64,000 bases of DNA from an uncultured delta proteobacterium (GCA_963796685.1 CAWCMR010000007.1:1-64000); one strand, 5' to 3'. Positions 1 through 64,000 are shown, numbered from the stretch's first letter. Made by a program: numbers and translations. Notes: generated from the letters alone by a model not told the origin.

Positions 1-760
1 AACGACGTCTCGCCACGCGGCATCCGGCCAAAAGGGACGTCCTTCACGCCGCAGAGATCTCGTACCATTTGCGGTACGTCTGGCGATCGACCGGATGCCC
101 GGCCCGGGGCGGCTCGGAGATACCGTGGCGGAAGACGAGATACAGATGAAGGGGCACGGCCGCGAAGATCACCGCGGGGATGAAGAAGACGTGGAATGCG
201 AAAAACCGCGACAAGGTCGCCCCGCCCACGGTATCTCCCGCAAGGATGAAATGCGCCAGAGGCATGCCGATGAGAGGAACCCGCCCGGCCTGTTCGGCAG
301 CGACGATGACGGACCAAACGGCATTTTGGTCCCACCGAAGCAGTTGCCCGGTGAAGCCCATGAGCACCGTCACCCCCAGCAGCAGGACTCCACTAAGCCA
401 GCTCATCTCGCGGGGATACTTGTAGACCCCCATGAGAAAGACCCGAATCATGTGTATCCCGATGAACAAGATCATCGCCGAGGCGCCAAAGTAGTGCAGG
501 CCACGCAGGAAGTTGCCAAGCCAGGCGTCGTGGCTGATGAACTGGAGGGTCTCGTACGCGTTGGCGGTGGAGGGCACGTACATCGTCGCCAGGGCAATGC
601 CGGTGGCCACCTGGATAATGAACGCGGTCAGTGTCGCGCTGCCGAACACATACCACCAGTTGGTATCCGGAGGCACCAGGTGGTGCGCTGCCTTGCCTAT
701 CAGGGCCCCGGTGCCGGTGCGATCCTCGAACCACAACCAGATGTTCCTGAGCAAGCGCAT
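1..760 (-). CDS. petB: Cytochrome b subunit of a bc complex (frameshifted near nt ~57, runs off the window edge)
   Basis: Heme-b helices ([24 protein letters not shown]; [14 protein letters not shown]...LHL) and [13 protein letters not shown]. After the apparent stop the adjacent frame reads [18 protein letters not shown], typical cytochrome b continuation. Confidence 0.9.
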
Positions 761-767
761 CGTGGCC

Positions 768-1250
768 TCACGTGGTGGAGATTGGAACCGGGCTGGTCAG
801 CACTTCCACGCGACCGTCGCGCACGCGCACGGGGTACTGTACGAGTGGGCGGGGTGGAGGGCCTGCCGCGACGGTCCCGTCGTTGTAGTAGACGCCACCG
901 TGGCAGGGACACATGAATAGATCGGCCTTGGGGAGCCAGCGCACGGGACAACCGAGATGTGTGCAGTTGACCGAAAATGCGGTGAACCCGTCGGAAGCGT
1001 CTCGTCTGAGCCAGGCCGCCGAGGCGGCCGTCAGTCCCGACCACGGCAATGGCGAGGCGTTCTCGAACCTGACCTCGACCGTGGTGCCGACCTGGAACTG
1101 GTCGACCGACCCGACATTCCACCAACGCCGAGGCACCTTGCGCAAAAGCGGTGCCAGGAACGACCCGACCACCGGAAGTCCGATGGCCGTCCCGGCAATG
1201 CTTGCAAGGACGATGCTAAGGCGCGCCAGAAATTCGCGCCGCAGGATCAA
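768..1250 (-). CDS. Rieske iron-sulfur subunit of a bc complex
   Basis: CTHLGC and CPCHGG motifs; Tat-like RREFL followed by a TM helix; adjacent to cytochrome b. Confidence 0.93.
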
Positions 1251-1455
1251 GGCGATCCTCCTGGCGATGCTCTTGGGTGAGGTTCCTAATCCAACCCGAC
1301 AGGCTGGCGACGACCAGAACCATCCCCACCGCAGAGATGATCCAGGTGGTCACCAGTCCCCACAAGGCGAGCAGGTTTCCAAGCGCGAGCGCCACCGGCC
1401 AATAGGTCGGCTCGGGCAAGGTGGCGGGTTTGGCGGCGTTCCAATCGTTTGACAT
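1216..1455 (-). CDS. Small 2-TM membrane protein, possible cytochrome c oxidase subunit IV-like
   Basis: ATG at 1455; LPEPTYWP followed by two hydrophobic helices; lies inside the oxidase operon. Confidence 0.6.
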   Translation of the reverse strand: MSNDWNAAKPATLPEPTYWPVALALGNLLALWGLVTTWIISAVGMVLVVASLSGWIRNLTQEHRQEDRLDPAARISGAP

Positions 1456-1463
1456 TTTGGGGG

Positions 1464-2258
1464 TCAAGGGTGACGAGCCTCCTCTTCTTGGTACCATCGC
1501 AGAAGGGTGGCGAGGATTGCGGTGACGAAGATGACACTACCGAGGACCCACATGATGGCGCCCCCCAGACGCTGGTCCGAGATGGTGCTGAGTCCCCACC
1601 GTTCGCGAATCATCGCCAGGGCACCGAGCTCGTCGTGCGGGTGGGCGTAGCCGGCATAGAACGGCGTGGTCGAGAAGGCGAAGATGATGCCGAGCAGGGC
1701 ATTGGCGGTCGCCGCCAGCGCCAGGTAGGCAACCGCGAGGAGCGCGGGCATCCGGTGGCCGGCGATGGGCGTCAGGATGGGCCACCACAGGATGGTACCG
1801 GTCACCAGGAACGTGAGATGCTCGAGGATGTGTACACGCTCGTCGGCCAGGGTCAGGTCGTAGAGGGAAGGCAAGTGCCAGATCCACAGGGTGCCGATGG
1901 CAAGCGGCCACGCGACGCCTGGCCGGCGCAAAATACTCTCGACCAGCGCCGCCGGCCGCCAGCGCAGAATTCGGCGAGTCAAGGCAGGGGAAACGCCGAG
2001 CACGAAGAGCGGCGGCGCGACGAACACGAGGAGGATGTGCTGCACCATGTGGGCACTGAACAGGTAGTCGTCCGCCAGGACGTCGAGGGGCGACACCAAG
2101 GCGAGCAACATGATGGCGACGCCCGCAGCGAAGTAGAAGGTCGACCGTTCCAATCGGAAACGGTTGGCCCCCAAGTATCCCCCCATGAGCAGCGACGCGC
2201 CGGCAATCACGGACGGCTCCCAATCCCATCCTCTTCGCAGCAGGTCCCATCCAGTCAT
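1464..2258 (-). CDS. ctaG: caa3-type cytochrome c oxidase assembly factor CtaG
   Basis: SPLDVLADDYLFSAHMVQHILL, WIWHLP, HILEH and DQRLGGAIMW motifs; ATGA overlap with the subunit III stop. Confidence 0.85.
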   Translation of the reverse strand: MTGWDLLRRGWDWEPSVIAGASLLMGGYLGANRFRLERSTFYFAAGVAIMLLALVSPLDVLADDYLFSAHMVQHILLVFVAPPLFVLGVSPALTRRILRWRPAALVESILRRPGVAWPLAIGTLWIWHLPSLYDLTLADERVHILEHLTFLVTGTILWWPILTPIAGHRMPALLAVAYLALAATANALLGIIFAFSTTPFYAGYAHPHDELGALAMIRERWGLSTISDQRLGGAIMWVLGSVIFVTAILATLLRWYQEEEARHP

Positions 2259-2806
2259 ACGAATTTCCATAGGTAGACGACCCCGAATATCACCACCCAA
2301 ACGACGTCGACGAAATGCCAGTAGAGGGAGATCCCCTCGGTGGCCCCCAGGCTCGGTTCCCGGGCATTTCGACCGAGCGAGAGACCCAACAGAATCGAAA
2401 GCATCACCAACCCGACGAATACATGCAGTCCGTGAAAACCGGTCAGGGTGAAGAAGGTGGTGCCGAACAGATCCCGGCTGATGGTGATGTGATGGCGCAG
2501 GAGGTTGGCGTATTCGGTGCCCTGGCCGAACAAGAACACGGCGCCGAGCAGGATGGTCAGCAGCAACCAACAGGCGGCACGGCCGCGCCTGCGCGCCCGC
2601 AGGCCGACCCCGGCCCGCCACACGGTCACGCTGCTGGCGAAGAGGGCCAGCGAGAAAAGGCCCGTCCGGAGGACGTCGAGCGCGCCCGCGGCGTGCGGTC
2701 CCCGGCCACCCGAGAGATGAAAGAACATATAGGCAACCACCAGGAGGAGGAAAAAGTTTGCCTCGGATACGATGAAGAGGACCATACCGAGCTTCGCAGG
2801 GTTCAT
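2255..2806 (-). CDS. coxC: Cytochrome c oxidase subunit III (short form)
   Basis: LFIVSEANFF, FFTLTGFHGLHV and LYWHFVDVVW; this is the 3' part of ORF 2255..4513, with ATG at 2806 overlapping the coxA stop. Confidence 0.92.
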   Translation of the reverse strand: MNPAKLGMVLFIVSEANFFLLLVVAYMFFHLSGGRGPHAAGALDVLRTGLFSLALFASSVTVWRAGVGLRARRRGRAACWLLLTILLGAVFLFGQGTEYANLLRHHITISRDLFGTTFFTLTGFHGLHVFVGLVMLSILLGLSLGRNAREPSLGATEGISLYWHFVDVVWVVIFGVVYLWKFV

Positions 2807-4464
2807 GGCGACTGGGCCTCCTTCCCCGCGGGTTGGGAATGCGTCAGATCCCAAAGCGGGCGTCGTCCGTTGACGGGAGGAACTCGGTCGAAGTTGTGCG
2901 CCGGCGGCGGCGAAGACGTGGCCCATTCGAGGGTCCACGCATTCCAAGGGTTGTCGCCAGCGGCGGCACCACGGCGCCAACCGAAGACCAGATTCACGAT
3001 GAAGAGCAGGATCGCCGCCGCCAGCACGAAGGCAAACAGCGATGAGATGAGATGGAGGATCGGTAGCGGGGGACGGTTCTCGTACGTGTACGCCCTTCTC
3101 GGCATCCCCACCACACCGAGCGCGTGCATCCCGAGAAAGGTCCCGTTGAAGCCGACGACCATGAGCCAGAAGTGCCAGCGACCGATCCTCTCCGACAGTA
3201 GCCGCCCGGTCATTTTGGGGAACCAATAGTAGAATCCCGCGAGCATGGCAAAGAGTGTTCCGCCCAGGAGCACGTAGTGGATGTGCGCGACGACGAAGTA
3301 GCTGTCGGTCAGCTGCCAGTCGATGGGAACCGCGGCGAAGGTGATGCCGCTGAGCCCGCCGATGGTAAACTGGACAAGGAACGCGGTGGCAAACAGCATC
3401 GCCGTGGTCATGCGCAACGAGCCGCCCCACATGGTGGCGATCCAATTGAATATCTTGATACCGGTGGGAACCGCAATGAGCATGCTGCTTGCGGAGAAGA
3501 GGTAGAGAACGGCGAAGTCCAGCCCGGTCGCGAACATGTGATGAACCCACACGGCGAAACTGAGAAAGCCGATGGCCACCGTCGAAGCCGCCATGAAGCC
3601 GTACCCGTAGATCACCTTGCGCGAAAAGACCGGGATGACCTCCGAAATTACGCCAAAGGCAGGGAGAACCAGGATGTAGACCTCGGGATGGCCGAAGAGC
3701 CAAAAGTAGTTCTGCCACAGCAGAGCAGAGCCGCCGGTGGCCGGCGCGAAGAAATGGGCGTTGAGCTGGCGATCGATGAAGAGCATCACCAGCGCGGCGT
3801 TCAGGGCGGGCAGGGCCACGACGACGAGAAAGGCGTTGATGAAGACCATCCATACGAACAGCGGCAATCGTCGCATCGACATCCCGGGCGCTCGCAAAGT
3901 CAAGATGGTGACGATGAGGTTGATACCCGTGGCCACCGAGCCGGCGCCGCTGAGCAAGAGGCTCAACGCCCAGTAGTCCATGCCGGGCGTGATGGAGTAC
4001 CCCTTTTCCGTCAATGGGGCGTAGCTGAACCAGCCGTCGGCCGGCGCGCCCCCTGCAATGAAGCTGAAATACAACAGCAATGCGCTGAAGAGATAGACCC
4101 AGTAGGACCAGGCGTTGAGACGAGGATAGGCCATGTCGCGCGCACCGATCATGAGCGGAACGAGGTAGACGGAAAAGCCGAAAAGGAGAGGCATCGCCAT
4201 CAGAAACACCATCGTGGTGCCGTGCATGGTGAAGACTTGATTGTAGGTGTCCGGCGACATGAAGGTGCTCAAGGGCTTGAGCAGTTGGACACGCATGAAG
4301 AGTGCCTCGGTCATGCCGACCAGGAGAAAGATCAAGGCGGAGGCGATGTACAGGATACCGATCTGCTTGTGGTCCACAGCGGAGACCCAGCCCAGGAGAC
4401 GGCGGTATTCCTTCACATCGCCCAAGGATGCGATGGCACGTACGCTCTGCGGCGCTCCATTCAT
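2803..4464 (-). CDS. coxA: Cytochrome c oxidase subunit I, type A1
   Basis: DHKQIG, HGTTM, FGHPEVY (A1 signature), VWVHHMF, VVAHIHY, GMPRR. Confidence 0.97.
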   Translation of the reverse strand: MNGAPQSVRAIASLGDVKEYRRLLGWVSAVDHKQIGILYIASALIFLLVGMTEALFMRVQLLKPLSTFMSPDTYNQVFTMHGTTMVFLMAMPLLFGFSVYLVPLMIGARDMAYPRLNAWSYWVYLFSALLLYFSFIAGGAPADGWFSYAPLTEKGYSITPGMDYWALSLLLSGAGSVATGINLIVTILTLRAPGMSMRRLPLFVWMVFINAFLVVVALPALNAALVMLFIDRQLNAHFFAPATGGSALLWQNYFWLFGHPEVYILVLPAFGVISEVIPVFSRKVIYGYGFMAASTVAIGFLSFAVWVHHMFATGLDFAVLYLFSASSMLIAVPTGIKIFNWIATMWGGSLRMTTAMLFATAFLVQFTIGGLSGITFAAVPIDWQLTDSYFVVAHIHYVLLGGTLFAMLAGFYYWFPKMTGRLLSERIGRWHFWLMVVGFNGTFLGMHALGVVGMPRRAYTYENRPPLPILHLISSLFAFVLAAAILLFIVNLVFGWRRGAAAGDNPWNAWTLEWATSSPPPAHNFDRVPPVNGRRPLWDLTHSQPAGKEAQSP

Positions 4465-5447
4465 CGTTGTCCCTCCAGGTAGAGCGCGATGGCTCGTGCC
4501 TCGCCTTCAGCAAGACGCAGATTGGGCATGTGGCACTTGGGTTTGTAGCGCTGCGGCCAAAGGATCCACCGCGTGAGATTGTCCAAGTCGTTGGCGAGCA
4601 CGCCCGCCGCCAGGGTTTGGCGGGAACCGACGTGACTCAGGTCCGGCCCGACTTTGCCGGCAGCCTCGCTACCTGCTATCGCGTGGCAGCTCTGGCAGGT
4701 CTTTTCTTGAAAGAGCTGGGCGCCGGTAGCGGCCGGACCTTGGGTGGGCTTCTCGGATACCTGTGTCTGAAGCCGCTCCCATGCGGCGAATGCATCGGGC
4801 GGCTCGATGATAACCCGAATGCCCATCAAGGCGTGCTCGCTGCCGCAGAACTCGGCGCACGTTCCAAGGTAGGTCCCCGGCCGGAGGGGGGTCAGCCACA
4901 GATAGTTGGGATGACCGGGAATGGCGTCCATCTTCGCTCCCAGGTCCGGAACCCAGAAGTCGTGGATGACGTCAGCCGACTCCAGCTTGATGAGCAATCG
5001 CGTGGCTGCCGGCAGGTGAAGCTCGTTCGCCGTCAAGACACCGGATTTGGGATAGTGGTATTCCCACCACCACTGGTGTGCGACCACGAGGACATCAGGC
5101 TGCCGTTCGCGGACGGGCGGATTGATGATGCTCATGGCATGGGCCGTGGCGATGAAGAGGGCGGTCAGGACCAATCCTGGGACCACTGTCCACATCACCT
5201 CCAGCTTTGGATTGCCCTCGTCCTGGGAGGGCTCACGCGCGCCGGGCCGCTGGCGAAATCGTGCAACCGCGTAAAACACGAGCAAGGCGACGGTCAGAAA
5301 GACTGCCGCGGTGAGCGCAAGATCGAAATAGAAGAGCCGGGCGATGGCCTGAGCCTGAGGGCTGTTTGCCGCGAATACCGATGTGTCCCGCAGGGTCATG
5401 GACTGCACCCAGGTCGTGCGAGACACCGTTGGAGGAGGCAATGGCAA
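4461..5447 (-). CDS. coxB: Cytochrome c oxidase subunit II with fused cytochrome c (caa3 type); start uncertain
   Basis: HQWWWEY, DVIHDFW, CuA motif CAEFCGSEHALM, C-terminal CQSCH heme c. Confidence 0.95.
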   Translation of the reverse strand: MPLPPPTVSRTTWVQSMTLRDTSVFAANSPQAQAIARLFYFDLALTAAVFLTVALLVFYAVARFRQRPGAREPSQDEGNPKLEVMWTVVPGLVLTALFIATAHAMSIINPPVRERQPDVLVVAHQWWWEYHYPKSGVLTANELHLPAATRLLIKLESADVIHDFWVPDLGAKMDAIPGHPNYLWLTPLRPGTYLGTCAEFCGSEHALMGIRVIIEPPDAFAAWERLQTQVSEKPTQGPAATGAQLFQEKTCQSCHAIAGSEAAGKVGPDLSHVGSRQTLAAGVLANDLDNLTRWILWPQRYKPKCHMPNLRLAEGEARAIALYLEGQR

Positions 5448-5616
5448 GTCATGGCTTCGCGATGCACGCTAATAGGTCTTGTTGAATGCAGCGGGGCGGA
5501 TCAGTACGCTCGGCTGATGCCCGCTTGGATGCCTACCGGTTGCAAACGGTGTCGGCGGTTTTTCGCTGGTGCCGTTGGAGCAATGAGCAGGGCGCTGATC
5601 TTTGTTCTTGAAAAGG

Positions 5617-5634
5617 CCTGACCCCACGGTCAGG
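5617..5634. promoter_or_regulatory. Perfect dyad CCTGACC-N4-GGTCAGG, candidate operator
   Basis: Lies in the divergent intergenic region, ending 8 nt before ATG 5643. Confidence 0.35.
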
Positions 5635-5642
5635 TTTCGACC

Positions 5643-6167
5643 ATGAGAGCGAGCTTTCATGGAACCTGGTCGCTCCCGACAGTGGTGGTGGTCGTGGTCG
5701 GGACGCTCTTCTTACACACGTCTGCTCGGGCCGAGGAGATCAGCAAGACTGTCAAGGTCGGGCCTTCCGAGGTGACCCTGAAGGTCCTGCCTGCGGAATC
5801 TTTCACGGGTGTGGGCGCCGCCATGGCGCGCGACGGTGGCGCGGAGCCCAATGCAATAGATGGTCGCGAGCATCCCAACCATCATCTCGTCGCTTTCATC
5901 AAGCGAAATGGCAAGCCGGTCGAGGACGCCGCGGTGTCGATCGAGTATCGCGAGCTGGCGGCGAAAGAGGGGAAGCACAAGCCGGATGAGAAGCACAAGC
6001 CGGGTGAATGGACCACGCTTCCGGTCGTGCGCATGCACATGGCCGGCAAGGGGCTCGACACTACTCATTATGGCAACAACGTGAGGCTCGTCCCCGGCAA
6101 GTACGAGGTGCGCGTTACTGTGGGTATCGGCAAGCCGGCACTCTTTCACGTCACGCTATCCTCATAG
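5643..6167 (+). CDS. Secreted His/Met-rich putative metal-binding protein (Tp34/P19-like C-terminus)
   Basis: Signal peptide (..SARA-EE); NHHLVAF; MHM...HYGNNVRLVPGKYEV resembles the HYGxNV..GxY motif of P19/Tp34. Confidence 0.55.
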   Translation: MRASFHGTWSLPTVVVVVVGTLFLHTSARAEEISKTVKVGPSEVTLKVLPAESFTGVGAAMARDGGAEPNAIDGREHPNHHLVAFIKRNGKPVEDAAVSIEYRELAAKEGKHKPDEKHKPGEWTTLPVVRMHMAGKGLDTTHYGNNVRLVPGKYEVRVTVGIGKPALFHVTLSS

Positions 6168-6348
6168 TGAAGCCGCCGGGTGAAGGCTCCGGCTGAAGGA
6201 GTGCTGCGATTCCGAGGCAACTTGTCTCGCGTGGCGGGCTGCCTCATCGCTCGCTCCCCGTCTGGCTGAATTTTCCGCCCGCCCGGCGAGGTCTTTTGGC
6301 GCCGTCCATGCATTCCCCCGTTTCGCTGCCGGGACTCGCACCGGCGAC

Positions 6349-6564
6349 ATGCTTCGGCGGATGCGATGCCACTATGCCTACGTTCGCGACCACGGGTGGA
6401 GCAGCCACCCGGAGTGTCCGTTCGACGTCCGGGGCGTCGAATTCCGCCGGACCTCCGATCCCATGGCCATCGAGATCATCGGTCAGAATCGCGGCGCGGT
6501 CGCCCGGATCCGGAACGGTATCCATGCCGGCGCCCTGGGAGCCGTCGCGGCCCGCGAGAGGTAG
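6349..6564 (+). CDS. Small hypothetical protein or gene remnant with a CH...CP motif
   Basis: Frame is open from ~6184; MRCHYAY..HPECPFDVRGVEF looks protein-like. Confidence 0.3.
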   Translation: MLRRMRCHYAYVRDHGWSSHPECPFDVRGVEFRRTSDPMAIEIIGQNRGAVARIRNGIHAGALGAVAARER

Positions 6565-6799
6565 CAGCTCGGCATCTATTCGAAGGTGACGCTCGGCGGG
6601 CTCTTTGGGGCACTGCGGGCAACGGCAAGCGTCACGGTCCGTCGGGTTTTCGAGGTGAGCTCGCGTAATTTCAGGTACTTGGGCAAGCCTTACCCGATTC
6701 ACGGCGCAACCTCGGGTAGAAGGGGCATCTCCCTTATGCAGGAAAGATGAACCAATCCACCGTCGTCGGAGCCACTGCTGTGCATCTTCGGATCTTTCA

Positions 6800-7438
6800 G
6801 TGCGCATGCCAACTCGTCGTTCCCACGTGCCCTTGTCCCTGGTGGTTGGTGCAGACCGGCGAAATACCAGCGATGGCGACCTCGCGCGCGGTTTGATCGC
6901 GGGTGAGGTCTGGGCCGTGGCCGAGACATGGCATCGTTTTGCGCCCATGGTGCTCACGATGGCCGAACGCTCGTTGGGATCGAGGTCCGAGGCGGACGAC
7001 ATCGGCCAGGAGGTCTTCTACAGCGTGTTCCGCAAGGCGAAGGCGCTGCGCGATCCCGACAGGTTGCGCAGCTTCGTCTATTCGTTTGCCGTCCGCGCGT
7101 TGAAGTCGGAGCTACGTCGCAAGAAACTGCGCTCCTGGCTTTCCTTCGACGAGCCTGAAGCGCTGATGGACTTCGAATGCCAAATGTTGGATGTGGAGTC
7201 GCGCGATCTTCTGCGAAAGTGTCATGCCTTGCTCGACCGCCTGACGCCGCGCGATCGGCTGGTGTTCGTGTTGAGACGCATGGAGTCTATGACGGTGGAG
7301 GAGATTGCCGCGACCATGGACATCTCGGTGTCCACGGTGAAGCGATCGATGGCGCACGCTTCGAATCGGTTGTTGCGCTGGATCGATGCCGACCCTGGGC
7401 TGGCCGGCCTTCTCGACAAAGGGGGGTGGGGACGATGA
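6800..7438 (+). CDS. ECF-family RNA polymerase sigma factor
   Basis: Region 2 DDIGQEVF...LRSFVYSFA; region 4 MTVEEIAATMDISVSTVKRSM. Confidence 0.9.
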   Translation: MRMPTRRSHVPLSLVVGADRRNTSDGDLARGLIAGEVWAVAETWHRFAPMVLTMAERSLGSRSEADDIGQEVFYSVFRKAKALRDPDRLRSFVYSFAVRALKSELRRKKLRSWLSFDEPEALMDFECQMLDVESRDLLRKCHALLDRLTPRDRLVFVLRRMESMTVEEIAATMDISVSTVKRSMAHASNRLLRWIDADPGLAGLLDKGGWGR

Positions 7439-8749
7439 AGGTTACTTCCGCTGAAGAGAAAGATTCTGAAAGGCTAGCTGCGTTCGCCAAGGTGACCCGT
7501 GATGGCGTCAGACAGCGAGCGGCGGTGGAGCTCGACGATGGACTGAAAACGCTCTTGGCACGGATCGCTTCCGGTCGGACGCACCGTCGGGGACTCGTTC
7601 GTTGGTCGTTGGTCGGCGTGACGGCCGCCCTGGGTACCCTGGTGGCTCTGCAAGTCGCTTCGTCGTTGCGCCGGCCCTTGCCCGCTCGCGAGCCGCTGGC
7701 GCTGGCCTACCGCATCGAGGGGGGCAGTGTCCTCGAGGGCGGGTACCTGCGCGAGTCCGGCCACGCTGGCATCCAGCTGCTCTTCAACGAGGGGACCAAA
7801 TTCGCGCTCATGCCGGGTACGCGGGGGCGGCTCCGTGCGGTCAACAAAGAAGGCGCCCGCGTCGCCATCGAGCGTGGCACGGCCTCCTTCCAGGTCACAC
7901 CAGACAGTGATCGGCGGTGGATGGTCGAGGCAGGTCCGTTCCTCATCACGGTCAAAGGCACCGTCTTCACGGTCTCCTGGGATCCGTCGAGCGAGCGTTT
8001 CGAGTCTCGCGTTGCGACGCGGCCGCGTCGTGGTCAGCGGACCAGTTTCGGGCGGAGACATCGTGTTGCGGGCAGGCCAGCGGTTGGTCGTCAATCTGGC
8101 AAGATTGGAGACTCTGATCACCGAAGAGAAGCCCGCGGAGGCCATCGCCGAGCCTGGCGGAGCCCCCGACCTCCATGCTGCCGCCTCGCCCGCCTTGCGC
8201 CCGCCCGCCGTGAGAGACAAGGCCGCCGGAGCGAATGCCTCCGTAACGACTGCTCCATCGTCCGTCGGCAAGCCCGACGGGCAGCGCCGATGGGCCGACG
8301 AGCTGGCGAGCGGCCACTGGGATCGCATCCTCGAGGACGTCGAGCGCGCCGGCGTGGAGGCGACGCTGGACAAGGCCTCGAGCGAAGACCTGTTCGCCCT
8401 TGCCAATGCGGCTCGGTACCGACGGCGAACGGACTTGGCGCGTACGGCACTCCTCGCGGAGCGCCGCCGCTTCCCGGGCTCGCCGCGCGCTCTCGATGCC
8501 ATCTTTCTCCTCGGTCGCGTGGAAGAATCCGGCGAACGGGGGATGGCGCGGGCGATCACGTGGTACGACCAGTACCTGGCTCGCGCACCGACCGGCGCCT
8601 TTGCAGCGGAAGCTCTGGGACGGAAGATGACCCTCGTAGACGAGCTCGAAGGACCGGCAGAGGCACGGCCTATCGCCGAGGAGTATCTGCGCCGTTTTCC
8701 AAGGGGAAGCTATGTCGGATCCGCGCGCGCCCTGTGTCGTGTTCCCTAG
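7435..8749 (+). CDS. FecR-domain anti-sigma factor with C-terminal TPR-like domain (frameshift at ~8005)
   Basis: ATGA overlap with the sigma stop; TM helix then FecR motif (VEAGPFLITVKGTVFTVSW). Removing the extra T at ~8005 joins the frame 7727..8749 (LRRGRVVVSG...YLRRFPRGSY). Confidence 0.8.
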
Positions 8750-8803
8750 TCGCGTGGAGGGCCGAGTGGTTCTGCGGGGCGCACACGTATAGGATGCCTT
8801 CCA

Positions 8804-9859
8804 TTGGATCGCCTACGACTCATGGTCTTTGCTCCGCTTGCTTCGACTTTGCTGTTTTGGGCGGCGCCCGCATCTGCGGTGACGGTGGCCATCGTACGGC
8901 CGTTGAACCCCGCTCCGGAGATGACCGAAACCTTGGTTCGTCTCCATGGAGAATTGCTGTCGGTGGGGATTGAAGTCGAAATTGTCGGCGGCCCGCCCGA
9001 GCGCGGACAGGGCGCAACCGAAACACGTCCTTGGATGAAGGAATTGGCGACCCAGCGTGGTTTCGACGCGGTTATCAACATCGTCGGCGACGGCGGGCTG
9101 GTCGCGGTTGAAGTCTTGGTCGTCGACAAGGCCCCGCGATTCGAATTCTCGCGAGTGGCACTCGAAGCCGGTTCGGAGAACGCCCCGGAGCGGCTGGCGA
9201 TTCGCGCCCTCGAGGTCTTGCGCTCGAGCTTTCTCGAGATCGATCTGGCTGCACGAGAGCGGCGCAGCGAGGTCGGCGCGAAGCCAGCGACAACCACCTT
9301 GCCTCAAGACGGGGTGAACGAGGCGAAGCAGAGGGCAGGCCAGCCCGAACGCCTCGCCTTCGAGGTGGGCGCTGCCGCGCTTACCAGTCTGGATGGCGTC
9401 GGGCCTGCGATCCTGCCCATCATGGGCTTCGGTTGGGTAGCACGCTCATGGCTCGTGGTGCAGGCGGCGCTGGCGGGTCTGGGAAGTCGCCCCACGGTTG
9501 CGACGACCATGGGTACCGCCCGGGTCGCTCAGCAATATGGCGTCCTCGGTGGATGCTATCGCTTTCGCTCCGACCAGCGGTTGCGGCCCTTCCTCTCTCT
9601 CTCGGCGGGTGCGCTGCGTACCGCGGTCGAGGGGCAGGCCGACTTGCCCAAGCAGGGGCACTTCGTGGACCAATGGTCGTTCTTGCTCGACGGGAGCCTA
9701 GGGATGGGGCTCCCCTTGGGCGGGCGTTACTACTTGACCCTGGCGGCGCACGTGCATGTAGCCGAGCCGTACGTGGTCATTCACTTTGTCGATGCGGTGG
9801 TCGCGACGTCTGGGCGTCCCAATCTCCTCTTGACGCTTACCCTCGGTGCTTGGCTATGA
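8804..9859 (+). CDS. Secreted protein with probable C-terminal outer-membrane beta-barrel
   Basis: Signal peptide (APASA); amphipathic strands ending LTLGAWL. Confidence 0.6.
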   Translation: MDRLRLMVFAPLASTLLFWAAPASAVTVAIVRPLNPAPEMTETLVRLHGELLSVGIEVEIVGGPPERGQGATETRPWMKELATQRGFDAVINIVGDGGLVAVEVLVVDKAPRFEFSRVALEAGSENAPERLAIRALEVLRSSFLEIDLAARERRSEVGAKPATTTLPQDGVNEAKQRAGQPERLAFEVGAAALTSLDGVGPAILPIMGFGWVARSWLVVQAALAGLGSRPTVATTMGTARVAQQYGVLGGCYRFRSDQRLRPFLSLSAGALRTAVEGQADLPKQGHFVDQWSFLLDGSLGMGLPLGGRYYLTLAAHVHVAEPYVVIHFVDAVVATSGRPNLLLTLTLGAWL

Positions 9860-10794
9860 CCCGGCGGAGGAGGGTGGGGTTGCTCGGCATCCTTGGCGTT
9901 GTCGTGGGCGTCACCGGTTGCTCGCGCGCCGATGTGTACGCCATCACGGGCGAAACCACCCTCGACGCCAGCGGCGGCGACCAGAGCACAGTCTCGGTCC
10001 CATGCCCCTCGCCCGTGCTGCAGGCGGGGGAAACGAGCGTGACGTTGCAAGTCGGCTCCTTGAGCCGTAGCTATGTGCTGCACATTCCCTCGGCGTATGA
10101 CGGCAGTAAGCCGGTCCCGCTGGTCGTGGACTTTCATGGGATTGGCGGCTCGGGAGCGAGCGAGCTGACGAGCTCACCGTATCCCGCCACGACCGATCCC
10201 GAAGGTGTGGTCATGGCATTTCCGGACGGCCTCAAGGGTCCTGCCGGCACGGCCTGGAATATGGGTCCCTGTTGTGTGGCCAATGTCGACGATGTGTCGT
10301 TTGCCCGGGCCTTGCTGACTGATGTTCAAAGGACCGCTTGCATCGATCCCAAGCGCATTTACGCCGTCGGCGTCTTGACGGGCGGCGGGATGGCCTACTA
10401 CCTTGCGTGCCATGCGGCCGATGTGTTCGCCGCCGTGGCGCCCGCAGCGTTCGATCTCCTGGCCGAGAACGTCGACGACTGCAAACCGACCCGTCCAATC
10501 ACCGAAATCACCTTCCGTGGCACCGCGCCTAGTCGCGTGCCTTACGCGGGCGGCGCGTCCTCCCTGGTGCCCGGCATGCCGATCACGTTCCTCGGCGCGG
10601 TAGCGACCTTCGCGACATGGGCCCAGCTCGACGGTTGCACGGGATCGCCGTCCCAGGCCGACAGCCATGGGTGCTCGAGCTACTCGGGTTGCCAGGCGGG
10701 GGTAGAGGTTATCCTCTGCACCAAGTCGGGCGGCGGTGAGGATCCGGGCGACCCCAGCATCGCTTGGCCCGTGCTCAATCGCCATACGCTCTGA
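9856..10794 (+). CDS. LpqC / PHB-depolymerase-like alpha/beta-fold lipoprotein, apparently catalytically inactive
   Basis: Lipobox VTGC; RSYVLHIP, PLVVDFHG, WNMGPCC and DDVSF motifs; but the nucleophile elbow reads GVLTGGGM. Confidence 0.8.
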   Translation: MTRRRRVGLLGILGVVVGVTGCSRADVYAITGETTLDASGGDQSTVSVPCPSPVLQAGETSVTLQVGSLSRSYVLHIPSAYDGSKPVPLVVDFHGIGGSGASELTSSPYPATTDPEGVVMAFPDGLKGPAGTAWNMGPCCVANVDDVSFARALLTDVQRTACIDPKRIYAVGVLTGGGMAYYLACHAADVFAAVAPAAFDLLAENVDDCKPTRPITEITFRGTAPSRVPYAGGASSLVPGMPITFLGAVATFATWAQLDGCTGSPSQADSHGCSSYSGCQAGVEVILCTKSGGGEDPGDPSIAWPVLNRHTL

Positions 10795-10924
10795 CCGGCA
10801 TCTGACCTGTCCGCCCGCGTTTCCCGCACGGCGACGTCACTTTCTTGGACCAGTTCGCGGGGCCCGTGCAGCTGCCATACGACCTTGGCGCACAAGGTGT
10901 TCGCCTATACGGAGGAGCGCATCG

Positions 10925-12286
10925 ATGAGAACAGTGCATCTGGTAAAGAGCATGGTGGTCGCCGGCATTCTGAGCATCGCCATTGGCGGCTGCGGCAATT
11001 CAGGCAGCGGAGGTGCGAGCACCGGGGGAACGACCAGCCCGGCAGGCGGTGTAGGCGGGGCCTCTGGCTCGGGCGGCACCACCAGCACGGGGAGCGGGAC
11101 GACCGGCACTGGCGGGAGTACAGCGCAAGTCGTCACGGGTGGGGCGACCGGTCATGGTGGGATGGCGGCGTCAGGTGGCTCGCAGGGCACGGGTGGGGTG
11201 CAGGGAACGGGGGGAACGAAAGCCGGCACGGGCGGTTCATCGATGCAAAATAGCGGCGGCGTGGCTACTTCTGGAGGCGCGATTGGCACCGGCGGTGGCA
11301 TGGGCGGCGGGATGACGGGCACGACCGGAGGTGCGGCGACAGGGGGCGGAATGGGAAGCGGCGGTCGTACGTCGTCGTCCACCGGTGGTGCGCCCACCGG
11401 TGGCTCGACAGGTGCGGGTGGAGTTGTCGGCACGGGCGGGGCCGCAGGTGGCAGCACCGGCACCGGGACTTGCACCGCATCCAAGGCCGCGGGCACGAAT
11501 GCATCGGGGAGCGGGCCGCACAAAGTGACCGTCGAGACGAACTCCGACCCCGGGATTAACGAGGGCACCGTTTACCGTCCCACCGACCTGGGGGGCACCG
11601 AAAAGTATCCAATCTTTGCCTGGGGAGAGGGTGGCTGCTCGGAGAACGGATCGTCGAACTCGGCGGCCATGGCCGAGATCGCCTCCCACGGATACTTCGT
11701 CATCGCAGACGGCACGCCGGGCGGGTCGGCCTCTCGCAGCATGGATAGCTCAAACCCCGCGTCGATGGGGACGCCCCTGCTCGCGTACATCACCTGGGCC
11801 ATCGCCGAGAACGCCAAGCCCTGCAGCGCGTACTACCAGAGCCTCGATACCACGAAGATCGCAACCAATGGATTCTCGTGCGGCGGATTGATGGCCGAGG
11901 GCACCGCCGGCGATCCTCGCATTACCACCTGGGGGCTCAACAGCAGCGGGCTGTTTGCTTCGAACCAGGCTTTCTACAAGACGATCCACACACCGGTGCT
12001 GATCGTGCTCGGTGGCTCTGGCGACATCGCGTACACGAACGGCGAGAACGACTACACCAACATCAGCGCGCTCAAGATTCCGATCATGTTGTTCAGCAAG
12101 GCACTCGGTCACGGAGGGGATTTGTTCTCGACCCATGGTGGCGACTTCACCAAGATCGATCTGGCCTGGCTGAACTGGTGGCTGAAGGGTGACGAAGGCG
12201 CGACAGGGAAGGGCGTTCTCGTAGGCTCGGGCTGCACCTATTGCACCGACAGCGCCTGGGAAGTCAAGTCGGCGAACCTGCCGTAG
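10925..12286 (+). CDS. Lipoprotein with long Gly/Thr/Ser linker and an alpha/beta hydrolase domain
   Basis: Lipobox IGGC; ~170-aa low-complexity linker; intact GFSCGG, GDIAY and GHGG triad motifs. Confidence 0.82.
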   Translation: MRTVHLVKSMVVAGILSIAIGGCGNSGSGGASTGGTTSPAGGVGGASGSGGTTSTGSGTTGTGGSTAQVVTGGATGHGGMAASGGSQGTGGVQGTGGTKAGTGGSSMQNSGGVATSGGAIGTGGGMGGGMTGTTGGAATGGGMGSGGRTSSSTGGAPTGGSTGAGGVVGTGGAAGGSTGTGTCTASKAAGTNASGSGPHKVTVETNSDPGINEGTVYRPTDLGGTEKYPIFAWGEGGCSENGSSNSAAMAEIASHGYFVIADGTPGGSASRSMDSSNPASMGTPLLAYITWAIAENAKPCSAYYQSLDTTKIATNGFSCGGLMAEGTAGDPRITTWGLNSSGLFASNQAFYKTIHTPVLIVLGGSGDIAYTNGENDYTNISALKIPIMLFSKALGHGGDLFSTHGGDFTKIDLAWLNWWLKGDEGATGKGVLVGSGCTYCTDSAWEVKSANLP

Positions 12287-12306
12287 GGTGCGCGTGTCGG
12301 GAAATT

Positions 12307-12332
12307 GCGGGCCGCCCGAAGGGCAGGCCCGC
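12307..12332 (+). terminator. GC-rich stem-loop downstream of the hydrolase
   Basis: GCGGGCC-GCCC-GAA-GGGC-A-GGCCCGC; weak U-tract. Confidence 0.35.
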
Positions 12333-12653
12333 GGGTTGGTGTCGTGTTCAGTGAACCTCATGCGCGTCAGGGTTCTGACGAATGCAATTCCGCATGCCTC
12401 AGGATCGTCGCAAATCCGACAGGTTGCACCCATGACCCAACGACCGTGGCGCGACAGGAATGTGACGCTCCATGGAGCCATTGAGTAATAGACACCATCA
12501 CAATTTGCTTAGTTAGCTACACCACAACAATATTCGGCGCTATTATTGAGACATCTTGTTGGGCCGTTTCCCAACCAAGTGACTCCATGGGTTCTTATCC
12601 CGATTCCATGACAAACCGAATGCAACGCCTGCAACAGCGAAGGAAAGTCCTTC

Positions 12654-14012
12654 GTGCTTGCTGAATTGGAAGCGGACCATCTGGTCGGCTTGGTCGTGGG
12701 CGGAGCCTACCAGTTGGTGGGGCGCATTGGCGAAGGTGGCATGGGCGCGGTCTACGAAGCGCACCATCTTCGCCTGCAGAAGCGCGTGGCGGTCAAGCTG
12801 ATGAACCGTGCGATGGTGCGCAACCCCGACGCGCTTGCTCGCTTTCATCGCGAGGCAAGGATCGCCTCGCGTCTCGGTCATCCCAATCTCGTGAACGTTC
12901 TCGATTTCGGCTCCATCGAGGAGGGCCAGCCCTATCTCGTGATGGAATATCTCGAGGGGGAGGATCTCGATCGGCGGATTCATCGCGTCGGCGCGGTGCC
13001 GCTGGCGAATGCTATCCAGATTGCGCGTCAGGTGGCGTCGGCTCTGGCGGTGGTGCACGCGAAAGGCATCGTGCACCGCGATCTCAAGCCGGCCAACGTC
13101 TTTCTCGTACAAGTGCCCGGCGAGCCGGACTTCGTCAAGGTTCTCGACTTCGGTGTCTCGAAGATCAAGGCGGCGCGAACCAAGCTTACGGATGCGTGTA
13201 CGGTGCTTGGCACCCCCGAGTACATGTCGCCCGAGCAGGCATCCGCTTCGGGCGACGACATCGATCATCGCGCCGATCAATGGGCACTGGCCTGTATCGT
13301 GTGGGAGATGTTGTCGGGCCGCACCCCCTTCGCCGCCGACCATACCGATGCCGTCTTCTACCAATTGGCCAACCTCGCCCCGCCGCCTCTGGCGAAGCAC
13401 GCGCCCGACTTGCCCTCGGCGGTAGAGTCGGTTCTGCTTCGCGCGCTGTCCAAGCGGGCCTTGGATCGCTATGCCTCGATGCGGGAGTTCGCACGTGCGC
13501 TTGAAATGGCCGCGCTCGGCAGTTGCAGCGATTTTACGCCCATGCCCCTCGAACGCGCAAAGACGGTTGCGAAGTGCGAGGCGAATGCATCGGGCGAGGA
13601 CGTCTCGGATGTTCCGCTCGAGCTTCATCCGGCAAGGCGGCGCGCCTTCGCAATCAGGCCCATTCTCGCCGGATTGGCGATCGTGCTTGTCATCACCGTG
13701 GGTAGTGTGTTGTTCGCCGGGGCACGCGGCACGGTGGGCAAGACCGCCCAACAGGCAGCCATCGCCGCCGTGTCGGTCGTGCAGGTCAGGCCTGCCTTGC
13801 CGATCGTGGTGCCCAAGCAGGAGCTTGCCGAGGAGGCAACGGGTGCGGAACCGACGGGTTCCCCGTCGATGGCCGATGCGCTGGGAAGGGCGAATTCCTT
13901 CACCGGCTCCGCCGTGTCGCGCGCGCGACGTTCGAAGTCCCGCGACAAGCGGCCAGCCGGCCGCCTCATGGCGAGGCCGATTGGCACGAGGCCCATCTTC
14001 GAGGCGCTATGA
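12654..14012 (+). CDS. Ser/Thr protein kinase (Hanks type) with TM helix
   Basis: GEGGMGAVY, VAVK, HRDLKPAN, DFG, GTPEYMSPEQ. Confidence 0.95.
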   Translation: MLAELEADHLVGLVVGGAYQLVGRIGEGGMGAVYEAHHLRLQKRVAVKLMNRAMVRNPDALARFHREARIASRLGHPNLVNVLDFGSIEEGQPYLVMEYLEGEDLDRRIHRVGAVPLANAIQIARQVASALAVVHAKGIVHRDLKPANVFLVQVPGEPDFVKVLDFGVSKIKAARTKLTDACTVLGTPEYMSPEQASASGDDIDHRADQWALACIVWEMLSGRTPFAADHTDAVFYQLANLAPPPLAKHAPDLPSAVESVLLRALSKRALDRYASMREFARALEMAALGSCSDFTPMPLERAKTVAKCEANASGEDVSDVPLELHPARRRAFAIRPILAGLAIVLVITVGSVLFAGARGTVGKTAQQAAIAAVSVVQVRPALPIVVPKQELAEEATGAEPTGSPSMADALGRANSFTGSAVSRARRSKSRDKRPAGRLMARPIGTRPIFEAL

Positions 14013-14992
14013 CGGTCATGTTCGCGGCGTCCCTCGTCATGATGTCCCTGCTCGGGCAAGGGGCGCGTGAGACGTCGCCATCCGGCGAGGCCAAGGCCAA
14101 GGCCCAGGTCCTGCTCAGACGGGGAACGCAACACTACCGGCACGCCGAGATTGCCGACGCGCTCGCGGACTTCAGAACGGCCTACGGGATCTTTCCAAGT
14201 CCCAAGCTGCTCTTCAACATCGGCCAGTGCAGCCGCGATCTCGGTCGGCCCGTCGAAGCCATCGCAGCCTTCGAGCAATTCCTCGCCGAGGTTCCCGACG
14301 AATCCGGGGGGATGGTGGCAGAAGCCAGGCGCTCGGTGGAGGAGCTCTCCATGGAAGTGGGCAAGTTGCTCATCGAATGCCCGGTATCCGGTGCGCAGAT
14401 CGAGCTGGACGGAAAGAACATCGGCGCTGCGCCCATCAAGAGCTTGGTGCGTGTCACGCCTGGATACCATCAGCTGACGGCGGTTCGCGAGGGTAGCTCG
14501 CCGGTCATGCGGGAGACCCATGTTCTTGCGGGAACCCTCGAGACCGTCGTGCTACAGCCCCGGGCGTCGGTCGATGGGACGCGTGCGAAGGCCGGGGGCA
14601 CCAACAAGCCTCCGCTGCTGGCTTCCGGCCGGTCCAACCGGAGCGCACGCAGCGGCGGCGACTGGTTGCTGGGGCGGACATGGACTTGGGTGGCCACGGG
14701 CTCGGCGATCGTCTTTGCAGGAGGCGCGACTGCAGCGGGCTTGGTGATGCGGTCGAAGTTCAAAGCCCTGGACGCCAGCTGTGGCCGCTCTTCCGGCGAG
14801 ACCTACACGGGGTGCAATTCGAGCGACTTCGCCGCTCTTGATTCTTGGAAGACCACGGCCAACGTGCTGTGGGGACTGTCCGCCGCCGCGGCGATGACCG
14901 CGGGAGTGCTATTTTACGTCGAGGGCCGCGGGGTGGATGTTTCACCCAGCGCGGGCCAGGTGATTGGTTTGACCGCGAGCATGAGGTATTGA
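14009..14992 (+). CDS. TPR + PEGA domain protein
   Basis: PKLLFNIGQC..LGR..EAI..FEQFL; PEGA motif GAQIELDG..IG.AP...V.PG.H; ATGA overlap with the kinase. Confidence 0.8.
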   Translation: MTVMFAASLVMMSLLGQGARETSPSGEAKAKAQVLLRRGTQHYRHAEIADALADFRTAYGIFPSPKLLFNIGQCSRDLGRPVEAIAAFEQFLAEVPDESGGMVAEARRSVEELSMEVGKLLIECPVSGAQIELDGKNIGAAPIKSLVRVTPGYHQLTAVREGSSPVMRETHVLAGTLETVVLQPRASVDGTRAKAGGTNKPPLLASGRSNRSARSGGDWLLGRTWTWVATGSAIVFAGGATAAGLVMRSKFKALDASCGRSSGETYTGCNSSDFAALDSWKTTANVLWGLSAAAAMTAGVLFYVEGRGVDVSPSAGQVIGLTASMRY

Positions 14993-14994
14993 AC

Positions 14995-15864
14995 ATGGGG
15001 AAGCTCGGCATGACACCGCTCGTCTGCGCCCTGCTAGGGTCCTGTACCTACGACGCCGAGCGGTTGCTTCCACCGGTTGATAGGTCACCGGTTGGCGATG
15101 CCTTGCGCTCGGACACGGCGGCGGACCTTCGCGAACCCGATGTCTGGAAGACCGATTCCCGCGACGCAGGCGTCGCCCAGGAGCGCGAGGCGGGCACGCG
15201 CGGGCCCGGCGCTCCCGACGCCGACGGGACGAGCAGCGCCATGGGCAGCAAGATTGAGGAAGCGACCTTCCTGTCCGGTCGTGCACAGGGCGCTCTCACG
15301 GGTCTGGGGTACGTAAGTCTTGGCGTGATTGATGCGGTCACTTCCCCCACCTGCAGCGGGATGCAAATTGGTGGGCTTTCTCCATCCATGCCTCCCGTGA
15401 CATTCAATTCGACCTGTCGACCCTCGTCCATCACGTGGGATTCCGCAACGGGCCTTTGTGTGTCCGGCACCATCCCGGGCGAATCGTCCTATCCCAGCTA
15501 CATGGACTACATGATTGACTGGGGGATCTTGGTCGGCGTCGCGACCCGAGAGCCGGTGCAGGCGATTGGCATCGCCTACAGTAGCATCACCCTGATAGTA
15601 TCGGGATGGGACTCGGACAATCTGTTCGCGGTGGTGCATCTGGCCGACGATGCGAGCGGCTTGACGTACTGTTCCCGCATGACGTCGGGCATCCCCATCA
15701 AGCTTTCCTCCTTCAACACGGAATGCCTATTCGGCAGCGGCAAGCGCTTGGCCGAAGCGGACGTGCAAAACATCGACAAGATCGGTGTTCAAATTCCACC
15801 GTCGCAGTCCGACCTGACGGTTGCGGATTTCTGCCTCGGCAAGATCGCGCTCGCCCGGCCTTAG
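14995..15864 (+). CDS. Hypothetical lipoprotein
   Basis: Lipobox LLGSC; low-complexity linker followed by a Cys-containing beta-rich domain. Confidence 0.7.
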   Translation: MGKLGMTPLVCALLGSCTYDAERLLPPVDRSPVGDALRSDTAADLREPDVWKTDSRDAGVAQEREAGTRGPGAPDADGTSSAMGSKIEEATFLSGRAQGALTGLGYVSLGVIDAVTSPTCSGMQIGGLSPSMPPVTFNSTCRPSSITWDSATGLCVSGTIPGESSYPSYMDYMIDWGILVGVATREPVQAIGIAYSSITLIVSGWDSDNLFAVVHLADDASGLTYCSRMTSGIPIKLSSFNTECLFGSGKRLAEADVQNIDKIGVQIPPSQSDLTVADFCLGKIALARP

Positions 15865-15916
15865 GCGAGCGACGCAGCCAGCCGGGATGAATCGACCGCG
15901 AGCCTGCTAAGGTGAC

Positions 15917-17707
15917 TTAGCGCCCGGGCGGGCCGTACAGGGTTTCCCGCCAGTCGGCGTAACCGAAGCTGCCCTTGAGGGTCTGCACCGTGTTCCACGA
16001 CGGGTCGACCTCGATCATTTGACCCGAGGTCGTATAGGTGACGAGCGTATTGCCGTTGGGCAGGCGTTGCACATCTCCGAGCACGTTGCTCGACACCCCG
16101 GACGAGAAATCCTTGACCTGCGTGTAGCTGATGGCACTGGCGGTTTCGGTGAGGCCGAGCTCCAGGACGTGCGCGCTGCCCGAGCTGCCGTTGTTGAAGA
16201 TGAGCAGGTTGCCGCTCTTGTGGTCGAAGTCGTGCCCGTGGTTCACCATCCAAGCGCCCGCGGCGCACTTGGGCGCTTTCGCCCCGGTGCAGCTACCGCC
16301 GATTTGCCACACCGGCGTGCCGTCGTGCTTGACCTTGACGTAGAGGTTGGGGTTGCGATCGCCGATGGTGTAGGTGTCGTCCTCCTGGTGATACAGGATC
16401 GAATTGCAATGGTAGGTGTTGCCGCTGCCGCCAAAGGCGCTCTGTCCGCCGGCGTAGAGATTCGAGCCGATCTTGAACGCGGTGGTGCTGTCCCCTGAGC
16501 CATCATCGGCATGCTCGACCAGATTGCTCTCCGGATCCGTGCCCGTCGTCGTCCACACCATGGTGGCGATCTTGCCCGGCAACACCGCGAAGTCGTGGTG
16601 GGCCGACGACAGTCCGCTGATCTTCGTCTGACCGGTCTGACCGTCCATGGACAAGAAGCGCGCCTCCCCGCCGGTGTTCTGCACATTGAGCGAGAGCATC
16701 CACATGTTCACGCCCTCGTAATCCATGCGTGCCCGACTGCACTGGCTGGGCGCCGCGGCAGCCCAAACCACCGCACCGTCCGCATCGAGGATGTAGGCGG
16801 CGTTGGCCGAGCTGGTCCCTCCGCCCATACCGCTGCCCATGCCCGTGCTGGTGACGATGAAACCGACCGCTTGCGCCGAGGTGTTGCTTGCAACGGTTCG
16901 CGTGACCGAAGGCACCCCGGACAGGGTGCCGGTCTTGGGCAGGGCGTAGTCCGAGCTCTTGCACGTCTGGCCGTTCGACGAGGTGGCCTCGATGTGGAAG
17001 GTGTAGCTGCTCGACTGTTTGAGGCCGAGCAAGAGGGTGTGGTAGTGGGTCTTCTTGAGATCGACCGGTGCCGCGCCGCCCTTGTTGAGGATGCCCGAGC
17101 CGGCGTTGTCGAGGGTGTACACGATCTGCGCGCTGGCGAGAGGCGCAAGCGTCGTCGACCATTCCACGATGCCCGCGGTCGCCATGGCAGGGCTGAGCTG
17201 ATTGGTGATGATGGTGAAGGTGCAGTCGGTGCCGGACGAGCCCCCCGCGCTCCCGCCGCCGCCCGAGACCCCACCGCTTCCGGAGGAGCCACCCGTGGCC
17301 TTCGCGCCGCCGCTGCCGCCGGAGCTTCCCCCCTTACCCGAAACACCGCCCGAGCTGCCTCCCGTCGTCGTGCTACCACCGCTCCCGACGCGGCCACCCG
17401 ACGACGCGCCGGCATTGCCACCCGTGGAGGAATCGCCGCCCGTGGCCGAGCCACCGCTGCCGGTCCGGCCGCCGCTGCCCAATCTACCACCCGATGCGCT
17501 GGTGCCGCCGGCCCCGCCTCGCGCGGAGGTGTCGGCCGACGAGCCGCCTCGGCCGCCCGAAGCACCGCTCGAGGTCCCGCCTTGGCCAGCCCCGGAGGCG
17601 CCGCCACTGCCCGAGCCTGCACTGCTCGGCTGGGTGGGATTGCAGGATGCGAAGAGAATCAAGAAGCTCAGGCGAAGGAGCGTGGAGCAAGGCCGTCGTA
17701 TCTGCAT
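15917..17707 (-). CDS. Arylsulfotransferase (ASST)-family lipoprotein with Gly/Ser linker
   Basis: Lipobox FASC; AHHDF, HCNSI, NHGHDF and GDVQRLPNGNTLV motifs. Confidence 0.75.
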   Translation of the reverse strand: MQIRRPCSTLLRLSFLILFASCNPTQPSSAGSGSGGASGAGQGGTSSGASGGRGGSSADTSARGGAGGTSASGGRLGSGGRTGSGGSATGGDSSTGGNAGASSGGRVGSGGSTTTGGSSGGVSGKGGSSGGSGGAKATGGSSGSGGVSGGGGSAGGSSGTDCTFTIITNQLSPAMATAGIVEWSTTLAPLASAQIVYTLDNAGSGILNKGGAAPVDLKKTHYHTLLLGLKQSSSYTFHIEATSSNGQTCKSSDYALPKTGTLSGVPSVTRTVASNTSAQAVGFIVTSTGMGSGMGGGTSSANAAYILDADGAVVWAAAAPSQCSRARMDYEGVNMWMLSLNVQNTGGEARFLSMDGQTGQTKISGLSSAHHDFAVLPGKIATMVWTTTGTDPESNLVEHADDGSGDSTTAFKIGSNLYAGGQSAFGGSGNTYHCNSILYHQEDDTYTIGDRNPNLYVKVKHDGTPVWQIGGSCTGAKAPKCAAGAWMVNHGHDFDHKSGNLLIFNNGSSGSAHVLELGLTETASAISYTQVKDFSSGVSSNVLGDVQRLPNGNTLVTYTTSGQMIEVDPSWNTVQTLKGSFGYADWRETLYGPPGR

Positions 17708-17911
17708 GCGGAACACTTCCTTTTGTCGGGTTGTGCGGGTAGTCCGGGTTGGAGGCGCAGGTACGACGGAATCGCCAATGAAAAGCCCTGCGTCGACAGA
17801 CAGCGTCGACATGATGCGTTCTGCTGCCCGGCGCTGTCGTCCGCGAGGTCATTGCTCGGTGGCCTCCAGAAGCATCACCCATCCAAGGAGCTTGGAAAGG
17901 TGTCCCGCCCG

Positions 17912-18355
17912 CTACAGCTCTACGTCACCGTACTTTTGACAGGTGGGCCGCTTGATTTGCTCTACGGTGTACTTGAACGTAAATGTCGTTTGCGGGGAGC
18001 CTTCATCCTCGCTGACGGATATCTTGATGGGGACAGATCCCTTCTTGGGCGCCTTGATGTCCCCGGGAATGTCGACGAACCCGAATGACTGGATGGTTTG
18101 GCTGTTGTTTCCGAGGGATACTTCCAGCTTGTCATTTTCCTTGTTGGTCTGACAGCTCAAGTTGAACAAGAGACTGCCATCTTGTTGCTCCCTGCAATTG
18201 GAAGGGCTGCAAGTGAACGTGATGCTCCTTCCCTTGCTCTTCAGCGTATTGATCGTGCGAGCAGGTTCGGAATTCTTCTGTCGTCTTTCCGCCTTCTTGG
18301 CCAACGAAGCCGAAGTCAGCATCAAGAGGATGATCGCGGCGCCAACAAGTTTCAT
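17912..18355 (-). CDS. Hypothetical secreted protein, AT-richer than its neighbours
   Basis: AAAGGAG RBS upstream of ATG 18355; signal peptide; Lys-rich; four Cys. Confidence 0.55.
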   Translation of the reverse strand: MKLVGAAIILLMLTSASLAKKAERRQKNSEPARTINTLKSKGRSITFTCSPSNCREQQDGSLLFNLSCQTNKENDKLEVSLGNNSQTIQSFGFVDIPGDIKAPKKGSVPIKISVSEDEGSPQTTFTFKYTVEQIKRPTCQKYGDVEL

Positions 18356-18458
18356 TCTGCGCACTCCTTTCGTTCTTGTTGAGAGCACGGTAGCCGGTCC
18401 ATGGGTGTCCACCGAGGATGACCGACGCGTAGAGCTTGGTCAACCGGTAGCGCAGGCT

Positions 18459-18816
18459 TCAGTAGGCGTGGCAGTCGAAGCAGTCGGGGCGGACGCTGGC
18501 CTGTAGGTGGCAGCGGTCGCAGAACTGTTCGCGGTGGGCGTGGCAGCTTCGGCAAGACGAGATGCCTTGCGGGCGAGCGCCGGCGAGAATCCATGCGCTT
18601 TCCCTCGCGCACGACCTGGTCGCGCAGGCGCTTGAGATGCTGCATGTGCTCGAAGCGCATGTTGGCCTTGGGTAGGATGCAAGTCGTGCTCAGGGCGGCT
18701 GGTTCCAGCCATGGGGCCTTGGCTTCCGGTCGCGCGGCAAAGACGATGACCGCGTAGAGCAGGGGCATGGCCATGAGCACGAGCGAGGCGACGATGGCGC
18801 GTCGGTGCCCGGTCAT
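18459..18816 (-). pseudogene. Second copy of the DsrJ-like triheme cytochrome c, frameshifted at ~18589
   Basis: Extra A relative to the copy at 22099..22455. Confidence 0.75.
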
Positions 18817-19023
18817 CGCGCACCTCGGCCGGTGCGTTCGGCGTAGAGCAGGGCGAGGGCGCGATACACGACGTGGGCCAGCTTCGAGTAGGGAAGCATC
18901 CACAAGAGCACGAACACCGCGACCAGGTGCGCGGCGTACGCGGCGTGGCGCAGAGGCTCGATGCGAGTGAAATGGAGCAGCTCGGTGGCGAAGCCGGTAA
19001 AGACGATGACCAGCAGAGAGCCG
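18459..19023. repeat. Left copy of a ~565-bp direct repeat (qmoC 3' end plus dsrJ-like gene)
   Basis: Aligns to 22099..22662. Identical over ~260 bp apart from one indel, then roughly 19 substitutions (hand count). Confidence 0.95.
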
Positions 19024-19385
19024 TCTCCACCGGTCAACACTTGCACCTGCACGATCTGCAGCGCGGGGGAGGCGTCGCCATCAATGGCCTGGCTTGCCCC
19101 ATCCATGGAGTCGCCCCCAGCGCCGCTGGAACCTCCCGCCTGGTTGCCGACGCTGCCGGCGCTGCTCGCGGCATCGATACCGCCTGAACCGAAGCCGCCA
19201 AGGCCAACCCCGCCGGTTCCAGGCACTCCACCCGAGCTAGGCGAACCACCGGCTCCCGTGGTTCCACCGGTGCCAGACTTGCCACCCGACCCCGCCATGG
19301 CAATCGTTCCGCCTGTGCTGACCAAAGCCCCTCCCGAACCGGCCGTGCTTCCCCCGACGCCAGAGTCTCCGTGGGCACAGGCGGA
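18813..19385 (-). pseudogene. Chimeric ORF: Gly/Ser-rich lipoprotein-linker fragment fused in frame to the last 69 aa of a QmoC allele
   Basis: Junction ...VQVLTGGD|GSLLVIVFTGFATE at ~19023; no signal peptide or convincing start. Confidence 0.6.
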
Positions 19386-19705
19386 TCAACCTCGACGGCC
19401 ACCACCGTTCTGGACACTTGCTCCACCGATGCCGACTGCACCCCGTGTATCTGGGGACCGGCCCCGACGGACCCGAGCGAGTGTCCCGGATTTTTCAGTT
19501 GTTGTGGCGGATTCTCAGCGACCAAGAAGAGGTGCGAGTCCAATCGTGCGGGCTGGAATGCCTCTTGTCCCGGCCAGTCTCCGCAAGATCGAGCATGCCC
19601 TTGCATCCTACTGTGCGATGGCATCTCGGCGATTCCTGTGTTGCAGGCCGGTGCGCCTTTACGTGTCCATCAACTGTCGATGCGGCGCCGGGTGCTGCCG
19701 CCTAA
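19371..19705 (+). pseudogene. Cys-rich extracellular protein fragment (5'-truncated, frameshift at ~19634)
   Basis: CSTDADCTPC...CC...C...CPC..C, continuing SCVAGRCAFTCP in the adjacent frame. Confidence 0.5.
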
Positions 19706-19754
19706 CAGCTGGGTATAGGGGGCATCGGGCATCGGTTGGGCGCGTGGGATATGC

Positions 19755-19782
19755 AGGTTACGGAATCTCGGTTATCGGACAT
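19755..19782 (-). other. dif/Xer-like 28-bp site
   Basis: ATGTCCGATAA-CCGAGA-TTCCGTAACCT, 11-6-11 layout with the inner TAA..TT typical of XerC/XerD arms; the D arm is degenerate. Confidence 0.35.
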
Positions 19783-19901
19783 TTCTTCGGCGAGGGGAAA
19801 ATGGCGCTTGTTCCGCCTGCCTGCCCGAGCATCATGTGTTCACGGAAGGGGTGAATATTCTTCTTGCCCGGAAGAGGTGAAAAGGCTAACCTCATGGATG
19901 C

Positions 19902-20189
19902 GTGATTCACAGCTTCGCGGATGCCCGAACGGCAGATCTCTGGGTGGGCAAGGCCAGTGCCAGATTGCGGCAGGTCCCACCGGATGTGCAGGACCGCGCC
20001 TTCAGGAAGCTCGTAAGCATCCATGCGGCCGAGGAGGTCGAAGACTTGAGACGGCCTCCATCGAATAGGCTGGAGAAGCTGAAGGGTGCTCGCGCACAGC
20101 AGTACTCAATCCGCGTCAACGATCAATGGCGGATTTGCTTTCGCTGGTCGGGCGGAGCGCATGACGTCGAGCTGACGGACTACCACTGA
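19902..20189 (+). CDS. higB: HigB (RelE/ParE superfamily) toxin
   Basis: MIHSFAD..T; DLRRPPSNRLEKLKG..QYSIRVNDQWRICFRW...DYH. Confidence 0.93.
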   Translation: MIHSFADARTADLWVGKASARLRQVPPDVQDRAFRKLVSIHAAEEVEDLRRPPSNRLEKLKGARAQQYSIRVNDQWRICFRWSGGAHDVELTDYH

Positions 20190-20246
20190 GCGCGCGGCAA
20201 CGGGAAATTGAGAACCGAACCAAGGTCAGCAGCATTGGAGACAGAC

Positions 20247-20561
20247 ATGGCATCCATACCAAACAAGGGACTTCCCGGAAGGGTCGCACCTCATCCTGGC
20301 GAGTTTCTGAGCGAGATGCTCGAGGAGATCGGGGTATCGCAGACGACGTTTCACAAGCGCACGGGCATGTCCATGCAGCGAATCAGCGAGATCATCAACG
20401 GAAAGCGCGGTATCACGCCCGAGACCGCCTGGATTTTGGGCGGCGCTTTCGGTCAGACGCCGAATTACTGGCTCAATCTGCAAGCCACGCACGATCTCAC
20501 GAGGACGAGGCCCGCGCGACCGATCACCCGCATGCCCGAGGCGGTCAAGACCACGGGCTAA
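20247..20561 (+). CDS. higA: HigA antitoxin (HTH)
   Basis: HPGEFL; RISEIINGKRGITPETA; YWLNLQ; GGAG RBS. Confidence 0.92.
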   Translation: MASIPNKGLPGRVAPHPGEFLSEMLEEIGVSQTTFHKRTGMSMQRISEIINGKRGITPETAWILGGAFGQTPNYWLNLQATHDLTRTRPARPITRMPEAVKTTG

Positions 20562-20633
20562 CCGGGTACAGTGCCGGGAACCAGCGGGCGACTACTTCTA
20601 TCGGAAAGCCGAACCGGACTGGCATCTTTGGCC

Positions 20634-20667
20634 TGTCCGATTGGAATAGGCTATCGGACATTTTTTT
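20634..20667 (+). terminator. Intrinsic terminator after higBA
   Basis: TGTCCGAT-N11-ATCGGACA followed by T7; a second hairpin follows at 20668..20690. Confidence 0.6.
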
Positions 20668-20704
20668 GTGACTGTCGATACAACAGTCACCACTTCCGAT
20701 ATGC

Positions 20705-22020
20705 TGTGGTTCGCCAGGTCCTCATCCGCCGTGCCTGTTTCCCGACGGTGGCGACGATTTGCGAGCGATGACCGCCGACCGCATGCATGATCGAGCCATG
20801 ACCGGCCTCTGTATGAGTTTCCTTGGAGTGTTGCGTTCCGCCTGCCGCATCCGCGCAGAGTTGGCGCTCGAAAATCTCGCCCTTCGCCAGCAACTGGCCA
20901 ACCTCCGGCGTACATCGGGGCGCCCATGCGTGCGCATGGCCGACCGCTCCTTTGGGCTCGTTCTCTCTCGCCTTTGGTCGCGCTGGGCGGACGTGCTTGT
21001 CATCGTCAAGCCAGACACCGTCGTTCGCTGGCACCGGGCTGGCTTCCGTCGTTTCTGGCGTTGGAAGTCGCGTCCGCGCACTCCGGCGCGAGATGATGTC
21101 TCGCCGAAGACCAAGGCGCTCATCCTCCAGATGGCCAAAGCCAACACATCTTTGGGAGCGCCAAGAATCCACGGCGATTGCTCAAACTCGGCATCGACAT
21201 CGGCGAGCGCAGCGTCTCCCGCTTCATGCCACCCAAGGCACGCAAGCCTCCCTCGCAGACCTGGCGCACCTTCCTCGACAACCATGTCGATTCGCTCTGC
21301 TCGATCGACTTCTTCACCGTGCCGACCGCGACTTTTCGCGTTCTCTACGTCTTCCTGGTCCTCTCCCACGACCGCAGGCGTGTCCTGCACTGGAACGTCA
21401 CCAGCGACCCCGGCGCGCAGTGGACCGCCCAGCAGATCGTCGAGGCATTCCCCGAGGACACGGCGCCAGACTACATGACGCGCGACCGCGACGGAATCTA
21501 CGGTGACTACTTCCGCCGTCGTGTTGGGAGCTTCGGCATTGAGGAAGTCGTCTCGGCACCCAGACCACCTTGGCAGAATCCCTATGTCGAGCGACTTGTG
21601 GGATCAATACGGCGAGAGTGTCTCGATCAGGCCGTCGTCCTCAATGAACGCCATCTTCGTCGCATCCTGACCGCGTACTTTGCGTGCTACCACAGGTGCA
21701 GAACTCACCTATCTCTGGGCAAGGACGCGCCCGAGCCGAGAGCCGTCCAGCCGCCAAGCATGGGCGAGATCGTGGAGTTACCGGAAGTGGGTGGCCTGCA
21801 TCACCGCTACGAGCGCCGCGCGGCCTGATCGCGACAAGTGTCCGCCGTGCCGACGTCGACATAGACGGCCATTCCTTTGTCCGCGCGACGAAACCGCGTT
21901 CGCTCCGACATGATCACGCGCCCGGCGTGGTCGCTCTCGCCCGCGATCACGCCCGTCGTCGTGCCGTCCACCCAGGCTCGACATCACGTCGGCGCACGGA
22001 TAAGACGTTGGCGAAGGACA
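20705..22020 (+). mobile_element. Insertion sequence, IS481-like (DDE/rve)
   Basis: TGT...ACA ends with imperfect terminal IRs (TGTGGTTCGCCAGGTCCTCATCCG vs TGTCCTTCGCCAACGTCTTATCCG, 17/24); no target duplication seen. Confidence 0.75.
20798..21828 (+). CDS. Transposase, integrase core domain (frameshift at ~21177; start uncertain)
   Basis: LENLALRQQL; GAPRIHG|LLKLGI; DDE residues in IDFF, RDRD and NPYVER. Confidence 0.88.
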
Positions 22021-22098
22021 GGGGCGATGTCTTGCGGTGGCGACCAGAGGTCTTGGTGGCGCATTCTGCTACGACCCCAACTAGAAGACTAACCCATC

Positions 22099-22455
22099 TC
22101 AGTAGGCGTGGCAGTCGAAGCAGTCGGGGCGGACGCTGGCCTGTAGGTGGCAGCGGTCGCAGAACTGTTCGCGGTGGGCGTGGCAGCTTCGGCAAGACGA
22201 GATGCCTTGCGGGCGAGCGCCGGCGAGATCCATGCGCTTTCCCTCGCGCACGACCTGGTCGCGCAGGCGCTTGAGATGCTGCATGTGCTCGAAGCGCATG
22301 TTGGCCTTGGGTAGGATGCAAGTCGTGCTCAGGGCGGCTGGTTCCAGCCATGGGGCTTTGGCTTCCGGCCGCGCGGCGAAGACGATGACCGCGTAGAGAA
22401 GGGGCATGGCCATGAGCACGAGCGAGGAAACGATGGCGCGGCGGTGGCCGGTCAT
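22099..22455 (-). CDS. DsrJ-like triheme cytochrome c (second paralog)
   Basis: N-terminal TM helix; C...MRFEHM..L..LRDQVVREG; CRSCH, CDRCH, CFDCH; ATGA overlap with qmoC. Confidence 0.8.
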   Translation of the reverse strand: MTGHRRAIVSSLVLMAMPLLYAVIVFAARPEAKAPWLEPAALSTTCILPKANMRFEHMQHLKRLRDQVVREGKRMDLAGARPQGISSCRSCHAHREQFCDRCHLQASVRPDCFDCHAY

Positions 22456-22662
22456 CGCGTCCCTCGGCCAGTGCGTTCGGCGTAGAGCAGGGCGAGGGCG
22501 CGATACACGACGTGGGCCAGCTTCGAGTAGGGAAGCATCCACAAGAGCAAGAACACCGCGACCAGGTGCACGGCGTACGCGGCGTAGCGCAGCGGCTCGA
22601 GGCGAGCGAAATGCAGCAGCTCGGTGGCGAAGCCGGTGAAGACGATGACCAGCAGAGAGCCG
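22099..22662. repeat. Right (intact) copy of the ~565-bp direct repeat
   Basis: See 18459..19023. Confidence 0.95.
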
Positions 22663-23648
22663 AGCAGGGCGAGATCGGAGTAGGTGGTGGTGCCGGCGGT
22701 TTCGGGGCGTTTGCAGCGCTCAACCAGCATCAGTGTCGCGCCCGTTGCCACGGCCAATCCGGCCAAGTTGGCCATCAGCTTCCACGGATTCCAGAAGCCG
22801 AGGGGATACACCAAGCCTTCGAGCAAGGGATTCCAGCGGGCGGTGACGGCCCACAGGCTGGTCAGCCACAGGGCGAGCATGCCGTAGACGACGATCAGGT
22901 GGTGGGCACGCCGGGAGCGGTTGCTTGTGCACAGGGCGAAGTCGTCGTGCCAGACGATGCGCCGGAAGGCGGTGCGGAAGCCGCGAACGGGCCGCGATGG
23001 AGCAGGCTGCTCCGTGAAGGCGTTCATGTCCCGCCACAGGCGCCGCGCACCCCTTGCCAAGACGGCCAGGTCGAATGCAACCAGCAGCGCGAAGACCGTC
23101 CCCAGAAACCCGTGCGGCAGACGCGTCCAGAACGGGAAGACGGCCCGCCGGCCGGTGACGGACAGCGCGAGCTCGGTCTTCGCGAGCCCTGACATTTCCC
23201 ACGCCCCGGCGGCGGCCACCAGGAACACGACGGCGGCGAGCACGATCCAAGGCAGGCTGGCCGGCCGGTCCGCCCACCGCCCGAACGCGCGCGGGGTGGA
23301 GTAGTGAATCACGCACTCGCGGCGCAGGGCCGCCATCACGTCGCCGGGACGGGCGCCGCGCGGGCAGCGACGCGAACAATCGCCACACTGGTGGCACAGC
23401 CACAGATCCGGATCCGCCATCAAGCGGTCGCGCAGGCCCCATTGCGCCCACAGCATTTCTTTGCGCGGTCCCGGATTGTGCGCGTCGGCCAGCTCGCACA
23501 CCGTCGAGCACGTCGCACACTGCATGCACTTGCGCAGATCCTCGCCACCGCTTTGGAGTAGGTGGCGCAAGAGAGCGCGGTCGGGCCGCAGGCGCTCCCT
23601 CGATTGCGCTCTTTCGACCGGTGGTTCGCCAGCGCCCATGCTGCTCAC
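22452..23648 (-). CDS. qmoC: QmoC (2x[4Fe-4S] plus diheme membrane domain)
   Basis: CMQCATCSTVC; PRKEMLWAQWG; CHQCGDCSRRCPRGARPGDV; PYSKLAHVVYR. Start GTG 23648 or ATG 23639. Confidence 0.92.
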   Translation of the reverse strand: MSSMGAGEPPVERAQSRERLRPDRALLRHLLQSGGEDLRKCMQCATCSTVCELADAHNPGPRKEMLWAQWGLRDRLMADPDLWLCHQCGDCSRRCPRGARPGDVMAALRRECVIHYSTPRAFGRWADRPASLPWIVLAAVVFLVAAAGAWEMSGLAKTELALSVTGRRAVFPFWTRLPHGFLGTVFALLVAFDLAVLARGARRLWRDMNAFTEQPAPSRPVRGFRTAFRRIVWHDDFALCTSNRSRRAHHLIVVYGMLALWLTSLWAVTARWNPLLEGLVYPLGFWNPWKLMANLAGLAVATGATLMLVERCKRPETAGTTTYSDLALLGSLLVIVFTGFATELLHFARLEPLRYAAYAVHLVAVFLLLWMLPYSKLAHVVYRALALLYAERTGRGTR

Positions 23649-25879
23649 TCTTTGAAAGGATTGGGACCGAGGTCTTCGATCTTCTTCACGAACCTGTCGA
23701 TCAGGCCGGGCAGGGTGAGGTAATCCGAGAGCGCCACGTGCTCGACCTGCACCCGCTCGTCTTCGAGAGCCATCTGCTTGAGCTTCTGCTTCACGTTCTC
23801 GCTGCGCGTGGCCAGCAGATCGCTGCCGCGGGTGTAGTGGCATTGCGTCTGTTCGCCGGGCTTGCACCCGAGCAGCAGAACGCCGTCGAACCCGCGCGCG
23901 AAGGCGTCGGACAGCCACACGATGTTGACCGCGCCCAGACAGCGCACCGGAATGGCGCGCACGAAGGCGCTGTAGCGCTGGCGATGGAAGCCGGCCAGCT
24001 CGAGCGCGGGGTAGGCGTCATTTTCGCACAGGAACATGAGGATGCGCGGCTTCTCCTCGAATTCGTCCGGGACCTGGATGGATTTGATCATGCGCACCAC
24101 CATGTCCACCGAGTAGTCGGCGTACGAGATGATGCGCTCGGGACACGCGCCCAGGCAGATGCCGCAGCGACGGCAGCGACTGGGGTTGGGCTTGGGCGTG
24201 CACTTCTCGTCCTCGTCGAGCGTACCGAACGGGCACTCCTCGGTGCAGCGCTTGCACTGGGTGCAGCGCTGCAGGTTGAAGGTCGGTGGCGAGGGGTCGC
24301 CCCAGCGCGGGTGCACGGCCAGCCCCAGGGCGGTCTGCTCGATGGCCTGGATGGCCTTCAGGGCCGCGCCCTCGCCGTCCACGCGGCTGCTTTCCAGATC
24401 GGCGGGGGCGCGCAGGCAACCGGCGGCATAGATGCCGGTCCGGCGGGTTTCGTACGGGAAACAGATGAAGTGCGAATCGGGGAAGCCGTACTCGAGCGGC
24501 GGGAGATCGGGGCCTTGCCGGTAGGTCAAACCGAGAATCTCGGTGCCTTCGTGGGGGCTCAGGCGGTCGATGGTGGCTTGCAGGACCTCGGTGTTGCCGT
24601 CGCCGCGAGCCAGACCCTTGCGCGCATCCTTGAGCTCGCGGATGGCCGGGCCATCGGCGGCTACCGGCACCATGCCGGTGGCGAGCACCACCAGATCGAC
24701 TTCCAGCTCGACGCCGTCGCCGAGCTGGCTTGGGCCCATGCGCACGAGCACGCCCTCGCGTGTCGGCTCGACCTCGGTCACCTCGCCCTTGCTGATGAAG
24801 ATTCCGGGATCTTCTTGGGCGCGGCGATAGAAGTCCTCGTGCAGCCCGAGGGTGCGGACTTCTTTGGCCAGCACGTAGGCCTCGCAGGTCGGGTCCAGCT
24901 CGCGCGCCCACAGGGCTTGCTTGAGCGTGACCCGGCAACAGACGTTCGAGCAGTAGGGGAGATGGTCGCGGTCGCGCGAGCCGGCGCACTGGATGAAGGC
25001 AATCCGGCGCGCAGGCTTTCCGTCGGAAGTACGCTTCAGGCTGCCGGCGGAGAGGGCACGCTCGAATTCGACGTTGGTAAGGACATCGGGCGAACGCCCG
25101 TACCCGAGGTGTGCCAGGCGCGAGGCATCGTAAGGCTTCCAACCCGTCGCCTGCACGATGGCGCCGACCTTGGTCGAGAGTGCTTGCCCGCCGACCTTCA
25201 GCTCCACCTCGAACTGACCCGGCTGTCCCGAGATGCGGAGCGATTGCGTGTCGCAGTGAACCTGGATGCGCGGATGCTCGGCCACATCGCGCAGAAGCGG
25301 CTCGAGCGCCGGCGACTCCAGCTCGCGATACGGCGCTCGACTGGGCAGCGTCCTCTTCCACGAGCGGAGCCATCCGCCAAGCTCAAGTTGCTTCTCGACC
25401 AGCAGCACTCCATAGCCCGCGCGCGCGGCACCGAGCGCCGCCGAGATCCCGCTCGGGCCACCGCCGACCACCAGGACCGTTCGCTCGACGGGCAGCGGCT
25501 GCGGCTCGACGACTTCCACCTTGGTCGCGCGCGCGGCGCCCATGCGGACCATATCCTCGGCCAGCATCTGGGTGTCTTCATGCTTGGGCTCGTGGCTGTA
25601 CACCACGAGCTCGCGCAGGCTTACGCGCTCGGTGTGGCAACCCTGACGAGCGAAGGTTTGGCTGTGAAAGCGGGCGGCGCAGCCGGCGATGACCAACGCC
25701 TTCGCGCCGAGTGCGAGGGTTTCGTCGATGGCCTTGGCTCCTGCCTCGTCGCACAGGAAGGGCAGCGAGCGCACGTGAACCACGCCCTCGCACTTGCCCG
25801 CGACCTTCTCGAGAGCGCCCATGTCCAGCGACCCGGCAAGGTCGCAACCCTGGCAAAGAAGCACCGCCGCCTTGGCCAT
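23645..25879 (-). CDS. qmoB: QmoB (HdrA-like FAD/FeS plus MvhD domain)
   Basis: VVGGGPSG; QCAGSRD..YCS..CC; YRQGPDLP; CTQCKRCTEECP; CENDAYPAL; GPNPFK. Confidence 0.93.
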   Translation of the reverse strand: MAKAAVLLCQGCDLAGSLDMGALEKVAGKCEGVVHVRSLPFLCDEAGAKAIDETLALGAKALVIAGCAARFHSQTFARQGCHTERVSLRELVVYSHEPKHEDTQMLAEDMVRMGAARATKVEVVEPQPLPVERTVLVVGGGPSGISAALGAARAGYGVLLVEKQLELGGWLRSWKRTLPSRAPYRELESPALEPLLRDVAEHPRIQVHCDTQSLRISGQPGQFEVELKVGGQALSTKVGAIVQATGWKPYDASRLAHLGYGRSPDVLTNVEFERALSAGSLKRTSDGKPARRIAFIQCAGSRDRDHLPYCSNVCCRVTLKQALWARELDPTCEAYVLAKEVRTLGLHEDFYRRAQEDPGIFISKGEVTEVEPTREGVLVRMGPSQLGDGVELEVDLVVLATGMVPVAADGPAIRELKDARKGLARGDGNTEVLQATIDRLSPHEGTEILGLTYRQGPDLPPLEYGFPDSHFICFPYETRRTGIYAAGCLRAPADLESSRVDGEGAALKAIQAIEQTALGLAVHPRWGDPSPPTFNLQRCTQCKRCTEECPFGTLDEDEKCTPKPNPSRCRRCGICLGACPERIISYADYSVDMVVRMIKSIQVPDEFEEKPRILMFLCENDAYPALELAGFHRQRYSAFVRAIPVRCLGAVNIVWLSDAFARGFDGVLLLGCKPGEQTQCHYTRGSDLLATRSENVKQKLKQMALEDERVQVEHVALSDYLTLPGLIDRFVKKIEDLGPNPFKE

Positions 25880-25882
25880 GGT

Positions 25883-27262
25883 CTATGGGCTCCCCGTCGC
25901 CACGGCCATGGCTCGCAACGCCGCGCTGGTCGCGTCGCGAACCGAGGACGCGACGTCCATGGGGCCGCGCGCGCAGCCTGCGGGAAGCTGTCCGGGCTGT
26001 TCTCGAACCAGGAATCCATACTTGTCCCGCGCAAGGCCGTCGCTCGCGCTCGACGGGACCATGCCGGTGGCCAGCACGACCAGGTCCACCTTCTGCTTGA
26101 GCTTGCGTCCCTGGCCCGTGTCCTCCACCTCGATGACGGGCGAGTCGGCGTCCACGGATACGCGCGCGACTTTGCCTGGAACGAAATGGACCTTGGCATC
26201 CCGCTCGGTCTCGGCGAGGAAGATCTCCTGCCTGCCGGTCGCGCGGCGGTCGATGTAGTAGATGAAGATCTCCGCGTCGGGGTGCTGGGCGCGCACGTAG
26301 CGCGCGTGCTTGGCCGAGGCCATGCAACACAGGCCGGAACAGTAGGTGAGGTGGGCGTCGTCGCGGGAGCCCGCGCACTGGACGAAAGCGACGCTGGCCG
26401 GGGTCTTGTCGTTCGAGGGACGAACGATGCGTCCGCCGGTCGGCCCGTGCGGGGACGCGAGCCGCTCCATCATCATGTTGGTGATGACGTCGCGGTGGGT
26501 ACCGAAGCCGAGGTCGGTCAGTCGGGAAGAATCGTAGGGCGTCCAGCCAGTCGCCCAGATGACGGCTTGCACGTCGAGCTCGATGGTGCGCGGCTGCTGC
26601 AAAGAATCGATGGCCTTGCTGGGGCAGGCGTCGACGCACTTGGTGCAGGGGAGCCCCTCACCCCGACCCTCTCCCCGCCGCGCGGGGCGAGGGGGATCGT
26701 CGCCCTCACCCCGACCCTCTCCCCGCCGCGCGGGGCGAGGGGGATCGTCGCCCTCACCCCGGCCCTCTCCCCGCTGCGCGGGGCGAGGGAGGTGGAGGCC
26801 CAGGCAGACCTGGGCGTCTATTGTGTAGCGGGTCGGCCAGGCGCCGGGGTACGCCAGGTAGGCGGCCTTGCTGGTCTTCATGCCGAAGTCGAACGTGCTC
26901 GGGCGCTCGGCCGGGCACACGCTGGCGCAGATCCCACAACCCGAGCAACGCTCGGCGATGAAGCGGGGTTGTTGCCGGATGCCGACCCGATAACGGCCCG
27001 GCTCGCCGGTCACCGTCGCCACCTCGGCCTGGGTCAGGGTGCGAATGCGGGGGCTCGTGCGCAGGCGCCGCAGATTGATTTCCAGCCCACACACGGGCGG
27101 GCACAGCTTGGGAAAGTACTGGTGCATCTGAACGACCCGCCCGCCCAGGTGGGGCTCGCGCTCGACCAGCACGACCTCGCACCCGGCCTCCGCCGCCTCG
27201 ATGGCGGCGGAGATCCCGGCGATGCCACCGCCGACGACCAAGATGCGCCCGCGTAGCGGCAT
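25883..27262 (-). CDS. qmoA: QmoA (HdrA-like), with a 48-aa repeat-derived insertion
   Basis: ILVVGGGIAG; YFPKLCPPVCGLEIN; QCAGSRD; DLVVLATGMVP. Confidence 0.92.
   Translation of the reverse strand: MPLRGRILVVGGGIAGISAAIEAAEAGCEVVLVEREPHLGGRVVQMHQYFPKLCPPVCGLEINLRRLRTSPRIRTLTQAEVATVTGEPGRYRVGIRQQPRFIAERCSGCGICASVCPAERPSTFDFGMKTSKAAYLAYPGAWPTRYTIDAQVCLGLHLPRPAQRGEGRGEGDDPPRPARRGEGRGEGDDPPRPARRGEGRGEGLPCTKCVDACPSKAIDSLQQPRTIELDVQAVIWATGWTPYDSSRLTDLGFGTHRDVITNMMMERLASPHGPTGGRIVRPSNDKTPASVAFVQCAGSRDDAHLTYCSGLCCMASAKHARYVRAQHPDAEIFIYYIDRRATGRQEIFLAETERDAKVHFVPGKVARVSVDADSPVIEVEDTGQGRKLKQKVDLVVLATGMVPSSASDGLARDKYGFLVREQPGQLPAGCARGPMDVASSVRDATSAALRAMAVATGSP
26655..26790. repeat. Three tandem 48-bp REP-like palindromic units inside qmoA
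   Basis: CCCTCACCCCGACCCTCTCCCCGCCGCGCGGGGCGAGGGG.. starting at 26655, 26703 and 26751. Confidence 0.92.
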
Positions 27263-27285
27263 GGCTCTTTCGGTGGGAGCCGTAC

Positions 27286-29190
27286 TCACCGCGCCGAATC
27301 GCGGGTGAGGTACTTCACCGGGCGTTTGACCATGGTCCACTCGTTCTTCTCCTGGTTGTACTTGGAGTTGCAGAACGCCAGCCAATTCTCCTGATCCAGC
27401 CCGGGCTTGTCGGTGCGCACGTAGTAGCCCGGCCAGCGCGTCTCCTCGCGGAACAACACCGAGCGCATGTGCGCCTCGGCCTGCAGCAGCCGGTGCCGGT
27501 TCTCCCAGCAGCGCATGAGCTCGTGCAGGCTTTCCGCGCCGAGCTTGTTCGAGTCCGCGCGCAGCAGGGCCAGCAGCTCCAGACCCTTTTCGAGCTGGGA
27601 CTTGCTGGTGGCGAGCTGGGTCGAGACGCCGCCCGCGTACTCGTCCATGATTTTCTGCAGGCGGCTCATGAACTGCTTGGGACGCAGGTAGCTCGGATTG
27701 ATGTCGGGATCGGTGGAGTAGTCGCGGTTCTTCTCGAACAGCTCCAGCGGCCTCACGATCTCGGCGGTGAGGGCCTGGATCTGCTCCGGGCTGGCCGACG
27801 GGCCGTTGCCCTGCTCGACGATGAATTGCAGGGCGGCCTTGCCGGCCAGGCGGCCTTCGGTGAACGAGCCCGACGAGAACTTGTGGCTGGAGGCGCCGCT
27901 GGCGTCGCCCGCCGCAAACAGTCCCGGCACAGTGGTCATGTTGGCGTAGCCCCAGAAGTACTCGCCAGCGGTCTCCTCGGTCTGCAAATCTTTCGGCCCC
28001 GAGACCCACGCCCCCGAGGCGCCCGAGTGGGAGCCGATGAAGTACGGCTCGCAAGCCATGATCTCCGACGGCGTCTTGTCGGGCTCGACGTTCGTCGAGG
28101 CCCACAGGAGCGCCTGCGCGATGGTCATGTCCAGGAAGTCCTCCCAGGCCTCGCTCTCCAGCTCCTTGAGCTTTCGTTTTGCGGCCTTTTCGTCGGGCAT
28201 CTGCGCGCTGATACGTTTGATGGCTTCCTCGGTGCGCATGTAGATGGGCCCCTTGCCCTTCTGGATATCGAGCATCATCAGCCAGTTGCGCAGATTGGCC
28301 GGTGTGGGCTTGGCCTGCCCGTAAGGTCCCCACTTGTCGAGCTCGGCGGCGTTGGTCGCCATGTAGTCCTCGCCGAGAGCGTTGGTGGCGATGGATTTGA
28401 AAAGCAGGAACCACGCGCCCACCGGACCGTAGGCGTCCTTGAAGCGCACGGGAACGAAACGGACCTCCTGGCAGGTCATCTCGGCTCCGGCGGTGAGCGT
28501 GAAGGCCGCGCTGCCCGCCGAATTGAAAGGCGGATACCACGACCGCCCGAGCCCCTCGCCGGTGGAGCGCGGCTTGAACACGTGCACCGCGCCGCCCATG
28601 GCCGTCAGCACGGCCTTGGCCTTGAACACGTAGAGGGTGTTCTCGCGGTTGGAGAAGCCGACGGCGCCCACGCAGCGGCCGTCGACCATCAACGGGTGGG
28701 TGATGAAGACGCGCTCGAAGTATTGCCCGCCGGCCTCGGCCAGGGCCTTCTTGGCGGCCTCGGCGACGATGACCTTGTACGACTCGCCGCTGATCATGAC
28801 CTGCCAGCGCCCCTCGTGGACGTAGCCGCCCTTTTCATCCTTCCAGATGGGCAAGCCCCACTTCTCGAACATGTGCACGGTCGAATCCACGTGGCGCGCG
28901 ATGTTGGCCACCAGATCCTCGCGCGTGATGCCCATGAGATCGTTGCGCACGTAATCGACGTAGTCGCGCAGGGTGTTGTTGCCGCTGTTGAGATCGACGT
29001 AGAGATTGATGGCCGAAAGCCCCATGGCCACGGCGCCCGAGCGATCCACCGCCGCCTTGTCGACCAGGGTGACCTTGAGGCCGTGCTGCTTGGCCCAATG
29101 GGCGGTTTCGACCGCGGCTCCGCAGGCGGCCATGCCGCCGCCGCAGATGAGCAGGTCGGTCTCGACCACGACCGTCTTGAATTCCGTCAT
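27286..29190 (-). CDS. aprA: Adenylylsulfate reductase alpha subunit
   Basis: DRSGAVAMGLSAIN; RFKDAYGPVGAWFLLFK; AWEDFLDMT; HKFSSGSFTEGR; REETRWPGYY. Confidence 0.97.
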   Translation of the reverse strand: MTEFKTVVVETDLLICGGGMAACGAAVETAHWAKQHGLKVTLVDKAAVDRSGAVAMGLSAINLYVDLNSGNNTLRDYVDYVRNDLMGITREDLVANIARHVDSTVHMFEKWGLPIWKDEKGGYVHEGRWQVMISGESYKVIVAEAAKKALAEAGGQYFERVFITHPLMVDGRCVGAVGFSNRENTLYVFKAKAVLTAMGGAVHVFKPRSTGEGLGRSWYPPFNSAGSAAFTLTAGAEMTCQEVRFVPVRFKDAYGPVGAWFLLFKSIATNALGEDYMATNAAELDKWGPYGQAKPTPANLRNWLMMLDIQKGKGPIYMRTEEAIKRISAQMPDEKAAKRKLKELESEAWEDFLDMTIAQALLWASTNVEPDKTPSEIMACEPYFIGSHSGASGAWVSGPKDLQTEETAGEYFWGYANMTTVPGLFAAGDASGASSHKFSSGSFTEGRLAGKAALQFIVEQGNGPSASPEQIQALTAEIVRPLELFEKNRDYSTDPDINPSYLRPKQFMSRLQKIMDEYAGGVSTQLATSKSQLEKGLELLALLRADSNKLGAESLHELMRCWENRHRLLQAEAHMRSVLFREETRWPGYYVRTDKPGLDQENWLAFCNSKYNQEKNEWTMVKRPVKYLTRDSAR

Positions 29191-29192
29191 GA

Positions 29193-29687
29193 CTACTTCC
29201 CTCCGTTCGATCGGGTCAGTGCAAGCTCGGGCAGCGAAGTGAACTTCACCTTGCCCTGTTCGGTGTTGAGCGCGCTCGGCTCGCCCATGAGCATGGGGCT
29301 CTTCAAGTCGTCGGTTGCCGTCGGGAAATGGCCGTGGGGCTGGATCTGGCCTTCCCCCACGCCGCGCCGGATGGGGAACTTGAAGCGCTTGGATTTGATT
29401 TCGGGGTTGCGGAACTGCACCGTCCACATGATGTCTTCGGTGCTGCGAAGCGCGCTCACGCTGGCGCCCATGGGAACGAAGTCGGAATAGCCCCGCACCT
29501 CGATGGCCTGGGTCGGGCAGATCTTCACGCAGTTGAAGCACTCCCAGCACATGACCGGGTCGCGGTTGTAGGCCTTCATCTTCTGGCGGTCCAAGGTCAT
29601 GAGGTCGTTGGGACAGATGTACTGGCAAGCCGTCCTGTCCAAAGCCTTGCACCCATCACATTTGCTAGCGATGACGTAGCTGGGCAT
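29193..29687 (-). CDS. aprB: Adenylylsulfate reductase beta subunit
   Basis: MPSYV...CDGC...ACQYICPNDLM; CWECFNCVKICP; KRFKFPIR. Confidence 0.96.
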   Translation of the reverse strand: MPSYVIASKCDGCKALDRTACQYICPNDLMTLDRQKMKAYNRDPVMCWECFNCVKICPTQAIEVRGYSDFVPMGASVSALRSTEDIMWTVQFRNPEIKSKRFKFPIRRGVGEGQIQPHGHFPTATDDLKSPMLMGEPSALNTEQGKVKFTSLPELALTRSNGGK

Positions 29688-30913
29688 CAGTTCTCCATTG
29701 GCGCAACCGTTGCCATGCCCGGTTCGCGCGCGGTTGAGGGTGTTGAGTGGAATGCATGGAGGGTCGAAGTGGAAGCAGAGGTGAGCAAGAAGCGGCAGGC
29801 GGCCTCGAACACCAGGGCGCCACCGGCGTAAACGCCGACGACGATGGCCAGCTCGGAGAGGCTTGGCCGGTAGTCGTGAACGTAGCCGAGCGGCGACGGC
29901 ACGAACCCCGAGGTCACGAGGCAAAGTCCCTTGTCGATGAGCACGGACGCGAGCACAAAGGCCGTGGCGGTGTAGGCCAAGCCCCGCCTTTGACGGAGGC
30001 GCGGGACCAGCAGCACCGCCAGGGCGGTCAACAGCAAGAGCCACGAGCCATAGCTCCAGGCCACCAGCCCGATGTGTCCGTCGAGGCCGAGGAAGAGGTA
30101 CCTGAGGTGCTCGCCTGCCGTCGGGATGCCCGAATAGAGGGCCGTGAAGGCCTCGAGCAGGGCCAGAAGCACACTGGCCGTCGCGGCGTAGGTCATGATG
30201 ACGGACAGGCGGTCGATGGCCTCGCGCCCGATGTCGAACACCTTGGTGTGCGCCAGCAGACCCGCCAGCAGAATGAGCAACGCAGGCCCCGAGGCGAAGG
30301 CCGTGGCCAGAAATCTTGGGGCGAGCACGGCAGTCATCCACGCCGGTCGCGCGGCCAAACCGGCGTACAAAAGTGCCGTCACGACATGGATGCCGATGGC
30401 CCACGGGATGGTGGCCAGGGCCAATCCGCGCACCCACCTCGCGGGCGCCCCGCCGCGGGCGAACAAGGTCGCGGCCAGTCCGACCACCGAGAGGATCAAG
30501 TAGCCCCCGAGGGTGAGGCAGTCCCAGAACATCAGCGACGACGGGGCAGGGTAAAGTAGGATGTTGAGCAGGCGGCCCGGCTTGCCGAGATCGACCGTGA
30601 TGCACAACAGGGCTTGCACGAGCGCGATGACCGCGACGATCTCGCCCAGGATGAGAGCACGCGCGAACACCTTTTGGCGATGGACGTAGTAGGGCAGAAG
30701 CACGGTGACCGCCGAGGCGCCGATGCCGACCAAGAACGTGAACTGCGAGATGTAGAGCCCCCACGGCACATCCCGCGACAGTCCCGTCACGCCGAGGCCG
30801 CTGCGAAACTGCACCGTGTAGGCCGCGCCGCCCAGCAAGACCAGCGCGAACAGGATCCCGCGCAGGGTCCATGCAAGCAGTGGGCGGCGATTGGATTCCG
30901 GCATGGTCGTCAC
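29687..30913 (-). CDS. dsrP: DsrP (NrfD/PsrC-family membrane subunit)
   Basis: GLGVTGLSRDVPWGLYISQFTFLVG; DLGKP; IPWAIGIH.VTA; LAPRFLATAFASGPA. Confidence 0.88.
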   Translation of the reverse strand: MTTMPESNRRPLLAWTLRGILFALVLLGGAAYTVQFRSGLGVTGLSRDVPWGLYISQFTFLVGIGASAVTVLLPYYVHRQKVFARALILGEIVAVIALVQALLCITVDLGKPGRLLNILLYPAPSSLMFWDCLTLGGYLILSVVGLAATLFARGGAPARWVRGLALATIPWAIGIHVVTALLYAGLAARPAWMTAVLAPRFLATAFASGPALLILLAGLLAHTKVFDIGREAIDRLSVIMTYAATASVLLALLEAFTALYSGIPTAGEHLRYLFLGLDGHIGLVAWSYGSWLLLLTALAVLLVPRLRQRRGLAYTATAFVLASVLIDKGLCLVTSGFVPSPLGYVHDYRPSLSELAIVVGVYAGGALVFEAACRFLLTSASTSTLHAFHSTPSTAREPGMATVAPMEN

Positions 30914-31671
30914 GGGAGATAGAACACCCTCGGCTCGGTCCCGAGCTCGGGACGGCGCCGCAGCACCTGCCGGGTGGCGAGCAGTTGGCGAAGGGGGGAA
31001 CGGGGGTCTTCCAGATTGCCGAAGGTAAGCGCGTTCGCGCCGCTGGCACGACAGGCCTCCACGCAAAGCGGTATCTGCCCGAGGTCGATGCGTTCGACGC
31101 ACAGGTTGCACTTCTCGACCACGCCGGCCGCGCGGGTCGGATAGTTGCTGGCCGACGGGGCGGGATGCGGAGCCTCCCAGTTGAAGCTGCGCGAGCCGTA
31201 GGGGCATGCGGCCATGCAGTAGCGGCAGCCGATGCAGCGGTGCTCGTCCATGGCTACCACGCCGTCGCTTCGGCGCCAGGTCGCGCCGGTGGGGCACACG
31301 CGCGTGCAGGGCGATTGCGAGCAATGGTTGCACAGCACCAGCACGGGAGATTGCAGGTGCGCCTCCGATTGCCAGCCGTGGGACTGCTCGGGGAACACGC
31401 GGGCGAAGGGCTCCTTCCACACCCATTTGACCTCGTGGCGTGGATCCGTGGTGGCCGGCACCCGATGGGCCGTGTGGCAAGCCTCGATGCAAGCCCGACA
31501 CCCGGGCTTGCTCGCGCAGCGGGCGAGGTCGACGGCCATGCCCCACAGCGGGGTTCCCGTTTCCCGCGTGGCGCCGAGCACCTTGCGCGCGGCGGTGCCT
31601 CCGGCGAGGGCGGCGCCAATCGCCGCGCCCGTGCTCGCGAACAGATCCCGTCGGCTCAGGCTCTTCTTCAT
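30910..31671 (-). CDS. dsrO: DsrO periplasmic FeS protein
   Basis: Tat signal SRRDLF; HEVKWVWKE; CNHC..PC.RVCPT; CIGCRYCMAACPYGSRSFNW; GVVEKCNLC. Confidence 0.88.
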   Translation of the reverse strand: MKKSLSRRDLFASTGAAIGAALAGGTAARKVLGATRETGTPLWGMAVDLARCASKPGCRACIEACHTAHRVPATTDPRHEVKWVWKEPFARVFPEQSHGWQSEAHLQSPVLVLCNHCSQSPCTRVCPTGATWRRSDGVVAMDEHRCIGCRYCMAACPYGSRSFNWEAPHPAPSASNYPTRAAGVVEKCNLCVERIDLGQIPLCVEACRASGANALTFGNLEDPRSPLRQLLATRQVLRRRPELGTEPRVFYLP

Positions 31672-31724
31672 GCCCGACGCTCCAGGGCCCGATATGGCTC
31701 GCGCTTCTGCACGGTGGTTTGCAC

Positions 31725-31740
31725 AGCACTAACCGTGCCA
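31725..31740 (-). promoter_or_regulatory. sigma54 promoter for dsrOP-apr-qmo
   Basis: TGGCACGGTTAGTGCT: GG-N10-GC, near consensus. Confidence 0.7.
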
Positions 31741-31835
31741 ACCGGGCTGCCCGATTCTCCTTCGCCGCAATTGCGGAAATCACGTACTTGTTTGCTCTCG
31801 GCGAGCAGGCGGCCCGTGCCCCGTGCTGGCCTTGC

Positions 31836-31851
31836 CCGTCACATATGATGG
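31836..31851. promoter_or_regulatory. Imperfect dyad CCGTCA-CATA-TGATGG, candidate enhancer site
   Basis: Roughly equidistant (~100 bp) from the two divergent sigma54 motifs. Confidence 0.3.
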
Positions 31852-31959
31852 TTTGATGGGGTTCGGGCTTCGCTGAAACCGTCCCTTGGAACGTAGGCAG
31901 ATGCGCCAGCCGCCGGAACAGCGCCGCTTTTCAGGAACCTACGATGCAGCACGAGCCCG

Positions 31960-31975
31960 CGGCACGGCTATTGCT
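31960..31975 (+). promoter_or_regulatory. sigma54 promoter for dsrABDLNCMKJ
   Basis: CGGCACGGCTATTGCT: GG-N10-GC, ending 22 nt before GTG 31998. Confidence 0.7.
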
Positions 31976-31997
31976 CTGTCCACGTCGCGAGAAACCC

Positions 31998-33177
31998 GTG
32001 ACTGAAAGCAAACCAACACCGCTGGTCGATGAGCTCGAAGCCGGCCCCTGGCCGAGCTTCGTCAAGGAAATCAAGAAGAGCGCCGACGGTCCCATGGCGG
32101 CCGACCTGCTCTCCGTGCTCGAGCGATCCTACGCCGAGAAGGTCGGTCACTGGAAGCACGGCGGGTTGGTCGGGGTCAAGGGCTACGGCGGCGGCGTGAT
32201 CGGGCGCTACAACGATCTGGCCAAGGAGTTTCCCGAGGCCGCCGAGTTCCATACCATTCGTATCAATCCGCCGGCGGGTTGGTTCTACACCTCGGACGTC
32301 TTGCGCCAGCTCTGCGACATCTGGGAGCGCCATGGCTCGGGCCTGACCAATTTCCATGGCGCGACCGGCGACGCCGTATTTCTGGGGGCCAAGACCGTCG
32401 AGCTTCGAGCCGCTCTTCGACGAGCTTCTGGCCGCCGGGTTCGATCTGGGTGGTTCGGGCTCGGCCCTGCGCACGCCCAGCTGCTGCTGCGGACCCGCGC
32501 GCTGCGAATGGGCGTGCTTCGACACCTTGGAGGTCACGCAAGACCTGACCCAGACCTATCAAGACGAGATGCACCGGCCGGCCTTTCCCTACAAATTCAA
32601 GATCAAGGCCTCGGGTTGCCCCAACGACTGCGTGGGCGCCATCGCCCGCTCGGATCTGTCAATCATCGGAACCTGGCGCGACGACATCCAGATCGACCAG
32701 GCCGCGCTGAAGGCCTACGTCCAGGCCGGCAAGCCGGACATTGCACATGACGTGGTGGAGCGCTGTCCAACCCGCTGCATGCGCTTCGAAAACGGCGAGC
32801 TCAGCATCGACAACGACGAGTGCGCCCGGTGCATGCATTGTATCAACGCCCTCCCGAGCGCGCTCGCGCCGGGCAAGGATCGCGGGGCCATGCTGCTCGT
32901 GGGGGGCAAGGCGCCGGTGCTGGGAGGCGCGTTGCTCTCGTCGGTGCTGGTGCCGTTCATCAAGCTGGAGCCGCCCTTCGAAGACATCAAGGAGCTCTTG
33001 GCCGCCATCTGGGACGTGTGGTCCGAGCACGGCAAGCACCGCGAGCGGGTGGGGGAGTTCATTCAGCGCATCGGCTTGGCGAATTTCCTGGAACAGATCG
33101 GCCTGGATCCGCAGCCGGAGATGGTCGCGCACCCGCGAACCAACCCCTACATCGCACGCCACGAGGACAAGCCCTGA
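31998..33177 (+). CDS. dsrA: Dissimilatory sulfite reductase alpha subunit, reductive type (frameshift at ~32404)
   Basis: GPWPSFV; [19 protein letters not shown]; second frame LRTPSCC.G..RCE and [15 protein letters not shown]; extra T in GAGCTTCGAG. Confidence 0.95.
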
Positions 33178-34283
33178 TGCCACCCATCATCGCCAAGCGC
33201 AAGACGGACATCGGCGCCCCGCACTACCGCGGCTTTTTGCCGCCCATCATCCAGCGTAACTACGGCCAGTGGGTGCGCCACGAGATCCAGAGGCCGGGCG
33301 TGCTCATCCACACGGCGGCGTCGGGCGAGAAGCTCTATTCGGTGCGCGCCGGCTCGCCACGCCTGCTCAGCACCAAGACGCTGCGCATGTTCGCCGCGCT
33401 GGCGGACGAGTTTTCCAGCGGCTTTCTGCGCTTCACCAGTCGCAACAACGTCGAGTTCCTGCTCTCCGAGCCCGGCAACGTCGATCCCCTCATCCTGCGC
33501 CTGGAGAGCGAGGGCTTTCCCGTGGGCGGCACCGGGCCGGCCATCACCAATATCGTGCACACCCAGGGCTGGGTCCACTGTCACTCGGCGGCCTCCGACG
33601 CCTCGGGCGTGGTCAAGTCGGTGATGGACGAGCTGTTTCCCTACTTCGGCTCGATGGTGTTGCCGGCCAAGGTGCGCATCGCCTTTGCCTGTTGCCTGAA
33701 CATGTGCGGGGCCGTGCACTGCTCGGACATCGCCATTTTGGGATTGCACCGCAAGGTACCCAAGGTCGACCACGGCACGCTGTTCAAGACCTGCGAGGTG
33801 CCCACCACGGTGGCGTCTTGTCCGACAGGGGCCATTCGGCCGACCACGGTGGACGGCAAGCCTTCGCTGGAGATCATCGAGGAGCAGTGCGTGTGTTGTG
33901 GCAATTGCTACACGGTCTGTCCGTCGATGAAGCTGAACGATCCGGAAGACGGCGTGTCGATCTGGGTGGGCGGCAAGGTCTCGAACGCTCGCCGCGAGCC
34001 CATGTTCACCAAGCTGGCCGTGCCCTTCTTGCCCAACAATCCGCCGCGTTGGCCCGAGGTCACGACGGCCGTCAAGGGCCTCGTCGAGCTCTACGCCGCC
34101 CACGCCAAGCCCTTCGAGCGCATGGGCGAGTGGATCGAGCGCATCGGCTGGCCGCGCTTCTTCCGCATGGCAGGCATTCCCTTCACCCGCGATCACATCG
34201 ACGATTTCACCCACGCGGGCGAGACCTACAAGCGCTCCGCGCAACTGCGGCGTTCGCCCGCCTGGGGCAGTCCGAAAGCATAG
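33177..34283 (+). CDS. dsrB: Dissimilatory sulfite reductase beta subunit
   Basis: TDIGAPHY; FTSRNNVEF; HTQGWVHCH; [14 protein letters not shown]; PNNPPRWPE. Confidence 0.97.
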
Positions 34284-34295
34284 GAGGATGAAGCG

Positions 34296-34529
34296 ATGAG
34301 CGAGGTCACCGTAGAGCAGGTCGCCGATGCGATGGTCGCCCTGGTGAAGGAGTGCCACGGCAAAAGGCAGCTCAAGCCGCTCGATTTGAACAAGGCCATG
34401 ATGGAACGCTTCGGCGGTGCCTGCGACAAGTCCCTGTGCAAGGAAGCCATCAAGCTCTTGATCGAAGACGAACGCTGCACCTACTCCTACGTGGGCGGCA
34501 GCTACATCGTGCTGCCACCCGAGACGTGA
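34296..34529 (+). CDS. dsrD: DsrD
   Basis: 77 aa directly after dsrB; GKRQLKP.DL; K.AIK.LI; YSYVGGSY; GGAGG RBS. Confidence 0.85.
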   Translation: MSEVTVEQVADAMVALVKECHGKRQLKPLDLNKAMMERFGGACDKSLCKEAIKLLIEDERCTYSYVGGSYIVLPPET

Positions 34530-34533
34530 CGCC

Positions 34534-36216
34534 ATGGCGCTCTTGCACCGAGGCGAGACGAAAAAGCCGCTGCGGCCGCGGGCCGGCGCGCCGGCGAGCG
34601 CGGCGGTGTCGACGCTACGGCCCCGCCCGGTCAAGAAGACCAGCCCGTGCCAGAGCGCCTGCCTCGCGGGCACCGATGTGCGCGGCGCGGTCGCGATTCT
34701 CAATCAGCGGGCGAAGCTCGGATTGACGGATGACCAGGCGTGCGAGCAGGCCTGGCGGCTGATCGTCGAGACCAACCCCTTTCCCGCGACCACGGGCCGC
34801 ATCTGCCCACACCGCTGCGAGGACAGTTGCAGCCGCCACGAAAAGGACGGTGGCGTGGCGGTGGGAGCCATCGAGCGTTTCCTCGGCGATTGGGCGCTCG
34901 ACCGCGGCCTTGCGCTGCCCGGCTGTCCGGAACGGCCGATTCATCGCGAGCGCATCGCCATCATCGGCGCAGGGCCGGCCGGGCTGTCGTGCGCGTACCA
35001 GCTGGCGCGCCGCGGGTACGCGTCGACCATCTTCGAGGGCATGCCCCAGCCCGGCGGAATGTTGCGCTACGGAATTCCGGCCTACCGTCTGCCGGCCCGC
35101 ATTCTCGAGGGCGAGATTCAGCGCGTGTTGCAAACCGGCGTCGAGCTGAGCACGCGCACGACCATCGGCCGCGACGTGAGCCTCGACGAGCTACGCAAGC
35201 AATACGCCGCCGTCTTCGTCGCGCCCGGCGCGGCGGTGAGTCGGGACGTGAGCATCCCGGGCGCCAGCGGCGCGGGCGTCATGCGCGCGGTGGACTTCCT
35301 GCGCGATGTGGCCCGCAAGGAGCCTCCCGCGCTTGGCCGCCACGTCGTGGTGGTGGGCGGCGGCAACACGGCCATCGACGCCGCACGCGTGTGTGCCCGT
35401 CTGCTCGGCGGCACCGGGGTGATCACCCTTCTGCGCCAAGAGAACGAAACCATCGACGACGATCTGCGCGAGGCGATGGAGGAGGGCGTGGAGGTCGAGT
35501 TCCTGACGACGTTGAGCTCGGTCGTGCGCAACGTGATGGGCGGCGTGGACAGCGCCGTGGTCCAGCGCATCGAGCTCGGGGAAAAGGACGAAAGCGGCTA
35601 TCCGGCGCTGATTCCCGTCGCGGGCAAGAGCTACGAGCTGCGCGCCGATGCCATCATCCTGGCCCTGGGCCAAAAGCCCAACGTGAATCGAATCTTCAAG
35701 GGCAACGAGGCCCAGTTCGAGACCGATCACAAGGGCAGGACGCGGACCGAGGGCGTGTGGCGCGGCGGCGATGCGGTCACCCCGAGCTTCGCCGCGGTGG
35801 TCATCGGACAAGGGCGGCAAGTCGCCATTTCCATCGACGCCGAGCTGCGAGGCAAGTCGGTCCCCGAGCGCGAAAGGCTCCCGGAGATCCAGCCCAGTCG
35901 CCTCAAGCTCGAATGCTACGAAGCGCACGCGCGCCTTGCGCGGCGGTTGGCCCCGGTGCGCGAGCGTTTGGCAGACCTGCAAAGCGAGATCGAGCTCGGT
36001 TACGAGGCCGCGGACGTGTTCCGCGAGGCAAGCCGCTGTCTGTCGTGTGGCAACTGTTTCGGTTGCGAGCGCTGCTGGATGTACTGCACGCCCGGCTGCA
36101 TGACCCGCCTGGCAAGCGTGGCGCCCGGGCAATACTACGCCGTCCATCTCGACAAGTGCGACGGGTGCCGGAAGTGCGCCGAGGAATGCCCGGCCGGATT
36201 TCTCGAAATGAGTTAG
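34534..36216 (+). CDS. dsrL: DsrL NAD(P)H:acceptor oxidoreductase
   Basis: SPCQ..C; NPFPATTGRICPH.CE; GAGPAG; GGGNTAID; RCLSCG.CFGCERCWMYC; CDGCRKCAEECP; position after dsrD. Confidence 0.88.
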   Translation: MALLHRGETKKPLRPRAGAPASAAVSTLRPRPVKKTSPCQSACLAGTDVRGAVAILNQRAKLGLTDDQACEQAWRLIVETNPFPATTGRICPHRCEDSCSRHEKDGGVAVGAIERFLGDWALDRGLALPGCPERPIHRERIAIIGAGPAGLSCAYQLARRGYASTIFEGMPQPGGMLRYGIPAYRLPARILEGEIQRVLQTGVELSTRTTIGRDVSLDELRKQYAAVFVAPGAAVSRDVSIPGASGAGVMRAVDFLRDVARKEPPALGRHVVVVGGGNTAIDAARVCARLLGGTGVITLLRQENETIDDDLREAMEEGVEVEFLTTLSSVVRNVMGGVDSAVVQRIELGEKDESGYPALIPVAGKSYELRADAIILALGQKPNVNRIFKGNEAQFETDHKGRTRTEGVWRGGDAVTPSFAAVVIGQGRQVAISIDAELRGKSVPERERLPEIQPSRLKLECYEAHARLARRLAPVRERLADLQSEIELGYEAADVFREASRCLSCGNCFGCERCWMYCTPGCMTRLASVAPGQYYAVHLDKCDGCRKCAEECPAGFLEMS

Positions 36217-36235
36217 CGGAAATCGGTACGACGCC

Positions 36236-37720
36236 ATGGCTTCATTCTCCTTGCCCAGAATCGTCGTCGCTGGCCTGGCCGGCGGCGCCGGCAAGACGCT
36301 GGTGTCCGCGGGGCTGATGCGCGTTTTGCGCCGGCGCGGGCTGCGCGTGGCGGCCTTCAAGAAGGGGCCGGACTACATCGATCCGGCGTGGCTCGGTGCC
36401 GCAGCGGGGAGCGAGGCGCGGAGCCTCGATACCTTTTTGATGTCCGATGAAGCCATCGTCGCCTCGCTTGAAGAGGCGGGCGAGTCAGACATGGCCGTCA
36501 TCGAAGGCAACCGCGGAGTCTTCGATGGCGTCGACGCGGTGGGGACGCACTCGACGGCGGAGTTGGCCAAGCGCATTCGCGCCCCGCTCGTGCTGGTGGT
36601 GGACGTCAGCAAGTCCACGCGGACCGTCGCGGCGCTCGTGCTCGGGTGCCAGGCGCTCGATCCCGAGCTGCCCTTGGCCGGCATCGTGCTCAATCGGGTC
36701 GGAACCTCCCGGCAAGAGCGGGTCATTCGCGAGGCCATCGAGCTTGCCACGAGGGTGCCGGTCTTGGGCGCGCTTCCCAGGCTGGCCTTCGACCACCTGC
36801 CCTCGCGCCATCTCGGCCTGGTGATGCCGGGCGAGCGCGACGATCGCGAGCGCGCCATCGACTCCATCGCCGACGCGGTCGAGCGCGGCGTCGAGGTGGA
36901 GGCCATGCGCAACCTGGCAGCCCAGGCCGCCGACCTCCCCTCGTCGCTGTCTGCTCGGATTCTTTCGCCAATCCCCAGGCAGCAGGTGCGCATCGGCATC
37001 CTTCAAGACAGCGCCTTCTCGTTCTACTATCCCGAGAATCTCGCGGCGCTCGAAGCGCAAGGCGCGCAGCTCGTGCCCATCTCGCCCCTGCAAGATGTCG
37101 AGCTGCCCGCCATCGACGCCCTCTACGCGGGCGGTGGGTACCCGGAAGAGCACGCCGCCGAGCTGGCCGGCAATACCCGGTTTCGTCTGGCCCTTGCGGC
37201 CAGGATTGCGGCGGGACTTCCGGTGTGGGCCGAGTGCGGAGGGCTCATGTATCTGTCCTCGGCCATCGTCTGCAACGGCGGGCGCCATGCGATGGTGGGC
37301 GCCCTTCCCATCGAGATCGAGCAGACCGGGCGCCCCCAGGCGCACGGGTACGTCGAGGCGACGGTGGACAGCGCGAATCCCTTTCTCGCCTGCGGCACGC
37401 GGCTGCGTGGACACGAATTCCACTACTCGCGGGCGTCGAGCGGGAGCGACCCGGTCAGGACGGTCTTGTCGTTGCAGACCGGAACCGGCCTGGGCGCCGG
37501 CCGAGACGGCATCGTGGTCGGGCGTGTGCTCGCAAGCTATCTGCACCTCTTTGCGCCCGGTGCACCCGAGTGGGCACCGGGCTTGGTTCGCGCGGCTCGG
37601 GTGGCGCGGATCGAAGCGGGCCGGAATCAACCCAAGACAGGAGACGACCGTGGCATTCATGACAGTACAAGACACGCAGATCGAAATCGACGAGGACGGG
37701 TTCATTCAGGAGCCTGCTAA
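36236..37720 (+). CDS. dsrN: DsrN siroheme amidase (CbiA/CobB family)
   Basis: GGAGKT; KKGPDYIDP; PSRHLGLV; AFSFYYPEN; AECGGLMYL; GHEFHYS. Confidence 0.9.
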   Translation: MASFSLPRIVVAGLAGGAGKTLVSAGLMRVLRRRGLRVAAFKKGPDYIDPAWLGAAAGSEARSLDTFLMSDEAIVASLEEAGESDMAVIEGNRGVFDGVDAVGTHSTAELAKRIRAPLVLVVDVSKSTRTVAALVLGCQALDPELPLAGIVLNRVGTSRQERVIREAIELATRVPVLGALPRLAFDHLPSRHLGLVMPGERDDRERAIDSIADAVERGVEVEAMRNLAAQAADLPSSLSARILSPIPRQQVRIGILQDSAFSFYYPENLAALEAQGAQLVPISPLQDVELPAIDALYAGGGYPEEHAAELAGNTRFRLALAARIAAGLPVWAECGGLMYLSSAIVCNGGRHAMVGALPIEIEQTGRPQAHGYVEATVDSANPFLACGTRLRGHEFHYSRASSGSDPVRTVLSLQTGTGLGAGRDGIVVGRVLASYLHLFAPGAPEWAPGLVRAARVARIEAGRNQPKTGDDRGIHDSTRHADRNRRGRVHSGAC

Positions 37721-37967
37721 GTGGAACGAACGCGTGGCCGCCGCCTTGGCGGAGACGGAAGGTGTCACGGAGCTGGGTGAGAGACACTGGCTGCTCATTC
37801 GTTACCTGCGCGACCACTATCAGAAGTTCGGCATCGCCCCGATGATCCGCAAGATGTGCAAGGAGGTCGGAATGAAGCTCAATGAGGTCTACGAGCTCTT
37901 TCCCTCAGGTCCGGCCAAGGGCGCGTGCAAGGCCGCGGGATTGCCCAAGCCGACCGGCTGCGTGTGA
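37650..37967 (+). CDS. dsrC: DsrC sulfur carrier
   Basis: DEDGFI; ELFPSGPAKGACKAAGLPKPTGCV with both C-terminal Cys; AGGAG RBS before GTG 37650. Confidence 0.96.
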   Translation: MAFMTVQDTQIEIDEDGFIQEPAKWNERVAAALAETEGVTELGERHWLLIRYLRDHYQKFGIAPMIRKMCKEVGMKLNEVYELFPSGPAKGACKAAGLPKPTGCV

Positions 37968-39022
37968 GGGCTTCCTTGCGCCAAGCGGGGCGACCCACGA
38001 CTCTGCACCTCGGCGCCGCTCTGGGCGCGCTGGCGGTGGCCTGTGGGGTGCCCGCGTTGGCGTCCGGGCTGCTCGGCGCGCGCGGCTGGCTGGGCGTGGC
38101 CCTCGTGCTGGCGGTTGCGCCTGCAGTGTCGCTCGCACTTTTCGTCTGGAAGGTCGCGCGCTGGGGGCGAGCGCCTGTGCCGTTTCGCATCCCAATCATC
38201 GTGGGCCAGCAAAGGGGGGTGGCCGCCATTGCGCACAGTCGGACCGGCAGCCCGTGCTCGGTGGCCGAGGTGGTGCTGCGCGTGCTGCTCGACGTGCTGC
38301 TGATGCGGCCGCTGTTTCGGGCCACGCCCACGGCACCCTCGCTGGGGCCCGGGCTCGGCCACGGCATGGCCCGATCGCTGTGGCTGGCCGCCGCCATCTT
38401 TCACCTCTCGCTTGCCGTGGTCGTGCTCCGGCACCTTCGTCTGTTCCTGGAACCGGTCCCCGGTTTCGTCGCCGTCCTCGAACGCTTCGATGTCGCGACC
38501 GAGATGGTGTTGCCCAAGCTCCACGTGTCGAGCGTGCTCCTTCCGCTCGCCCTGGCTTTTCTGCTCGGGCGCCGTTTGCTGCTCGTCCGCATTCGCGCCC
38601 TCTCCTTGGCCGCGGACTATTTTCCACTGTTGCTCTTGCTCGCCATCGCTTGCACCGGCCTCGTGCTGAGACACGTGGTTCGAACTGATGTGCTTGCCTT
38701 GAAGCAAGTGACGGTGGGACTGGCCAATTGGGCCCTGGTTTTGCCATCCCAGGCAGATCCGTGGCTCTTCGTGCACGTTTTCCTGGTGGGGCTCCTCTTG
38801 GTCTACTTCCCGCTTGGCAAATTGATGCACATGCCGGGCGCGCTGATGAGCCCGACCCTGACCATGGCCAACAGCAATCGCGAGAGACGCCACCTCAACG
38901 CGCGCAATCCCGAGGTCGCGACCTTGCACTACGCCGACTACGAGGCGGTCTTTCGCGAGCGCATGCTCGAAGCCGGCCTGCCGGTCGAAGGGGCGTCGGA
39001 AACCACGCCCGGGGAAAAGTAG
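37964..39022 (+). CDS. dsrM: DsrM diheme cytochrome b membrane subunit (start uncertain)
   Basis: PVPFRIP..GQQ; FHLS..VVLRHLRLFLEPVP; DYFPL; YFPLGKLMHM; PT..MANSNR..RH.N. Confidence 0.87.
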   Translation: MRASLRQAGRPTTLHLGAALGALAVACGVPALASGLLGARGWLGVALVLAVAPAVSLALFVWKVARWGRAPVPFRIPIIVGQQRGVAAIAHSRTGSPCSVAEVVLRVLLDVLLMRPLFRATPTAPSLGPGLGHGMARSLWLAAAIFHLSLAVVVLRHLRLFLEPVPGFVAVLERFDVATEMVLPKLHVSSVLLPLALAFLLGRRLLLVRIRALSLAADYFPLLLLLAIACTGLVLRHVVRTDVLALKQVTVGLANWALVLPSQADPWLFVHVFLVGLLLVYFPLGKLMHMPGALMSPTLTMANSNRERRHLNARNPEVATLHYADYEAVFRERMLEAGLPVEGASETTPGEK

Positions 39023-39023
39023 G

Positions 39024-40649
39024 ATGGCGTCGCCACGAAAACCCGACCAGCCCGACTATTACGACCGGACGGTCCTCGAACGCGTCGACTACGCCCCTCC
39101 CCGCGGCCCGTGGGCGCGTGCACCCGTATCGTTCCAGCCGGGCGGGTTCCTCTATCCCGCCAAGGCCAAGAATCTGGAAAGTCTCGGGCTCGCCAACGCC
39201 CACGCGTGGTCGCCGCTCGATGAGGATTGGAAGCTGCCCGAGAATTGGCAACAGATCGTGCTCGATGGGCTGCGCGAACGCCTCGAGGGCTCGCGTACGC
39301 TGCGCATCTTCATGGAGACGTGCGTTCGCTGCGGGGCGTGCGCGGAGAAGTGTCCCTTCTATCTCGGTAGCGGGGATCCGAGGAACATGCCGGTGGCGCG
39401 CGCCGAGCTGATTCGGTCCATCTACCGCAAGTACTTCACGGTGTCGGGACGGGCCCTGGGCGAGATCGCGGGCGCGCGCGAGCTGACCGAGGATGTCATC
39501 AAGGAGTGGTTCAAGTATTTCTTCCAGTGCACCGAGTGCCGTCGCTGCGCGGTGTTTTGTCCCTACGGCATCGACACCGCCGAATTCACCATGCTGGGGC
39601 GCGACCTGCTGCTGCGCCTGGGGCTCTCGGCCAATTGGGTGATGGAGCCCGTGGCCAATTGCTATCGCACCGGCAATCACCTCGGCATCCAGCCCCAGGG
39701 CATCAAGGACTCGCTCGAGTTCCTGGCTGACGAGCTGGCGGAGGTGACCGGGGTTCGCGTGGACGTTCCCATCAATCGCAAGGGCGCCGACATTCTGTTC
39801 GTCACGCCGTCCGGGGATTTGATGGCGGATCCGGGGACCTACACCGCCATGGGGTACCTGGCGCTCTTTCACGAGATCGGCCTCAACTACACCTTCAGCA
39901 CCTACGCCTCGGAGGGCGGCAACTTCGGACTCTTCGCTTCGCCCGAGCTGATGAAGCGACTGAACGCGAAGATCTATGCCGAGGCCAAACGCCTGGGCGT
40001 GAAGTGGATCCTGGGCGGTGAGTGCGGCCACATGTGGCGCGTGGTTCACCAATACATGGACACCATGAACGGGCCGGCGGACTTTCTCGAAGTGCCGACC
40101 TCGCCCATCACCGGCACGCGCTTCGAGCACGCGCGCGGAACCAAGATGGTGCACATCGCGGAATTCACCGCCGACCTGATCGCGCACAGCCGGCTGAAAT
40201 TGGATCCATCCAGAAACGCGGCCATCCGAGCCACGTTTCACGACTCGTGCAATACCGCCCGCGGCATGGGGCTGCTGGAAGAGCCGCGGGTGGTGTTGCG
40301 GAGCGTGTGTCGCGAGTTCCACGAGATGCCCGAGGACACCATTCGCGAGCGAACTCTGTGTTGCGGCGGCGGCGCGGGCCTGGGCGCCGACGAGAACATG
40401 GGGGTGCGCCTGCGCGCGGGCATGGGGCGAGGCAAGGCGGTGGCGCACGTCCGGGACAGTCACGCGGTCAACACGCTGGTCACCATCTGCGCCATCGATC
40501 GGGCCACCTTGACCACGGTCTGCGACTTCTGGGCCGAAGGGGTTCGCGTGGCCGGCCTACACGAGCTGGTAGCCAACGCCCTGGTCATGAAGGGGGAGAA
40601 ACCGCGCACGGAGAACCTGCGGCACGAGCCCCTCGGAGGGGTGCCCTAG
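39024..40649 (+). CDS. dsrK: DsrK (HdrD-like)
   Basis: CVRCGAC.EKC; CTECRRCAVFCPYGIDT; GECGHMWR; HDSCN; CCGGGAG; ICAID. Confidence 0.95.
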   Translation: MASPRKPDQPDYYDRTVLERVDYAPPRGPWARAPVSFQPGGFLYPAKAKNLESLGLANAHAWSPLDEDWKLPENWQQIVLDGLRERLEGSRTLRIFMETCVRCGACAEKCPFYLGSGDPRNMPVARAELIRSIYRKYFTVSGRALGEIAGARELTEDVIKEWFKYFFQCTECRRCAVFCPYGIDTAEFTMLGRDLLLRLGLSANWVMEPVANCYRTGNHLGIQPQGIKDSLEFLADELAEVTGVRVDVPINRKGADILFVTPSGDLMADPGTYTAMGYLALFHEIGLNYTFSTYASEGGNFGLFASPELMKRLNAKIYAEAKRLGVKWILGGECGHMWRVVHQYMDTMNGPADFLEVPTSPITGTRFEHARGTKMVHIAEFTADLIAHSRLKLDPSRNAAIRATFHDSCNTARGMGLLEEPRVVLRSVCREFHEMPEDTIRERTLCCGGGAGLGADENMGVRLRAGMGRGKAVAHVRDSHAVNTLVTICAIDRATLTTVCDFWAEGVRVAGLHELVANALVMKGEKPRTENLRHEPLGGVP

Positions 40650-40651
40650 CT

Positions 40652-41032
40652 ATGGCGGATGGGGGCAGAATCGTCGGCGGTCTCGCGATCCTGGTCGCTG
40701 TCACGGCCGGTCCTCTGTGGCTGGGAGCGGCCCGTGGTGTGAAGAGCGAACCCTTGCCCAGGGCCACGGGGGCGGACGTTTGCATCGAGCCGCCCGAGCA
40801 GATGCGTCGCGATCATCCGGCGCTGCTGGCGCGTTGGCGCGAACGTGCGGTCCGTCTCGGTGAGCGCACGTACCACGGAGGCGATGGGCGCGACGTGCGC
40901 ATGAGTCTCACCGGCACGTGCCTGGGTTGCCACGGCAAGGCCAGCGCATTCTGCGACCGATGTCACGTGCAAGCCGCGGTCACGCTGTCGTGCTGGGGAT
41001 GTCACGCCCAGCCCGCGAAGAACGCGCCGTAA
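40652..41032 (+). CDS. dsrJ: DsrJ triheme cytochrome c
   Basis: CIEP..MR.DH; MSLT.TCLGCH, FCDRCH, CWGCH; follows dsrK. Confidence 0.88.
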   Translation: MADGGRIVGGLAILVAVTAGPLWLGAARGVKSEPLPRATGADVCIEPPEQMRRDHPALLARWRERAVRLGERTYHGGDGRDVRMSLTGTCLGCHGKASAFCDRCHVQAAVTLSCWGCHAQPAKNAP

Positions 41033-41174
41033 GCCAACTCTCGCTCTCCATCTTGACTCTTGACATCATATGCCGCCCACGTACACTCCTTGCGTCTGCG
41101 GAGTTGACTCGTGTAGCCCAATCGATCTGGATGCTTTTGCTGGGATGCTTTTTGGGCCGGGAGGAGGTCGCGGG

Positions 41175-41873
41175 ATGAGCAGCAAAATGGACGAAGTGTT
41201 CACTGTACCCCCGAGGGATACGGGGGTGGACCTTGACAAGGTGCCGGGCATCTCGATGCGCGTTCTATTCGTCGGAAAGGATTGTGCGGGCTCCGAGGCA
41301 TTCCTGGGCGTGTTGGCCATGTTCGGGATCGAGGTGACCGTAGCCCAAACTGTCTCACGTGCGCGCCGAATTCTGAAAGAAGAGGGCGACAGCTTCGATT
41401 CGGTATTGCTGGATTTGAAACTCCCCGACGGCAGAGGCGAGGACCTATTGCCCCAGATCGAATCCTTGTCGCAGCAGCCAGGCCTCGTCATCTTGAGCGA
41501 CTTCCTGGACGAGCTGCGACCCGAGGCGATTTCGTGCCGGACGGTGCTGGTCCCGAAGACGATTGCTCCGCCCGCACTCGCGGCAATCTTGCGGGGGGTG
41601 GTGCGAGGACACGTCCACACCACCTTTAGCCGCTTTGCCGAGCATTTCAAATTGAGCCCCAGGGAATCGAAGGTCCTCGATCGGGTGGTGAGCGGCGATA
41701 CTCCGAAGCGGATTGCCTTGGACAGCGGTTGCTCGATTCAGGCCGTCTATGCGCACCTGGCGAAGGCCAGCACCAAGACAGGGTGCACGTGCTACCAGGA
41801 AGTGCTGGCGAAGCTGTTTCGATTTTCCTGTCACCAGCCAGGAACCGGCTCTTCGAACCTGGAGGCCAAATAG
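41175..41873 (+). CDS. Response regulator (REC plus LuxR-type HTH)
   Basis: LLDLKLPDGRG; LSPRESKVL...TPKRIA; GGAGG RBS. Confidence 0.75.
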   Translation: MSSKMDEVFTVPPRDTGVDLDKVPGISMRVLFVGKDCAGSEAFLGVLAMFGIEVTVAQTVSRARRILKEEGDSFDSVLLDLKLPDGRGEDLLPQIESLSQQPGLVILSDFLDELRPEAISCRTVLVPKTIAPPALAAILRGVVRGHVHTTFSRFAEHFKLSPRESKVLDRVVSGDTPKRIALDSGCSIQAVYAHLAKASTKTGCTCYQEVLAKLFRFSCHQPGTGSSNLEAK

Positions 41874-41935
41874 TCCGCATCGGTTGGGAACGGAGCCTGA
41901 CATCGACCGACAAAGTCTTGGGTTCGCGCCCTTGA

Positions 41936-43552
41936 ATGATCTGGGGCCGGGTCGTATATGTCCCCGCCATGGGAGTCTGGGAAGCAGAGCGATGGATCTC
42001 GAGACATGGCAGGATCGCCCCGATCCGAGGGGCTTGCGCGATGATCCTGCTGGCCGCCACGTTCGGGCACGGCACGGCGCAGGCAGAGCCCAAGTATGCC
42101 CGAGACGGCGAGTTCAACCACGACACGGTCATAGCGTTGGCCCGCGACCTGGCACGATCGCCCTTCACACCGCCGAAGGCAGAGCTGCCGGCCTCGCTGC
42201 AAAGTCTTGATTACGATCAGTACCGGGACATTCGCTTTCGGCCCGAAGAAGCCATCTGGGCCAAAGACGCAGGCAGTTTCTTTCGCTTGCAGCTCCTTTG
42301 TCGCGGCTGGCTCTTCGAAGACCCAGTCGAGATCGCGATCGTGACCGATGGCCAAGCCCGGCACGTGGCCTATCGTCCCGAGCTGTTTTCGACCGGAAAA
42401 GTCATGAAGGCCCACTTGCCTTCCGGCGATATCGGCTTCTCCGGTTTCAGGGCACTCTTTCCCATCAATCACCCGACCGTCTTCGACGAGATAGCGGTCT
42501 TCCAGGGGGCAAGCTACTTTCGCTCGCTCGGTCGCAACCAAGTCTACGGGCTCTCTGCTCGTGGCCTCGCGATCAAGACCGGCGACTCTGCCGGCGAGGA
42601 GTTCCCCGCCTTCCGTGCCTTCTGGATCGAGCGGCCAACACGTGGGGGCCAGGCATTGGTCGTCCACGCCCTGCTCGACAGCCCCAGCACCACCGGGGCC
42701 TACCGGTTCACCATTCGCCCCGGCTTCAGCACCGTCATGGACGTGGAGGTGGTGCTCTTTCCACGCACGAAGATCGACGAGATCGGGTTGGCCCCGGCGA
42801 GCAGCATGTTCATGTTCTCGGCCAACGGCCGCCGCGATGTCGACGACTACCGGCCGCAGGTTCACGACTCCGACGGACTTCTGATTATCAACGGCAATGA
42901 CGAACACTTGTGGCGGCCGTTGGCCAACCCGAAGGACTTGCAGGTGAGCATGTTCGAGGATCGATCTCCCGAAGGATTCGGTCTGATGCAGCGGGATCGC
43001 GACCTCGCGACCTACCAGGACTTCGAAGCGCACTACGAAAGACGCCCGAGTCTGTGGGTCGAGCCGAAGAGCGACTTCGGTCAGGGCGCGGTGGTGCTCA
43101 CCGAGATTCCCACGAACGCAGAGATTCACGACAACATCGTGGCCTTTTGGCGTCCCCACACGCCGCTCGCGGCCGATTCGGAGTATCGCTACGCCTATCG
43201 TTTGTACTGGAACGAAGGTCCGAAGGCCGAGCGCGATCGCGCCCGCGTGCTTGCCACGCGACGCGGGCGCGCCGACCCCCTTGCCCCCACGCCCGTGCGG
43301 CGCTTCGTCATCGATTATGCGAAGGCTCCGGGTGAGACGCGGTCAGAGCACGCTCTGCCCACGGCGAAGGTGACGACCTCCAAAGGCGTGATTGGGAACG
43401 TCGTGGTGTCCGATAATCCGCTGACGCAAGGGTATCGGGTCAGCTTCACCCTGGATCCCAAGCAGTCGCAGCTTTGCGAGCTACGCGTCGAGCTGGCCTT
43501 CAAGGACAAGCGTCGCGCCGAAACTTGGGTGTACCGATGGACGAAGCCGTGA
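41936..43552 (+). CDS. opgG: Glucan biosynthesis protein G/D family (start probably further downstream)
   Basis: YDQYRDIRF; FQGASYFR; YGLSARGLAI; EEFP.F..FW; RPQVHDSDGL; HDNIVAFW; ETWVYRW. Confidence 0.9.
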   Translation: MIWGRVVYVPAMGVWEAERWISRHGRIAPIRGACAMILLAATFGHGTAQAEPKYARDGEFNHDTVIALARDLARSPFTPPKAELPASLQSLDYDQYRDIRFRPEEAIWAKDAGSFFRLQLLCRGWLFEDPVEIAIVTDGQARHVAYRPELFSTGKVMKAHLPSGDIGFSGFRALFPINHPTVFDEIAVFQGASYFRSLGRNQVYGLSARGLAIKTGDSAGEEFPAFRAFWIERPTRGGQALVVHALLDSPSTTGAYRFTIRPGFSTVMDVEVVLFPRTKIDEIGLAPASSMFMFSANGRRDVDDYRPQVHDSDGLLIINGNDEHLWRPLANPKDLQVSMFEDRSPEGFGLMQRDRDLATYQDFEAHYERRPSLWVEPKSDFGQGAVVLTEIPTNAEIHDNIVAFWRPHTPLAADSEYRYAYRLYWNEGPKAERDRARVLATRRGRADPLAPTPVRRFVIDYAKAPGETRSEHALPTAKVTTSKGVIGNVVVSDNPLTQGYRVSFTLDPKQSQLCELRVELAFKDKRRAETWVYRWTKP

Positions 43553-43588
43553 GCCCGGTCGGATGACGAATGGTCGTGTAGCGCGATT

Positions 43589-45292
43589 TCATGGTGTCGG
43601 CTGAGCCTGGTCGGGCTCGAACGGGTCGACGCCGCTCGGTTCCTTGGCGGGTACAGGCTTCTTCGCTGCCGGAACCTCGGATTCGAACGGGTCCGCGTAG
43701 TCCGGTTTCCGTGGGGCTGCCTTCTTCGTGGCCGGCGTGTCGGGCTGGAACGGGTCGACGACGCCGGGGCGTTCCGTCGCCCTGAGGTTCTTGACGGGCA
43801 GGGGCGCCCTTTTGTGGTCACCGTGGCTAGGAGCCCTTGTTCTCGATGAAGGCGGCTCGTCGCTCGGGTGCCTGCCGAATGTTGGAACAGGCCCCACCTC
43901 CTTCTCCTCGACATGGACGATCGGCGCGGGTTCCGGGGCAGAGGCTTGCGCGGGGACCGGCTCGGGCAATGTGCGCACGATCGGGAGGTACTGCACCTCG
44001 TGTGCAGGGCTTGCCGTGGTTACGACCTTGTGCGGGCGGAGCGCGACGACCGCAGCAGCGAGGATCACGCCCGCGGCAATCGCCGCGATGGCCACCGGCC
44101 TGTACCAGCTGGTGGAAAGCCCCTTCTCGAGGGCATTCTCGAGGTCATCGGGGCCTGTCGACGACAGCACCCGCACCTCGAACGTCGATGCGTTCGACGT
44201 CGGCCCTCCCTCGGAAGCGCCCGCCATCGGGGGCATCCCGGGCCGAGACCGGCCGGGTCGCGCCACCTGTGGATCGCCGTACCCCAGCGTCGCTCGTCGC
44301 TCGGTACCCGGGGCCATCCCGGCAAGCGCGGGAGCCGGGCTCAGGTGCGGCGCGCACACGGCAATGGGCGGTGGGGTCGCCTCGACGGGCTCTCCCCTCG
44401 CCGCCGATTCGAGCGCACGCGAGAATTCCTTGATCGTCGGGTACCTGTCGGCGATCTGCTTGGATAGGGCTCGCCGCAAGATCGGCTCGATGGTGGCTGG
44501 CAGCTCCGGGGCCCGAGCGGACAGTGCATGAGGATCCGTGTTGATGATGCGATAGAAGACGGCGGCGATGTCATCCGCGACAAACGGAGAATAGCCCGAC
44601 AGCATCTCCCACGCGATGCAGGCCAGCGCCCACTGATCCACGCGATGATCGATATCCTCGACAAAGCCGTTGATCTGTTCGGGCGACATGTATTCGGGGG
44701 TGCCCATCACGGCAGTCGCTCGCGTGAGCTTGGTGCGCCCCGCCTTGATCTTCGAGATGCCGAAGTCGAGCACCTTCACGAAGTCCGCCTCGTCCGGCAC
44801 CTTGACCAAAAACACGTTGGCGGGTTTGAGATCGCGGTGGACGATGCCCTCGGTGTGCGCGGCGCCCAGGGCCGAGGCGATCTGTCTGGTGATGGCGACG
44901 GCCGCATCGAGGGACAGGCGTCCATCCCGCCGGAGGCGGCGCTCGAGGTCTTCGCCGTCCAGGTACTCCATCACGAGGTACGGCTTGCCGTCATCGGTCG
45001 TCCCGAAATCCAGGACGTTCACGAGGTTGGGATGCCCGAGCCGCGACGTGATCTCGGCTTCGCGATGAAAGCGCGCCAGCGCCTCGGGATTTGCCGCTAG
45101 CTCGCGCGCCATCAGCTTGACGACGACGCGTTTGTTCAGGCGAAGATGGCGCGCCTCGTAGACCCAGCCCATGCCGCCCTCGGCGAGCAGGCTCGCGATC
45201 TTGTAGGCACCTCCGAGCACAGCCCCGACCATCTTTCGCGGTTGGACAGCAGGATGCACGGTACTGGCCCTCATGGCTGCCTCATGGCCCAC
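43589..45292 (-). CDS. Ser/Thr protein kinase with TM helix and Pro-rich tail
   Basis: AEGGMGWVY; HRDLKPAN; DFG; GTPEYMSPEQ. Confidence 0.95.
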   Translation of the reverse strand: MGHEAAMRASTVHPAVQPRKMVGAVLGGAYKIASLLAEGGMGWVYEARHLRLNKRVVVKLMARELAANPEALARFHREAEITSRLGHPNLVNVLDFGTTDDGKPYLVMEYLDGEDLERRLRRDGRLSLDAAVAITRQIASALGAAHTEGIVHRDLKPANVFLVKVPDEADFVKVLDFGISKIKAGRTKLTRATAVMGTPEYMSPEQINGFVEDIDHRVDQWALACIAWEMLSGYSPFVADDIAAVFYRIINTDPHALSARAPELPATIEPILRRALSKQIADRYPTIKEFSRALESAARGEPVEATPPPIAVCAPHLSPAPALAGMAPGTERRATLGYGDPQVARPGRSRPGMPPMAGASEGGPTSNASTFEVRVLSSTGPDDLENALEKGLSTSWYRPVAIAAIAAGVILAAAVVALRPHKVVTTASPAHEVQYLPIVRTLPEPVPAQASAPEPAPIVHVEEKEVGPVPTFGRHPSDEPPSSRTRAPSHGDHKRAPLPVKNLRATERPGVVDPFQPDTPATKKAAPRKPDYADPFESEVPAAKKPVPAKEPSGVDPFEPDQAQPTP

Positions 45293-45612
45293 CCTCAGGC
45301 AGCCAACCCCTCGCTATGATTCCCGCGATACCCCATGGCGACACAGACTATGAACGCGCAAAGAAGATAGCACCATTCATTTGCGTAGGACAACTCAGAC
45401 CAGTCATGGAAGCAGCGAGCCGGCGCCGGTGGCCACAACCAAGGGGGCGGGATGCGCTCTCACTGCGCTTGGGCTCTCGCGCCTGCACGACGCTGCGGTT
45501 CAACAGCGGCGTGGTGTAGTTGGCGACCCATGCAGTCATGCGGTCTCGATGGCAACGGACTTCGCGCATGCTAGGCTGCGCTTAGAGGGATCGCTTCATC
45601 CGAAGGTGCTTC

Positions 45613-47152
45613 ATGTCTGCGACCTTTCCCCAGCTATCCGCCGACACGTTCATGCGAACGGCGTTCGAGAAGTTCCCGACCGGGCTCGTAGTCGTGGACG
45701 AGTCAGGCAAGATGGCGCTGGTCAATCGCGCAGTCGAACGCCAGTTCGGATACACCCGCGATGAGCTCCTTGGGCGGTCCGTGGAGATTCTCGTACCTCA
45801 TGACCTGGCCGTGGGACACGCGAAGCTGCGCGCCCAGTACGCCGCCATCCCCACCTCTCGCCGAATGGGCGCCGGTCGCGAGCTGCTCGGACGTCACAAG
45901 GATGGGCGCCAGATCCCAGTCGAGATAGGACTGACGTCGTTGTCGACCCCGGAAGGGCTCTTCGTTCTCGCAACCATCACCGATGTTCGCGAGCGCCGCC
46001 ATCTGGAGAATCGCCTTCGCCAGCCACACAAGTTGGAGGCCCTGGGCAGTCTGGCCAGTGGCATTGCCAACGACTTCAACAACATTCTCCTCAATGTCAT
46101 GGGCTACACCGAACAGGCGCGAGCGGTGTTGGCCGACAGGCCTTCGGCAGTGGCCGAGCTCGATGTCGCCCTGGACACGATCCGCCGCGGGCGGGAATTG
46201 GTGAACCGCATTCTCGTGTTTGCGCGCACCACCGATCCCGTGCGCACCCAAACCGATGTTGCGAAATCCGTCCGCGAAGCCATCCGGCTGCTGCAAACCA
46301 CGCTTCCCTCCGGCATCGAGATCCGCGAAGGTATCGACGCGAAGACGCCGCATTTGCTGGCGGATGACGACGAGCTTCGCCAGATCGTCATGAACCTGGC
46401 GACCAATGCGGCCCAGGCCATGCAAGTGCGGGGAGGCGTTCTCGAGATCCACCTGGCGCCCGTGGCGGTGGACAAGCTCTTCATCGTCGACCATCCCGGG
46501 ATGCGCGAAGGACTCCACGTGCACCTTCGGGTCTCGGACACCGGTATGGGGATTCATCCCGAGGACATCGGCCATATCTACGAGCCCTTCTTCACCACCA
46601 AGCCGGGCGGTGAAGGTTCCGGGCTGGGCCTGGCGGTCGTCGATCAGATCGTCCAGTCGCTCGGCGGCACGATTGAGGTGAGGAGCCGCGTGGGCGAGGG
46701 GACGCGTTTCGACGTCTACATTCCGTCCATGTCGGTCCGGGCCACCCCGGTTCGAGATGAACGGCACCACGGCTTTGGCGGCCGAAATATCCTGCTCGTG
46801 GCTGGTGAGGGTGGCATGGTCCGCATGGGACAACGTCTACTGGAGTCGGCCGGCTTCGAGGTCACCGCGCACACCTCCAGCCTGCGCGCACTGGAGAGCT
46901 TCCGACTCCATCCCCAGCATTTCGATCTGCTCATCACCGACGACAGGATGCCGGATATGACAGGGCTCGCAGCTCGTGGACCGGATCATGGCCATCCGTC
47001 CAAGCCTGCCCGTCCTGATGGTGTCGGGCGCGGGCGAATCGACTCCCCTCGACGTGGCGAAGCTGCGCGGTGTCACCCGCGTTCTTCCCAAACCCTACGA
47101 CTCGGCGGTCCTGGAGGCCACGGTCAGGGAGATCCTGGATTCTTTACGCTAG
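45613..47152 (+). CDS. PAS hybrid histidine kinase, degenerate (H-box His to Asn; frameshift at ~46968)
   Basis: PAS domain; GIANDFNN; NLATNA; DTG.G; FFTTK; G.GLGL; the receiver continues LPVLMVSG...LPKPY in the adjacent frame to TAG 47152. Confidence 0.85.
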
Positions 47153-47302
47153 GTCGCTCAAGGTAACCCGCAGCAGGTCGAGGTGAAGCGCTCGTGGCTT
47201 TCTCGGGCTCGGCGTGGCGGAGATCACAGCGAAGGAGCGTCCGCGAAACGCTGTCGAGTATAGAATGAATCTTGGACGGCGTAGAAACTCCAGGAGGCCA
47301 CG

Positions 47303-48886
47303 ATGCGCTCTTCTATTGTGCTCACTTCACTTATGGGGTCCTTCCTCGCAGTGGTTGCCGGCTGTGGCTCGGACCAGGCCGACAACAGGCAGGATGCGCT
47401 ACCTAGCGACGGGAAGGACGCGGCCGCGGCCAGCGGGCAGGACGGGCCGACCGTCACCCCGCCGGACACGGCAGCAGACGCCGCGCAGGACACCGCCGCG
47501 GTCAACCCGCAAGATGCGGCCACCCTCGACGCGCAGGACGCGGCACAAGCAAATCCACAGGAGGTAGGGGGAGTCGACGCGCAGAGTGGGGGGGAGGTCG
47601 GGGCGTCCGAGGCGGGAGCCAATCCGGGAGCGTTGGCCAGCTCGTCCCTGGCGCGCGAGACCGTCGTGCTCGGCGACACGGAGAAGAGCGATTTGTCGAC
47701 CGGCATGTCGGCCTTCGCCTTTGCGCTGTTGCAGGAGCTCCGCGGAGATCCGTCCACGGTGAGCAACTTTGCCTTCTCGCCGGTCAGCATCGCGCTGGCG
47801 CTGGGCATGACCTATGCCGGCGCAGCGGGGAACACGGCGGTCCAAATGAAGGACTCCATGCACGTCGCCACTGCCAGCGACGTCTACTTCCGCTCGCTCA
47901 ATTGGCTCGACCAGCAACTCGAGTCCAGGGCGGATGCCGCCCTGAAACAGGCGCAGAACATGTACACCAGCAGCGGCAGCCAGGGCGCGGCCCCGGATGC
48001 AGCCAACTTTCGCCTGCACGTGGTGAATGCGTGTTGGGCCGACCGCACGTTGACCTTCGAGCAGCCGTACCTGGACACGCTGGCCGCAGAATTCGGCACC
48101 GGTGTCCACCTGGCCGACTTTTTGACCCAGCCGGAGACCGAGCGCATCGCCATCAATACGTGGGTGAGCCAGGAGACCTTGAATCGGATCAACGACCTCA
48201 TCCCCCCAGGCGCCATCGAATCGACCACGCGGGCGGTGCTGGTCAACGCCATCCACCTGAAGCTGCCCTGGTACGATCCCTTCGTCGCGACCAGCACGAG
48301 CCCGGCACTCTTCACCAAGACGGATGGCTCGACCGTGTCCGTTCCCTTCATGAACAAGAGCAGGCACTGGTCCTACGCGGAGGACGACACGACCCAGGCC
48401 GTTGCCATCCCGTTTTCGGGCAGCGCGGTCGAGCTCGTCGTTTTCCTGCCCAAAGCGACCTCGGCCCTGTCCCAGCTCGAAGACTCCCTGGCACAGGGCC
48501 ATGTGCAAACGCTCGTGGCTGGCATGGCGGGCGCGGACGTCAACCTGGCCTTGCCGAAGTTCGTGTTCACGACCGCGTCGGTACGCCTGAGCAACGCTCT
48601 GATTGGGCTGGGAATGGCGGACGCCTTCGACCCGGGCAAAGCCGACTTCACCGGCATGACCAAGGAAAAGCCGTTCTATATCGGCGACGTCGTTCACAAA
48701 GCCATGGTGGCGGTGGACGAGCACGGTGTCGAGGCGGCGGCGGCGACCGCCGTCATGATGGCGGGAAGCGGTCTTCCCACCGAGGTGAAGCAGGTGAACG
48801 TCAATCGGCCGTTCTTCTTCGGCATCTACGACCAGCCCACCTCGACCTGGCTCTTCTTGGGGCACGTCACCGATCCGTCGTCGTAG
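47303..48886 (+). CDS. Serpin-family lipoprotein
   Basis: Lipobox VAGC; NFAFSP.SI..ALGM; LVNAIHLK; EHGVEAAAATAV hinge; NRPFFF; LFLGHVTDP. Confidence 0.93.
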   Translation: MRSSIVLTSLMGSFLAVVAGCGSDQADNRQDALPSDGKDAAAASGQDGPTVTPPDTAADAAQDTAAVNPQDAATLDAQDAAQANPQEVGGVDAQSGGEVGASEAGANPGALASSSLARETVVLGDTEKSDLSTGMSAFAFALLQELRGDPSTVSNFAFSPVSIALALGMTYAGAAGNTAVQMKDSMHVATASDVYFRSLNWLDQQLESRADAALKQAQNMYTSSGSQGAAPDAANFRLHVVNACWADRTLTFEQPYLDTLAAEFGTGVHLADFLTQPETERIAINTWVSQETLNRINDLIPPGAIESTTRAVLVNAIHLKLPWYDPFVATSTSPALFTKTDGSTVSVPFMNKSRHWSYAEDDTTQAVAIPFSGSAVELVVFLPKATSALSQLEDSLAQGHVQTLVAGMAGADVNLALPKFVFTTASVRLSNALIGLGMADAFDPGKADFTGMTKEKPFYIGDVVHKAMVAVDEHGVEAAAATAVMMAGSGLPTEVKQVNVNRPFFFGIYDQPTSTWLFLGHVTDPSS

Positions 48887-48888
48887 CA

Positions 48889-49113
48889 TTGGACGCCCCG
48901 GGGACCTCCACCTCGGCGACGATTTGCAGCGCGTGTGTGGCTGGTCAGTATTGTTCGGGTGGCGACGCGGAGCCGGTCGCTTGCGCAGGCGACACTTGGG
49001 ATAATGACCTCAGCCCTGCCACCCCTTGTGTGGCGAAGACCTCGTGTCTGCCTGGCACCTTCGTCGGCTCCGAGGGGAGCGCAATCAGCGACCGGACGTG
49101 CGCGGCGTGTGCC
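48889..49113 (+). pseudogene. Orphan TNFR-like Cys-rich repeat fragment
   Basis: CSACVAGQYC...C...WDND..PATPC...C.PGTFV..GSAISDRTCAAC; no signal peptide. Confidence 0.5.
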
Positions 49114-49256
49114 ACTCGAGGACGCTCCCATGCCGCGGCGCCTCGCTCGCAAATGCCTTCAGGGGAGAAGACGGCGTTCACCTTGTGCTCGCATCGGACG
49201 CCACGGCACGCCCCTGCGAGAGAGTGGTACCGATCGGCCGCTGCGGGGAGGTGAAA

Positions 49257-49847
49257 TCAGGGCGCCTGGCGGGTCGGGGAGTTGATGTCCCAGAGGGCGC
49301 CGATGTCGAAGGCCACTGCGTCGAACGGCGGAATTCGCGCCTCGCCTTCGCCGCCGAACGTATCGGCGACCATCCAGCCACGCTCGCCACGGCTGAGGAC
49401 CTCGATCGTGCGCGCGGATGGATCGACAAACCACAGCCAGGACACGCCGTGCTCGCGGTAGATGTGCTGCTTGCGGGTCCGATCGATGAGAGCCGTGGCG
49501 GGCGAGAGAACCTCGCACACCCAGTCGGGCGCCATGGAGAAGTAGGCCACGTCGGGACATGTCGCCATGCGCTCGCGGCGCCAGCTTGCCAGGTCGGGCA
49601 CCAGCACCTGCGCGTCCAGGTGAAGCTCAGGCTCATCCAGGATGACCCAGCCGCCTGGGCCGCCGCGTCCCCTGTGAAACGGTCCCGCCAGCTCGCCTCC
49701 GATGGCCGAGCTGGCCACGGCGTGGCGTGAGGCCGGCCGAGGCGAGACAATCAAATCGCCGTCGACGATCTCTCCGATCACGTTCTCGGGGAGACGCAGG
49801 ACGTCCTCGTAACTGGCGGGGCGGGACTTCGTCGAGGCAGACGACAT
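49257..49847 (-). CDS. Uma2-family PD-(D/E)xK endonuclease-like protein
   Basis: EIVDG.L..SPRP..H; EPEL; VPDLA.W; APDWVCEVLSP; WFVDP. Confidence 0.9.
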   Translation of the reverse strand: MSSASTKSRPASYEDVLRLPENVIGEIVDGDLIVSPRPASRHAVASSAIGGELAGPFHRGRGGPGGWVILDEPELHLDAQVLVPDLASWRRERMATCPDVAYFSMAPDWVCEVLSPATALIDRTRKQHIYREHGVSWLWFVDPSARTIEVLSRGERGWMVADTFGGEGEARIPPFDAVAFDIGALWDINSPTRQAP

Positions 49848-49955
49848 GGCGCAAGTCTAGCAGTTTCCAAGGAACGCGATTCGTCTGACCATGGACCACC
49901 CGGCGGAAGTGCTATGAGCCATGATAGAAGAGGCCTTTATCCCATCCTTCGTCCC

Positions 49956-51710
49956 ATGTACCCGATCATGCTCGATCTGCGCGGTCGCCGCTGCCTCCTC
50001 GTGGGGGCAGGGCAGGTCGCGTATCGGAAGCTGCAGCGCCTGCTCGCGGAGCACGCCGTGGTGACGGTTGTTGCTCCCACTGCGATCGCGCCCATCACGC
50101 GGCTTGCAACCGAGGGCAAGGTCACCCTGGTCGAGAGGCCGTTCGTCGACGCCGACGTGGATTCATGTCAGCTCGTCATGGTCGCCACCGGCGACCGTGG
50201 CGTGGATGAGCAGGTCAAGCGCGCGGCGCGGGCTCGCGCTGTCTGGGTCAACGTCGCGGACGTGCCGGACCTGTGCGATTTCCACCTGCCGGCGGTCGTG
50301 CAGCGGGGGGATCTGCAGCTCGCGATCGCCTCCGGTGGCGGGGCGCCGTTTGCCGTGCGCCGGTTGCGCCAGATGTTCGAGCGCAAGATGGGACCGGCGT
50401 GGTCGGGCTGGCTGGCCGCCGCCAAGCGCTTCCGCAAGCGCGTGCAAGCGCAAGGACTTACCGTCGCAGCCGCGGACGCGTGCTACGACCGGTTCATCAC
50501 GGCCACGGTCGACGATGAGTCCCTCGACGTCCGCATCCCGAGCGAGTCCGAAGAATCCTCCTTCTGCGCCGACCCGATCCCGCCCGCTCGACGAGCCTTG
50601 GGGCAGGTCGCGCTGGTCGGCGCGGGCCCCGGCAATCCCGGCTTGCTCACCGTCGCGGGCCTCGACCGTCTGCGTGGCGCGGACGCCGTCGTCTACGATC
50701 GGCTCGCGATCCCGGCCATCCCGCTCGATCTCCCGGATCGCGTCGAGCTTCACGACGTGGGCAAGGCAACGGGGCGACATCCGGTGCCACAAGAAGAGAT
50801 CAATGCGCTGCTGTCGCGACTGGCCCGCGAGGGCAAGCGCGTGGTGCGGCTCAAGGGCGGCGATCCTTTCGTCTTCGCGCGCGGTGGCGAGGAAGCCCTC
50901 GCGCTTCGTCACGACGGCATCCCGTGCGAAGTCATTCCGGGCGTGACCGCGGGAATCGCGGTCCCGGCCGCGGCGGGCATTCCGGTCACGTTTCGGGGCG
51001 AGGCGGTCCGTCTGACGTTCGTCACCGCGCACGAGGGCGGAGCGCCGCAGGCGAGGTGGGATCTGCTGGCCCAGGATACGCACGCCACCCTCGTCGGATA
51101 CATGGGGGTGAGCACCTTGGCCGAGGTCAGCGCCGCCCTGATGGCCGCCGGGATGAACGGCACCACGCCCGCCGCGGTCATCGAGCATGGAACACTCGCG
51201 GCCCAGCGCTCGGTACGTGCCTCGCTGGCCGAGATCGTCGAGGTCGCCCAGCGCAGTGCCATCAAACCACCCGCGATCTTCGTCATCGGACAAGTGGTCG
51301 CGCACGCCGAGGTGCTCGCCTCTGTGCCGAGCCCGCTGCGCGGCGCCCGCATCGCCCTGTTCGCTCCGCGGTCGCAGCTCGGCGATGCCATTCAGGGCGC
51401 GGGCGCCGAGGTGTTGTTGGCTCCGGCGCCCCTGACCGCGGCCTCGCGCTTGGTGATGGGTGCGACGTGGCTGGCCGGGTGGATCGTGCAGACCGAGCGC
51501 GAGCTCGACACCCTCGAGGGTGAGAAGGCGGCTCGCTCTCTTCTCGGCGGGGGGGTGTTGTGGTGCATGGGCGGCGAGCTTGCACACTTGGCCCGCCAGC
51601 AAACATGGCCTCGCGTGGTCGAGCTCGATGGCAACGGCCCGCTCGCGGGCATCCTCGCAAAGCTGGGCGAAACCGTGGATGCCACAGGCACCAGACAAGA
51701 GGCACGGTAG
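49956..51710 (+). CDS. cysG: Siroheme synthase with extra C-terminal domain
   Basis: YPIMLDL..R.CLLVGAG.VA.RK; VNVAD.P.LCDF; VGAGPGNP; RLKGGDPFVFARGGEE; IPGVTAG. Confidence 0.9.
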   Translation: MYPIMLDLRGRRCLLVGAGQVAYRKLQRLLAEHAVVTVVAPTAIAPITRLATEGKVTLVERPFVDADVDSCQLVMVATGDRGVDEQVKRAARARAVWVNVADVPDLCDFHLPAVVQRGDLQLAIASGGGAPFAVRRLRQMFERKMGPAWSGWLAAAKRFRKRVQAQGLTVAAADACYDRFITATVDDESLDVRIPSESEESSFCADPIPPARRALGQVALVGAGPGNPGLLTVAGLDRLRGADAVVYDRLAIPAIPLDLPDRVELHDVGKATGRHPVPQEEINALLSRLAREGKRVVRLKGGDPFVFARGGEEALALRHDGIPCEVIPGVTAGIAVPAAAGIPVTFRGEAVRLTFVTAHEGGAPQARWDLLAQDTHATLVGYMGVSTLAEVSAALMAAGMNGTTPAAVIEHGTLAAQRSVRASLAEIVEVAQRSAIKPPAIFVIGQVVAHAEVLASVPSPLRGARIALFAPRSQLGDAIQGAGAEVLLAPAPLTAASRLVMGATWLAGWIVQTERELDTLEGEKAARSLLGGGVLWCMGGELAHLARQQTWPRVVELDGNGPLAGILAKLGETVDATGTRQEAR

Positions 51711-51817
51711 GTCGACCTTCAGGTAGACGGTCGGACGTTTTCCCGAACCATCGGGAAATATTCCCGCTCGTAGGTGCAAACGCGGCAATTTGCGCCCACT
51801 ATCCTGGGGCCAGCGCC

Positions 51818-51833
51818 CGGCACGAGAGTTGCT
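51818..51833 (+). promoter_or_regulatory. sigma54 promoter
   Basis: CGGCACGAGAGTTGCT; upstream dyad TTTCCCGA-N4-TCGGGAAA at 51739..51758. Confidence 0.7.
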
Positions 51834-51858
51834 GCACCACGACCCTAGGAGGTGCACC

Positions 51859-52344
51859 ATGAACCGAGGTCTAAAACGGGTCGTTGTTGCCGCGGCGTTT
51901 GGGTTCGCGGGGTCTTGCGGGTATGCCGCGCCCTACAGTAGCTCCGGGCCGGCAATGTCCAAGGAAGGTGTCGGCATTTCCATCGCGGGAGAGCGCTGTT
52001 TCGTCAACCGAAGCGCGGAGCCATTTCCCACCACGGTCGACGAAGACCAATTGAGCTTGGATTTGCGCCTGCAGGTCAAGAACGAGGCGACCCACCCGGC
52101 CGTGTTGTCGCTGGATCGCTTCCGAGTGTCCGAGAGCACCAGGGGCGAACGCGCGGTCATGCGGCCGATGGAATCCGGGGCGTTGGCCTTGGCTCCTGGT
52201 GAGACCAAGACGATCGCGCTGGCTTTCCAGAAACAGGGCGATCTCGATTGCCATCACGACATGGCGTTGGAGGCGGCAGGAGCCATCGCGATCGACGGTG
52301 GGCACGTCGATGTCCAACCCATTCACTTTCTTGCCTCGCGCTGA
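51859..52344 (+). CDS. Hypothetical lipoprotein (Ig-like)
   Basis: AGGAGG RBS; lipobox AGSC; LAPGETKT motif. Confidence 0.7.
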   Translation: MNRGLKRVVVAAAFGFAGSCGYAAPYSSSGPAMSKEGVGISIAGERCFVNRSAEPFPTTVDEDQLSLDLRLQVKNEATHPAVLSLDRFRVSESTRGERAVMRPMESGALALAPGETKTIALAFQKQGDLDCHHDMALEAAGAIAIDGGHVDVQPIHFLASR

Positions 52345-52398
52345 ATAGTTCACCCGAACGTCACTCTTCTGTAACAGAGCTTCATTATCTTCCCGTGC

Positions 52399-53955
52399 AT
52401 GCAAAACAAGACAAGACGTGTTTTCCATGCCCTGTGCTTCCTATCCTTCATCCTGCCCCCGGCGCTAGCGCGTGCCCAGTCGGGCGCCGCCTCCGAGGGG
52501 CAGCCGCCTCAGGAGTCGACGCCGGGCACCAGCGGCCCACTGTCGCAACCCTCGTCGTCCGGCATGTCGGCCTCGTCCCCGATGGCCCCTGTTTCCGCGC
52601 CGCCGCTCATTGCTGCTGTCGTATCGGCAACCCCGATGCCGGCCGCGCCTCCCAGCCATCCCCCGGTCACGTCGAAATTCAGCGCTACCCTTTACGGGTT
52701 CGTCGAGTTCGACTCCATTCTCGACTCGACCCAGAGCTTCAACGATCTGGCCGGGAACGGCACCATCGCCCATGGCGATTCGTACGCGGCGAAACACGAC
52801 CGCATGACGTTTGGCGCGCGCAACTCCCGCCTGGGCTTCAAGTTGAAGGGTCCCGAAAGCGAGCTTATCAAGTCCTCGGCCATCGCAGAGATGGACTTCT
52901 TCGGCAACCAGCCGCAGGGTTCGCCCGCCCCGGCCGGCTCACCCTCGGTGTCGGAGTCGGCCTACTTCGCCAACCCGACCTTCCGCATCCGTCACATGGC
53001 GCTCAAGCTCGAAACGCCCTACATCGATATCCTGGCCGGTCAGTACTGGCAGCTCTTCGGATGGCAATCCAACTTCCACCCCAACAGCGTGGATATCCAG
53101 GGGTTGCCAGGGCAAGTCTACTCGCGTGCCCCCCAGTTGCGCCTGTCGCACACGATCAAGACCGATATGGTGAACGTGGAGATCGCGGTGGCTGCCGTGC
53201 GTCCGACTCAGCGTGATTCGGGCCTGCCCGATGGACAGGCCGGCCTGCGCCTCACCCTCAATGATTGGAAAGGCATGCGCACCGCGGGTGGAACCGGAAC
53301 CTCCGTGGACCCCTTGTCCATCGGCGTCTCCGGCCTTGCTCGTCGTTTCCGTTTGCCCATTTTCGAGGCCGCGATGCCGACCGACCAGACCCAGACCATC
53401 AACGGTTACGGGTTTTCCGTCGACGGGTTCATCCCTGTCGTTCCCGCCACGGCCACGAACTGGGACAATGCCCTCACCCTGACCGCTTCGTTCGTGAAGG
53501 GGCAGGCCATTGCGGATCAGTTCACCGGACTCTCCGGCGGCGTCAGCCTCGTCTCGCCTGCCGCGCCCAGCGGAGGGTCCTCGTCCTTCATATCCGACAT
53601 CGACAACGGTTTGGTCATCTTCGACAGCAACGGCCAGATGCATGCCATCCGCTGGCAAGCGGTCATGCTCGGCCTGCAGTACTACTTCCCGACCACGCCG
53701 TTTCGCATGTGGGTGTCGGGCAACTACTCGCACATGAATTCCAGCGACATCAAGAACATCGTCGTCGGCACCTCCGGTCCCAACGTCAACAGCAAGCTCT
53801 TCGACAAGTCGGACTTCGCCGATGGCAACCTCTTCGTCGACGCCACCGAGTCCATCCGCTTCGGTCTGGAGTACGCCTGGTTCCGCCAGACCTTCCTCGA
53901 CGGAAGCAAGGGAACCAACCATCGCGTCCAGCTTTCGGGCTTTTATTTGTTCTAG
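52399..53955 (+). CDS. Outer-membrane porin-like protein (DcaP-like)
   Basis: Signal peptide; LYGFVEFD; ARNSRLGF; EMDFFG; LAGQYW; C-terminal Y-L-F beta-signal. Confidence 0.75.
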   Translation: MQNKTRRVFHALCFLSFILPPALARAQSGAASEGQPPQESTPGTSGPLSQPSSSGMSASSPMAPVSAPPLIAAVVSATPMPAAPPSHPPVTSKFSATLYGFVEFDSILDSTQSFNDLAGNGTIAHGDSYAAKHDRMTFGARNSRLGFKLKGPESELIKSSAIAEMDFFGNQPQGSPAPAGSPSVSESAYFANPTFRIRHMALKLETPYIDILAGQYWQLFGWQSNFHPNSVDIQGLPGQVYSRAPQLRLSHTIKTDMVNVEIAVAAVRPTQRDSGLPDGQAGLRLTLNDWKGMRTAGGTGTSVDPLSIGVSGLARRFRLPIFEAAMPTDQTQTINGYGFSVDGFIPVVPATATNWDNALTLTASFVKGQAIADQFTGLSGGVSLVSPAAPSGGSSSFISDIDNGLVIFDSNGQMHAIRWQAVMLGLQYYFPTTPFRMWVSGNYSHMNSSDIKNIVVGTSGPNVNSKLFDKSDFADGNLFVDATESIRFGLEYAWFRQTFLDGSKGTNHRVQLSGFYLF

Positions 53956-54000
53956 CGCGTGCGGAGCCTACGCTTCGCTGGTTTTGCCGGCAGCGCAGCG

Positions 54001-54120
54001 CCCCTCACCCGCCTCGCTACGCTCGGCGACCTCTCAGCCCTGCGGGCACTTCGGGTCCTACACGCCCTACACCTGCCCCCGCGGCTTCGCCGCGCCCTCG
54101 CCCGCTTCGCGGGGCGAGGT
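54001..54120. repeat. REP-like hairpin cluster
   Basis: Starts CCCCTCACCC and ends CCTCGCCCGC-TTC-GCGGGGCGAGG; related to the qmoA units. Confidence 0.5.
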
Positions 54121-54127
54121 GGTTTTG

Positions 54128-54298
54128 GGGTTCCCATCGATCGCGTAGGCGTAGCCGGGCTTCGCCCGGCGGAGCCAGAGCGCGGGAGGGTATGGGAACC
54201 CTCCCAGGGTTCCCATCGATCGCGTAGGCGTAGCCGGGCTTCGCCCGGCGGAGCCAGAGCGCGGGAGGGTATGGGAACCCTCCCAGGGTTCCCATCGA
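54128..54298. repeat. 79-bp palindromic tandem repeat (2 copies plus 13 bp)
   Basis: GGGTTCCCATCGA recurs at 54128, 54207 and 54286; internal hairpins GCCGGGC-TTC-GCCCGGC and GGGAACCCT..AGGGTTCCC. Confidence 0.9.
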
Positions 54299-54307
54299 CG
54301 ATAACCA

Positions 54308-55661
<1,354 letters not shown>

Positions 55662-55669
<8 letters not shown>

Positions 55670-57183
55670 TGGCGGTGTCCTCGGAGGATGGCAGTTTGAT
55701 GGTGGCCCTGGTTCCGTGTGGCGAGACGGATTCGAGGGTCAGCGAGCCGCGATGACTGGCCACGATTTCTTGCACGATGGCGAGGCCGATGCCCGTTCCC
55801 TGGCCGCTCGGCTTGGTGGAAAAGAACGGTTCGAGGACGCGGTCGGCGTCCGCGTGGGAAATGCCGGGCCCATCGTCGGCGACCGTCAGCAACAGCCCGT
55901 GATTGTGGTCCCCGTCGCGTGCGGAGACCACCACGTTTCCCCCGCTGCTGCAGGCATCGCAGGCGTTGAGCAGGAGATTCACGACCGCGTGCTCGATCAG
56001 ACGCGGATCGCCACGGATGACGGGAAGGCTCGGCGCAAGGTCCGTGTGCAGGCTGAACGCTTGCCTTGGCAAAGCGATGTTCCACCAGTGAGACCGCCCC
56101 TGCAACCAGGGCCGCCGGGTCGACAGGCTCGGCGGTCGGTCGGTCGCCGCGGGCCAGTCCCAGCAGTCCGCGAATGATGCGGTGGATGCGGTCGATCTGC
56201 TCGAGAATGATCCGTGCGCTGCCCGCCGCCCGTTCATCCCCCGCCAGCTTCGTGGCGAGTTGTTCGGCTCGGCCGGCGATGATCCCGAGCGGCGTGGAGA
56301 TCTCGTGCGCAACCCCCACCGCCAGGGTTCCCATGGTCGCCGCCCGTCCCGCGCGTTGCAGGCGTTCGTCGCGTTGACCGCTGACATCGGCGAGCTCGAG
56401 GCGATGGCGCAGCAGAAGCTGTTTGCGCTGATTGCGCATGGCCAGGCCACCGAAGCTGAGCACGAGCCCGCTCGCGGTGGCGACGCTCAAGACCAGACGC
56501 CAGCGCGCCCAACGTTCGCGGTCGCGTTCGCGCTCGGCGCTGGCGACGGCGACGATCCCCCATCGACCCGCGGGGCCTGCATCCACACGGGCCATGCCGG
56601 CAAGGGCCGTGCGTGCCGGTAGCCCTAGCTGGCCTGCCTCGGCAGGGGCCAGACGCAGATAGGTTCGCCCCTGCTCGAGGGCAGAGAGGATCCCTGGTGC
56701 CGCAACGAAGCGTCCGTCGGTGGTGTGAAATCCAGAAGCGCCGGGTGGGCGAAGTAGCACCATGAGTCGATTGGTCTGTTCGGTCGTCTTGAGATCGCGA
56801 AGCAAGGTGGACAGGGCGACGGTCAGGTCGACACTGTTTTCCCCTGGAAGGTGGAACGAGAGTTGGACGGCGCTGTCGCTCGCCGCTGGCGCGGGTCCGG
56901 GCTCCGTCCCGGCTGGGCGAACCACCACCGACAAGTAGCGCTCCAGCACCGAAGGGATATCCGGCTGCTCGGCGCGATGGCTCTGGGCAACTGCGAGCGC
57001 GTCGTGGCGAACCGCGGACAGGTGCGCGCTCAAGGCGCCGGCCAGACTCTGGGCCAAGGTGGTCTGCTCCTCGGCGAAATCGGCCAGCGCGGTCGCTCCC
57101 TCGCGCTCCTCGTCGACGTAGGCAAGACCGGCAATGGCGACGATGGCAAGCAGCATGAGCCAGAAGATCGAGGAGATCTTCAT
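55662..57183 (-). CDS. Membrane sensor histidine kinase (frameshift at ~56051)
   Basis: Two TM helices; GVAHEISTPL; second frame NLLLNA, DDGPG, FFSTK, GTGIGL. Confidence 0.88.
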
Positions 57184-57306
57184 TTGTTCATCACCGATCG
57201 CACCAGGGTTTGGGCGTTTCGCCTCACTTGCCCGCCGAGTGACTCTGGTTGTCATCGGCAGCCGCAACGTCTTTGAGGAAGAAATCATACCCTTGAACGA
57301 TGGGCA

Positions 57307-57322
57307 AGCAAGAGGTGCGCCG
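57307..57322 (-). promoter_or_regulatory. sigma54 promoter for the HK-RR operon
   Basis: CGGCGCACCTCTTGCT: GG-N10-GC. Confidence 0.55.
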
Positions 57323-57460
57323 GGGCTGAGTGCAGTCAAGTCGGACGCTTTCCCCCTCTCGAAATTGCCCGGGTCGGGATTTATTCCTGTTGCCTCGGAA
57401 TTCCTCCCGATCTCGGCGGCCTTCGCATCTCGAATCTCACGCAATTCCGGCGACTTTGGT

Positions 57461-57476
57461 TGGTACGGCGAGTGCT
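57461..57476 (+). promoter_or_regulatory. sigma54 promoter for the TolC-RND operon
   Basis: TGGTACGGCGAGTGCT: GG-N10-GC. Confidence 0.55.
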
Positions 57477-57538
57477 TATGGGACGAACTGTGGATTCGAC
57501 ACAGCCAAGGTTCGACTTGACTCGGAGCGGCGGAATCA

Positions 57539-58975
57539 ATGACTAGAAATCAAGGGCGACTTGGAAGGATTCGTGCCTCGACGGGCCTCGTGTGTCTTCT
57601 CGTGTCGTCTCAGACTCTCGCTGCGCAGCTGGGCGAACAGGAGCCTGCACCGTTCCCCTGGCAACTCGGGTCCGCGCGCGCCATCAGCCTCAAAGACGCG
57701 ATCGCCTATGCGCAAGCGCACCAGCCCTCGCTCAAAGCTGCTCTCGACCGGGTGCAGGTCGCCCAAGCCGATGCGCAAGTACCGAGGGCAAGCTGGCTTC
57801 CTCGCTCCTCTCTCGTGGGTGAAGTCTTGGAGGGAACGACGAACAACACGACCGCCTCGTATGTCGGGCTCCAAGATATTGCCCTCCCACGAATTGGTGC
57901 CACCACGGCCGTGGACAGTGGAGGCGCCTGGACGCCATCTCCCTCGACCCTGGCCGCGATCTCCATCGGCCAGGAGCTGTTCGACTTCGGTCGCATCGCT
58001 GCGCAAGACGCTGCCGCCGACGCCGTCGTGGTCAGCGAGCGCCATCGTGCCGAGGCGGAGCGCCTGGCCATCGCCCTCGTGGTGAAGGAATCCTATTTTG
58101 CCGTCCAGAGTGCCAAGGCCGTGCTGCGCGCGGCGAAGGACGGGTACGAGCGCACGCGGGTTCACCGCGATATGGCCGAGGCTGGCGTGCACAGTGGACT
58201 GTACGCCCCGATCGAGCGGACGCGCGCCGAGGCGGACCTGGCTCGCTTCGAAGTCAATCGCATCCGCGCCGAGGGCGGTGTGGCCAGCGCCCAGGTCGTT
58301 CTGGCGGCGGCGGTGGGAGTGTCCGATCGCATGCTGGACGTCGCCGATATTCAGTCTCCCGTACCGCCCATGCCGTCCCTCGATCAAGCCATGTCGGACG
58401 CTGCCGCGCGCGATCCCGTGCTCAAGGAGGCCCGAGCGAGGGTCGCCGCCCAACAAGCCCTCACGCGCGCCATCGGCGCTGAGATGAGGCCAGACATCCT
58501 GTTGGCAGGCACCTTCTCTGGCCGAGCCGGCGGGGCCACGCCAAGCTCGGGCGTTGCGGCGAGCTACGGCGGGTGGTTGCCCGACGTTCCCAACTGGGAT
58601 GTCGGACTGATTCTGCGCTGGCCTCTCTATGACGGCATCATTGCCGCGCGGCAGCGGGCTTCTTCGGCGCGCGAGCAAACCCTGCAGAGCGACTTCGCGG
58701 CGATCGTGCAGCAAGAGGTTTCGGAAATCCAGCGAGCCTATGTCGGGGCAGAAGTGGCAAAGGCCGCGCTTGCCAGCCTGGGCCGTTCGGTCGAGGCCGC
58801 GCGCGCGAACTACGCCCAGGCCGAGGCGCGTTTCAAGGCAGGGCTGGGAACGGCCCTGGAGCTTGCGGACGCGGAGTACTTGCGTACCGACGCCGAGATC
58901 CAGCTCGCCGACGGACAGTTCGAACTTTCTCGTGCGCGCGCGGTGCTCGGGAAGCTACTTGCGGAGGAATCGTGA
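57539..58975 (+). CDS. TolC-family outer-membrane efflux protein
   Basis: ISLKDAI..A..HQPSL; LFDFG; ARFKAGLGTALELADAE. Confidence 0.9.
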   Translation: MTRNQGRLGRIRASTGLVCLLVSSQTLAAQLGEQEPAPFPWQLGSARAISLKDAIAYAQAHQPSLKAALDRVQVAQADAQVPRASWLPRSSLVGEVLEGTTNNTTASYVGLQDIALPRIGATTAVDSGGAWTPSPSTLAAISIGQELFDFGRIAAQDAAADAVVVSERHRAEAERLAIALVVKESYFAVQSAKAVLRAAKDGYERTRVHRDMAEAGVHSGLYAPIERTRAEADLARFEVNRIRAEGGVASAQVVLAAAVGVSDRMLDVADIQSPVPPMPSLDQAMSDAAARDPVLKEARARVAAQQALTRAIGAEMRPDILLAGTFSGRAGGATPSSGVAASYGGWLPDVPNWDVGLILRWPLYDGIIAARQRASSAREQTLQSDFAAIVQQEVSEIQRAYVGAEVAKAALASLGRSVEAARANYAQAEARFKAGLGTALELADAEYLRTDAEIQLADGQFELSRARAVLGKLLAEES

Positions 58976-60150
58976 TGTCATCTTCACCCATCGAGACCCC
59001 AGAGGCCCATCCCTCCGTTCCCGAGAAACGGCACCAGCGACGGGTCCCCATCATCATCGCCCTGGGCGTCGCAACCGTGCTGCTGTTCGGGTTTCTCATG
59101 GTGGCCCGGGCCGGCGCACGGGTGAACCAGGTCGCCCTGGCCTCGCTTCCCGTGGGGGTCACGGTCGTGGAGGCGCGGGCCACGCTCTACAATTCCACGC
59201 GCCACTACGTCGGTACCTTTCGCCCGTGGGTGGAAGCGAAGATCGGCCCGCAGCTCATCTCGGCCTATGTCGGCTCGGTGTTGGTGCGGCCAGGGGATCG
59301 GGTCAAGCGCGGGCAAATCATCGGCACCCTCGATTGCAGGAATGCCTCGGCCGCGAGCCAGGGCATTTCCATGCAGGCGCGAGCCATCGAGGCGCAGCAG
59401 TTGGCCCTGTCGCACGAGGCGTCCCGCATTGCCGAGCTGCAGAGCGGGGGCTTCGCCTCAGCCAACGAAATCGAAAGAAAGCAGGCCGACAGCGTCAGCA
59501 AGGAGGCCGAGTTGATGTCGACCAAGGCGCGTTTGGAACGCGCCACCCTGGAGGTCAGCGACTGCGTCCTACGTGCGCCCTTCAACGGGGAGGTTTCCGA
59601 GCGCACCATGGATCCGGGTGCCTATGTGCACCCCGGCGAATCCATCGCCTCGGTCATCGATCGCGACGTCGTGCGCGTGGTGGCCGACGTTCCCGAGGAG
59701 GATTTCGACCTGGTCAAACCCGGTGTCAAGGTGGACATCGTCGCGCTCGCCATCGGGCAAAAACTCGTGGGGACCATCGCTCGCCGCTCGCCCGCCGCCG
59801 ACGGAGCGACGCGAACCGTCCACTTCGAGATCGATCTGGCGGATCCCAGCCGAACGCTCCCGGTCGGCACCACGGCCGAGCTCTCGGTCGCCGCTGGCGC
59901 GCCCGTGCCAGCCACGGAGATCCCGCTTGCGGCCGCCGAGGTCAGGGGTAGCAAGGCGACGCTCTTTCGGGCCGAAAACGGGCAGGCGAAGAGGGTGGTG
60001 GTGAAGGTGCTCGGGGAAAGGAATGGCCGGTTGTTCGTGGACAAGTCGTTGCCCGCCGAAGCCCTGGTCGTCACCGAGGGCCGCACGCTGCTCAAGGATG
60101 GCGAGAACGTCCAAGTGAGCATGGAGCGCTTGGCGGAGGGCCCGAGGTGA
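58972..60150 (+). CDS. RND periplasmic adaptor (MFP)
   Basis: TM helix; VRPGDRVKRGQ; LRAPFNGEV; TRTVHFEI. Confidence 0.9.
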   Translation: MMSSSPIETPEAHPSVPEKRHQRRVPIIIALGVATVLLFGFLMVARAGARVNQVALASLPVGVTVVEARATLYNSTRHYVGTFRPWVEAKIGPQLISAYVGSVLVRPGDRVKRGQIIGTLDCRNASAASQGISMQARAIEAQQLALSHEASRIAELQSGGFASANEIERKQADSVSKEAELMSTKARLERATLEVSDCVLRAPFNGEVSERTMDPGAYVHPGESIASVIDRDVVRVVADVPEEDFDLVKPGVKVDIVALAIGQKLVGTIARRSPAADGATRTVHFEIDLADPSRTLPVGTTAELSVAAGAPVPATEIPLAAAEVRGSKATLFRAENGQAKRVVVKVLGERNGRLFVDKSLPAEALVVTEGRTLLKDGENVQVSMERLAEGPR

Positions 60151-63100
60151 CGAGTCTTTCGCTCCGCAATCCCATCGCGATCTTGATGATTTGCATCGGC
60201 CTGGTGGTGTTCGCCGTGGTCGTCACCCCGCGCATGAGCGTCGACACCTTTCCCGAGCTCACCCCTCCCGTACTGGTGGTGGGTACCTTGGCGCCCGGTC
60301 TCGGGCCCAAGGACGTGGAGAAGACCATCACCTGGCGCATCGAGAAATACGTCAGCGCCACCCCGGGCGTGGACCACGTCGAAAGCAACTCGCGCAACAA
60401 TCTGAGCGTCGTCTTCGTCTGGCTCAAATGGGGCACGGACCTCAATTCGGCGCAGACCCTGGTGCAACAGCAGGTCGCTTTCGCCATGTCCGCGGTCCCC
60501 AAATCGTTGGGTGTGTTGCCACCCTTCGTCCTTCAGTACGATCCGTCGAACGCGCCGGTGATTCAGGTCGCGGTGTCGGGCGGGGGTCTCAGCGGACCCC
60601 AGCTTTACGACTATGCCTTGAACTCCATCGAGCCGATTCTGGAAGGCATCCCCGGCGTGGCCAGCGCCGCCATCAACGGCGGTCGGCAACGCCAGATCAA
60701 CGTCATCGTGAACCCGGCACGGGCGCAGGCGCGCGGCCTGACGTCCACCGACGTGGCGGCTGCGGTGGCGCAGTCGAATGCCCTTCTTCCCTCGGGCGAG
60801 CTGATCGCGGCCACCTTCGACGCCAATGTCTATACCAACGCCGTGGCCCAGAGGGTGAGCGATATCGGTGACGCCATCGTAAAGCTTCGGGGTGGCAAAC
60901 CGGTTCTCATCCGCGACGTTGCCCGTGTGGAGGACGGCGGTTCGCCGGAAACCCAGGCGGTGGCCGTAAACGGAAACGACGCCGTCTACCTGAACGTGCT
61001 GCGAATCCCGGGCGGCAACACGCTCGAGATCGTCGACGCGGTGAAGAAGATGGTGTCCGGCCTCAAGGATCTGCCACCCGGCGTGCTCGTGAAACCCATC
61101 TTCGACCAGTCGACCTTCGTGCGCACGAGTTACGAGGGTTTGAAGAAGGAGGTGATCCAGGCCCTCGTCCTCATCGCGCTGGTCATCCTTCTCTTTCTGC
61201 AGAGCGTGCGCGGGACGATCATCGTTTCGGTGGCCATCCCGCTCTCCTTCGCGGTCACACTCATCGTGCTCTACGCCGGCGGGCACACGCTCAATGCCTT
61301 CACGCTCGGCGGACTGACCTTGGCCATGGGCCGTTTGGTCGACGATGCCGTGGTAGTCCTGGAATCCATCCACCGTCACCAAAACCAAGGCCTATCGCCC
61401 TACCAAGCCGCGCTCGAAGGGGCCAATGCCGTCGCGCTGCCCGTCCTCGCCTCCACCCTGACGACCATGGCCGTGCTCTTGCCGGTGGTCCTGCTGGCGG
61501 GACTGGCCAAGAAGCTCTTCGTGCCGCTCGCCATCACCGTCGCGGTCAGCATGATCGCCTCGTACTTCGTCAGCATGTGCGTGACCCCGCTCGCCTGCCG
61601 GTATTTTCTCGTTCACGACAAACCTGGGCGCTTGCGCCGGGCGGTTGGCGGTTTCATCAACCGCATGGCGGAAGGCTATGCAAACACCCTGCGCAAGGTC
61701 CTCCCCTTCCGTGGGACCGTGGTGGCATCGGCCGCCGTGTTGGTGCTGGCCAGCGGATGGATGGCGATGAAACTGCCGAGCACGTTCTTTCCCGCGATCG
61801 ACGAATCCATGGAGAGAGTCTACGTGCGGCTCGCCCCCGGCACGTCTCTTTCCGACGCCGCCAAGAAGATCAACAGCATGGGCGCGGTCCTGGCAAAGGA
61901 GCTGCCCAAGGACGACGTGGAATTGGTCCTCACCAACGTGGGGTCGCCGCAGAATGCGCGCAGCGCAATGACCAGTCCCAACGCCGGGCCTCACATGGGA
62001 TTCATCCGCGTCGCCCTGGCCACGCCCGAGAAGCGCAAGGCGAGCCAGGGGGAAATCGCCGACAAGATGCGCGAAATCCTGAACCGCCATTTCCCGGGGG
62101 TCGAGTTCCTGCAGTGGCCGGGAGGGCTGGTGGCCAGCGTCTTCTCCAACGGCTATTTGGCACCCTTGGTGGTCGAGATCACCGGCGACAACCTTCAGGT
62201 CTTGGAAGACGAGTCCAAGGCCGTCGCCGCCGTGGCTGCCACGGTTCCGGGTATTCGCGACATCTATCCTTCCTTGCAAGTGAACTATCCCGAAATTCGG
62301 GTCGAAACCGATCGCACCAAGGCCGGTATGGTCGATGTCTCCTCGCGGGAAGCGGCCCAGTCGACGCTCGAGGCAACCCTCGGCAACATCAACACCCCCA
62401 GCGTGTGGATCGACGGGAGCAACGGACAGTCCTATTACGTCGTCACCTATCTCGACGGCAAGGTGATCAACGACCCCTCCGCGTTGGCCAGCGTTCCCGT
62501 TCGCATCGGGGAGTCCGGAGACGCCGTCACGCTGGGCGCCTACAGCACCATTCGCCGCTCGCTTGGTCCCATCGCCATCGAGCGCAACCGGCTGCAGCGC
62601 GCGGCGCACGTTCTCATGCAGACCGAGAGGCGGGACATTGGCAGTGCCGCCCGCGAGCTGCAACAGAAGCTTGCTTCGGATCCGCGAACGCGCGGGCTCG
62701 ATCTCCGCTTCGTGGGACAAGTCGAGCTCATGCGCACGACATTCTCGGGGCTGGGCTTGGCCCTGGCGCTCGCGATCATGGTCGTCTTCATGATCATGGC
62801 TTCGCAGTTCAAGTCGCTACGCCTGCCCTTCGTCATGCTGTTCACGATTCCGGTGTCGTTGCTCGGCATCGTGCTGGCACTCCTGGCCGGTGGCCAGGGA
62901 TTCTCGGTCACGGCGCTGATGGGAATCCTCATGGTCATCGGCATCGCGGTGTCGAATGGCATCCTGCTGGTCGACGATGCCAATCGGAGATTCAACGAGG
63001 GCGTGGCCAAGGTCGAGGCGGTCGTGGCCGCGGCGCGAACTCGGTTCATTCCCATCGCCATGACGAGTCTCGCCACCGTCATTGGGCTCATTCCGACCGC

Positions 63101-63284
63101 GCTCGGTCTCGACGTCAGCACCGCCTCGAACCGCCCCTTGGCGCTGGCGGTGGTCGGCGGCCTCACCTCGTCGACCCTCCTGTCGCTGTTCCTCGTCCCG
63201 GTGATGTTCTTGCTGCTTGCCAAGCGGCCGGCAGAGTCCACGCGCGAAGTCTTCGCCCACGCCCCGGCCGAGGTGCCGACGTGA
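60147..63284 (+). CDS. RND efflux permease
   Basis: 1045 aa; GRLVDDAVVVLE; NGILLVD; RFIPIAMT; PLALAVVGGL. Confidence 0.95.
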   Translation: MTSLSLRNPIAILMICIGLVVFAVVVTPRMSVDTFPELTPPVLVVGTLAPGLGPKDVEKTITWRIEKYVSATPGVDHVESNSRNNLSVVFVWLKWGTDLNSAQTLVQQQVAFAMSAVPKSLGVLPPFVLQYDPSNAPVIQVAVSGGGLSGPQLYDYALNSIEPILEGIPGVASAAINGGRQRQINVIVNPARAQARGLTSTDVAAAVAQSNALLPSGELIAATFDANVYTNAVAQRVSDIGDAIVKLRGGKPVLIRDVARVEDGGSPETQAVAVNGNDAVYLNVLRIPGGNTLEIVDAVKKMVSGLKDLPPGVLVKPIFDQSTFVRTSYEGLKKEVIQALVLIALVILLFLQSVRGTIIVSVAIPLSFAVTLIVLYAGGHTLNAFTLGGLTLAMGRLVDDAVVVLESIHRHQNQGLSPYQAALEGANAVALPVLASTLTTMAVLLPVVLLAGLAKKLFVPLAITVAVSMIASYFVSMCVTPLACRYFLVHDKPGRLRRAVGGFINRMAEGYANTLRKVLPFRGTVVASAAVLVLASGWMAMKLPSTFFPAIDESMERVYVRLAPGTSLSDAAKKINSMGAVLAKELPKDDVELVLTNVGSPQNARSAMTSPNAGPHMGFIRVALATPEKRKASQGEIADKMREILNRHFPGVEFLQWPGGLVASVFSNGYLAPLVVEITGDNLQVLEDESKAVAAVAATVPGIRDIYPSLQVNYPEIRVETDRTKAGMVDVSSREAAQSTLEATLGNINTPSVWIDGSNGQSYYVVTYLDGKVINDPSALASVPVRIGESGDAVTLGAYSTIRRSLGPIAIERNRLQRAAHVLMQTERRDIGSAARELQQKLASDPRTRGLDLRFVGQVELMRTTFSGLGLALALAIMVVFMIMASQFKSLRLPFVMLFTIPVSLLGIVLALLAGGQGFSVTALMGILMVIGIAVSNGILLVDDANRRFNEGVAKVEAVVAAARTRFIPIAMTSLATVIGLIPTALGLDVSTASNRPLALAVVGGLTSSTLLSLFLVPVMFLLLAKRPAESTREVFAHAPAEVPT

Positions 63285-63310
63285 GCGGTCGCATTCGAAA
63301 GGAGACCACC

Positions 63311-63808
63311 ATGAAGCCCATCCCCAATGCCCTGGCCATCGCGCTGGTTCTTGCCGGATCGGCCTGCGCACACAGGCCCCGGTCTGACAGCTTTACGGTC
63401 GCACAGTCTCGGAATGCCATGGACGTCCTGGTCCAGACGCTGGCGGCGAACGGGCTCGAGGCTGTCGCCGTGGACCGCGCCCACGGCACCATCACGACCC
63501 AATGGTTCGATACGGGCTATCGCTTCAGGGCTACCAATGCCATCAACGATGGTCCAACGCGCAAGTACGACACGGACATTTTTCTGCGCTACCGGGTATC
63601 GCTCGTGAGCCGGAATGGGCAGCAGACGGTCAGGCTCGACACGGATGTGCAGCGCTGCTCGCCGAGCGATTCGGTCATCACGAGTCAGGGCGTCGTGGGC
63701 ACCTGTTTGCCGCTCAAGGTTCTGTTCCCGACCCAGCAAAAACAGGTCGACGAGCTGGGAAACAGACTAAGGGTGGCCCTGGTTGGCGAGAAGGGGACGG
63801 GAGGGTAA
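63311..63808 (+). CDS. Hypothetical lipoprotein
   Basis: AAAGGAG RBS; lipobox GSAC; DRAHGTITTQW. Confidence 0.7.
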   Translation: MKPIPNALAIALVLAGSACAHRPRSDSFTVAQSRNAMDVLVQTLAANGLEAVAVDRAHGTITTQWFDTGYRFRATNAINDGPTRKYDTDIFLRYRVSLVSRNGQQTVRLDTDVQRCSPSDSVITSQGVVGTCLPLKVLFPTQQKQVDELGNRLRVALVGEKGTGG

Positions 63809-64000
63809 ATCCCGAGGTAAATCCCGAGCATGATCGAACCAGACGCTGTGATTGCCTTCCCCCCGCCACTCCTCGAGCGCGACTCGGTCGAATTCCTTCG
63901 CCCCCCGACAAGCCCACCGAAGATCCTGCCCGCCAACGTGCGTTGGCTCCGACAGCGAGCCACTTGAACCAGGCGCGCCTTGCTTCGTCCTGCACCAGCA

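Follow-up and report, generated by a model that had tools for sequence, protein, structure and literature searches.

A recurrent ECF sigma factor module of Polyangia that may use a dead esterase-like lipoprotein as its sensor

We describe a conserved gene module of Polyangia, one copy of which occupies positions 6739-12286 of the window (the whole stretch of 64,000 nucleotides analysed, from a soil myxobacterium) and which we read as a signalling module composed of an autoregulated ECF sigma factor, a FecR-TPR anti-sigma factor, an OmpA-like barrel and a dead-esterase lipoprotein; as a whole, this reading is given a probability of about 0.55. Most likely, an ester-linked polymer is what the module detects, in response to which it turns on the neighbouring gene for an active-looking hydrolase. 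Computational support covers the promoter motif and its positions, the conservation of the module and the disappearance of the catalytic residues from a protein under purifying selection, and the module is not decaying.

The gene order, running from the ECF sigma factor through the FecR-TPR anti-sigma factor and a small outer-membrane barrel to the pseudoesterase lipoprotein, all on the + strand (Table 1), was found in 64 loci of species-representative Polyangia genomes (MAGs), which are related, so that counts of loci do not represent independent samples. The sigma factor was detected in 58 of these loci and the FecR-TPR protein in 60, the missing ones lying mostly at contig ends, and the genome of origin holds four copies of the module. 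The gene set, the two ATGA overlaps (sigma/anti-sigma at 7435, barrel/lipoprotein at 9856-9859) and the 130-nt gap between the lipoprotein and hydrolase genes (10795-10924), as listed in an earlier note on this DNA, were borne out by the ORF coordinates. The same note had reported no TonB-dependent receptor; inspection of the ORFs of 4500-15500 likewise revealed none, and a Pfam run on six cassette proteins and four flanking ORFs returned no TonB-dependent transducer with an N-terminal signalling domain. Cassette genes other than that of the pseudoesterase gave dN/dS values of 0.11-0.50. The sigma factor contains regions 2 and 4 only, within about 200 aa, as is the case for ECF (group 4) sigma-70 factors, with Pfam matches to Sigma70_r2 (E 9.9e-10) and r4_2 (E 1.8e-13) and a TIGR02937 match above the cut-off (E 6.4e-20, 71.4 bits versus 42.9).

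Table 1 Features of the module and its immediate surroundings, in window positions.
Feature	Position	Strand	Details
Sigma-operon promoter	6739-6781	+	-35-like ATGAACC 6747-6753, 18-nt spacer, -10-like CCACTGC 6772-6778
ECF sigma gene	ORF 6800-7438 (GTG 6800; conserved ATG 6806)	+	Sigma70_r2, Sigma70 r4_2, TIGR02937
FecR-TPR anti-sigma gene, two frames	7435-8749	+	FecR PF04773 and TPR_16
1-nt insertion (frameshift) in anti-sigma gene	8003-8012	+	DNA alignment with orthologues
Outer-membrane protein gene	8804-9859 (database start ATG 8822)	+	AlphaFold2 model, Foldseek
Pseudoesterase lipoprotein, 312 aa (LpqC-like, CE1 / PHB-depolymerase-like fold)	9856-10794	+	
Lipobox Cys22 and N-terminal motif CSRADVYAIT	9919-9948	+	
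Leu174 (TTG), nucleophile position of GxSxG	10375-10377	+	aligned with Ser of 9j07, 8jh8
Pro225 (CCT), catalytic Asp position, GTAD to GTAP	10528-10530	+	alignment
Gly294 (GGT), catalytic His position, GGH-x-x-PG to GGG-E-D-PG	10735-10737	+	anchored on conserved ..PG
Second, weaker promoter in 130-nt gap	10837-10878	+	TTGGACC 10845-10851, 17-nt spacer, CAGCTGC 10869-10875
Cutinase/PETase-like alpha/beta-hydrolase lipoprotein	10925-12286	+	long Gly/Thr/Ser-rich linker
Serine/threonine kinase gene	12654-14012		downstream of cassette

An ECF-type promoter motif, TGAACC-N17/18-GCGACTGC, is located about 50 nt upstream of the sigma start with at least 11 of 14 matches in 39 of 56 loci. With a PWM built solely from sigma-upstream sites, the sigma-operon site, itself a member of the training set, reached the top score genome-wide (41.3). 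The weaker site in the gap, with CAGCTGC as its -10 element, scored 10.8, for which chance alone is expected to yield about one match per strand of the 64-kb window (PWM background, 207 of 14,617,300 positions); its weight derives from its position and conservation. PWM scores of at least 10.8 occur upstream of hydrolase genes in 17 of the 24 regions tested, in either gene orientation. The same promoter core precedes intact LpqC paralogues in the loci L071, L077 and L103. The common ECF promoter upstream of 6800 and 10925, for which a search had been suggested, was located and is conserved in other loci. The runner-up PWM site in 7.3 Mb (28.3) lies upstream of a hydrolase paralogue followed by a GH11 xylanase gene, and this distant paralogue beside the xylanase, on contig C13, is a candidate further target.

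The hydrolase downstream had been described as intact, and the alignment agrees. No Pfam match was obtained; the protein matches the P. mendocina lipase/cutinase 2fx5 (E 3.7e-14) and PET hydrolases (E 4e-4). Its GFSCG, GGSGD and GHGG align with GHSQG, GGGDT and SHFE of 2fx5, with Ser, Asp and His kept, and judged by this aligned triad the enzyme looks active. The putative sensor here is CE1-like and the target cutinase-like, which are separate alpha/beta-hydrolase families; the term "dead paralogue of the target" is therefore not literally true for the pseudoesterase subtype.

The lipoproteins of the module share an N-terminal motif, C-x-R-x-D/N-L/V-Y/D-A/P-I/L/V-T, independent of the domain behind it. 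In 59 of 66 loci the motif comes directly after the barrel gene, its Cys lying about 63 nt past the barrel stop in most loci, and as a regular expression it matched 63 times in 1,265,574 residues of six-frame translation. The case is wider than the earlier note had it, as the module also recurs with GH141-like or GH29-like lipoproteins. These domains likewise lack the catalytic nucleophile: in the GH141-like form, Gly occupies the position of BT1002 D523 in 5/5 cassette copies and Asp in 4/4 GH141 paralogues of the same loci (catalytic residues as given in the pertinent part of PMC10154630), while in the GH29-like form Thr replaces the Asp of the ..DGW motif in 4/4 cassette copies, five non-cassette paralogues retaining the Asp. 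The dead domains are up to about 70% identical to active enzymes encoded nearby or elsewhere in related genomes. The pseudoesterase cassette is one subtype of a larger family and, since GH141-like and GH29-like lipoproteins without the nucleophile occur in the same design, specificity is most likely set by the dead-enzyme domain.

As the barrel and lipoprotein are encoded within the autoregulated operon, all four genes lying behind its promoter, both could be outputs and not inputs, namely a non-catalytic pair for substrate binding or uptake (similar in function to SusD/SusE-type binding lipoproteins, or an OmpW/FadL-like channel for hydrophobic monomers), with the sigma/anti-sigma pair only co-expressing them while it responds to another cue, for instance a kinase signal or stress on the envelope. 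The fold matches include OmpW-type barrels, serine/threonine kinases are found near ECF267 genes according to the group entry in the supplement of PMC7826278, and a kinase gene follows the cassette here. However, the flanks including this kinase lack synteny with the closest relative, each sigma/anti-sigma pair is linked 1:1 to its own barrel and lipoprotein in the 64 loci, and the actual enzymes carry their own promoter copies outside the operon. The conservation of the N-terminal motif regardless of fold is additionally better explained by a fixed protein partner than by the handling of substrates. An output role thus appears unlikely to us, and we favour barrel and lipoprotein as the sensing part of the module.

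The lipoprotein adopts the CE1 / PHB-depolymerase fold without a Ser-Asp-His triad. It matches structures of this family in sequence (E 1e-20), as well as NF050058 PHA depolymerase (E 1.8e-30, under the cut-off) and, weakly, PF10503 in Pfam, and the best Foldseek matches of its model (pTM 0.77) are 9j07, 8jh8 and 8daj (E 6e-15 to 5e-12). Lipobox (VTGC) and Cys pattern are preserved, as had been stated. The claim that all three triad positions are substituted holds for L174, P225 and the loss of His, with the correction that the His position corresponds to G294 and not to E295. A short-read contig from an independent run spans 10237-10381, including the TTG codon, with a single difference at 10338.

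Ser is absent in 46 of 50 readable cassette copies and kept in 18/18 flanking non-cassette paralogues, the respective figures for the genome of origin being 3/3 absent and 13/13 kept. The full triad was found in 0/45 cassette copies versus 11/14 non-cassette paralogues, so the expectation that triad loss would track the ECF-FecR-barrel context proved correct. In a quick-search tree, the 46 cassette copies form a single clade (SH-aLRT 96), in which the residue standing in for Ser differs between subclades (L, A or G); the 120 closest homologues in the database have Leu (92), Gly (22), Ala (4), Ser (1) or Val (1) at the nucleophile position. Four cassette members (L077, L084, L085 and L103) retain Ser and Asp but not His, and some members may accordingly possess residual activity. 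The dN/dS check proposed earlier, run on 21 orthologue pairs, gave 0.14-0.41 and thereby shows purifying selection on the pseudoesterase.

The earlier reading of the anti-sigma factor as a FecR-TPR protein is borne out by PF04773 and TPR_16 matches, while a 1-nt frameshift near 8005 had been overlooked. The N-terminal part (7435 to about 8005), which follows the sigma gene immediately as in FecR-like anti-sigma factors, comprises the anti-sigma region, a membrane segment judged by eye and most of the FecR domain (PF04773, E 2.3e-6, 28.4 bits versus a cut-off of 24). The C-terminal part (about 8006-8749), in the next frame, contains the end of the FecR domain, a Pro/Ala linker and the TPR (TPR_16, E 2.1e-6, under Pfam's cut-off); in an in-frame orthologue (L030:2469-3791), FecR and TPR_16 lie at 113-198 and 324-391. 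Relative to in-frame orthologues the extra base is the T of ...TTCGAG-T-CTC..., which is missing in the G001, G005 and G006 orthologues, while G002 has another extra base in the same hexamer. As 22 uncompensated non-3n gap clusters separate the assembly from its relative over 38.6 kb, a pattern that fits sequencing indels rather than biology, the frameshift is probably an assembly indel; if it were real, this copy of the module could not sense via its TPR.

The frameshift might also be taken to indicate that the module is simply decaying in this genome and, alternatively, the lipoprotein might be an enzyme with a non-canonical catalytic set, given that other Ser, His and Asp residues of the protein are invariant in the pseudoesterase clade (H76, H94, S107, S235, S266, D92, D146 and D200). 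However, active paralogues likewise conserve three of these (H76, H94 and S107), which thus look structural, the nucleophile position varies between L, G and A, and Asp and His decay in parallel. The substitutions are common across the genus and beyond, dN/dS amounts to 0.15 against the two nearest orthologues and still to 0.16-0.21 in the anti-sigma gene past the frameshift, and the gap clusters speak for indels of sequencing, which together leave this explanation very improbable.

The outer-membrane protein is, according to its AlphaFold2 model (mean pLDDT 76.6), an 8-strand barrel of the OmpA/OmpW-like type, preceded by an alpha/beta domain at the N-terminus. Its 345-aa form consists of a signal peptide, the alpha/beta domain (about 21-151), a disordered linker and the beta-barrel (178-344), for which Foldseek returned OmpA, OmpW, OmpX, NspA and Ail (E 1e-7 to 1e-5). 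Neither Pfam nor NCBIfam gave a match; of its 771 relatives, none of the 120 listed carries a Pfam domain. An assignment as OmpA proper was rejected, as the protein has its barrel at the C-terminus and its additional, alpha/beta domain at the N-terminus, and does not match PF00691. In the case of RcsF with OmpA, a lipoprotein with a disordered N-terminal tether has a small OMP as its partner. An envelope-integrity monitor of this RcsF/OMP type, reporting defects of outer-membrane assembly or lipoprotein sorting with the enzyme-like domain as scaffold, is suggested by the resemblance of the presumably tethered lipoprotein beside a small OMP and by its residues 1-46, which are predicted to be disordered (pLDDT < 50), but is the least probable explanation, since the swapping of the globular domain among three CAZyme folds, each closely related to an active enzyme, and a regulon whose genes found encode secreted hydrolases argue for substrate specificity over a generic stress signal.

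The proposal of the earlier note that the lipoprotein acts as a sensor is partly supported, namely by context, selection, promoter and the RsgI analogy, the suggested computational tests that were run all turning out in its favour. We infer its sensor role, ligand, location and protein contacts as follows. The lipoprotein would dock onto the barrel protein via the conserved N-terminal motif, a periplasm-facing outer-membrane lipoprotein being at least as likely as a surface-exposed one. The dead active site may bind, without cleavage, a soluble, ester-linked product released in the breakdown of a polymer from plants or microbes, such as a polyester oligomer or a xylo-oligosaccharide that is acetylated or feruloylated. 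The TPR end of the anti-sigma factor would read the occupied complex, with the N-terminal domain of the barrel protein in the periplasm, and the anti-sigma factor might then be removed by regulated proteolysis, purely by analogy with FecR systems. The freed sigma factor would transcribe from TGAACC-N17/18-GCGACTGC promoters, i.e. those of the operon it belongs to and of the cutinase-like hydrolase gene next to it.

Comparison with CE1 esterases (9j07 acetyl xylan esterase B, 8jh8 feruloyl esterase, 8daj PHB depolymerase) revealed agreement in fold, HG oxyanion motif and Cys pattern, whereas Ser, Asp and His are all replaced here and no cassette-linked relative has a full triad. With FecA-FecR-FecI the module shares an ECF sigma factor, a single-pass anti-sigma factor with a FecR domain and a co-encoded outer-membrane component; in contrast, it has no TonB-dependent transducer and no STN domain, its anti-sigma factor carries C-terminal TPRs, and a lipoprotein together with an 8-strand barrel makes up the outer-membrane part. 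An assignment to FecIRA-type cell-surface signalling was rejected, as the transducer was absent from the ten proteins scanned and the ORFs inspected. The closest known systems are ECF267, which is catalogued only, and clostridial RsgI6. ECF267 is described from Sorangium and Chondromyces with kinases nearby (Casas-Pastor et al. 2021, ECF classification 2.0, PMC7826278), and by this published description alone it resembles the module in taxon, FecR-TPR at +1 and the lack of a TonB receptor. The same group description gives no conserved +2/+3 genes and states target promoters to be non-conserved, whereas conservation here extends to a clear promoter motif as well as to the barrel gene and the dead-enzyme lipoprotein. 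The analogy with RsgI drawn earlier is apt: in the passages of PMC4711584 devoted to it, the GH10 module of RsgI6 has very low activity, acts as a binding sensor and is 57% identical to the target Xyn10D. As portrayed there, SigI/RsgI systems likewise sense carbohydrates through an enzyme-derived domain with very low activity, and the alternative sigma factor that it serves controls its own expression as well as genes for active enzymes related to the sensor, but these systems are clostridial and monoderm, with the sensor fused to the anti-sigma factor and a SigI-type sigma factor. An assignment as a SigI/RsgI system was rejected, since the module has an ECF-type sigma factor, a FecR-type anti-sigma factor and a gene of its own for the putative sensor; the module described here instead combines an ECF sigma factor and a FecR-TPR anti-sigma factor with a separate lipoprotein as likely sensor, paired with a barrel.

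The lipoprotein encoded at the end of the cassette matched the type-1 PHA-depolymerase catalytic-domain model (E = 1.8e-30, under the model's cut-off). Its nearest solved structures by sequence were the feruloyl/acetyl-xylan esterase 9j07 (E = 1.2e-20) and the feruloyl esterase 8jh8, and both were recovered, together with the PHB depolymerase 8daj, as top Foldseek matches of its AlphaFold2 model (pTM 0.77; disorder at residues 1-46). Alignment with 9j07 and 8jh8 placed Leu174 (TTG, 10375-10377) at the Ser position of GxSxG and Pro225 at the Asp position of GTAD, while an alignment anchored at a conserved PG placed Gly294 at that of the catalytic His. The dead triad that the earlier note had read in this LpqC-like protein is indeed substituted at all three positions, although the residue named for His has to be corrected, as E295 lies one residue too late.

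Scanning species-representative genomes with an alignment of the barrel protein returned 64 loci and revealed that the four-gene module is conserved. A sigma gene was found upstream in 58 and a FecR-TPR gene in 60 of them, most loci without one or the other being located at contig ends, and an LpqC-like gene followed directly 3' of the barrel gene in 52. The window's genome (G000), a Polyangia (Myxococcota) MAG to judge from the names borne by homologues and related contigs, carries four barrel genes of its own, each preceded by sigma and FecR-TPR genes. Where the nucleophile position was readable, Ser was replaced by Leu, Gly or Ala in 46 of 50 cassette copies and kept in four, in contrast to 18/18 LpqC-like genes elsewhere within the same loci that kept it; within G000, Ser was absent from 3/3 cassette copies and kept in 13/13 others. 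Among copies with all three positions aligned, the complete Ser, Asp and His set occurred in 0/45 cassette copies versus 11/14 non-cassette copies, the former retaining no residue (10), Asp only (27), Asp and His (4) or Ser and Asp (4). Triad loss therefore tracks the ECF-FecR-barrel context, as the earlier note had considered possible, and the same-context orthologues with a full triad that would have spoken for neutral decay were not found among these 45 copies.

In a quick maximum-likelihood search, the 46 long-aligned cassette copies formed one clade (SH-aLRT 96) adjoining Ser-bearing paralogues, with subclades that differ in their substitutions. The 120 nearest database homologues carried Leu (92), Gly (22), Ala (4), Val (1) or Ser (1) at the nucleophile position; Asp persisted in 87 of them and His in 34 or more. 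Estimates of dN/dS for the pseudoesterase, a check also proposed in the earlier note, ranged from 0.14 to 0.41 (21 pairs; 0.15 against the two nearest orthologues), which indicates purifying selection and is, jointly with the sigma gene, the lowest value among the cassette genes. Catalytic loss is tied to the module and under purifying selection, and judged by these alignments and rates the window lipoprotein is a retained pseudoenzyme rather than a case of local decay.

Features of the module and its downstream neighbourhood in the window
Feature	Position	Strand	Assignment or remark
Sigma-operon promoter-like element	6739-6781	+	ATGAACC-N17/18-CGACTGC motif
ECF sigma gene	ORF 6800-7438; conserved ATG 6806	+	Pfam and NCBIfam
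FecR-type anti-sigma gene	start 7435 (ATGA overlap); TPR part to 8749, other frame	+	FecR domain by Pfam/NCBIfam; TPRs weakly
Barrel protein gene, secreted, 345/351 aa	8822 or 8804 to 9859	+	no family match
Pseudoesterase lipoprotein gene, 312 aa	9856-10794 (ATGA overlap with barrel gene)	+	PHA-depolymerase-like
Intergenic gap, 130 nt	between lipoprotein gene (end 10794) and hydrolase gene (start 10925)	+	
Hydrolase promoter-like element	10837-10878	+	score 10.8; good -35 TTGGACC, weaker -10 CAGCTGC
Hydrolase lipoprotein gene (hyd), 453 aa	10925-12286	+	cutinase/PETase-like
Ser/Thr protein kinase gene and TPR/PEGA gene	12654-14992		Pkinase E 2.5e-48

The hydrolase lipoprotein downstream of the cassette aligned with 2fx5 (E = 3.7e-14) and with PET hydrolases (about 1e-3), with Ser, Asp and His all aligned. 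Synteny with the closest relative is limited to 6740-12286, and the flanks of the window copy differ; the kinase-bearing flanks, in which the TPR/PEGA protein gene begins at the stop of the kinase gene just beyond the cassette, are absent beside the relative's cassette. Upstream, the cytochrome c oxidase genes at 2255-5447 (- strand), one for a subunit II to which a cytochrome c domain is fused and one an ORF resembling subunit III, bear no relation to the signalling module. The full module was also encountered on contigs binned as Acidobacteriota and Gemmatimonadaceae (loci L062 and L117); in the tree their proteins are nested within those of Polyangia, so that mis-binning appears likelier than transfer.

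The anti-sigma gene of the window is split across two frames, its N-terminal part ending meaningfully at about 8005 and the TPR part following in the next frame. Compared with the orthologues of three related genomes (G001, G005 and G006), the window carries one extra base within TTCGAG-T-CTC, and in a fourth genome, G002, this hexamer holds an extra base too, but not the same one. Because by dS G001 and G002 are closer to each other than to G000 and G001 is in frame, the insertions in the window and in G002 are independent events or artefacts. Behind the shift the sequence has remained constrained, with dN/dS of 0.21 (G001) and 0.16 (G002). As synteny with the nearest relative covers the cassette only, the frameshift rate was measured on scattered orthologous segments, which between G000 and G001 contained 22 uncompensated gap clusters of non-3n length, mostly single bases, in 38,565 aligned columns, and a frame switch was seen in one of 11 further orthologous proteins. 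This indel rate far exceeds that expected from real pseudogenes, so the shift is most likely an assembly indel; one or both assemblies contain numerous indel errors, which calls for caution over apparent pseudogenes in G000. Public reads amounted to three runs with 0.04-0.05 of the sampled words, and their contigs miss 7990-8020. A systematic error across all GAGCTC sites is unsupported, since the hexamer is not depleted genome-wide (4480 observed, 5288 expected), and programmed frameshifting was rejected, as the zero frame has no slow codon or stop, the extra base differs in the two genomes and in-frame orthologues exist. The FecR-TPR genes of L064/L038 (contig C7 of G001), L067/L037, L069 and L117 are likewise split across frames, and in L117 the barrel gene, too, is spread over several; these cases may reflect errors or decay.

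The module lipoproteins have a docking-like peptide in common, located directly after the lipobox Cys (CSRADVYAIT in the window). Its regular expression matched at this place in 59 of the 66 loci with room to look, and only 63 times in the 1.27 million residues of the six-frame translation of all loci. The motif is present regardless of the domain that follows, which is of four kinds: the CE1-like pseudoesterase; a remote esterase-like type in which Ala takes the nucleophile position (GFAWG, GVALG); a GH141-like protein with a beta-helix fold, matching BT_1002 (E = 3.6e-85); and a GH29-like protein with an F5/8-C domain, as in the copy on contig C25 of G000. For BT1002 (GH141), D523 and D564 are described as putative nucleophile and acid/base, and for GH29 a conserved Asp ending beta-4 as the nucleophile, in PMC10154630. 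We placed the former pair five positions later in chain numbering, as inferred from their 41-residue Asp-Asp spacing. All five cassette-linked GH141 copies have Gly at the nucleophile position, in contrast to 4/4 paralogues of the same loci, about 70% identical to them and situated just upstream of the sigma gene, which have Asp; the second Asp (D564 position) is retained in all copies, cassette-linked and paralogous. For GH29, we take the nucleophile to be the Asp of the ..DGW motif. The four cassette-linked copies all read F-T-[AG]-W, and one more copy without a visible barrel gene likewise has Thr, as opposed to [IM]-D-G-W in all five non-cassette paralogues. A copy predicted to lack its nucleophile inside the cassette, with intact copies outside, is consequently a pattern seen three times in unrelated folds. 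The GH29-like ORF on C25 (L118:5074-6948) continues past its F5/8-C domain with some 120 Arg-rich codons that make no sense, which suggests a further frameshift or a missing stop near its end.

The barrel protein gave no family match in Pfam or NCBIfam; at least 771 relatives were found, with no Pfam domain in any of the 120 listed. In its model (mean pLDDT 76.6), residues 21-151 form an alpha/beta domain, which a disordered linker joins to an 8-strand barrel (178-344) resembling OmpA, OmpW, OmpX, NspA and Ail (Foldseek, E = 1e-7 to 1e-5). Faint Foldseek matches to TolB covered the N-terminal part. A language-model search pointed similarly to OMP_b-brl, TolB_N and LpoB clusters, which serve as leads only.

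With regard to transcriptional control, ATGAACC-N17/18-CGACTGC was found at 11 or more of 14 matching positions in 39 of 56 sigma-upstream regions, about 50 nt before the start. A weight matrix trained on 36 sites, all sigma-upstream, gave as its top match in G000 the window's own sigma-operon site, itself in the training set. The second-best match scored 28.3 (30 matches of at least 16 among 14.6 million positions) and sits on contig C13 immediately ahead of a gene pair, first a hydrolase paralogue that is likewise a lipoprotein and has an intact GHSQG, then a GH11 xylanase lipoprotein (C13:35351-37900; L121:2351-4915), which is a candidate remote member of the regulon. The shared promoter suspected in the earlier note was recovered before the sigma gene and, weaker, before the hydrolase gene, where the element is the only other match of at least 9 on the window's + strand. 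Related loci scored at least 10.8 in 17 of 24 hydrolase-upstream regions, against a background of 207 in 14,617,300 positions, whatever the position (downstream or upstream) or strand of the hydrolase gene, and the element can also be seen by eye in three of the seven regions below that score. Further sites precede intact LpqC paralogues (L071, L077, L103) and divergent genes. These matches show a promoter motif common to the operon and to genes for active-looking hydrolases. Three loci also carry strong promoter-like sites (scores 19.5-30) beyond the cassette, directed against its strand and facing other genes (L054:10324, L056:5076 and L059:5058, all -). No match of at least 9 was found before the sigma genes of two other G000 cassettes (L119, L120) or of the GH141-type L060, whose sigma paralogues may use diverged promoters.

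Taken together, we consider it possible, at a probability of roughly 0.45, that Polyangia own an undescribed class of four-component trans-envelope signalling systems, in which a lipid-anchored, nucleophile-dead paralogue of a secreted enzyme acting on carbohydrates or esters (CE1-like, GH141-like or GH29-like) docks by the common N-terminal peptide to a dedicated OmpA-like barrel and traps substrate as the receptor, with control over a FecR-TPR anti-sigma factor and over an ECF sigma regulon for polymer degradation. The pseudoenzyme would provide the ligand-binding input together with the barrel protein, the complex would be read by the TPR end of the anti-sigma factor, and the sigma factor would be freed via the FecR proteolytic route. 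The main rival holds that barrel and lipoprotein are co-regulated outputs rather than inputs. We lean towards a lipoprotein facing the periplasm rather than the surface, since export of a folded domain of 30 kDa by a barrel of eight strands is unlikely. The acetyl-xylan/feruloyl esterase relatives and the xylanase of the candidate regulon point to decorated hemicellulose as a predicted ligand class at least as much as to polyesters.

Few signalling devices of bacteria are as numerous as ECF sigma factors, and to our knowledge the input of most groups is unknown. The module offers a concrete, testable input for a merely catalogued group, namely a dead enzyme in which the binding site of active relatives is preserved, and its design is modular and directly testable. 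If the proposal holds, dead enzymes would be a general, modular source of ECF ligand specificity in a diderm, and specificity could be read off the sequence, since the pseudoenzyme's fold would indicate the class of substrate. In soil myxobacteria, almost none of which are in culture, this would aid the annotation of regulons that degrade plant polymers and polyesters. The module also adds three independent cases of pseudoenzymes retained by selection and points to signalling adaptors as a new role of small outer-membrane barrels. The promoter motif and the modular lipoprotein are possible parts for inducible expression or biosensors.

Compared by description only, the sigma/anti-sigma pair fits ECF267, which likewise has a FecR-TPR protein at +1 and no TonB-dependent receptor. 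That description reports the group from Sorangium and Chondromyces, with kinases near such sigma genes and no conserved promoter found (PMC7826278). In contrast to that entry, which as far as consulted names no barrel, lipoprotein or promoter, the module presented here has all three. The open-access literature searched yielded no description of a pseudoenzyme or inactive hydrolase as ECF/FecR input, nor of a dead-enzyme lipoprotein and barrel as ECF partners. As a principle, the enzyme-derived sensor of low activity is already known from clostridial RsgI6 (PMC4711584).
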